Assembly (NCBI GenBank): GCA_052389415.1
Contig: JBQTHX010000084.1
Span: 1 to 13,092 of the forward strand
Length of the DNA stretch: 13,092 bases
Direction of reading: 5' to 3'
Source of the DNA: Nitrosopumilaceae archaeon
Lineage (GTDB): Archaea; Thermoproteota; Nitrososphaeria; Nitrososphaerales; Nitrosopumilaceae
The notes under the pieces were generated by a model. The model did no database searches, was not told the DNA's origin, and saw only the letters and a program-made list of their open reading frames with translations. This document shows, one piece after another, positions 1 through 13,092 of the stretch; positions within the stretch are counted from its first letter, which is position 1, and each line of letters opens with the position of its first letter. Position numbers and translations under genes: made by a program.

Positions 1-2
1 CG

Positions 3-1328
3 AAAGAATTAGAAGTAATAATAAAACGTGTTGTACGTGAAAAAGCAAAACAAAATTTATTTTTGATAAATCAAAGTGATTTGAAGAATTTTGTAGATTC
101 TGAAATTGACCAAAATATGGAGGACAAATATGAAATCTTGTCCGATCCAACAAAAAAGATCACTTCAGCTGAAGGGATTGAAGGTTTTGGCACTTTGTTT
201 GCCAGTAGATACTCGAAACTTTTAAAGATAATATCTCAGAGGGGCCAAGCACAAAAACTGGTAAAAATTGATGTAGTAAAGACAGGCAAGCCAAAAGACG
301 AAGTCTTCGTTGGTGGACTACTTATGGATAGGAAGATAGAACGAGATGTTACAAAATTGATAATAGATGATCCTAGCGGTTCTATTGAAACCCTAGTTTT
401 TAACAAAGAAATCCAACCAATAGCAAATTCACTTTTGATAGACCAATTTGTTATGCAAAGCATTACTAGTGGAAAAAATGGTGGTTTTATAACAAAAGAG
501 ATTCTTATTCCGGACCTCCCTGATCATGTGACAAATCGTTCAAAGACAGAAACCTATGCTGTCTTGATATCTGACTTGCATGTAGGTAGCAAGTATTTTA
601 TGGAAAAAGAGTTTGGAGATTTTGTTTCTTGGCTTGCTAGTCCTGATCCAATTGCAAAGAAAATTCGTTTTGTCCTAGTTTGTGGAGATGTAGTGGATGG
701 GGTTGGAATCTTTCCAAATCAAGACAAGGAGCTTCTTTTGGTGGACATTGGAGATCAGATGGTAAAAGCTGCTCAGTTACTTGATAAGATTCCAAAGCAT
801 ATCAAGGTCTTTATCATTCCAGGAAACCATGATCCTGGTAGGCGAGCCCTTCCACAACCTGCTATACCTGAAAAACACAATATGGATTTATGGAATAGAG
901 AGAATTTTTTCATGCTTGGTAATCCATCGGTAGTTTCGTTAAATGGTGTAAAGGTCTTGATGTTTCATGGGCAGAGTTTGGATGATGTTGTTGGAACCAC
1001 ACCAGGTCTTAGTTATTCCCAACCAGCAAAAGCAATGCGTATGCTGTTAAAAGCCAGACATCTAAGTCCGATTTATGGTAAAAGAACACCCATTGCTCCT
1101 GAAACGGAAGACATGATGGTAATTGATGAGATCCCTGACATCTTTCACTCTGGGCATATCCATGTTGTTGACCTAGACAAGTACAAGGGTACGTTAATAG
1201 TAAATTCCGGTGCTTGGCAAACTCAGACTGCATACCAAGCTAGTGTTGGAATAACACCAACTCCAGGGATTGCAGTTATTGTAAATCTAACCAATCTTAA
1301 GGTCTTTACCAAAAGTTTCGTAGATTAG
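3..1328 (+). CDS. polB: DNA polymerase D small subunit DP1 (3'-5' proofreading exonuclease), 5' partial
   Basis: Mre11-like phosphoesterase motifs SDLH, GDVVDG, GNHD, FHG and SGHIH, preceded by an OB-fold-like segment. The frame is open from position 3 (KELEVIIKRVVREKAKQNLFL...), so the true start lies upstream of the window and TTG at 63 is not the start. Confidence 0.95.
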   Translation, partial: KELEVIIKRVVREKAKQNLFLINQSDLKNFVDSEIDQNMEDKYEILSDPTKKITSAEGIEGFGTLFASRYSKLLKIISQRGQAQKLVKIDVVKTGKPKDEVFVGGLLMDRKIERDVTKLIIDDPSGSIETLVFNKEIQPIANSLLIDQFVMQSITSGKNGGFITKEILIPDLPDHVTNRSKTETYAVLISDLHVGSKYFMEKEFGDFVSWLASPDPIAKKIRFVLVCGDVVDGVGIFPNQDKELLLVDIGDQMVKAAQLLDKIPKHIKVFIIPGNHDPGRRALPQPAIPEKHNMDLWNRENFFMLGNPSVVSLNGVKVLMFHGQSLDDVVGTTPGLSYSQPAKAMRMLLKARHLSPIYGKRTPIAPETEDMMVIDEIPDIFHSGHIHVVDLDKYKGTLIVNSGAWQTQTAYQASVGITPTPGIAVIVNLTNLKVFTKSFVD

Positions 1329-2537
1329 CTACAAAACATCTGAAAAGATAAGATCGTCTTTGAGTGTTTTTTTTATAACATCAGGATGAATTGTCAATTT
1401 GTATTTTTTTGTCCTGCCGTGCATGCCTTGGTGAACTATCTTACCAGTGATAAGACCTGAGAGTTCAATATCACCGAGAATTTGAGTGACTCTCCGTTGT
1501 GTTATCTCTTTTTGACGTATCTTCTTACACAATCCTTTGTAGGCCTGATATATCTCGCCTGTGGAGGATCCGTTTGCTCTCATTACTGCGATAATTAGTA
1601 ATTTTTCATGTAATGGGTAAGAGTTTAGTGCTGTTGTTTCCTTATCCTCTTCCATCTTTTGAGAAGCTCGTCTGATATGGTCTTCTTTGACAGTTTTTGA
1701 TTGCTCTCTTTCAGCAAGCTCTCCTGCAACACGCAAGAGATCTATTGCTCTTCTTGCATCACCATGTTCTTGACCAGCCATTGCTGCACAGAGATTTAGT
1801 GCGGCAGTATCGACCGCGCCTTTGATAAAGGCTGTTTTGATTCTATCTAAGAGAATTTCCTTGATCTGCTCTACTGTATAATTTGTAAAGACAATCTCCT
1901 CTTCGCTAAGACTGCTCAAAACTCGGGGATCAAGTCTTTCTTTGAAGGTCAGATCGTTTGAAATTCCAATAAGTGTAAGGGAGCCTGACTTTAACCGTTC
2001 ATTTGCTCTCGTGAGGTTGTACAAAACATCCTTACCCGTTTTTGATATTAGTTCTGCCAAGTAATCAATCTCATCTATTACAAAAACTGCATTTGTAGTG
2101 TTTTTTTGAATAACTTCTAACAATTTGTTAAATACACTGCTAATTGATAATCCGGTTGCAGGAAGTTCTTTTTGGTTAAGGCCTAATTCCCTCCCCAAAC
2201 TTACTAGTAATCCATACAATGTTGTTTCGTCTTTGGCGTTTGTATAAGCCAGTTTAATCGGAAAATCACTCTTTTCAACACGTTTGTGTATTTTTGATAA
2301 GACAGTTTTTACTACCAATGTTTTGCCCGTACCGGGTTTGCCGTAAATAAGAAGATTTGATGGTCGTGATTTTTTTAAGATAGGTAGTAAAGCCTGGGTA
2401 ACTTTGGCAAGTTCGTTGTCCCTGTGTAAAATTATCTCTGGGATGAAGGTAAAATGCAATACATCACGTTTTTTTAAAATAGAAAGTCCGCTTGCTGCGT
2501 CATCAAGCAATTTATCTACGGGATCATGGTTGGTCAT
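1329..2537 (-). CDS. cdc6: Orc1/Cdc6 replication initiator (AAA+ ATPase with C-terminal winged helix)
   Basis: Walker A GKPGTGKT, Walker B VIDEID, GDARRA motif and a C-terminal wHTH. ATG at 2537 (MTNHDPVD) is preferred over GTG at 2546 because it is preceded by an SD-like AGGTG. Confidence 0.96.
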   Translation of the reverse strand: MTNHDPVDKLLDDAASGLSILKKRDVLHFTFIPEIILHRDNELAKVTQALLPILKKSRPSNLLIYGKPGTGKTLVVKTVLSKIHKRVEKSDFPIKLAYTNAKDETTLYGLLVSLGRELGLNQKELPATGLSISSVFNKLLEVIQKNTTNAVFVIDEIDYLAELISKTGKDVLYNLTRANERLKSGSLTLIGISNDLTFKERLDPRVLSSLSEEEIVFTNYTVEQIKEILLDRIKTAFIKGAVDTAALNLCAAMAGQEHGDARRAIDLLRVAGELAEREQSKTVKEDHIRRASQKMEEDKETTALNSYPLHEKLLIIAVMRANGSSTGEIYQAYKGLCKKIRQKEITQRRVTQILGDIELSGLITGKIVHQGMHGRTKKYKLTIHPDVIKKTLKDDLIFSDVL

Positions 2538-2540
2538 GGT

Positions 2541-2562
2541 ACACACCTATATTTCCTCTGTC
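2541..2562 (-). promoter_or_regulatory. ORB-like box a, overlapping the cdc6 leader and SD
   Basis: Minus strand reads GACAGAGGAAATATAGGTGTGT, matching the ORB pattern CAG(A/T)GGAAA-N4-G-rich. It ends 3 nt before the cdc6 ATG. Confidence 0.65.
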
Positions 2563-2610
2563 ATCATAATGAATCTACTTAGAATAAACTAATTAGAATA
2601 GAATCACTAA

Positions 2611-2670
2611 ACCAAATTTAGTATATCATTAATTATTTTTATTTTTATTTCAAAAAAATTTTTTAATAAA
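2611..2670. other. Extreme AT-rich tract (candidate DNA unwinding element)
   Basis: Only 5 G/C in 60 bp, and a single C in 2628-2670. Includes an A7T6 run at 2652-2664 and lies between ORB-like boxes a and b. Confidence 0.6.
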
Positions 2671-2671
2671 G

Positions 2672-2697
2672 CTAGAGTGGAAAACATGGTGTGTGGG
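2672..2697 (+). promoter_or_regulatory. ORB-like box b
   Basis: CTAGAGTGGAAAACATGGTGTGTGGG. Shares GAGTGGAAA with boxes c and d, and GGAAA-N4-GGTGTGT with box a. It is inverted relative to a, c and d. Confidence 0.72.
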
Positions 2698-2763
2698 CTC
2701 GTTTAAACTTAGTTAACTATTTGTTAAGTTCTTGTTAAGGTAAGACCAAAAAAAGCCAGATTT

Positions 2764-2793
2764 GACCCCTATATTTCCACTCCAGACGTGAAT
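2764..2793 (-). repeat. ORB box c (30-bp direct repeat, copy 1)
   Basis: Plus strand GACCCCTATATTTCCACTCCAGACGTGAAT; minus strand ...CTGGAGTGGAAATATAGGGGTC, with ORB core and G-string. Confidence 0.88.
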
Positions 2794-2825
2794 ATCAACC
2801 TTAACATTGTTAAAATGGTAGGAGG

Positions 2826-2855
2826 GACCCCCATATTTCCACTCCAGACGTGAAT
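2826..2855 (-). repeat. ORB box d (30-bp direct repeat, copy 2)
   Basis: Plus strand GACCCCCATATTTCCACTCCAGACGTGAAT. 29/30 identical to box c and starts 62 bp after it. Confidence 0.88.
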
Positions 2856-3006
2856 TATCTGTAAAGGGGATTAAAAGATGGATAGTGTTTGTTAAGGTGG
2901 TAATAATTTCTAGGCATGAGCCAGGCAGTGAATGTTAACAAACTCACTAGTTAACAAATCTTCTTTGATCTGTTCAAGTGTTAATGTGTTAACCGGATCG
3001 ATCACA

Positions 3007-3408
3007 ATGGCCAAAAAAAGAATCAAGATAGACCTAGAAGACACAGACGGAGCCAAGTACAACTTTAGTGTAGAAGGAAACGTAACTAGGGAAAAGATGT
3101 TAAAAATATTTGAAGTAATGGATTTGATAAACATAGAAGAACCTCAAGAAGGACCAACCTTAGATTCAGTAGGGTCTAAGATTTGGAATATTGTAGACAA
3201 ACACTTTCCAATGGGTAAGTTCACCTCATCTGAGGTGCTTGAGAAATATGAGGATGATTATGGGGAACCTATCAAACTAAGCATAATCTCAACATATTTG
3301 TCCAGATTTGCCTCTAAAGGCAGAGTGGAAAGAACAAAACAGGGAAGAGAGTGGGCCTATCAGGTAGTAAAGATCTCTCAAAGACAACCCAACTCCCTAA
3401 CAAAATAA
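3007..3408 (+). CDS. Hypothetical protein with small N-terminal domain and C-terminal winged helix-turn-helix (133 aa)
   Basis: C-terminus FTSSEVLEKY...LSIISTYLSRFASKGRVERTKQGREWAY has the helix-helix-wing pattern of wHTH proteins. ATG 3007 (MAKKRIK) is preferred because the upstream extension from 2932 runs through the origin motif cluster. Confidence 0.8.
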   Translation: MAKKRIKIDLEDTDGAKYNFSVEGNVTREKMLKIFEVMDLINIEEPQEGPTLDSVGSKIWNIVDKHFPMGKFTSSEVLEKYEDDYGEPIKLSIISTYLSRFASKGRVERTKQGREWAYQVVKISQRQPNSLTK

Positions 3409-3570
3409 TCACATTATCACTACTTTCTTTATTATGAGATGGTCTTGGTTCATTATGATTTTGACATAATCTCCTTTTTGAAGTTCAAGAAACTTTCTAA
3501 ACTGCTTTGGGATTGAGATTGTACCACCAGAGGTAATCTTTACCAACTCTTCATTCTGCTGAACAGTCAT
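3409..3570 (-). CDS. AbrB/MazE/SpoVT-family DNA-binding protein (53 aa; not in the ORF track)
   Basis: Manual translation gives MTVQQNEELVKITSGGTISIPKQFRKFLELQKGDYVKIIMNQDHLIIKKVVIM*, matching the family pattern K(I/V)xxxGxIxIPKxxRxxLxLxxGDxV. ATG at 3570, TGA at 3409-3411, and an AT-rich TATA-like segment about 25-30 nt upstream. Confidence 0.9.
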   Translation of the reverse strand: MTVQQNEELVKITSGGTISIPKQFRKFLELQKGDYVKIIMNQDHLIIKKVVIM

Positions 3571-3671
3571 ATTATTAAATAATTAGTTTATGTATTAAAT
3601 GTTTTATTATTTTATAAAATTCATAAATATACCATAAATTGATGAAATAGTGGATTTATTGGTATTGATTA

Positions 3672-4223
3672 TTATTGTGGAACTGGTTTTTCCAAACCAA
3701 GTTTGGCCTTACCCTTATCAGTAATGTTATAAGTAAATGGTTTGGTCCCCATATCTCTTTCAACTAAACCTTCCTCGAAAAGCTTCTTCATCATCCGTGA
3801 CGTATGCTCTCTGGTCCTACCTATTGTGATTTGTATATCACGTGATGTCATAGGTTTTTCTGTGATAAGCTTCAGAACATAATCTGTAGCACTACCAAAA
3901 TTCATGTTACGCATACGTTCTTTAGGTGGCTCTTCCTGAACCTGGCTCTCCTCTAACTGGACCTTAGTTGGTTTTTTATCATATTTTATTGGAACCTCCA
4001 ACATGCCTGTATCTTGGTCTAACTCTAGAGAATCCATTCGTATTTTCATATCAATTAACTGATTCTCATAATAATGGAGGCGGTCAGTATAGGATTTTAT
4101 TTGTTGAGATTCAGTCTTAATGAGTGGTTTGATCTTGTTGTATATCACTATGGCGAACAAACCACCAAGAAACGCGAGAGTGATTCCAATTAACACTTCT
4201 GGATCTGGAATCTCTACTAACAT
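3672..4223 (-). CDS. Membrane-anchored winged-helix protein (N-terminal TM helix, coiled-coil/linker, C-terminal MarR/ArsR-like wHTH; 183 aa)
   Basis: Hydrophobic VLIGITLAFLGGLFAIVIY followed by basic NKIK, then a heptad-like YTDRLHYYENQLIDMKIRMDSLEL and a Q/E/P-rich linker. The C-terminal VLKLITEKPMTSRDIQITIGRTREHTSRMMKKLFEEGLVER...FTYNITDKG is wHTH-like. ATG 4223 preferred over 4256. Confidence 0.82.
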   Translation of the reverse strand: MLVEIPDPEVLIGITLAFLGGLFAIVIYNKIKPLIKTESQQIKSYTDRLHYYENQLIDMKIRMDSLELDQDTGMLEVPIKYDKKPTKVQLEESQVQEEPPKERMRNMNFGSATDYVLKLITEKPMTSRDIQITIGRTREHTSRMMKKLFEEGLVERDMGTKPFTYNITDKGKAKLGLEKPVPQ

Positions 4224-4468
4224 CACAAAAACTCTGCAAAGTTCGTGATTTATCATGATCGAGCAACTTTATTTCACATAATACACATCAATCACAACAC
4301 ATTAAATATCATCGAGTTTGGTGACTATCAATTTAGATTGCTGTAATATCACAATCTACAGGCACGTTTTACCAATGTATCAATCACAGACATGATTTCA
4401 TTTTCTTTTTCAGGGAAGACATCACTGTTTTGTATCACAGATACTTGGTCCGAAAGCCTGCTTATCAC
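3826..4468. repeat. Dispersed ATCAC(A)/(T)GTGAT motif cluster
   Basis: 14 exact copies at 3826, 3837, 3842, 3862, 4144, 4180, 4222, 4245, 4291, 4348, 4383, 4421, 4434 and 4464. Both orientations occur, and the palindrome ATCACGTGAT sits at 3837-3846. Confidence 0.65.
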
Positions 4469-4711
4469 ATCAAGATCATCAGGGATGACTACTCCCAATC
4501 CCCTGAGGAGGATGATTGAATAAAACAATCCCAGAAGTTTATCCCTAGATTGAATAACCTGCCTGTAATAGGCCCCTTTTGTTATAGCAAAATCAATTTT
4601 CTGGAGGTTCAACTGATTTAAAATAATTTCAATTTGTCTTTCTGTAAATAATGATTTTTTTATAATTTGCTTGATAATATTATTAAAAATTGGATTTAGA
4701 GATTCGGCCAT
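4349..4711 (-). CDS. Hypothetical protein with HTH-like segment (120 aa)
   Basis: FTERQIEII...ITKGAYYRQVIQSRDKL resembles LuxR/sigma-region-4/Tfx-like HTH patterns (LTxRQxEIL...SxxAxxxxxxxAxxKL). The domain call is by eye only. Confidence 0.7.
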   Translation of the reverse strand: MAESLNPIFNNIIKQIIKKSLFTERQIEIILNQLNLQKIDFAITKGAYYRQVIQSRDKLLGLFYSIILLRGLGVVIPDDLDVISRLSDQVSVIQNSDVFPEKENEIMSVIDTLVKRACRL

Positions 4712-4744
4712 AGCTATACAATTCTGTATATCTTATCAGTGTTA

Positions 4745-4758
4745 AACTTTAAAAAGTT
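4745..4758 (+). promoter_or_regulatory. Candidate TATA box of the GGGPS-DP2 unit within a short inverted repeat
   Basis: AACTTT-AA-AAAGTT contains TTTAAAA about 21-28 nt upstream of ATG 4776, consistent with a leaderless archaeal promoter. It lies in a 64-bp divergent intergenic region. Confidence 0.45.
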
Positions 4759-4775
4759 CACTATTAACCTGTTTT

Positions 4776-5522
4776 ATGAAAAATGTGGAGAGTTATCTGA
4801 GGACGACTCTCAAGAAAAAGAAAGCTTTATTGTTTGTTCTCATAGATTCGGAAATATCTGAAATAAAATCAACTGTAAAGCTTGCAAAAGAAGTTGAGAA
4901 GATTGGCGCAGCAGCAATCCTAGTTGGAGGGTCATCTGCCACTGATCAGCTTGGCATGTCTGAGGTTGTTAGAAATTTAAAAAAATCAATCAAGATTCCA
5001 ATAATACTATTCCCTGGTAATATCACAGGTGTTGTCCCAAACGCTGACGCCATCTTATTTAGCTCTCTTTTGAATTCAGAGAATCCATATTACATCTCTC
5101 AGGCTCAAGCACTTGGAGCTCCAAACGTTCTAAAATTCGGGTTGGAACCTCTCCCTACTGCCTACATTGTGATAGGTGAAGGAACCTCGGCTTGGTTTGT
5201 AGGCTCAGTGAGAAGCATACCTTTTGACAAATCAAACCTTGCCGCAATGTACGCCCTTTCAGCACAATTCCTTGGCATGAGGTTTGTATACCTTGAGGCA
5301 GGCTCTGGCGCTTCTTCTCACGTTAAACCAGAGATGATACGGGCTGTACGTAAGGTATTCAAAGGCTTTTTGATCGTCGGCGGTGGAATCCGAGGCTCTC
5401 ATGCGGCAGGCGAGATTGTAAAGGCAGGTGCTGATGCCATCGTGATAGGTACCCTTGCAGAAAGAGGCGGAAGTAAAGTCTTAAACGAAATTATCAAAAC
5501 CATACAGAGTGTAAAGAAGTAA
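4776..5522 (+). CDS. Geranylgeranylglyceryl phosphate synthase (PcrB/GGGPS family; archaeal ether lipid synthesis)
   Basis: Family motifs VLID, ILVGGS, IILFPG, ADAILFSSLLNS, YLEAGSGA, VGGGIR and GADAIVIGT; size fits a TIM barrel (248 aa). Confidence 0.93.
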   Translation: MKNVESYLRTTLKKKKALLFVLIDSEISEIKSTVKLAKEVEKIGAAAILVGGSSATDQLGMSEVVRNLKKSIKIPIILFPGNITGVVPNADAILFSSLLNSENPYYISQAQALGAPNVLKFGLEPLPTAYIVIGEGTSAWFVGSVRSIPFDKSNLAAMYALSAQFLGMRFVYLEAGSGASSHVKPEMIRAVRKVFKGFLIVGGGIRGSHAAGEIVKAGADAIVIGTLAERGGSKVLNEIIKTIQSVKK

Positions 5523-5523
5523 C

Positions 5524-8500
5524 ATGTCTGAGAATGTGGTGTTGCGTTTAAGTGATATTGCAATGCCCAAATATTATGTAGATTATTATACAAACATCTC
5601 AAATACCGTCTTTTTAATATTTGAAAAGTCGGCAGCAGCAAAATCTACCTTACATGACTCATCAGTAATGGTAGAACCAAAGATTGCATTTGATCTTGCA
5701 GACCGAGTCTCAAAAATGCATGAGATAGACGTGACTGAGCGACTTAGAACACTGATACAAACTACTACAAAAGAGCTAGCAGCTTTAACACTAGCTGAGG
5801 AAATTGCCCGAGGCAAATACATTGGTTCAGATTCATTAGAAGAGAAATTAGACATGGCAGTAAGGGTCGCCCTTGCTATCGTTACTGAAGGTGTTACCAT
5901 AGCTCCGTTGCAAGGAATCCATGAGGTAAAAATCAAGAAGAATAGGGATGGTTCGGAATACCTCTCAATCTCCTTTGCTGGACCAATAAGGTCAGCTGGA
6001 GGAACAGAAGCTGCATCTACAATGCTAATTGCAGATCATGTTAGAAAGATAGCTGGTTTACAAAAATTTCAGGCAAACTCGTTTGATGATGAGACTGGAA
6101 GGTTTGTCGAAGAATTGAGACTTTACGAGAGAGAAGCTGGCAACTTTCAATACCACGTTCCAGATGAGGACATTGTTTCTGTAATATCAAATCTCCCGGT
6201 AGAACTAGATGGCGTTGACACTGATCCTATAGAAATTGTTAGTCATAGGAACATGGCCAGAATTTCTACTGATAGGGTAAGAGGAGGAGCCTTAAGAGTA
6301 CTAAATGATGGTTTGATTGGCAAATCCAGAAAATTGCTAAAACTAATTGATTTGTATAATTTAGAGGGCTGGGGCTGGCTAAAAGACCTCAAAGGAGCAA
6401 TCCAGACTGGTGATGAGGATGCGGCAGCACATAGGATGAGAGAGGTTATAACTGGAAGATCTGTACTTTCGATGCCAAAAAAACTAGGGGGGTTTAGACT
6501 AAGATATGGTCGAGCTTGCAACACTGGTTTTTCATCGGTAGGAGTTCATCCTGTTGTAGCTGAAATTCTAGATCATACTATAGCTGTAGGCACACAAATC
6601 AAACTAGATACTCCTGGCAAGGCTTCAACCATTGCTTTTGTAGATTCGCTTGACACTCCAATTATCAGATTGGTAAATGGAAATGTTGTTAAGCTACAAA
6701 ACACGGCCCATGGAATCAGCCTAAAAGGACAGATTGAAAAAATACTCCACCTTGGTGATATCCTGATCAGCTATGGAGATTTTTTGGAAAATAACGCGGA
6801 ACTAATTCCGACTGGATATGTGGAAGAATATTGGGTAGCGGAATTGGAAGAAAAACTCAGGAGATACGAATCAGAAGATAATCAATTACAGAGTTTTCTT
6901 TCAAAAACTCCTACATTTGATGAGGCAATCAAACTCTCATTAGATTTTGATATTCCACTTCATCCTAACTATCTTTACTTTTGGGAACAGCTATCACACG
7001 ACGAATTTAAGAAAATACTAGACCCCCAAAGTGCAGATCCTGAATCAATAACCTACCAAAAAAGTAGTAAACCCATTCTAGAAAAGCTTGGGGTTCCTCA
7101 TGAAGTTTCTGGGGAATTCGTTTTACTAAAATCTACAGAAGCTAGGATTTTCTTTAATCTGTTATTTAGAAACCCAATCAATTTTGATGATCTCCTTACT
7201 GTGACACAAATGATCACACAAGCAACCAAAATAAGAATTCATGAAAAATTTTCTACAGCAATTGGAGTCAGGGTTGGAAGACCAGAAAAAGCAGCTGAAA
7301 GGAAAATGAAACCACCAGTGCACACATTATTTCCTGTGGGAAATAAGGGAGGAGCATCACGTGACTTGATCAAAGCTTCCAAACAAGCCGACTTTTATTG
7401 TAATATTAGTAATAGGATATGTAAAAACTGTAAAGAACCCTCTATTGGAATAGCTTGCCAGAAATGCGGTTCCAAGACATCCATAATATTCATCTGTCCA
7501 AATTGCAGAGCAGAGCTTGATTCTGATTTTTGTGCTAAATGCAAGAGAAAAGGGAGTTTGCATGGCTACAAAGCATTTCCTCTCAAGGAGCAGCTTCTTC
7601 TATCTCAAGAAACTACTGCAATACGAGTTCAAGAGCCGTTTAAAGGAGTACGTGAACTCATTAACCAAGAAAGAATTGCAGAACCTCTTGAAAAGGGAAT
7701 CATTAGGCAAAGTCTTGGTCTTAGCGTATTCAAGGATGGTACAATTAGATTTGACGCAACAAATGCACCACTAACTCACTTTAAACCAAGATGGATTGGG
7801 ACCTCCCTTGAAAAACTTGCCAAGTTTGGATACACTCATGATATTGATGGTAAGCCACTCATTTCCTTGGATCAGACAATTGAGCTCTTAATGCAAGATG
7901 TAATCATTCCACATGATTGCGGAGAATATCTGGTCAAGACATCACAATATATTGATAAAGAATTGGAAAAGCTCTACGGTCACCCTGCCTTTTACAAAAT
8001 CAAAAACAACGATGATCTAGTTGGACACCTGATAATTGGTTTAGCTCCCCATACATCAGTTGGAATAGTAGGGCGAATAATAGGGTATACCAACACGCAT
8101 GTTTGTTATGGTACTCCGGTTTGGCATTCTGCAAAAAGACGTGATGCTGACGGTGATGCTGACTCTATCATGCTTTTGATGGATAGTCTTCTCAACTTTT
8201 CAAGACAGTTTCTTTCTGACAGAATAGGAGGATTAATGGATGCACCGCTATTGGTACAGCCCATAGTCATTCCACAAGAAGTTCAAAGACAGGCTCATAA
8301 TTTTGAAGTAGTAAAAGAATTACCACTCTCATTTTTTGAAGCCACCCTTGCAAAAGAAAAAGCAAGTGAGGTAAAAGGAGTTGAAACTCTAAAATCAAGA
8401 CTAGAAACCGAAAAACAGTTTTACGGACATTATTTCACACATAACACGTCAACTCTTACTACATCCAAATCGAGAAGCGCATATTCTACATTAGGTTCAC

Positions 8501-8895
8501 TTTTGGAAAAACTCGACATGCAAATTAGGACGGCTAATATCATAGATGCTATCGATCCAAATGAAGTAGTATCTATGGTAATGACAACTCATCTCTTGCC
8601 AGATATCATGGGTAATCTTAGAGCATATTCTGGACAATCATTTAGGTGTACTACATGTGGTGCAAGCTACAGAAGAATTCCATTATCACAAATTTGTAAT
8701 GAGTGTGGCAGCAAACTCATACAAACCATGACAAGACCTTCTGTGAAAAAATATCTAAAACTTGCAAAAAGGCTGCTTGGCAAATATCAAGTCGATCCAT
8801 ATTTGAGAGGACGAGTCCTTGGTTTGTTAGATGAACTTGAACTAGTTTTTGGAAAAGAGGAAAGCGACCAAGCTCTTCTTACTGATTATGCTTAA
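5524..8895 (+). CDS. polC: DNA polymerase D large subunit DP2
   Basis: Motifs TEGVTIAPLQGI, AGPIRSAGGT, GGFRLRYGR, RVGRPEKA, FKDGTIRFD, catalytic KRRDADGDAD and GGLMDAPL, multiple CxxC zinc sites, and a C-terminal PIP-like QALLTDY. No intein evident. Confidence 0.97.
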   Translation: MSENVVLRLSDIAMPKYYVDYYTNISNTVFLIFEKSAAAKSTLHDSSVMVEPKIAFDLADRVSKMHEIDVTERLRTLIQTTTKELAALTLAEEIARGKYIGSDSLEEKLDMAVRVALAIVTEGVTIAPLQGIHEVKIKKNRDGSEYLSISFAGPIRSAGGTEAASTMLIADHVRKIAGLQKFQANSFDDETGRFVEELRLYEREAGNFQYHVPDEDIVSVISNLPVELDGVDTDPIEIVSHRNMARISTDRVRGGALRVLNDGLIGKSRKLLKLIDLYNLEGWGWLKDLKGAIQTGDEDAAAHRMREVITGRSVLSMPKKLGGFRLRYGRACNTGFSSVGVHPVVAEILDHTIAVGTQIKLDTPGKASTIAFVDSLDTPIIRLVNGNVVKLQNTAHGISLKGQIEKILHLGDILISYGDFLENNAELIPTGYVEEYWVAELEEKLRRYESEDNQLQSFLSKTPTFDEAIKLSLDFDIPLHPNYLYFWEQLSHDEFKKILDPQSADPESITYQKSSKPILEKLGVPHEVSGEFVLLKSTEARIFFNLLFRNPINFDDLLTVTQMITQATKIRIHEKFSTAIGVRVGRPEKAAERKMKPPVHTLFPVGNKGGASRDLIKASKQADFYCNISNRICKNCKEPSIGIACQKCGSKTSIIFICPNCRAELDSDFCAKCKRKGSLHGYKAFPLKEQLLLSQETTAIRVQEPFKGVRELINQERIAEPLEKGIIRQSLGLSVFKDGTIRFDATNAPLTHFKPRWIGTSLEKLAKFGYTHDIDGKPLISLDQTIELLMQDVIIPHDCGEYLVKTSQYIDKELEKLYGHPAFYKIKNNDDLVGHLIIGLAPHTSVGIVGRIIGYTNTHVCYGTPVWHSAKRRDADGDADSIMLLMDSLLNFSRQFLSDRIGGLMDAPLLVQPIVIPQEVQRQAHNFEVVKELPLSFFEATLAKEKASEVKGVETLKSRLETEKQFYGHYFTHNTSTLTTSKSRSAYSTLGSLLEKLDMQIRTANIIDAIDPNEVVSMVMTTHLLPDIMGNLRAYSGQSFRCTTCGASYRRIPLSQICNECGSKLIQTMTRPSVKKYLKLAKRLLGKYQVDPYLRGRVLGLLDELELVFGKEESDQALLTDYA

Positions 8896-10214
8896 CGTAG
8901 TTTGATGTATTCGTAAGCTCCAGTCTTATTTTCAAAACAATAATGAACCTTTTGATAGTCTTTTCTAAATAACTTGACTTCGGATACAACCTTCTTTCTA
9001 TCTTTTTTATCTATTACCACCTTTTTGATAAATTCTGCAACCTGTTTCATCTCTGATTCTTTCATGCCAAGTCTAGTAAGCTCTGCAACTCCCAGTCTTA
9101 TGCCTCCTGGATGGAAGTAGTTCCTACCTGCCTTTATGTCTCCGGGAATAAGTTGTCTATTTACAATAATATTAGCCTTCTCAAGATCTGCCTCAATTAC
9201 ACCCCCATCTCCAAATGAAAGTACATTTAGCACAATTTGATGAGATTTGGTAAATCCTCTTTTTTCTCCTAAAACTCCAAAACCAAATGAATTTAGTGCT
9301 TGTGCTAATGCCTTTGCATTCTTTACTACTTGGCTTGCATACTTTTTGCCAAACTCGATCATTTCTGCAAATGCAATTGCCTTTCCTGCGACATGATGAA
9401 GATGATGATTGCTTGTCATACCTGGGAATGTAGCTTTTTTGATCTCATCAGCATACTTTTCAAAAGAGACGACCATTCCTCCCTGTGGGCCAAACAGAGT
9501 CTTATGAGTACTCATCGTCATTGCATCTGCTCCTTCTCTTAATGGATCCTGAAATTGGCCACCCGCAATTAATCCAGCAACATGCGCACCATCATAATTG
9601 ATAAACATCTTGTATCCCTTGAGAAAATCAGCAAGTTCTTTAACTGGATGGGGAAACAAAAACACCGAGCCACCAAACATAGCTAGCTTTGGTAACCTGC
9701 CAGCTTTTTCAAGCTCTACAACTTTTTGTTTTGTCTTATCCACATCAAGTGACATCTCTTCTGCATCAAACGGGTAAAATTCAATATCTAATCCATGCAC
9801 AAGGCCAGCAGTACCAGAGTGTTCCTTCTTGCCATGAGAAATATGGCCTCCAGATGGAATAGATGGAGCAAGCATGACATCTCCAGGATTTGTAAATGCG
9901 GAATAAATTGAAAGATTTGCTACAACTCCAGAAATTGGCCTTACATCTACAAACTGTGCCTTAAACAACTTCTTTGCAAGGTCTATACACTTGAATTCTA
10001 CCTTGTCGATAAACGTACAGCCGGCATAAACACGCTCACCTGGCCACCCTTCTGCATATCTATTTGCAAAATCCGAAATGGTCGCTTCCCTCACTGCCGG
10101 GCTAGGAATATTCTCACTTGCAATGAGAGGAATCGAATTTTCAAACCAATTATTGTGTTCCTTTAACATGGACAGAATCTCCTTGTAGGACTTTTTTGGT
10201 GAAGATCGCGCCAT
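8892..10214 (-). CDS. glyA: Serine hydroxymethyltransferase
   Basis: Motifs LIASEN, RYAEGWPGERVYAG, GGHISHG, YDGAHVAGLIAGG, the PLP-lysine motif STHKTLFGPQGG and GIRLG. Confidence 0.96.
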   Translation of the reverse strand: MARSSPKKSYKEILSMLKEHNNWFENSIPLIASENIPSPAVREATISDFANRYAEGWPGERVYAGCTFIDKVEFKCIDLAKKLFKAQFVDVRPISGVVANLSIYSAFTNPGDVMLAPSIPSGGHISHGKKEHSGTAGLVHGLDIEFYPFDAEEMSLDVDKTKQKVVELEKAGRLPKLAMFGGSVFLFPHPVKELADFLKGYKMFINYDGAHVAGLIAGGQFQDPLREGADAMTMSTHKTLFGPQGGMVVSFEKYADEIKKATFPGMTSNHHLHHVAGKAIAFAEMIEFGKKYASQVVKNAKALAQALNSFGFGVLGEKRGFTKSHQIVLNVLSFGDGGVIEADLEKANIIVNRQLIPGDIKAGRNYFHPGGIRLGVAELTRLGMKESEMKQVAEFIKKVVIDKKDRKKVVSEVKLFRKDYQKVHYCFENKTGAYEYIKLR

Positions 10215-10295
10215 GCCCAGTGGGTTAAATTATCCTAATTTAAAAACATCGAAACGAATTTTAGAAATTACACTAGTCACAAACAGATCTTAAGA

Positions 10296-10302
10296 TATAA
10301 AA
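10296..10302 (+). promoter_or_regulatory. Candidate TATA box for the thermosome gene
   Basis: TATAAAA 26-32 nt upstream of ATG 10328, in the divergent glyA/thermosome intergenic region. Confidence 0.5.
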
Positions 10303-10327
10303 AGGGAAAAAATCGCTCTAGTAAAAC

Positions 10328-12019
10328 ATGTCCATTCAAAGCACACAAGGTGGAATTCCTGTTGTCATCCTAAAAGAAGGAGCTCAACAGACCAAAGGTC
10401 GGGACGCTCAAAAAAACAACATTACAGCGGCAAAACTAATTGCTGAAATCATACACACCAGTCTTGGTCCAAGGGGTATGGACAAGATGCTTGTAGATTC
10501 GATAGGTGATGTTACGATTACTAATGACGGAGCTACCATTCTAAAAGAGATTGATGTTCAACATCCTGCTGCAAAAATGCTCGTGGAAATTTCTAAAACT
10601 ACAGATAATGAAGTAGGAGATGGAACCACATCAGCCGTAGTCCTTGCAGGAGCACTATTAGAAAATGCAGAATCTCTGATAAATCAGGATGTTCATCCCA
10701 CAATAATTGTCGATGGATATAGAAAAGCTGCACAAAAAGCAATTCAATTATTAGAAAAAATGGCAGACAGAGTACAACCCACTGATAAAGAAATTCTAAA
10801 CAAAATTGCCAAAACCTCGATGCAGACAAAGCTTGTAAGAAAAGATTCTAACTACCTGTCTGACATGATAGTTAAAGCTGTACTTGCAGTAGCAGAAAAA
10901 TCGGAAGATGATTACAAAGTTGATATTGACGATATTAAAGTGGAGAAAAAGGCTGGCGGTTCGATAAAAGATACTCTTCTCACAAAAGGGATTATTCTAG
11001 ATAAAGAAGTTGTTCATGCAGGAATGCCAAAAAAGATTTCCAATGCAAAAATTGCTTTAATCAACACTGCCTTAGAGATTGACAAGACGGAATTTGATGC
11101 GAAGATAAACATCTCAAGTCCTGATCAAATGAAATCATTCCTAGACGAAGAGAACAAAATGATCAAGACAATGGTTGACAAAGTTATCGCATCAGGAACA
11201 AATGTGTTGTTCTGTCAAAAAGGAATTGATGACATTGCGCAACACTATCTTGCAAAAGCAGGGGTGTTAACAGTTAGGCGAATAAAAGAAAGTGATCTTA
11301 CAAAGCTTGCAAAAGCGACCGATGCTAGAATTGTAACTAACCTTGATGATCTATCTGAAGATGATTTGGGCTCTGCAGAAAATGTTGAGGAAAGAAAAGT
11401 AGAGACAGACAAATGGGTTTTTGTAGAGGGCTGCAAGCGTCCAAAATCAGTGACTATTCTTGTACGTGGTGGCTCACAGAGAGTGGTTGACGAAGTTGAA
11501 AGATCTATTCACGACGCACTCATGGTTGTTAAAGATGTTATGGAAAAACCATTGATTGTAGCTGGAGGAGGCGCTCCAGAAACCTATGCAGCAACAAAGC
11601 TAAGAGAATGGGCAAAATCACTTGAGGGCAGAGAACAGCTAGCTGTTGAAAAATTTGCTGATTCACTTGAGGTGATTCCAATTACATTAGCAGAAAACGC
11701 TGGAATGGATCCAATTGATACTTTGACATCATTACGATCAAAACAGTTGAAGGGAAACAAGTGGACTGGTATCGATGTGATGAAAGGAGTAGTGGCAAGT
11801 ATGCATTCAACTGATATCTTTGAACCACTTTCTGTAAAGCTTCAGATAATATCTTCTGCTACTGAAGCAACATCCATGATTCTAAGAATTGATGATGTAA
11901 TCGCAGTTGCAAAATCAAGTGGTCCACCACCGGGTGCAGAAGGAATGGGAGGCATGGGCGGTATGGGTGGTATGCCTGGCATGGGTGGTATGGGCGGAAT
12001 GCCACCTATGGATATGTAA
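10328..12019 (+). CDS. ths: Thermosome subunit (group II chaperonin)
   Basis: Motifs [36 protein letters not shown] and ILRIDD, with a GGM-repeat C-terminal tail. Alpha versus beta is not resolved. Confidence 0.97.
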
Positions 12020-12076
12020 AAAGAAATTTTCAAATTTACCTACAAGATTTATTTGCGAATCATTCATACAAAATTC

Positions 12077-12361
12077 ATGCAAAAAAGCGGTATTATTCTT
12101 ACTGGAATAAAATTTGCATATCTTATAGTCTTCTTTGCACTACTCTCAGGAGTTTTTTATCTTATAATTGAACAACAAGCAGAAGCTTTTTCTGAGGTTG
12201 TGTATGGTGTGCTGATTCTTTTTGTTGGACTGGGGGGAGCCTTGTGTTTGTATAAAGCAAGTACCTCAGAGAAGAGACGAAAAATCTACATGATTGCAGG
12301 ATTTGCAATTCTTACTGTTGCACTCTTTCTAGTTTTCTCTATATCTGGAAGATTGATCTAG
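12077..12361 (+). CDS. Small hypothetical membrane protein (about 3 TM helices, 94 aa)
   Basis: Three hydrophobic stretches: FAYLIVFFALLSGVFYLII, VVYGVLILFVGLGGALCLY and IYMIAGFAILTVALFLVFSI. ATG 12077 is preferred over TTG 12053. Confidence 0.75.
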   Translation: MQKSGIILTGIKFAYLIVFFALLSGVFYLIIEQQAEAFSEVVYGVLILFVGLGGALCLYKASTSEKRRKIYMIAGFAILTVALFLVFSISGRLI

Positions 12362-13092
12362 ATATCAAAATATAGATAGAATTCGTGTGGGTGAGGTCGT
12401 ATTGAAACCTCTCTTTCATCTTTTCTTTCTAATTCAATTATCTTGTCAATTACCTCGTTTGTAAATATTGGATTTAGGAACTTTCGATCATTCTCAAGAG
12501 AATCTAGTGCTTCACCTAAAGTAGCAGGTAACGATTTGATCCCTTTCTTCTCTCTCTCTTCCTTACTCATCTTGTAAATGTCATCAAGCACTGGATCACC
12601 AGGTTCAATCTTTTTCTTTATTCCATCCAACCCTGCAGCAAGTACTGCAGCGAAAACGAGATAAGGATTAGATGAAGGGTCTGGTGCCCTAAACTCCAAT
12701 CGTTTTATCTTTGCATATCTTTCTCCTCTGAAATGAGCTGGAACTCTTACTATTGCTGATCTATTACTTGGACTCCAAGCGATGTAGACAGGAGCTTCAT
12801 AACCTGGAACAAGTCTGTGATATGAATTTGTAGTTGGTGCAACAATAGCAGCTAGTGCTCTTGCATGATTCATTATTCCACCGCAGAAATACCTTGCAGT
12901 TTGGCTTATTTCCTCTTTGTCGTCTTTATCAAAAAAGACATTCTTATCATCTTTCCAAAGGCTAACATTGGTATGCATTCCGGATCCTGAATCCATAGAA
13001 ATTGGTTTTGGCATCATAGTCGCTACCTTGCCAAACTTTTGGGCAACATTTCTTACAACATACTTGTATGTTTGTGCACCATCAGCAGCATT
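12358..13092 (-). CDS. glnA: Glutamine synthetase type I, C-terminal part (5' partial)
   Basis: Motifs ATMMPKP, SGSGMH, RLVPGYEAP, NRSAIVRVP and RLEFRAPDPSSNPYL. The frame stays open to the window edge (NAADGAQTYKYVVRNVAQKFGKVAT...). Confidence 0.96.
   Translation of the reverse strand, partial: NAADGAQTYKYVVRNVAQKFGKVATMMPKPISMDSGSGMHTNVSLWKDDKNVFFDKDDKEEISQTARYFCGGIMNHARALAAIVAPTTNSYHRLVPGYEAPVYIAWSPSNRSAIVRVPAHFRGERYAKIKRLEFRAPDPSSNPYLVFAAVLAAGLDGIKKKIEPGDPVLDDIYKMSKEEREKKGIKSLPATLGEALDSLENDRKFLNPIFTNEVIDKIIELERKDEREVSIRPHPHEFYLYFDI

Follow-up and report, generated by a model that had tools for sequence, protein, structure and literature searches.

The window, by which we mean the whole 13,092-nucleotide stretch of Nitrosopumilaceae DNA analyzed here, carries a run of small genes directly beside an ORB-containing origin, in the interval between cdc6 and the GGGPS and DP2 genes. 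This arrangement, described in a first-pass annotation of the sequence, is borne out by the gene calls. The features of the locus are:

63-1328, forward strand: DP1 gene, flanking
1329-2546, reverse strand: Orc1/Cdc6 initiator gene (TIGR02928, 365 bits; Cdc6_lid and Cdc6_C domains)
2543-2559, forward strand: ORB-like element overlapping the cdc6 start (repeat family D2), kept in orthologous spacers
2595-2670, unstranded: AT-rich stretch, likely the unwinding element (GC 0.31-0.32 in 300-bp windows over 2401-2850)
2672-2697, reverse strand: inverted ORB-like element (AGAGTGGAAA...GGTGTGTGGG; inverted repeats I13 and I14), conserved
2711-2993, unstranded: array of TGTTAA(C) iterons among the ORBs, extending into the P1 promoter
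2764-2793, forward strand: ORB 1, 30 nt, direct repeat D3, 97% identical to ORB 2
2826-2855, forward strand: ORB 2, 30 nt, direct repeat D3
3007-3408, forward strand: P1, with an N-terminal beta-hairpin and helix and a C-terminal winged helix; candidate iteron reader
3409-3570, reverse strand: P2, a small AbrB/SpoVT-type protein; lineage-specific addition
3672-4223, reverse strand: P3, with an N-terminal transmembrane (TM) helix, coiled coil, linker and C-terminal winged helix-turn-helix (wHTH)
3826-4468, unstranded: ATCAC/(T)GTGAT array, covering P3 with its promoter, and the 3' end of P4
4349-4711, reverse strand: P4, a five-helix protein of no family, its N-terminal part weakly like a LuxR/sigma region 4 HTH
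4715-4730, unstranded: palindrome TATACA-N4-TGTATA, abutting the P4 start codon
4776-5522, forward strand: GGGPS gene, flanking
5524-8895, forward strand: DP2 gene, flanking

P1 and P4 are named "hypothetical protein" by the sources and P3 is given generic or automatic labels only. No published description of the three genes or of the motifs was found in the literature covered, a coverage outside which the primary N. maritimus origin paper falls.

The locus is a predicted Orc1/Cdc6-dependent origin. The ORB-like elements at 2543-2559 and 2672-2697 form an inverted pair that brackets the AT-rich stretch, and the sequence as a whole has the layout of an Orc1/Cdc6-type origin, with ORB repeats around an AT-rich stretch and adjoining cdc6. 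A single origin has been mapped in Nitrosopumilus maritimus, according to the accessible text of PMC4010727, and the reviews, in their accessible parts, report in vivo origin mapping for N. maritimus only.

The reported enrichment of GTTAA in this origin holds, with 14 of the 38 matches in the window (both strands) lying within 2712-2989. GTTAA is the most clustered of all strand-collapsed 5-mers in the window, and across the 1.43 Mb genome used for genome-wide motif counts the 14 matches per 300 bp at oriC compare with 6 for the next best stretch. Each of 19 orthologous cdc6-P1 spacers contains 8-16 matches, and their positions relative to the ORBs are kept. The TGTTAA sites occupy the final 75 bp 5' of the P1 ATG and reach ~300 bp upstream of P1, lying between the ORBs and on both sides of them. 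They are unlike the ORB of the same genome and include the palindromic forms TGTTAACA and TTAACAnTGTTAA. At equal positions in other loci (L053, L064, L065, L067 and L068), TGTGAA(T) substitutes for TGTTAA, and the spacers next to Cdc6 in L076, L079, L085 and L091 are enriched in TGTGAA as well. In one genome (G200) TGTGAA is found at the cdc6-adjacent origin while the P1 gene is ~500 kb distant, and two loci with no cdc6 nearby (L081 and L082) have ORB-like repeats and an iteron of their own upstream of P1. The Cdc6-upstream regions of other multi-cdc6 genomes (L092-L094 and L096) were coding or uninformative.

P1 begins at 3007; an upstream ATG at 2932 is not conserved. In the P1 model (pLDDT 78), residues 49-124 form the three-helix bundle and beta wing of a winged helix, which superposes on a Fur DNA-binding domain with a VIA Z of 11.2 (rmsd 1.8, 70 aligned residues). 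The best Pfam match, Penicillinase_R, scored under its cut-off, and Foldseek returned no match in the PDB at E <= 0.001. The modeled recognition helix (H91-103) contains the invariant residues T96, Y97, L98 and R100 and the nearly invariant S95, with residue 93 on its first turn. Residue 93 appears to track the fourth iteron base: 9 of 10 TGTGAA loci have Thr there, the exception being L085 with Ala, and no listed TGTTAA locus does, as counted across loci with kinship not taken into account. The first-pass annotation had suggested that each motif is read by one of the neighboring proteins, and this covariation lends the suggestion indirect support; our best reading is that P1 may bind the origin iterons. 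P1 was present in 146 of 151 genomes of the class (133 of 134 among high-quality genomes) and in 134 of 201 phylum genomes sampled.

ATCAC was likewise found to be enriched over 3826-4468, as had been proposed, with 14 of the 46 window matches in that interval. Among window 5-mers it is the second most clustered when counted over 650 bp (Poisson 1.4e-7, uncorrected) and the third when counted over 300 bp. Genome-wide (G000), the 14 matches per 650 bp at the array are followed by clusters of 12 and then 7. The cluster of 12 (C18) was examined and set aside, as it consists of the GDxCD codons of an Asp-rich repeat protein of the thrombospondin type. Between 12 and 18 matches occur in 19 of 20 orthologous loci, and ATCAC is the top 5-mer of the P3-P4 region in 19 of 21 loci of the first set, the overlapping TCACA being top in one more. 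About 11 sites are positionally conserved over 640 bp. Some of these lie in the non-coding spacer and across the P4 stop codon, and near the beginning of P3 sites occur just 5' of the TATA-like box, at the probable point of transcription initiation and over the start codon. The orientation of the motif switches at the P3 promoter, with GTGAT in gene sense upstream and ATCAC downstream, and in the site logo T precedes GTGAT in 53% of cases compared with 32% outside the region. Neither CRP-like N6 pairing of half-sites nor helical phasing of the sites was found.

Synonymous sites are under selection at the ATCAC array in coding DNA. Using shuffles that preserve amino acids and codon use, we observed 141 ATCAC matches in P3 against a mean of 49.3, and 87 in P4 against 48.0. 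The control genes gave 66 against 55.6 (Cdc6), 49 against 46.5 (SHMT), 30 against 20.6 (GGGPS) and 11 against 7.9 (P1). The P4 excess alone is modest and is non-significant in most single loci. The enrichment is still seen at 35-46% protein identity (L049). In family f18 the cluster is located in the P4-GGGPS spacer, and family f21 (L059-L062) has no ATCAC cluster despite an invariant P3 helix. Matches to the ATCAC x3 pattern fell inside the P3-P4 locus in 7 of 12 cases in G013, 4 of 16 in G011, 4 of 10 in G020, 1 of 7 in G023 and 0 of 10 in G038; the pattern lends support in three of these five complete genomes but, at this spacing, none in G038.

Since bases 4224-4256 are out of frame in relatives and most homologues are 182-184 residues long, P3 likely starts at the ATG at 4223 and not at 4256. 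Its TM helix spans residues 10-28 (KD 2.51), and its topology obeys the positive-inside rule. Residues 126-182 of the 194-residue reading match the MarR-type winged helix HTH_27 of Pfam (24.6 bits, cut-off 22.2). All 34 sequences compared share R138, E139, H140 and R143, which define an R-E-H-x-x-R helix. The best PDB profile matches were Vfr (E 0.004) and CRP/CAP (E 0.06-0.08), borderline values for an alignment that spans about 32 residues, with R-E-x-x-x-R in register. These proteins were reached by profile search only; a single-sequence phmmer search of the PDB returned nothing useful. HTH_Crp_2 matched P3 at E 2.3e-4, under its cut-off, and a distant orthologue at 26.6 bits, and other wHTH families score equally for P3 in Pfam. 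A cyclic-nucleotide barrel was looked for and gave no match to the cNMP_binding domain at E <= 1; the N-terminus of P3 is instead a TM helix followed by a coiled coil.

The CRP half-site is TGTGA. The alignment of the P3 helix with CRP and Vfr, set beside an array of TGTGAT sites, gives the proposed pairing of motif and reader indirect support in this case too. We favor the reading in which P3 would recognize the TGTGAT array and then tether or autoregulate origin-proximal DNA. The P3 locus offers a predicted wHTH, a predicted TM anchor and candidate sites close to the origin, and on this architecture P3 may be an origin anchor.

The model of P4 has a pLDDT of 87.6. The earlier description of P4 as HTH-like comes down to a weak fold likeness of residues 16-77, with VIA Z-scores of 6.5 (EsrB), 5.6 (8hno) and 5.1 (sigma-28). 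No Pfam match was found in 22 members and no Foldseek match to the PDB at E <= 0.001; the Atlas gave one lead at 0.81. Co-folding of P3 (residues 35-183) with P4 scored 0.00, a value that says nothing either way on binding. P4 is present in 38 of 41 sources and in 104 of 201 phylum genomes sampled. To the two motifs of the first-pass annotation, both of which were confirmed, its start adds a third class. TATACA-N4-TGTATA has one match in the 1.43 Mb genome, and the strict palindrome occurs once per locus, at most 150 nt from the 5' end of P4, in 22 of the 38 P4-bearing loci, with near-variants in other loci. P4 would, on our best reading, autoregulate through this element.

Gene order and motifs both hold up in relatives. 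The order Cdc6 - oriC - P1 - P3 - P4 is retained in 34 of 41 sources across the class, and the GTTAA and ATCAC arrays are both kept in orthologous regions. As the whole 13 kb region is syntenic within the family, synteny among close relatives says little by itself. P1 lies more than about 6 kb from any cdc6 in 13 of 20 loci of the wider phylum, so its linkage to the cdc6 gene is not obligatory, and P1 with P3 or P4 adjoining also occurs away from cdc6. In the phylum searches the trio is widely shared but lacking from nine of the families sampled. Of the four DNA-binding genes first taken to form the module, a core of three (P1, P3 and P4) stands, whereas the AbrB-like gene is a family-level addition found in 17 of 41 sources. 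P2 belongs to the AbrB/SpoVT type (PF04014, 32.0 against a cut-off of 24.7; TIGR01439, 39.6 against 28.3). The toxin gene expected next to a type II antitoxin was looked for beside P2 and not found: its neighbors are P1 and P3, and no other ORF of at least 50 residues adjoins it.

We propose that P1, P3 and P4, together with three classes of cis element, form a conserved module linked to a single Orc1/Cdc6-dependent origin, with each protein a putative binder of one class; we give this reading a probability of roughly 40%. The origin-control, anchoring or segregation module first suggested gains from the conserved synteny and motifs and loses from the non-obligatory linkage to cdc6, and its roles remain putative. 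P1 would bind the TGTTAA(C) iterons that flank and separate the ORBs and fill its own promoter, and on account of this placement could act as an accessory origin factor and self-repressor. An N-terminal TM helix would hold P3 in the membrane and leave its C-terminus cytoplasmic, the coiled coil would mediate dimerization, and the CRP-like helix (R-E-H-x-x-R) would read (T)GTGAT half-sites 1-1.6 kb from the ORBs. Because these sites are packed over the promoter and coding sequence of P3 itself as well as the 3' end of P4, P3 might both control itself and hold origin-proximal DNA at the membrane. P4 would bind the palindrome at its own start.

The same genes could instead be ordinary self-regulating transcription factors that happen to lie beside oriC, their motifs being local operators with no role in replication, anchoring or segregation. 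All three motif classes coincide with a promoter or a gene start: TGTTAA occupies the 75 bp leading up to the P1 ATG, ATCAC sites flank the TATA-like box and start of P3, and the palindrome is immediately next to the P4 ATG. The pairing of P1 with P3 or P4 away from cdc6 and the gene order kept over the entire 13 kb in the family also fit this explanation, which we regard as possible but on the whole unlikely. Local operators would not, however, account for TGTTAA sites ~300 bp upstream of P1, around and between the ORBs and at conserved positions in every spacer examined, nor for the TGTGAA iterons at the G200 cdc6 origin with P1 ~500 kb off, nor for the ORB-like repeats and iteron upstream of P1 in L081 and L082, where cdc6 is not nearby. 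About 11 conserved sites across 640 bp of coding DNA also far exceed the needs of a simple operator.

A different assignment of readers is to our mind distinctly improbable. Here the iterons would be bound by an unlinked factor or by Orc1/Cdc6 itself, for which they would be extra sites of low affinity or titrating sites; a protein encoded elsewhere would read the ATCAC sites, and P1, P3 and P4 would be bystanders or have other targets. This assignment draws on the clusters of initiator sites proposed to titrate Cdc6 in haloarchaea (PMC4010727, in its accessible text), on the resemblance of the f19 iteron GTGAAT to part of the ORB of its own lineage, and on G200, where the iterons travel with oriC and not with the P1 gene. 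TGTTAA is nevertheless unlike the ORB of this genome, its palindromic forms suit a dimeric HTH protein, and P1 residue 93 tracks the iteron type; the invariant R-E-x-x-x-R of P3 fits GTGA as read from the CRP half-site. It is very improbable, finally, that constraint on protein or RNA (Val-Ile dipeptides, codon bias or an mRNA element) has produced the ATCAC excess as a side effect, with no DNA-binding array behind it. Several sites do encode V-I or S-D in P4, the positional conservation within genes is in part that of the encoded residues, and the P4 excess (87 against 48) is modest and mostly non-significant per locus. The P3 excess nonetheless withstands shuffles that keep amino acids and codons while the controls stay near 1, some conserved sites are outside the coding sequence, in the spacer, or extend across the P4 stop codon, and the enrichment persists in the divergent L049. 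The flip in orientation around the P3 promoter does not suit a single-stranded RNA motif.

Within the proposed module of P1, P3 and P4, we consider improbable, though worth stating, a more specific arrangement in which P3 is a cis-acting origin-to-membrane tether, P1 times Orc1/Cdc6 and P4 sets their level, the whole being an ancient layer of control over replication and perhaps segregation. The TM helix of P3 would enter the membrane while its mRNA is still in synthesis, and the winged helix would emerge last, beside about a dozen TGTGAT sites in its own gene; through this co-transcriptional insertion, each round of expression could fasten the 1-2 kb next to the origin to the membrane. From the lineage-specific iterons that separate the ORBs, P1 would determine the timing of Orc1/Cdc6 firing, and P4 would set the level of the P1/P3 pair. 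If true, P3 would be the first tether of a replication origin to be described in archaea. The locus as a whole bears on the timing of archaeal initiation beyond Orc1/Cdc6 binding, and on how origins are placed and separated in lineages with no obvious ParA system. Its testable parts are a second class of origin repeat that changes between lineages in step with a neighboring protein, and a putative membrane-anchored DNA-binding protein with candidate sites kept in coding DNA by synonymous selection.

With an AT-rich stretch enclosed by ORB repeats in the spacer next to cdc6, the locus resembles archaeal oriC1-type origins. It differs in having a second, conserved and lineage-variable class of iteron interleaved with the ORBs, which the accessible part of the published account does not mention. 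Like SegAB and the AspA-ParB-ParA system of pNOB8, it pairs small proteins, here putatively site-specific, with arrays of sites. AspA is among the generic wHTH fold matches of P1 (Foldseek E 0.019), a likeness shared by any winged helix. Unlike in those systems, a domain search detected no ParA-type ATPase in the window ORFs scanned, as first reported, and the genome gave a single partial AAA_31 match, on a different contig. With CRP and Vfr of the CRP-FNR group, P3 shares the R-E-x-x-x-R of the HTH, and the (T)GTGAT sites of its region resemble the CRP half-site TGTGA. In place of the cyclic-nucleotide domain, however, P3 has a TM helix, coiled coil and linker, and the sites in its region are single half-sites and not the N6 palindromes of CRP. 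ArnR, an archaeal one-component membrane-anchored regulator that controls the archaellum, has an N-terminal HTH and C-terminal TM helices; P3 is likewise a putative membrane-anchored HTH protein in an archaeon, with the two elements in the opposite order. Compared by architecture only, and on the accessible part of their descriptions, the bacterial origin-to-membrane anchors RocS and RicO also combine a DNA-binding domain with a membrane element. In RocS and RicO the DNA-binding domain is N-terminal and the amphipathic helix C-terminal, whereas the archaeal P3 reverses this order, with an N-terminal TM helix, a C-terminal wHTH and candidate sites packed over its own gene.

The cluster under study lies between the DNA polymerase genes DP1 and DP2, and comprises four small genes, P1 to P4, beside cdc6 and the origin (origin repeats are denoted ORB). 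The features are, in window coordinates:

63-1328, + strand, DP1
1329-2546, - strand, Orc1/Cdc6
2543-2559 and 2672-2697, inverted ORB-like pair, either side of an AT-rich stretch
2764-2793, ORB 1, 30 nt, in direct order with ORB 2
2826-2855, ORB 2, 30 nt
3007-3408, + strand, P1, separated from cdc6 by a 460-bp spacer
3409-3570, - strand, P2
3672-4223, - strand, P3, likely start ATG 4223, end 3672
4349-4711, - strand, P4
4715-4730, palindrome TATACA-N4-TGTATA, abutting the P4 start codon
4776-5522, + strand, GGGPS
5524-8895, + strand, DP2
beyond DP2, in order: SHMT, thermosome, a small membrane protein, glutamine synthetase

The membrane protein (102 aa, 12053-12361) has two predicted TM helices and is conserved in the family; its sole match, DUF7475, is under cut-off.

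P3 was found in 36 of 41 relatives, and all 20 relatives' loci that we fetched share the gene order of the window. The synteny set of 41 sources, to which twenty loci from other families and orders had been added, was searched throughout with iterated HMMs. The first-pass annotation had proposed an origin-linked cluster of four genes. Three of them bear this out, as the order Cdc6 - P1 - P3 - P4 is kept in 34 of the 41 sources, but P2 is present in just 17. Three further sources are truncated at record ends (L040, L052, L069), one is rearranged with the genes still adjacent (L063), and three are exceptions (L057, L058, L066). P2, an AbrB/SpoVT domain over both curated cut-offs with no adjoining toxin gene in the window, went undetected in four of the 20 fetched loci, the most distant ones.

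Within the class, 146 of 151 genomes have P1, and among those of high quality 133 of 134 do; the tally takes in one unpublished genome, G139. Across 201 sampled genomes of the phylum, P1 was found in 134 and P4 in 104 (E <= 1e-5); the nine families that lack the one also lack the other. DP1-Cdc6-P1 is seen in 7 of 20 phylum loci; the other 13 have no cdc6 within ~6 kb of P1, and there P1 is often still beside P3 (L072, L074, L077, L084) or P4 (L078, L090). Since these partners stay together without a nearby cdc6, P1, P3 and P4 form a unit, which as a rule sits next to oriC within the class, but not throughout the phylum. In one wider-phylum family a ParA/MinD-type ATPase gene (L078 6803-7510; AAA_31, E 1e-29) directly adjoins P4 and P1. 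In another, f34, P1 stands head-to-head with a gene at a corresponding position (L073 6507-7274, L075 6549-7316), which in L073 is PCNA; the main cdc6 origin is ~500 kb from P1 and carries TGTGAA iterons (L095).

With these repeats, the cdc6-P1 spacer is laid out like an archaeal origin. The two ORBs are 97% alike. According to reviews (PMC4010727), a single origin has been mapped in Nitrosopumilus maritimus. Beside the AT-rich stretch, AGAATAGAATCACTAAACCAAATTTAGT (2597-2625) contains one ATCAC; it is kept almost unchanged across the closest loci (L031-L038) and may be part of the cdc6 promoter.

The proposed enrichment of GTTAA inside the origin was confirmed: 14 of the 38 matches in the window fall in 2712-2989, and when all strand-collapsed 5-mers of the window were scanned, no word was more clustered (Poisson values uncorrected). 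This cluster stands alone in the 1.43 Mb genome, with 14 copies per 300 bp against 6 for the runner-up. All 19 orthologous spacers hold 8-16 copies at matching stations. Two sites in tandem precede ORB 1, a TTAACA-n-TGTTAA palindrome separates the two ORBs, a single site follows ORB 2, and four or five more are grouped within the 75 bp leading up to the P1 ATG. The same stations are occupied by TGTGAA(T) in L053, L064, L065 (family f19), L067 (f25) and L068 (f10). Among wider-phylum loci, the Cdc6-adjacent L076, L079, L085 and L091 are enriched in TGTGAA upstream of P1 (5-7 copies), and GTTAAC is found there in L087. Genome G200, where the main cdc6 and P1 are ~500 kb apart, has six TGTGAA among ORB-like repeats at the cdc6-adjacent origin. 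Because the words swap at fixed stations and persist at the G200 origin, the iterons are a feature of the origin whose sequence drifts between lineages. Some 600 nt upstream of P1, L081/L082 show ORB-like CCACTGG repeats interleaved with TTATACA, a third iteron; no cdc6 lies within ~6 kb, the three paralogues of that genome being elsewhere, and the region may represent an origin that lacks a neighboring initiator gene. Directly 5' of the P1 ATG, GGATCGATCAC (2995-3006) recurs in about half of the first-set loci, and several copies of GGATC/GATC occupy the cdc6-proximal part of the longer spacers in distant loci (L039, L042, L045, L046); this may be a fourth motif.

P1 (133 aa), named "hypothetical protein" at source, has no Pfam match reaching cut-off. 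Its model (mean pLDDT 78) places an N-terminal beta-hairpin and helix before a C-terminal winged helix, which resembles a Fur DNA-binding domain (Z 11.2, rmsd 1.8, 70 residues aligned); Foldseek returned generic winged-helix entries only (best E 3.6e-3). The recognition helix is almost invariant (T96, Y97, L98 and R100 invariant, S95 nearly so), except that residue 93 in its first turn varies. By raw count, uncorrected for shared descent, this residue is Thr in 9 of 10 TGTGAA loci (Ala in L085); the TGTTAA loci listed all have Ile, Val, Leu, Met, Ala or Glu instead. Unlike that of P1, the putative recognition helix of P4 varies widely among TGTTAA lineages. Taken together, these patterns make P1 the best candidate for the iteron reader.

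A second claimed enrichment, of ATCAC over 3826-4468, also held, with 14 of 46 window matches in this interval. Among strand-collapsed 5-mers of the window, ATCAC ranks second in clustering at 650 bp and third at 300 bp (Poisson values uncorrected), and the cluster is the densest in the genome (14 per 650 bp, followed by 12 and 7). The runner-up, in L051 (G000:C18, from the window's own genome) at 3135-6269, encodes a secreted 1044-aa protein with many thrombospondin-type Asp-rich repeats; it was rejected as a comparable array, the word there being made by GDxCD codons. Of 20 orthologous loci, 19 carry 12-18 ATCAC/GTGAT in the P3-P4 region and the other, L050, carries 7, against 1.5-3.1 per kb elsewhere in each locus. 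In an unbiased test ATCAC is the top 5-mer of this region in 19 of 21 first-set loci, with the overlapping TCACA in one more; in the second set it is top in L053, L069 and L070, listed in L058, L064 and L065, and absent as an enriched word in family f21 (L059-L062). In f18 the best cluster sits in the P4-GGGPS spacer.

Synonymous shuffles that preserve the amino-acid sequence and each gene's own codon use gave means of 49.3 for P3 (141 observed) and 48.0 for P4 (87 observed). Controls were Cdc6 (66 against 55.6), SHMT (49 against 46.5), GGGPS (30 against 20.6) and P1 (11 against 7.9). The excess in P3 and P4 reflects selection on synonymous sites. About 11 sites are each conserved in 12 or more of the 21 loci: five in the 3' end of P4, including one across its TGA stop, one just upstream of the TATA-like GAAATAAAG, one at the likely transcription start (the conserved ATGATAAATCAC, within 4224-4256), one on the P3 start codon (GTGATG), and three in the winged-helix-coding part of P3. 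Site orientation reverses around the P3 promoter, which argues for a DNA-level rather than an RNA-level element. The array logo reads (T)GTGAT; a T occupies position -1 at 53% of the sites, compared with 32% outside the region.

Source names for P3 are generic or automatic labels. Bases 4224-4256 contain stops or indels in relatives and the frame is not kept; called homologues are mostly 182-184 aa. ATG 4223 is most likely the true start, and the longest-ORF start, ATG 4256, is probably wrong. P3 has one predicted TM helix (residues 10-28, KD 2.51) with flanking charges of -3 on the N-side and +3 on the C-side, so the C-terminus should be cytoplasmic. A conserved coiled-coil segment, a variable linker and a winged helix (HTH_27 over cut-off) follow. 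R138, E139, H140 and R143 of its recognition helix are invariant in 34 sequences from the class. The best solved relatives of the P3 profile are Vfr (E 0.004) and CRP/CAP (E 0.06-0.08), matching in the HTH only with R-E-x-x-x-R in register; Pfam HTH_Crp_2 gives E 2.3e-4, and 26.6 bits for a distant orthologue. In CRP, the Arg-Glu-...-Arg residues contact the TGTGA half-site. The fit between a CRP-like helix and the (T)GTGAT array is suggestive, on a short and borderline alignment. Unlike those of CRP, the array sites are single half-sites without CRP-like spacing, an arrangement that long linkers could allow in a coiled-coil dimer.

P4 (120 aa) is modelled as five helices (pLDDT 87.6). No Pfam family was matched in any of 22 members and Foldseek gave no match; residues 19-77 bear a weak likeness to LuxR / sigma region 4 HTH units (Z 5.1-6.5). 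The palindrome is present in one copy in the 1.43 Mb genome. Its strict form occurs once per locus, at most 150 nt from the P4 5' end, in 22 of 38 P4-bearing loci, with near-variants in others, and its simplest reading would be P4 self-regulation. An exact TTGTATATCAC, joining the TGTATA half of this palindrome to an ATCAC site, is found twice, at 3831-3841 and 4138-4148.

We tentatively favor, at a probability of about 0.4, the interpretation that P1, P3, P4 and their motifs constitute an origin-linked module. Bound to the iterons, P1 would serve as an accessory factor at the origin and repress its own gene; P3, held in the membrane, would use the TGTGAT array to regulate or tether DNA near the origin; and P4 on its palindrome would be autoregulatory. 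The main competing explanation, that these are plain self-regulating factors sharing a neighborhood with oriC, is rated only somewhat less probable. Our literature search found no description of the P1-P4 genes or motifs. For the proposed tether, bacterial RocS and RicO show that an origin anchor can be made by combining a domain that binds DNA with a membrane anchor and sites near the origin; any likeness of P3 to these proteins would be one of architecture.

Follow-up and report, generated by a model that had tools for sequence, protein, structure and literature searches.

In the type II partition system of plasmid R1 (parC, bound by ParR) and at the ParG-type centromeres of type Ib systems, about ten short repeats in the same orientation surround the promoter of the system's own operon, and a centromere of the parC type doubles as an autoregulatory operator. 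The archaeal autoregulated repressors MDR1, Lrs14 and Ss-LrpB have operators that lie over the TATA box or transcription start site (TSS). In bacteria, RacA (with its ram sites) and Noc (with NBS) tether the origin to the membrane, and CRP/FNR proteins recognize the half-site TGTGA, the recognition helix of CRP carrying an R-E-x-x-x-R pattern. Nitrososphaeria (Thaumarchaeota) are abundant nitrifiers that are genetically hard to manipulate; the origin of Nitrosopumilus maritimus was reportedly the subject of a marker-frequency study in 2013, and we know of no segregation machinery in these archaea and of no explanation for how their single-origin chromosomes are organized, segregated and licensed. 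Among more recently reported systems, RicO of S. aureus is described as an origin-to-membrane tether (10.64898/2026.03.06.710092). Sulfolobales origins carry ucm, a short conserved non-ORB motif that is bound by the non-initiator protein UBP (PMC12141716).

The window analysed here, 13,092 nucleotides from a Nitrosopumilaceae archaeon, contains an array of short boxes with the core ATCAC/GTGAT that extends over a gene for a wHTH protein, its promoter and the end of the preceding gene, p120 (Table 1). A sequence-only reading of this DNA had reported 14 exact copies in 3826–4468, nine in one orientation and five in the other, against one or two by chance; an exact recount agrees, with 1.41 copies expected per 643 bp at the genome-wide rate. 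The eight copies that extend to ATCACA, the three that extend to ATCACAGA and the palindrome ATCACGTGAT (3837–3846) were all recovered, the quoted reading frames (Val-Ile, Ile-Thr, Ser-Asp, a stop and a start codon) are correct, and the abrupt end of the array is real, the first copy beyond 4468 being at 5022. Elsewhere in the window, 32 copies are spread over approximately 12.4 kb (about 1 per 390 bp). Scanning the 1.43-Mb assembly, as that reading had suggested, showed that the 14-copy window of the array is the genome maximum for this 5-mer; the second-densest window (C18, approximately 70.2–70.7 kb; 11 copies) is a tandem thrombospondin-type-3-like coding repeat, and no comparable cluster was found elsewhere in the 1.43-Mb genome. 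With at least 12 boxes in 640 bp, some of them deep inside a gene, the array exceeds the need of simple autoregulation. Start-to-start spacings are irregular (30, 13, 38, 35, 42/58, 46 and 23 bp); they are not multiples of 10.5, and a same-face (helically phased) array was dropped as an idea.

Table 1 Array boxes and neighbouring features in the window
Feature	Position	Strand	Description
ATCAC/GTGAT copies, plus strand (n = 9)	3837, 4144, 4222, 4291, 4348, 4383, 4421, 4434, 4464	+	
ATCAC/GTGAT copies, minus strand (n = 5)	3826, 3842, 3862, 4180, 4245	-	
orc1/cdc6	1329–2546	-	Adjoins the oriC core
oriC core	2542–2855		Three ORB-like 30-nt repeats (2542, 2764, 2826); AT-rich stretch at approximately 2620–2670
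wHTH gene	3672–4223	-	183-aa transmembrane, coiled-coil, winged-helix protein; ATG 4223 (MLVEIPD...)
Inverted boxes in the HTH-coding part	3862–3866, 3837–3846, 3826–3830	-	Ile-Thr, palindrome (Thr-Ser-Arg-Asp) and Ile-Thr, respectively; 54 sequences
Two boxes in the membrane-helix part	4144–4148, 4180–4184	-	Lineage-variable
GTGAT on the start codon (GTGATG)	4222–4226	-	23 bp from the inverted box
ATGATAAATCAC	4245–4256	-	TATA-like element, then directly the inverted box 4245–4249; invariant or nearly invariant columns in 13 loci
Intergenic region upstream of the wHTH gene (promoter)	4224–4347	-	Alignment of 13 loci
Five direct GTGAT boxes at the p120 3' end	4464–4468, 4434–4438, 4421–4425, 4383–4387, 4348–4352	-	Coding strand; fixed positions in 48 further loci
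p120 gene	4349–4711	-	All-helical, 120 aa, not assigned to any known family; immediately precedes the wHTH gene on the same strand

As a post-hoc control for the choice of motif, all 512 canonical 5-mers were ranked by Poisson extremity. ATCAC took rank 24, and the 5-mers more extreme than it trace back to some nine loci, of which most are tandem repeats. A GTTAA cluster at oriC, neighbouring the array, is one of those loci. In codon-preserving shuffles of both coding sequences in this single genome, the 10 boxes that lie wholly within the two coding sequences compare with a mean of 4.7 (at least 10 in 32/10,000), or of 3.1 if genome codon usage is applied (6/10,000), whereas the p120 coding sequence by itself (4 boxes versus 2.5 shuffled; 1802/10,000) was not significant.

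Across another 48 Nitrosopumilaceae loci, a mean of 8.7 boxes (never fewer than 7) was counted in the 266 bp that precede the wHTH gene, compared with 0.50 boxes per 266 bp in the flanks of these loci. Box positions and orientations are fixed, and relatives compared separately show this pattern too. All 48 have the array at and around the promoter of the gene itself, as in parC, the 8–9 boxes being distributed over the 266 bp upstream and the start codon. Among the relatives, whose counts are not phylogenetically independent (the same-gene codon control is a partial remedy), 149 of 153 Val codons at the three Val-Ile boxes are GTG, a codon that accounts for 54 of the 307 remaining Val codons of the same gene and for 12.6% of Val codons genome-wide. 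The last sense codon of p120 is NTG whether it encodes Leu, Val or Met and is then followed by TGA (50/53), and the Ser/Gly-Asp box is written (A/G)GT GAT and survives the change from Ser to Gly; the share of the top codon is 0.96 at 7 box columns versus 0.70 at 63 others. In the downstream boxes (54 sequences), the first Ile is ATC (53/53), Ser is TCA (54/54) and Arg is CGT (54/54), and the second Ile is ATC (31/31) or, where it is Val, GTC (20/20), a replacement that retains TCAC; at non-box codons of the same wHTH genes, ATC makes up 134 of 860 Ile codons and CGT 92 of 599 Arg codons. Of the 151 family genomes, 92 contain a three-box pattern, one copy each (90/149 without the unpublished genomes G172 and G173), against one match to a control pattern, and no conserved extension beyond the boxes was seen in the flanking bases. 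Because the boxes persist at synonymous positions, even through amino acid changes, the alignments strongly support the view that the array is kept by selection at the level of DNA. The sequence-only reading had claimed such selection for a multi-site array beside oriC; when orthologues were inspected for loss of the motif under retained amino acids, the opposite was found, as they hold the boxes and their synonymous codons are fixed. Distant lineages have 1–4 boxes at the start of the wHTH gene, and 14 of the 19 distant loci listed carry a same-orientation GTGAT in the 20 nt that precede the first in-frame ATG; motif and regulator gene co-occur, with boxes at the gene start, from the family up to the class.

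The wHTH gene was delimited through its orthologues, which keep ATG 4223 but not ATG 4256, the start picked by ORF finders; the coordinates proposed earlier had ended at the conserved start. Kyte–Doolittle hydropathy (19-residue window) reaches its maximum of 2.5 at residues 10–28, and the AF2 model consists of a helix (8–71), a disordered segment (72–102) and a wHTH domain (109–175; pLDDT approximately 87), the last with the H-H-H-strand-strand order of a winged-helix fold. The protein is not an obvious sensor, given that the membrane helix leaves almost nothing extracellular. Pfam HTH_27 matched above its gathering cut-off (24.7 versus 22.2 bits), with TrmB (23.3 versus 25.6), MarR (19.7 versus 24.6) and HTH_Crp_2 (21.5 versus 27) below theirs, and as only HTH_27 clears its cut-off we regard the protein as a generic wHTH protein and make no MarR or TrmB assignment. 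The best Foldseek matches of the model were MarR-family chains (E approximately 1e-3, rmsd 1.4–2.5 Å over 65–72 columns), the nearest solved folds to the domain being MarR-type DNA-binding dimers; NCBIfam returned weak matches to Lrs14 and Sta1, and the domain sequence retrieved generic wHTH chains from the PDB, including Z-alpha domains, at E values (0.5–1.3) that are not significant. The recognition helix, (S/T)REH(T/V/I)(A/S)R, is conserved throughout the class, and in a phylum-level search the matches outside the class were mostly limited to the wHTH domain.

For p120, Pfam gave no match and NCBIfam nothing meaningful. The protein has 2881 homologues, and among the named ones listed all are 'hypothetical' and from Nitrososphaerota; current annotation of the module goes no further than 'winged helix DNA-binding protein' and 'hypothetical protein'. 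A profile search placed p120 immediately ahead of the wHTH gene at 25 of 31 distant loci, and for this reason co-occurrence cannot pick the binder among the wHTH protein, p120 and a third protein. The AF2 model of p120 is all-helical and poor (pLDDT 60), ESM Atlas returned its own clusters and a weak Sigma70_r4-like HTH lead in the N-terminal part (rank 24, score 0.81), and a complex prediction for the two proteins scored 0.00, which is uninformative either way.

The p120–wHTH pair lies 1–2 kb from cdc6/oriC in most of the class Nitrososphaeria, and the array 1.2–1.8 kb from the AT-rich stretch of oriC; the claim that the array sits beside oriC is borne out, and the proximity is conserved. Among ten complete genomes, eight have cdc6 no more than approximately 2.2 kb away from the wHTH gene, one has it at 8 kb, and in the tenth these two genes straddle the ends of a single-contig genome; cdc6 was also present within the fetched flanks of 15 of 19 class-level and 7 of 9 order-level loci. 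The three ORB-like repeats contain no GTGAT box, so that the boxes do not resemble ORBs, and the oriC intergenic region (2547–2931) has a single ATCAC. The array neighbours genes for PcrB/GGGP synthase, PolD DP2, an AbrB/MazE-like protein, a small wHTH protein and Orc1/Cdc6, and no partition NTPase gene (ParM, ParA or SegA) was found among the adjacent genes.

At the promoter, box 4348–4352 overlaps the last amino acid codon of p120 together with its TGA stop, and intergenic box 4291–4295 sits in a conserved TGTGATTGATGTGTA..TGTGAAA block (13-locus alignment). ATGATAAATCAC lies approximately 27 nt upstream of the wHTH start codon, where the inverted box adjoins an invariant ATGATAAAT, and a direct box covers the ATG; from these positions we infer a TATA-like element and a leaderless start. 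The paired geometry ATCAC-N18-GTGAT had two genomic matches in a regulon search, the array and one other, which is about chance level. Eight of the nine upstream boxes read in the sense direction, and those downstream are their complement. Boxes thus occur in both orientations; some are flanked by the TATA-like element and the ATG, a stretch from which probably no transcript is made. Boxes 4144–4148 and 4180–4184 occur in some orthologues only, and their orientation differs.

We propose that the locus is probably an autoregulatory operator that expanded to an array of many sites, on which the membrane-anchored wHTH protein would assemble into a nucleoprotein complex. The (T)GTGAT-core boxes would be conserved protein-binding sites on double-stranded DNA, and the wHTH protein is their most likely binder, possibly together with p120. 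Its main target would be its own locus, because no comparable cluster exists elsewhere in the genome; the core is short and has 3133 occurrences genome-wide, and single sites elsewhere could therefore be targets too. The inverted box at the TATA-like element and the direct box on the start codon may bracket the core promoter of a probably leaderless transcript, and occupied boxes would block TBP/TFB or RNA polymerase, making the wHTH gene autoregulated. In Nitrosopumilaceae, this small operator would have expanded: 8–13 same-orientation boxes now extend into the preceding gene, to approximately 250 bp upstream, and 3–4 inverted boxes lie approximately 360–420 bp downstream, within the wHTH gene. 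A parallel coiled-coil dimer or oligomer with its wHTH domains on flexible linkers of approximately 30 residues could cover irregularly spaced boxes, and the two opposed sub-arrays could loop into a single nucleoprotein complex held at the membrane, 1.2–1.8 kb from the origin.

The same features might instead mark an array that is mainly structural—a centromere-like element, or one that tethers the origin to the membrane for segregation or sequestration, with autoregulation as a by-product as in plasmid parC/ParR. We consider this unlikely, yet it is the strongest competitor: cdc6 is near the wHTH gene in most of the complete and class-level genomes compared, the protein has a membrane helix with hardly any extracellular part, and the array has no equal in the genome and is bigger than an operator requires, but GGGP synthase and PolD stand where a partition NTPase gene would adjoin and the 1–4 boxes at the gene start in distant lineages are operator-like. 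A specific form of this idea, an origin-anchoring module of Nitrososphaeria in which the wHTH protein and p120 on the array tether the new origin to the membrane as a centromere or sequestration device, is a shade more speculative. If the membrane tether were real, this would be the first archaeal origin-anchoring system described, and the array would be important enough to be overprinted on two protein-coding sequences.

It is improbable that the boxes serve another binder, whether p120 by itself, Orc1/Cdc6 or a chromatin protein. They would then be accessory elements of the origin that, for example, titrate the initiator or help to load the helicase, a role comparable to that of ucm/UBP in Sulfolobus. 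Conservation of the array beside oriC would fit, as would the conservation of p120, nearly as wide as that of the wHTH gene, and its weak Sigma70_r4-like lead, and ucm provides a precedent for non-initiator proteins on origin motifs (PMC12141716). The ORB-like repeats of the origin differ in sequence from the boxes, however, with the lone ATCAC in the oriC intergenic region; the boxes always track the wHTH promoter and not the ORBs, and p120 has a poor model and no Pfam domain. Constraint on RNA, with GUGAU/AUCAC as protein- or sRNA-binding motifs or as pairing partners in a p120–wHTH transcript, is very improbable. The sense orientation of the upstream boxes and the complementary downstream ones would suit it, and an 8-nt pairing of ATCACAGA with TCTGTGAT is conceivable; yet region 4190–4480 folds with a z-score of −1.08 (19/200 shuffles fold equally well or better), no Rfam covariance model matched in 2400–4900 at E up to 1, the box flanks are without conserved extension and, in distant lineages, the TATA-like element and the ATG flank the conserved box, which places it where there would be little or no transcription. 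That chance, codon bias or constraint on the proteins would by itself explain the boxes is hardly credible and already contradicted by the codon counts in orthologues: the motif is short and was selected after viewing the sequence, p120 was non-significant in the single-genome codon shuffle and the peptides DVI, SVI, LIT and TSRD are themselves conserved, but the codons fixed at boxes are rare synonymous ones while other codons of the same genes vary freely, the boxes outlast amino acid changes (Ser to Gly; Leu/Val/Met before the stop; Ile to Val) and intergenic boxes are conserved as well.

No published account of the motif, the array or the protein was found in the full-text literature, a search whose coverage excludes most subscription journals. 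The locus supplies a testable cis-element and a two-gene module by cdc6/oriC throughout the class, and a clean natural case of a putative DNA-binding array overprinted on coding sequence; because rare synonymous codons are fixed in at least 50 species, the array is also a useful benchmark for methods of detecting dual-coding constraint.

The likeness to parC and ram sites that the sequence-only reading had drawn holds as regards the promoter of a DNA-binding-protein gene surrounded by boxes, an arrangement shared with parC/ParR and ParG-type centromeres, and fails as regards the irregular spacing and the lack of an adjacent partition NTPase. Unlike parC, the array is chromosomal and without an adjacent ParM/ParA motor gene; the 11-bp phased iterons of parC contrast with irregular boxes of 5–7 bp that are mostly overprinted on coding sequence, and its ribbon-helix-helix binder with a membrane-anchored wHTH protein as the candidate. 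Boxes just downstream of a putative TATA element and on the start of the gene itself would be shared with MDR1, Lrs14 and Ss-LrpB; here, however, there are 12–14 boxes in 640 bp that include two coding sequences, together with a membrane anchor, a coiled coil and class-wide oriC linkage. AspA (Sulfolobus pNOB8) and SegB (SegAB) are similar in being archaeal wHTH-type site-specific binders that form a higher-order complex near their own gene, and the AspA–DNA structure 5k5q ranked 45 among the fold matches, a generic wHTH likeness only. AspA binds one palindrome and then spreads, working with ParB and ParA, and SegB works with the ATPase SegA, whereas no such partner gene is adjacent here. The extended box TGTGAT fits the CRP half-site, the wHTH recognition helix shows R-E-x-x-x-R and HTH_Crp_2 is a sub-threshold match in 30 of 31 wHTH members (best E 1.1e-4), but there is no cNMP-binding domain, and most of the boxes form direct repeats instead of a palindrome with 6-bp spacing. 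RacA, Noc and RicO are likewise membrane-linked site-specific binders of origin-proximal DNA, although tethering is hypothetical here, their sites are distributed over tens to hundreds of kilobases in place of a single compact array over the gene of the binder, and the proteins are unrelated to the wHTH protein. Finally, ucm is a single copy inside the DUE, with hundreds of genomic sites for UBP (PMC12141716); by contrast, the GTGAT array stands 1.2–1.8 kb off the AT-rich stretch and has no counterpart elsewhere in its genome.

The array comprises 14 copies of a GTGAT/ATCAC box at 3826–4468, nine on the plus and five on the minus strand, and the next copy lies only at 5022. The dense clustering noticed in the sequence-only reading was found, as were the palindrome and the extensions to ATCACA and ATCACAGA, and the segment is the genome maximum for ATCAC (1.41 copies per 643 bp expected from the genome-wide rate). 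A further pair of ATCAC copies (ATCACATTATCAC; 8 bp apart) is found at the stop of the small winged-helix (wHTH) gene (3408–3420), 400 bp outside the array; this pair did not recur at the matching place in the compared relatives. Second in ATCAC density, with 11 copies, is a tandem repeat in the coding sequence of a long thrombospondin-type-3-like calcium-binding protein (contig C18, ~69.9–70.9 kb; DNCP..N.DQ.D.D.DG.GD.CD repeats), which also explains several other 5-mer clusters. Because the motif was picked after viewing the sequence, all 512 canonical 5-mers were ranked by their most extreme 643-bp cluster; ATCAC came 24th, but tandem repeats make up most of the roughly nine loci behind the higher entries. 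A presumed tandem repeat on contig C63 (~2.6–3.3 kb) shows the strongest 5-mer clustering of the genome, with GGACC present 25 times in 643 bp alongside many related words. Codon-preserving shuffling of this genome alone was only moderately convincing: ten boxes lie fully inside coding sequence versus a mean of 4.7 in shuffles, of which 32 of 10,000 reached ten (mean 3.1 and 6 of 10,000 with codons drawn from genome usage). The gene of p120, a 120-aa protein encoded directly upstream of the wHTH gene of the array, was not significant by itself (1802 of 10,000).

At the level of sequence, the decisive evidence is the comparison across relatives. Members of the same genus or family (wHTH identity 38–79%) carry boxes at equal relative positions and orientations. 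In public species representatives of Nitrosopumilaceae, 48 of 49 loci were counted, a truncated one being left out; a mean of 8.7 boxes (minimum 7) fall in the 266 bp ending at the start codon and 2.75 in the 91-bp HTH-coding stretch, versus 0.50 per 266 bp in the remaining flanks. Twelve of the 14 boxes are family-wide; those at 4144 and 4180 vary. Of 151 sampled family genomes, 92 contain the exact pattern GTGAT-N25-GTGAT-N8-GTGAT (90 of 149 without the two unpublished genomes G172 and G173), almost always once per genome, and its reversed control matched once over all 151; by genus, 7 of 27 had no match.

Judged from orthologous codons, the selection that keeps the boxes acts on DNA and not on the proteins. 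Where orthologues might have kept the amino acids and lost the motif, the reverse was found, because box codons are fixed in p120 and wHTH orthologues, which bears out the DNA-level selection proposed earlier. In 53 p120 orthologues, the Val of the three Val-Ile boxes is GTG in 149 of 153 cases, compared with 54 of 307 for the other Val codons of the gene (GTG share of Val codons in this genome, 12.6%). The Ser/Gly-Asp box reads AGT (48) or GGT (4), then GAT (51 of 53), and the codon preceding the third Val-Ile box, although it encodes many residues, mostly ends in T. The last sense codon specifies Leu, Val or Met, yet is NTG in 50 of 53, and TGA likewise ends the gene in 50 of 53 (genome TGA share, 26%), so that GTGAT is rebuilt across the stop. 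Across degenerate, well-conserved columns, the top-codon share was 0.96 at 7 box columns versus 0.70 at 63 others. For the wHTH gene, 54 orthologues were counted (2 of 56 assembled were dropped, lacking the alignment anchor). The Ile of the Leu-Ile-Thr box is ATC in 53 of 53; Thr-Ser-Arg-Asp is written AC(A/G) TCA CGT GA(C/T), with TCA and CGT each in 54 of 54; and the Ile of the next Ile-Thr box is ATC in 31 of 31, with GTC in 20 of 20 where Val replaces it, so TCAC is retained. Elsewhere in the same genes, Ile is ATC in 134 of 860 cases and Arg is CGT in 92 of 599.

Features of the origin neighbourhood and boxes of the array (box positions are counted from the A of ATG 4223; >, GTGAT on the coding (−) strand; <, ATCAC there)
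Feature	Coordinates	Strand	Location or remark
PolD small subunit	3–1328	+	
Orc1/Cdc6	1329–2546	−	
ORB-like 30-nt repeats (three)	2542–2571, 2764–2793, 2826–2855		between Orc1/Cdc6 and small wHTH gene
AT-rich stretch	~2620–2670		intergenic, beside orc1/cdc6
Small wHTH gene	2932–3408		between origin repeats and AbrB/MazE-type gene
AbrB/MazE-type gene	3409–3570	−	53 aa
p120 and wHTH genes, then GGGP synthase, PolD large subunit, SHMT, thermosome, glutamine synthetase	rest of window		
Box −245>	4464–4468		p120 3′ end
Box −215>	4434–4438		p120 3′ end
Box −202>	4421–4425		p120 3′ end
Box −164>	4383–4387		p120 3′ end
Box −129>	4348–4352		p120 last sense codon and stop
Box −72>	4291–4295		intergenic
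Box −26<	4245–4249		abuts putative TATA-like element
Box −3>	4222–4226		on wHTH start codon
Box +39<	4180–4184		membrane-helix coding part
Box +75>	4144–4148		membrane-helix coding part
Box +357<	3862–3866		HTH-coding part
Boxes +377< / +382>	3837–3846		palindrome, HTH-coding part
Box +393<	3826–3830		HTH-coding part

Spacings within the array are irregular (30, 13, 38, 35, 42/58, 46 and 23 bp). The pooled logo (772 sites, 65 loci) shows a short core only, with flanks free of further information; the base before GTGAT is T in 60% of sites and G in 3%, and the base after is never C.

The wHTH protein (183 aa) has an acidic 9-residue N-terminus, a hydrophobic helix (residues 10–28; Kyte–Doolittle 19-residue mean, 2.5) and then a Lys-rich stretch; on the positive-inside rule, the remainder of the chain would be cytoplasmic. 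AF2 predicted one long helix (8–71, membrane segment and coil; pLDDT ~90), disorder at 72–102 and the wHTH domain at 109–175 (pLDDT ~87). Pfam HTH_27 scored above its cut-off, and TrmB, MarR and HTH_Crp_2 gave below-cut-off matches in 30–31 of 31 members. The best solved Foldseek matches are MarR-family repressors, and AspA, an archaeal centromere-binding protein, ranks 45th. Database names are 'winged helix DNA-binding protein' or 'predicted transcriptional regulator'. p120 has 2881 homologues (the listed ones bearing a name are all 'hypothetical', from Nitrososphaerota, and lack a Pfam domain), and its predicted model is poor (pLDDT 60).

Orthologue alignments place the wHTH gene start at ATG 4223 (MLVEIPD...), not 4256, this upstream ATG being absent or stop-interrupted in many relatives; the intergenic region is therefore 4224–4348. 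Invariant in its alignment are ATGATAAATCAC, probably a TATA-like element ~27 nt 5′ of the ATG with an inverted box straight after, and GTGATG at the gene start, consistent with a leaderless transcript that would begin within a box. A conserved block, TGTGATTGATGTGTA..TGTGAAA, lies around −72. At 4712–4775, the divergent p120 and GGGP synthase starts are only 64 bp apart; the 12 nt before the p120 start (in frame, ..CIA) are kept across relatives, and the start codon is ATG or TTG/CTG, by lineage.

By profile search, the wHTH protein was found in 63 of 81 sampled class genomes (45 of 51 high-quality ones), with full-length matches in several families; outside the class, matches cover mostly the wHTH domain only. 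The recognition helix, (S/T)REH(T/V/I)(A/S)R, is kept throughout, and 25 of 31 distant loci have a homologue matched by the p120 profile directly upstream of the wHTH gene. Orc1/Cdc6 and the wHTH gene are at most ~2.2 kb apart in 8 of 10 complete genomes checked (exceptions: 8 kb in one, opposite ends of a single-contig genome in the other), and cdc6 fell within the fetched flanks of 7 of 9 order-level and 15 of 19 class-level loci. Of 19 listed distant loci, 14 have a same-orientation GTGAT no more than 20 nt 5′ of the first in-frame ATG (starts assigned mechanically), often just 3′ of a TTTAAAT- or TATATAA-like element. From these boxes at the gene start, the ancestor appears to have had a small operator with one to four boxes, which Nitrosopumilaceae appear to have expanded to 8–13 upstream boxes and an inverted intragenic set.

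On balance, we favour a protein-binding array on duplex DNA with the wHTH protein encoded there as its binder, because boxes are present in either orientation, some of them in probably untranscribed DNA, because the array is without equal elsewhere in the genome, and because array and recognition helix are retained together. If the protein forms a parallel coiled-coil oligomer, its flexible 30-residue linkers would accommodate the irregular spacings, and such an oligomer could bridge the upstream direct and downstream inverted boxes, forming a loop that encloses the promoter; the promoter boxes would predict autorepression. The complex would necessarily be membrane-held, 1.2–1.8 kb from the AT-rich stretch of the origin. 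Since it would be so held, and since a mainly self-targeting regulator needs a further purpose, a putative structural function at the origin, in its tethering, segregation or sequestration, deserves serious consideration, albeit one that we rate as rather improbable. The boxes may instead be bound by p120, Orc1 or a chromatin protein; the ORB-like repeats of the origin differ in sequence from the box. An RNA-level element is unlikely, given a fold z-score of −1.08, no Rfam match and box flanks that are not conserved. With the orthologue counts, chance and codon bias can be dismissed.

The window covers the region around the replication origin of this archaeon (assembly of 1.43 Mb, 94 contigs, 36% G+C). 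The ORB-like repeats, of GACCCCTATATTTCCACTCCAGACGTGAAT type (copies 97% and 60%), and a partial, inverted GTGGAAA at ~2678 surround the AT-rich stretch beside orc1/cdc6 and are likely to form the oriC core. The origin itself has an array of another box, GTTAA/TTAAC, often as TGTTAA or GTTAAC; located between the small wHTH gene and the ORB-like repeats, it has 15 copies in the 643 bp from 2712, the genome maximum for that 5-mer. It recurs at the same place beside TTTCCAC repeats in 14 of 14 relatives (9–15 copies per 350 bp) and probably binds a different protein, for which the adjacent CopY/Penicillinase_R-like wHTH is a candidate. That 158-aa ORF has a weak Penicillinase_R/CopY-type wHTH match; its first 25 codons overlap GTTAA boxes and look non-coding, and the true start is probably the ATG at 3007 (MAKKRIKIDLE...). 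Between both wHTH genes, the 53-aa protein is of the SpoVT/AbrB–MazE DNA-binding type (PF04014, 32 bits versus a cut-off of 24.7), with no toxin partner visible beside its gene.

The array is real and strongly conserved, and it is apparently undescribed: full-text literature searches found no description of the motif, the array or the protein pair. The box was compared with the CRP half-site, TGTGA, and the array with parC/ParR, RacA/ram, Noc, SegAB and archaeal repressor operators. The nearest analogues found were the ucm/UBP origin motif of Sulfolobales (PMC12141716), whose authors remark that analogous proteins at the origins of other archaeal lineages would be worth finding, and RicO, a bacterial origin–membrane anchor described in a 2026 preprint (10.64898/2026.03.06.710092). 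It resembles an operator- or centromere-style box array; here the array is chromosomal, sits beside the origin, is written over two genes and comes with a candidate membrane-anchored binder.

Follow-up and report, generated by a model that had tools for sequence, protein, structure and literature searches.

Is a small protein encoded beside an archaeal replication origin built to hold the chromosome at the membrane, or is it a transcription factor whose position there has no structural meaning? The question is raised by a 13,092-nucleotide stretch of a Nitrosopumilaceae archaeon genome (GenBank assembly GCA_052389415.1, contig JBQTHX010000084.1, positions 1 to 13,092), hereafter called the window. 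Its initial annotation described a membrane-anchored winged-helix protein encoded about 1 kb from oriC and favoured a chromosome-to-membrane tether over a signal-sensing regulator. Little is known about how archaeal chromosomes are positioned and segregated, and we are aware of no protein in archaea that connects DNA with the membrane. Full-text literature searches returned no publication on the family of this 183-aa protein.

A gene next to the predicted origin

The relevant features of the window are the following.

1329..2546, minus strand: Orc1/Cdc6 initiator gene (cdc6), flanking oriC, recognized by Pfam search
2672..2855: ORB-like repeats of the predicted oriC, with direct 30-mers at 2764-2793 and 2826-2855 and an inverted partner at 2672-2683
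2712..2993: TGTTAA/GTTAAC array, interleaved with the ORB repeats and extending to the orf158 promoter
3007..3408, plus strand: orf158, a conserved neighbour of 133 aa from ATG 3007, with a small N-domain and a winged helix
3672..4223, minus strand, stop codon included: gene of the 183-aa membrane-anchored winged-helix protein, from sequence analysis
4222..4468: cluster of GTGAY/RTCAC boxes, a candidate operator, upstream of the gene and reaching into the 3' end of orf120
4248..4253, minus strand: conserved ATAAAT (TATA-like) box, 30 nt upstream of ATG 4223
4349..4711, minus strand: orf120, a conserved upstream neighbour with a helix-turn-helix-like pattern

The 3' end of the gene lies 817 bp from the last ORB-like repeat and its start about 1.4 kb away, in line with the annotated distance. 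Pelve et al. are said to have mapped the replication origin of N. maritimus in 2013. The Pfam search matched no family in orf120, and an Rfam search of the window gave no match.

The enclosing open reading frame (3672-4256, minus strand) encodes 194 amino acids. Judged by homologue alignment, upstream stop codons and the position of the ATAAAT box, the right start is ATG 4223, as already annotated. Most full-length homologues align their own residue 1 with residue 12 of the frame, which corresponds to ATG 4223, and the extension upstream of it carries stop codons in many relatives. The ATAAAT box stands 30 nt 5' of ATG 4223 and directly against ATG 4256; its distance from the former would imply a short-leader or leaderless mRNA.

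Architecture and predicted topology

The protein divides into an anchor, a heptad helix, a spacer and a DNA-binding head, all encoded on the minus strand.

4197..4223: N-terminal tail MLVEIPDPE, 9 residues, net charge -3, predicted outside
4137..4196: residues 10-29, uncharged 20-residue hydrophobic helix, predicted signal anchor
4020..4091: residues 45-68, conserved amphipathic helix of three heptads, probable oligomerization element
3891..4019: residues 69-111, variable spacer with abundant E, P, A and S
3696..3890: residues 112-176, winged helix-turn-helix domain
3795..3812: residues 138-143, REHTSR, the conserved R-E-H-x-x-R core of the recognition helix

A hydrophobic N-terminal segment, measured as the 19-residue Kyte-Doolittle maximum, is present in all 69 orthologues that could be recovered (of 70 Nitrososphaeria loci, one ended before the gene). 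The single membrane helix annotated after about nine residues is therefore no accident of one sequence. Sixty orthologues have a clean start, and among them the tail before the helix has a median length of 7 residues (range 0-19), leaving no space for an extracytoplasmic sensor, as had been noted. Summed over these 60, the tails contain one K/R against 109 D/E, and the first 15 residues after the helix 226 K/R against 115 D/E; K/R are commoner after the helix than before it in every one of them. This charge bias predicts an N-out/C-in orientation, no signal peptide and, in consequence, a winged helix in the cytoplasm.

The initial annotation had itself raised the prospect of a cleaved secretion signal or an outward-facing winged helix, in which case the protein would be unconnected with the chromosome. 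Only the closeness of the hydrophobic segment to the N-terminus speaks for it. Sec signal peptides have a basic n-region, a short hydrophobic core and a cleavage site; here, an acidic region precedes the helix, the uncharged stretch (20 residues in the window protein, median 22 among orthologues) exceeds the length of a signal-peptide core, and K/R gather directly behind it. Nor would a DNA-binding fold whose recognition helix is conserved make much sense outside the cell. We regard secretion or reversed insertion as having a negligible chance of being right.

One orthologue (L034) received a lower score for its hydrophobic segment under a cruder re-scoring.

Behind the membrane helix, hydrophobic columns at residues 45, 49, 52, 56, 59, 63 and 66 form a clean 4-3 pattern. 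The annotated coiled coil is borne out only in part, the pattern extending over three heptads; this helix probably pairs or bundles the chains. The segment that follows, annotated as a flexible linker, varies between 29 and 64 aa across orthologues and shows little conservation, with 13% identity to the window protein. In the window protein, it would act as a flexible spacer of about 45 residues joining the heptad helix to the winged helix.

The winged helix and its recognition helix

The annotated C-terminal wHTH passes the gathering threshold of Pfam HTH_27 (PF13463) with 24.6 against 22.2 bits (E 3.1e-5, residues 126-182 of the 194-aa frame). Against Pfam MarR (PF01047, cut-off 24.6 bits) the window protein scores 19.6 bits and a Bathyarchaeia orthologue (L166) 31.6 bits. 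NCBIfam returned nothing above its cut-offs for the 183-aa protein. Sequence searches of solved structures gave no significant match: the best profile match was CooA (E 0.083), and for the winged helix alone the best were ADAR1 Z-alpha, HxlR and MarR-like chains, at E of at least 0.3.

The protein shares the winged-helix core of the MarR family, and its Bathyarchaeia orthologues are named MarR. A MarR dimer is made by helices flanking the winged helix on both sides. Here the domain ends at residue 176 of 183, seven residues before the C-terminus, which leaves no room for the C-terminal MarR helices; oligomerization would come from the separate heptad helix. To our knowledge, no MarR protein has an N-terminal membrane helix.

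The recognition helix keeps R-E-H-x-x-R in 88/89 orthologues. Within Nitrososphaeria, [ST]REH is found in 69/69; in other classes R-E-H occurs in 19/20, the remaining one having K-E-H. A study on E. coli CRP reports that this protein reads T1G2T3G4A5 through R180ETVGR185 (PMC11253593). The spacing of R-E-H-x-x-R equals that of the R-E-x-x-x-R so described for CRP, and the register agrees with the CooA alignment and with weak matches to the Pfam families HTH_Crp_2 and Crp. As with CRP, TGTGA-type boxes are the likely target. Unlike in CRP/FNR proteins, Pfam finds no nucleotide-binding domain in the 183-aa protein; all of its CRP-type Pfam matches stay below cut-offs, the solved-structure search with the domain alone listed no CRP chain among its matches, and the boxes at the gene are not spaced as TGTGA-N6-TCACA. 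The resemblance may be convergent.

Distribution and gene order

The gene is present in one copy in the window's own genome. The family occurs in 114/114 sampled Nitrosopumilaceae genomes and 178/201 of class Nitrososphaeria, and a profile search across the phylum Thermoproteota found it in 116/201 sampled genomes. Members in Bathyarchaeia have the anchor and those in Methanomethylicia lack it; altogether, 8/20 orthologues from loci sampled outside Nitrososphaeria are without a membrane helix, so the helix is not needed for the core function of the family.

Its usual position is between cdc6/oriC and PolD, adjoining the second winged-helix gene, orf158. The closeness to the origin extends well beyond one taxonomic family: cdc6 lies within 5 kb of the gene in 31/39 wider Nitrososphaeria loci and in 12/20 loci of other classes. 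Among the latter it is near 10/12 anchored forms against 2/8 anchor-less ones, or 9/11 against 2/6 when counted by family, a contrast that involves few independent lineages. The most constant neighbour is orf158, within 3.5 kb in 30/30, 29/39 and 17/20 loci (the last set outside Nitrososphaeria). This conserved place in an island of replication genes could be inherited gene order without function.

GTGAY boxes accompany the gene

The upstream region of the gene carries GTGAY/RTCAC boxes at 4222, 4245, 4291, 4321, 4348, 4383, 4421, 4434 and 4464, and a TGTGAA box at 4273. It is the second-densest GTGAY cluster in the genome, the denser one lying inside a 475-aa ORF. At least four GTGAY boxes are found in the 163 nt upstream of the family gene at 53/69 loci (median 5, about 0.5 expected), and in only 1/281 control regions upstream of cdc6, orf158, orf120, GGGPS and PolD-small. 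The exceptions are family f9, whose seven loci have a single box, and loci L054, L163, L165 and L171, with none or one. Unlike the TGTTAA array, GTGAY boxes accompany the family gene across the phylum. The co-conservation of boxes and gene, like the architecture, topology signals, conservation and synteny described above, emerges directly from comparison of orthologous loci.

Located in the gene's own promoter, the boxes point first to autoregulation. Genome-wide, perfect TGTGAY-N0-6-RTCACA palindromes occur once, upstream of a 312-aa ORF on contig C66; about two are expected by chance on our own estimate, and the search of the genome yielded no regulon that we could claim. In addition, the palindromes GTGATATCAC and another dense non-coding GTGAY cluster precede an unrelated PadR-like regulator gene, so such boxes are not unique to the 183-aa protein. 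They could also be bound by some other factor, orf120 or orf158 for example.

The TGTTAA array points equally to orf158

Of the TGTTAA arrays in the window's genome, the one at oriC has the highest density. Within the 700 nt upstream of cdc6, arrays of at least five TGTKAA copies are found at 58/64 loci with the anchored form, against 0/3 loci that have orf158 without the 183-aa protein family (f10) and 0/2 loci with anchor-less forms; these comparison groups amount to three families and, with the case that follows, one genome, and hold very few independent contrasts. That genome (G201) has the anchored form and lacks both orf158 and the array. Since the array is missing in f10 and G201 alike, it is seen only where both proteins occur.

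Four Nitrososphaeraceae genomes have orf158 relocated elsewhere and still keep the array at oriC; in the three of them whose origin loci were examined, the anchored gene adjoins cdc6. The relocated orf158 copy has 0-3 boxes in its upstream 400 nt. Across lineages, we found no covariation of recognition-helix residues with the origin motif (TGTTAA or TGTGAA): neither the recognition helix of the 183-aa protein family nor that of orf158 differs between lineages with the one motif and lineages with the other.

We considered assigning the array to the 183-aa protein and rejected this as unproven. Nothing ties the two together specifically, as presence and absence across lineages point equally to orf158.

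Proposed function and alternatives

We propose, with a probability of about 0.4, that the protein is a membrane-integral, self-regulating DNA binder that pins origin-proximal DNA to the membrane. From the comparisons above we infer its DNA specificity, autoregulation and tethering, and beyond them any role in replication control or segregation. It would be a bitopic membrane protein, with its nine N-terminal residues outside and the remainder in the cytoplasm. It would most likely bind the GTGAY (TGTGAT-type) boxes at 4222-4468 and so regulate its own gene. Because the protein is integral to the membrane, occupied promoter boxes would be held there. The distance from these boxes to the ORB repeats is about 1.4-1.6 kb; given the conserved location of the gene next to oriC, this would be a site of membrane attachment close to the origin. 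With its gene beside the origin in numerous relatives, this small anchored protein of ammonia-oxidizing archaea is a plausible candidate for a chromosome-membrane link.

The main competing explanation keeps the membrane-held transcription factor and drops the tether, the closeness to oriC having no structural meaning. The protein would be an anchored repressor or activator under the control of release, a partner protein or the lipid state, with itself and perhaps orf120, the lipid gene GGGPS, orf158 and cdc6 as targets. Homologues are indeed annotated as transcriptional regulators, MarR family or winged-helix proteins; boxes within a gene's own promoter are typical of autoregulation; and membrane-bound regulators are known, ToxR and CadC in bacteria and ArnR in Sulfolobus. 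Anchor-less orthologues exist as well. The preference of the initial annotation for a tether over a transcription factor is not established. GGGPS, which performs the first committed step of archaeal lipid synthesis, lies within 3.5 kb at 60/69 Nitrososphaeria loci. That link is weak outside the class, at 4/20 loci against 17/20 for orf158 and 12/20 for cdc6, and as it fades there we judge a role as GGGPS regulator less likely. The sensor domain is also absent, with next to nothing of the protein outside the membrane; the single perfect palindrome, fewer than chance would give by our estimate, defines no regulon; and a recognition helix nearly constant across a phylum is unusual for an ordinary regulator. 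Moreover, a membrane-integral regulator sitting on its own promoter would still place that DNA at the membrane. We hold a transcription factor and nothing more to be possible, if somewhat unlikely.

The constancy of orf158 as a neighbour invites another explanation, in which the winged helix is mainly a protein-binding or cooperating module and the 183-aa protein is a membrane receptor for orf158 or Cdc6. Here orf158 would read the TGTKAA array at oriC and the anchored protein would capture the complex. The distribution of arrays over anchored, f10 and anchor-less loci agrees with this, as does the missing array of G201, within the very few independent contrasts that those groups offer. Against it, R-E-x-x-x-R and a basic winged helix are what one expects of a DNA-binding protein, the GTGAY boxes are left unexplained, and the array stays at oriC in the four genomes with a relocated orf158. 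We find such a receptor distinctly improbable.

Beyond the self-regulating DNA binder that we prefer lies a wider claim, doubtful when all of its parts are taken together. Anchored forms would bind TGTGA-type boxes and, possibly with orf158, also the TGTKAA arrays beside oriC; the single origin would thereby be held at the membrane, with initiation or segregation coupled to the envelope. The protein would then be the first archaeal chromosome-to-membrane attachment protein, and its site an archaeal version of the attachment site of the replicon model. If so, a Thermoproteota-wide family couples replication initiation or segregation to the cell envelope. What is defined here is a small single-copy protein for which a topology is predicted and a DNA motif proposed, with a fixed place beside the origin, in a conserved origin module that also includes the partner gene orf158 and the origin-specific TGTTAA/TGTGAA array. 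Should it prove merely a self-regulating transcription factor, the result would be modest: a new architecture for a membrane-bound regulator.

Comparison with known systems

ToxR, CadC and TcpP of bacteria begin with a winged helix of the OmpR type, which is followed by the membrane helix and, in the periplasm, a sensor domain. The 183-aa protein resembles them as a predicted single-pass membrane protein with a cytoplasmic winged helix. Unlike them it starts with the helix, exposes 9 residues outside and has its winged helix at the C-terminus; the order is reversed, and Pfam gives no match to the OmpR-type Trans_reg_C, which places it outside the ToxR/CadC type.

Noc of B. subtilis is a ParB-like protein whose N-terminal amphipathic helix recruits DNA to the membrane; its binding sites keep clear of the terminus and show no concentration at the origin. 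In both proteins one polypeptide joins DNA to membrane, in our case putatively. The Noc helix is peripheral, whereas the anchor described here is predicted to span the membrane, and Pfam and NCBIfam searches found no ParB-type family in the 183-aa protein, so that it does not belong with ParB/Noc.

The closest parallel is functional. RicO of S. aureus combines a sequence-specific DNA-binding domain, a coiled coil and a membrane helix and anchors origins, and RocS (S. pneumoniae) and RacA-DivIVA (B. subtilis) are named as related tethers (bioRxiv 10.64898/2026.03.06.710092). The logic of anchor, spacer and DNA-binding head, put forward in the initial annotation, thus has experimentally demonstrated bacterial counterparts such as RicO. 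The three modules of RicO and RocS, which mark a functional class and not a sequence family, can all be recognized in the 183-aa protein, with a coiled coil of three heptads only. Both RicO and our protein have a DNA-binding domain, a coiled coil, a membrane-binding element and sites near the origin (candidate sites here), and the proposed effect, origins held at the membrane, is the same. RicO's function is shown there by experiment, whereas the 183-aa protein is known from sequence alone. Its modules come in the reverse order, with a true membrane-spanning helix as the predicted anchor. Finally, the RicO sites spread over about 700 kb, whereas the candidate sites of the 183-aa protein lie within 2 kb of oriC.

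The replication island and its predicted origin

The window is an archaeal replication island; the names given to close homologues assign its contig to Nitrosopumilaceae, a family of ammonia-oxidising archaea. It has the following genes.

Gene map of the window
63-1328, + strand: DNA polymerase D small subunit (PolD-small)
1329-2546, - strand: Orc1/Cdc6 (cdc6)
between Orc1/Cdc6 and orf158: non-coding stretch, 460 bp
3007-3408, + strand: orf158, a winged-helix protein of 133 aa
3409-3570, - strand: AbrB-type (AbrB/SpoVT, MazE-like) gene, 53 aa
3672-4223, - strand: gene of the membrane-anchored winged-helix protein ("anchored protein"), 183 aa
4349-4711, - strand: orf120, 120 aa
4776-5522, + strand: GGGP synthase (GGGPS)
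5524-8895, + strand: polymerase D large subunit (PolD-large)

The 460-bp non-coding stretch resembles an archaeal origin: an A+T-rich run precedes two ORB-like 30-nt direct repeats (2764-2793 and 2826-2855) and their inverted partner at 2672-2683. A review mentions one single mapped origin for Nitrosopumilus maritimus.

A winged helix behind a predicted signal anchor

The initial annotation had recognized a membrane-anchored winged-helix gene at 3672-4223, starting at ATG 4223, and we confirm both. The longest frame begins at 4256; however, most full-length homologues align their own residue 1 with residue 12 of this frame, stop codons interrupt the 4256-4223 extension in many relatives, and an ATAAAT box, conserved among 30 aligned related loci, precedes ATG 4223 by 30 nt and directly abuts ATG 4256. 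These observations identify ATG 4223 as the real start, and the position of the box points to an mRNA whose leader is short or missing.

Parts of the anchored protein, from the N-terminus
9 residues: acidic tail
20 residues, after the tail: uncharged hydrophobic helix
after the helix: basic juxtamembrane stretch
residues 45-68: conserved helix, hydrophobic at 45, 49, 52, 56, 59, 63 and 66
29-64 residues (44 homologues): spacer of low conservation, rich in E, P, A and S
C-terminus: winged helix, exceeding the Pfam HTH_27 threshold

The coiled coil annotated earlier is partly upheld by the heptad pattern of helix 45-68, but its predicted length is just three heptads in this lineage.

Of 70 Nitrososphaeria loci, one was cut before the gene; the other 69 each yielded an orthologue, always with a strongly hydrophobic segment at the N-terminus. 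Sixty of these orthologues start unambiguously, and their tails ahead of the helix are 0-19 residues long (median 7), leaving no space for an extracytoplasmic sensor, as had been noted from the window alone. Summed over these orthologues, the tails contain 1 K/R versus 109 D/E, and the 15 residues following the helix 226 K/R versus 115 D/E; the K/R count is greater after the helix than before it in every case (60/60). From this charge distribution and the positive-inside rule, the protein is predicted to be an N-out/C-in signal anchor with a cytoplasmic winged helix. Regulators of the ToxR/CadC type have a sensor domain; the anchored protein differs from them in orientation and in lacking such a domain.

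Distribution and gene neighbourhood

The anchored protein is single-copy in the window's genome (94% complete). Among sampled genomes it is present in 114/114 of the window's family and 178/201 of the class, and it was not found in one family of the class (0/8 sampled genomes); as these genomes are related and not independent, such tallies overstate the statistical weight. A word-indexed search returned 3345 homologues; when 50%-identity representatives were searched exhaustively, 652 had E values of 0.001 or less. With a profile built from 44 homologues, the family was detected in 116/201 sampled genomes of the phylum, Bathyarchaeia and Methanomethylicia being identified among the matches through names in public protein records. 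The Bathyarchaeia forms, annotated as 'MarR family', have 237 aa, including a membrane helix and a ~130-residue coiled coil; those of Methanomethylicia have ~200 aa and an N-terminal coiled coil without membrane helix. Because the helix is present in 12 and absent in 8 of the 20 loci sampled outside Nitrososphaeria, the anchor is common but not universal across the family.

The order cdc6 - origin - orf158 - AbrB - anchored gene - orf120 - GGGPS - PolD-large is kept in 30/30 close loci, in 7 of which cdc6 fell outside the 1.5-kb flank; one of the thirty, L013, comes from a genome flagged unpublished (G132) and is counted in the tallies, with no claim resting on it. Proximity was scored as a distance of up to 3.5 kb for orf158 and GGGPS and up to 5 kb for cdc6. 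Of 39 wider Nitrososphaeria loci, 29 have orf158 nearby, 31 cdc6 and 31 GGGPS; for 20 loci of other classes, the counts in this order are 17, 12 and 4. By these counts, orf158 is the family's most constant partner across the phylum, the origin comes next, and linkage to the lipid gene GGGPS is lineage-specific. Outside Nitrososphaeria, cdc6 is near 10/12 anchored versus 2/8 anchor-less forms (9/11 versus 2/6 by family), a suggestive sign, from few independent lineages, that the anchor goes with cdc6 proximity.

The partner orf158 combines a small conserved N-terminal domain with its own winged helix, which bears an invariant S-T-Y-L-x-R helix and is Penicillinase_R-like in 7 of the 23 members scanned. 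In one family it is co-directional with cdc6 and upstream of it.

Recognition helix and promoter boxes

The recognition helix is strikingly constant: all 69 Nitrososphaeria orthologues retain [ST]REH and, after it, x-x-R; in other classes R-E-H is kept in 19/20, the exception being K-E-H. The R-E-x-x-x-R spacing is that of the CRP F-helix, whose Arg180, Glu181 and Arg185 are described as contacting the half-site T1G2T3G4A5 (PMC11253593). Weak matches to the Pfam families HTH_Crp_2 and Crp, and a profile-based alignment with CooA, place the motifs in the same register; since all these matches are below significance, the CRP parallel is a lead rather than a family assignment. CRP membership itself is contradicted by the absence of a nucleotide-binding domain, the window protein scores below the MarR threshold and lacks the MarR dimerisation helices, and a ParB/Noc domain is absent.

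An independent finding agrees with the CRP lead. Lineage after lineage, GTGAY/RTCAC boxes crowd the DNA upstream of the family's gene, frequently in the form TGTGAT or ATCACA or as palindromes, for example TGTGAT-N2-ATCACA. The 163 nt ending with the start codon hold a median of 5, where the rest of each locus would predict ~0.5; the boxes reach at least twice the expectation in 65/69 loci and number at least four in 53/69 (tally of per-locus counts). Four boxes are reached in only 1/281 control regions, taken upstream of cdc6, orf158, orf120, GGGPS and PolD-small. Family f9 (7 loci) retains a single box, and four loci (L054, L163, L165 and L171), the K-E-H one among them, have 0 or 1.

Boxes upstream of the anchored-protein gene in the window
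4222, 4245, 4291, 4321, 4348, 4383, 4421, 4434, 4464: GTGAY/RTCAC
4273: TGTGAA

This cluster is the second densest genome-wide, the sole denser one lying inside a 475-aa ORF. As the cis-element follows one gene across the phylum, whatever its upstream neighbour, the boxes are most simply read as a candidate operator of the anchored protein itself.

GTGAT palindromes are not unique to the family: contig C55 of the same genome (25364-25452; about 1120-1160 of locus L182) carries the tandem palindromes CTAGTGATATCACTAG and GTGATGATATCAC directly upstream of an unrelated 174-aa PadR-like regulator gene, probably as that regulator's own operator. The only perfect TGTGAT-N-ATCACA palindrome of the genome (contig C66, 6676-6688; L180, 2177-2189) immediately precedes a TTTTATAA box and a 312-aa ORF, which we tentatively take from its first residues to be deoxyhypusine synthase.

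A separate array at the origin

The window contains 10 TTGTTAA, 6 of them in 2721-2957, and 5 GTTAAC, 4 of them in 2712-2993. On both strands together, TGTTAA occurs 10 times in 2722-2992, the genomic background being 0.79 per kb. The runner-up among 300-bp intervals of the 1.43-Mb assembly has 4 copies, making the origin array the densest. The TGTTAA/GTTAAC array (2712-2993) interleaves with the ORB-like repeats and reaches into the orf158 promoter. TGTTAA is the top enriched hexamer in 10 of 19 cdc6-orf158 spacers and among those enriched in 17; in two Nitrososphaeria lineages and in other classes it is replaced by TGTGAA arrays distinct from the ORB elements. No account of TGTTAA/TGTGAA arrays emerged from our literature search for origin recognition boxes in these phyla.

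If five or more TGTKAA within 700 nt upstream of cdc6 count as an array, 58/64 loci with the anchored protein have one, versus 0/3 in a family keeping orf158 without it and 0/2 where an anchor-less form adjoins cdc6. It is also absent in one genome with an anchored form beside cdc6 and no detectable orf158. In four Nitrososphaeraceae genomes orf158 has moved to another contig; the array remains at the origin, and the moved copy has 0-3 boxes upstream. From this presence and absence over lineages, on few contrasts, the array belongs to the origin and occurs only where the anchored protein and orf158 both exist. Both proteins are candidate readers, which the contrasts do not separate. Within one genome, origin boxes (TGTGAA/TGTTAA) and promoter boxes (TGTGAT/TGTGAC) differ consistently in the last base, which hints at two different readers.

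Proposed mode of action

Tentatively, with a probability of about 0.4, we propose that the anchored protein, integral to the membrane and oligomeric, binds DNA sequence-specifically at the GTGAY boxes of its own promoter, regulates itself and fixes origin-proximal DNA to the membrane. Occupancy of these boxes would result in autoregulation. The protein would be confined to the membrane, with its gene conserved no further than ~1.5 kb from the origin repeats; a membrane-bound protein on boxes near the origin would thus hold this DNA in place. By our estimate, the ~45-residue spacer and the 15-residue juxtamembrane stretch may give the head a reach of some 15-20 nm into the cytoplasm. Cells might use such an attachment to control replication or to support segregation. 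Among known systems, bacterial origin tethers are nearest in function. One of them, RicO, is described as combining a DNA-binding domain and a coiled coil with an amphipathic membrane helix; its sites are close to oriC, and mutants lose origin positioning. In the anchored protein the module order is reversed and the anchor spans the membrane. None of our literature searches turned up a paper on this archaeal family.

The main rival, somewhat less probable, is a membrane-held regulator only: the candidate operator would suit it as well, and the kept closeness to the origin would have no part in it. It is unlikely that the protein serves instead as a membrane receptor for an orf158-origin complex, a role compatible with the constancy of orf158 and with orf158 as array reader, and in which the promoter boxes would have no place. 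A secreted or inverted protein is very unlikely, and the charge pattern across the helix in the 60 orthologues argues against a cleaved signal peptide. Origin attachment at the membrane stays our preferred reading; of the initial proposal of a chromosome-membrane tether in place of a signal-sensing transcription factor, the underlying observation stands and the interpretation is supported in part.

Other neighbouring elements

The conserved orf120 product matches no Pfam family; its invariant S, T and Q, followed by G-A-Y-Y-R-Q, form a pattern like that of a helix-turn-helix. Its gene is just upstream of the anchored-protein gene in 56/69 Nitrososphaeria loci. Between the divergent orf120 and GGGPS lies a perfect inverted repeat, TATACA-N4-TGTATA (4715-4730), followed by a AAACTTTAAA box. 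Its arms are largely kept in 29 aligned Nitrososphaeria loci, and it looks like a candidate operator overlapping the orf120 promoter.

The AbrB-type gene sits between orf158 and the anchored-protein gene in all 30 close loci, and among 40 more distant Nitrososphaeria loci in L046 and L048 only. In two Bathyarchaeia loci (L159, 8439-10977; L166, 6416-7966), a HerA-like ATPase (Pfam DUF87, ~517 aa) lies between orf158 and the anchored coiled-coil winged-helix gene, accompanied in L159 by a 339-aa protein of no known family. Locus L010 carries at 2092-2370, between the anchored-protein and AbrB genes, a fragment resembling residues 99-190 of the PolD large subunit (86% identity), which may be a duplicated piece.
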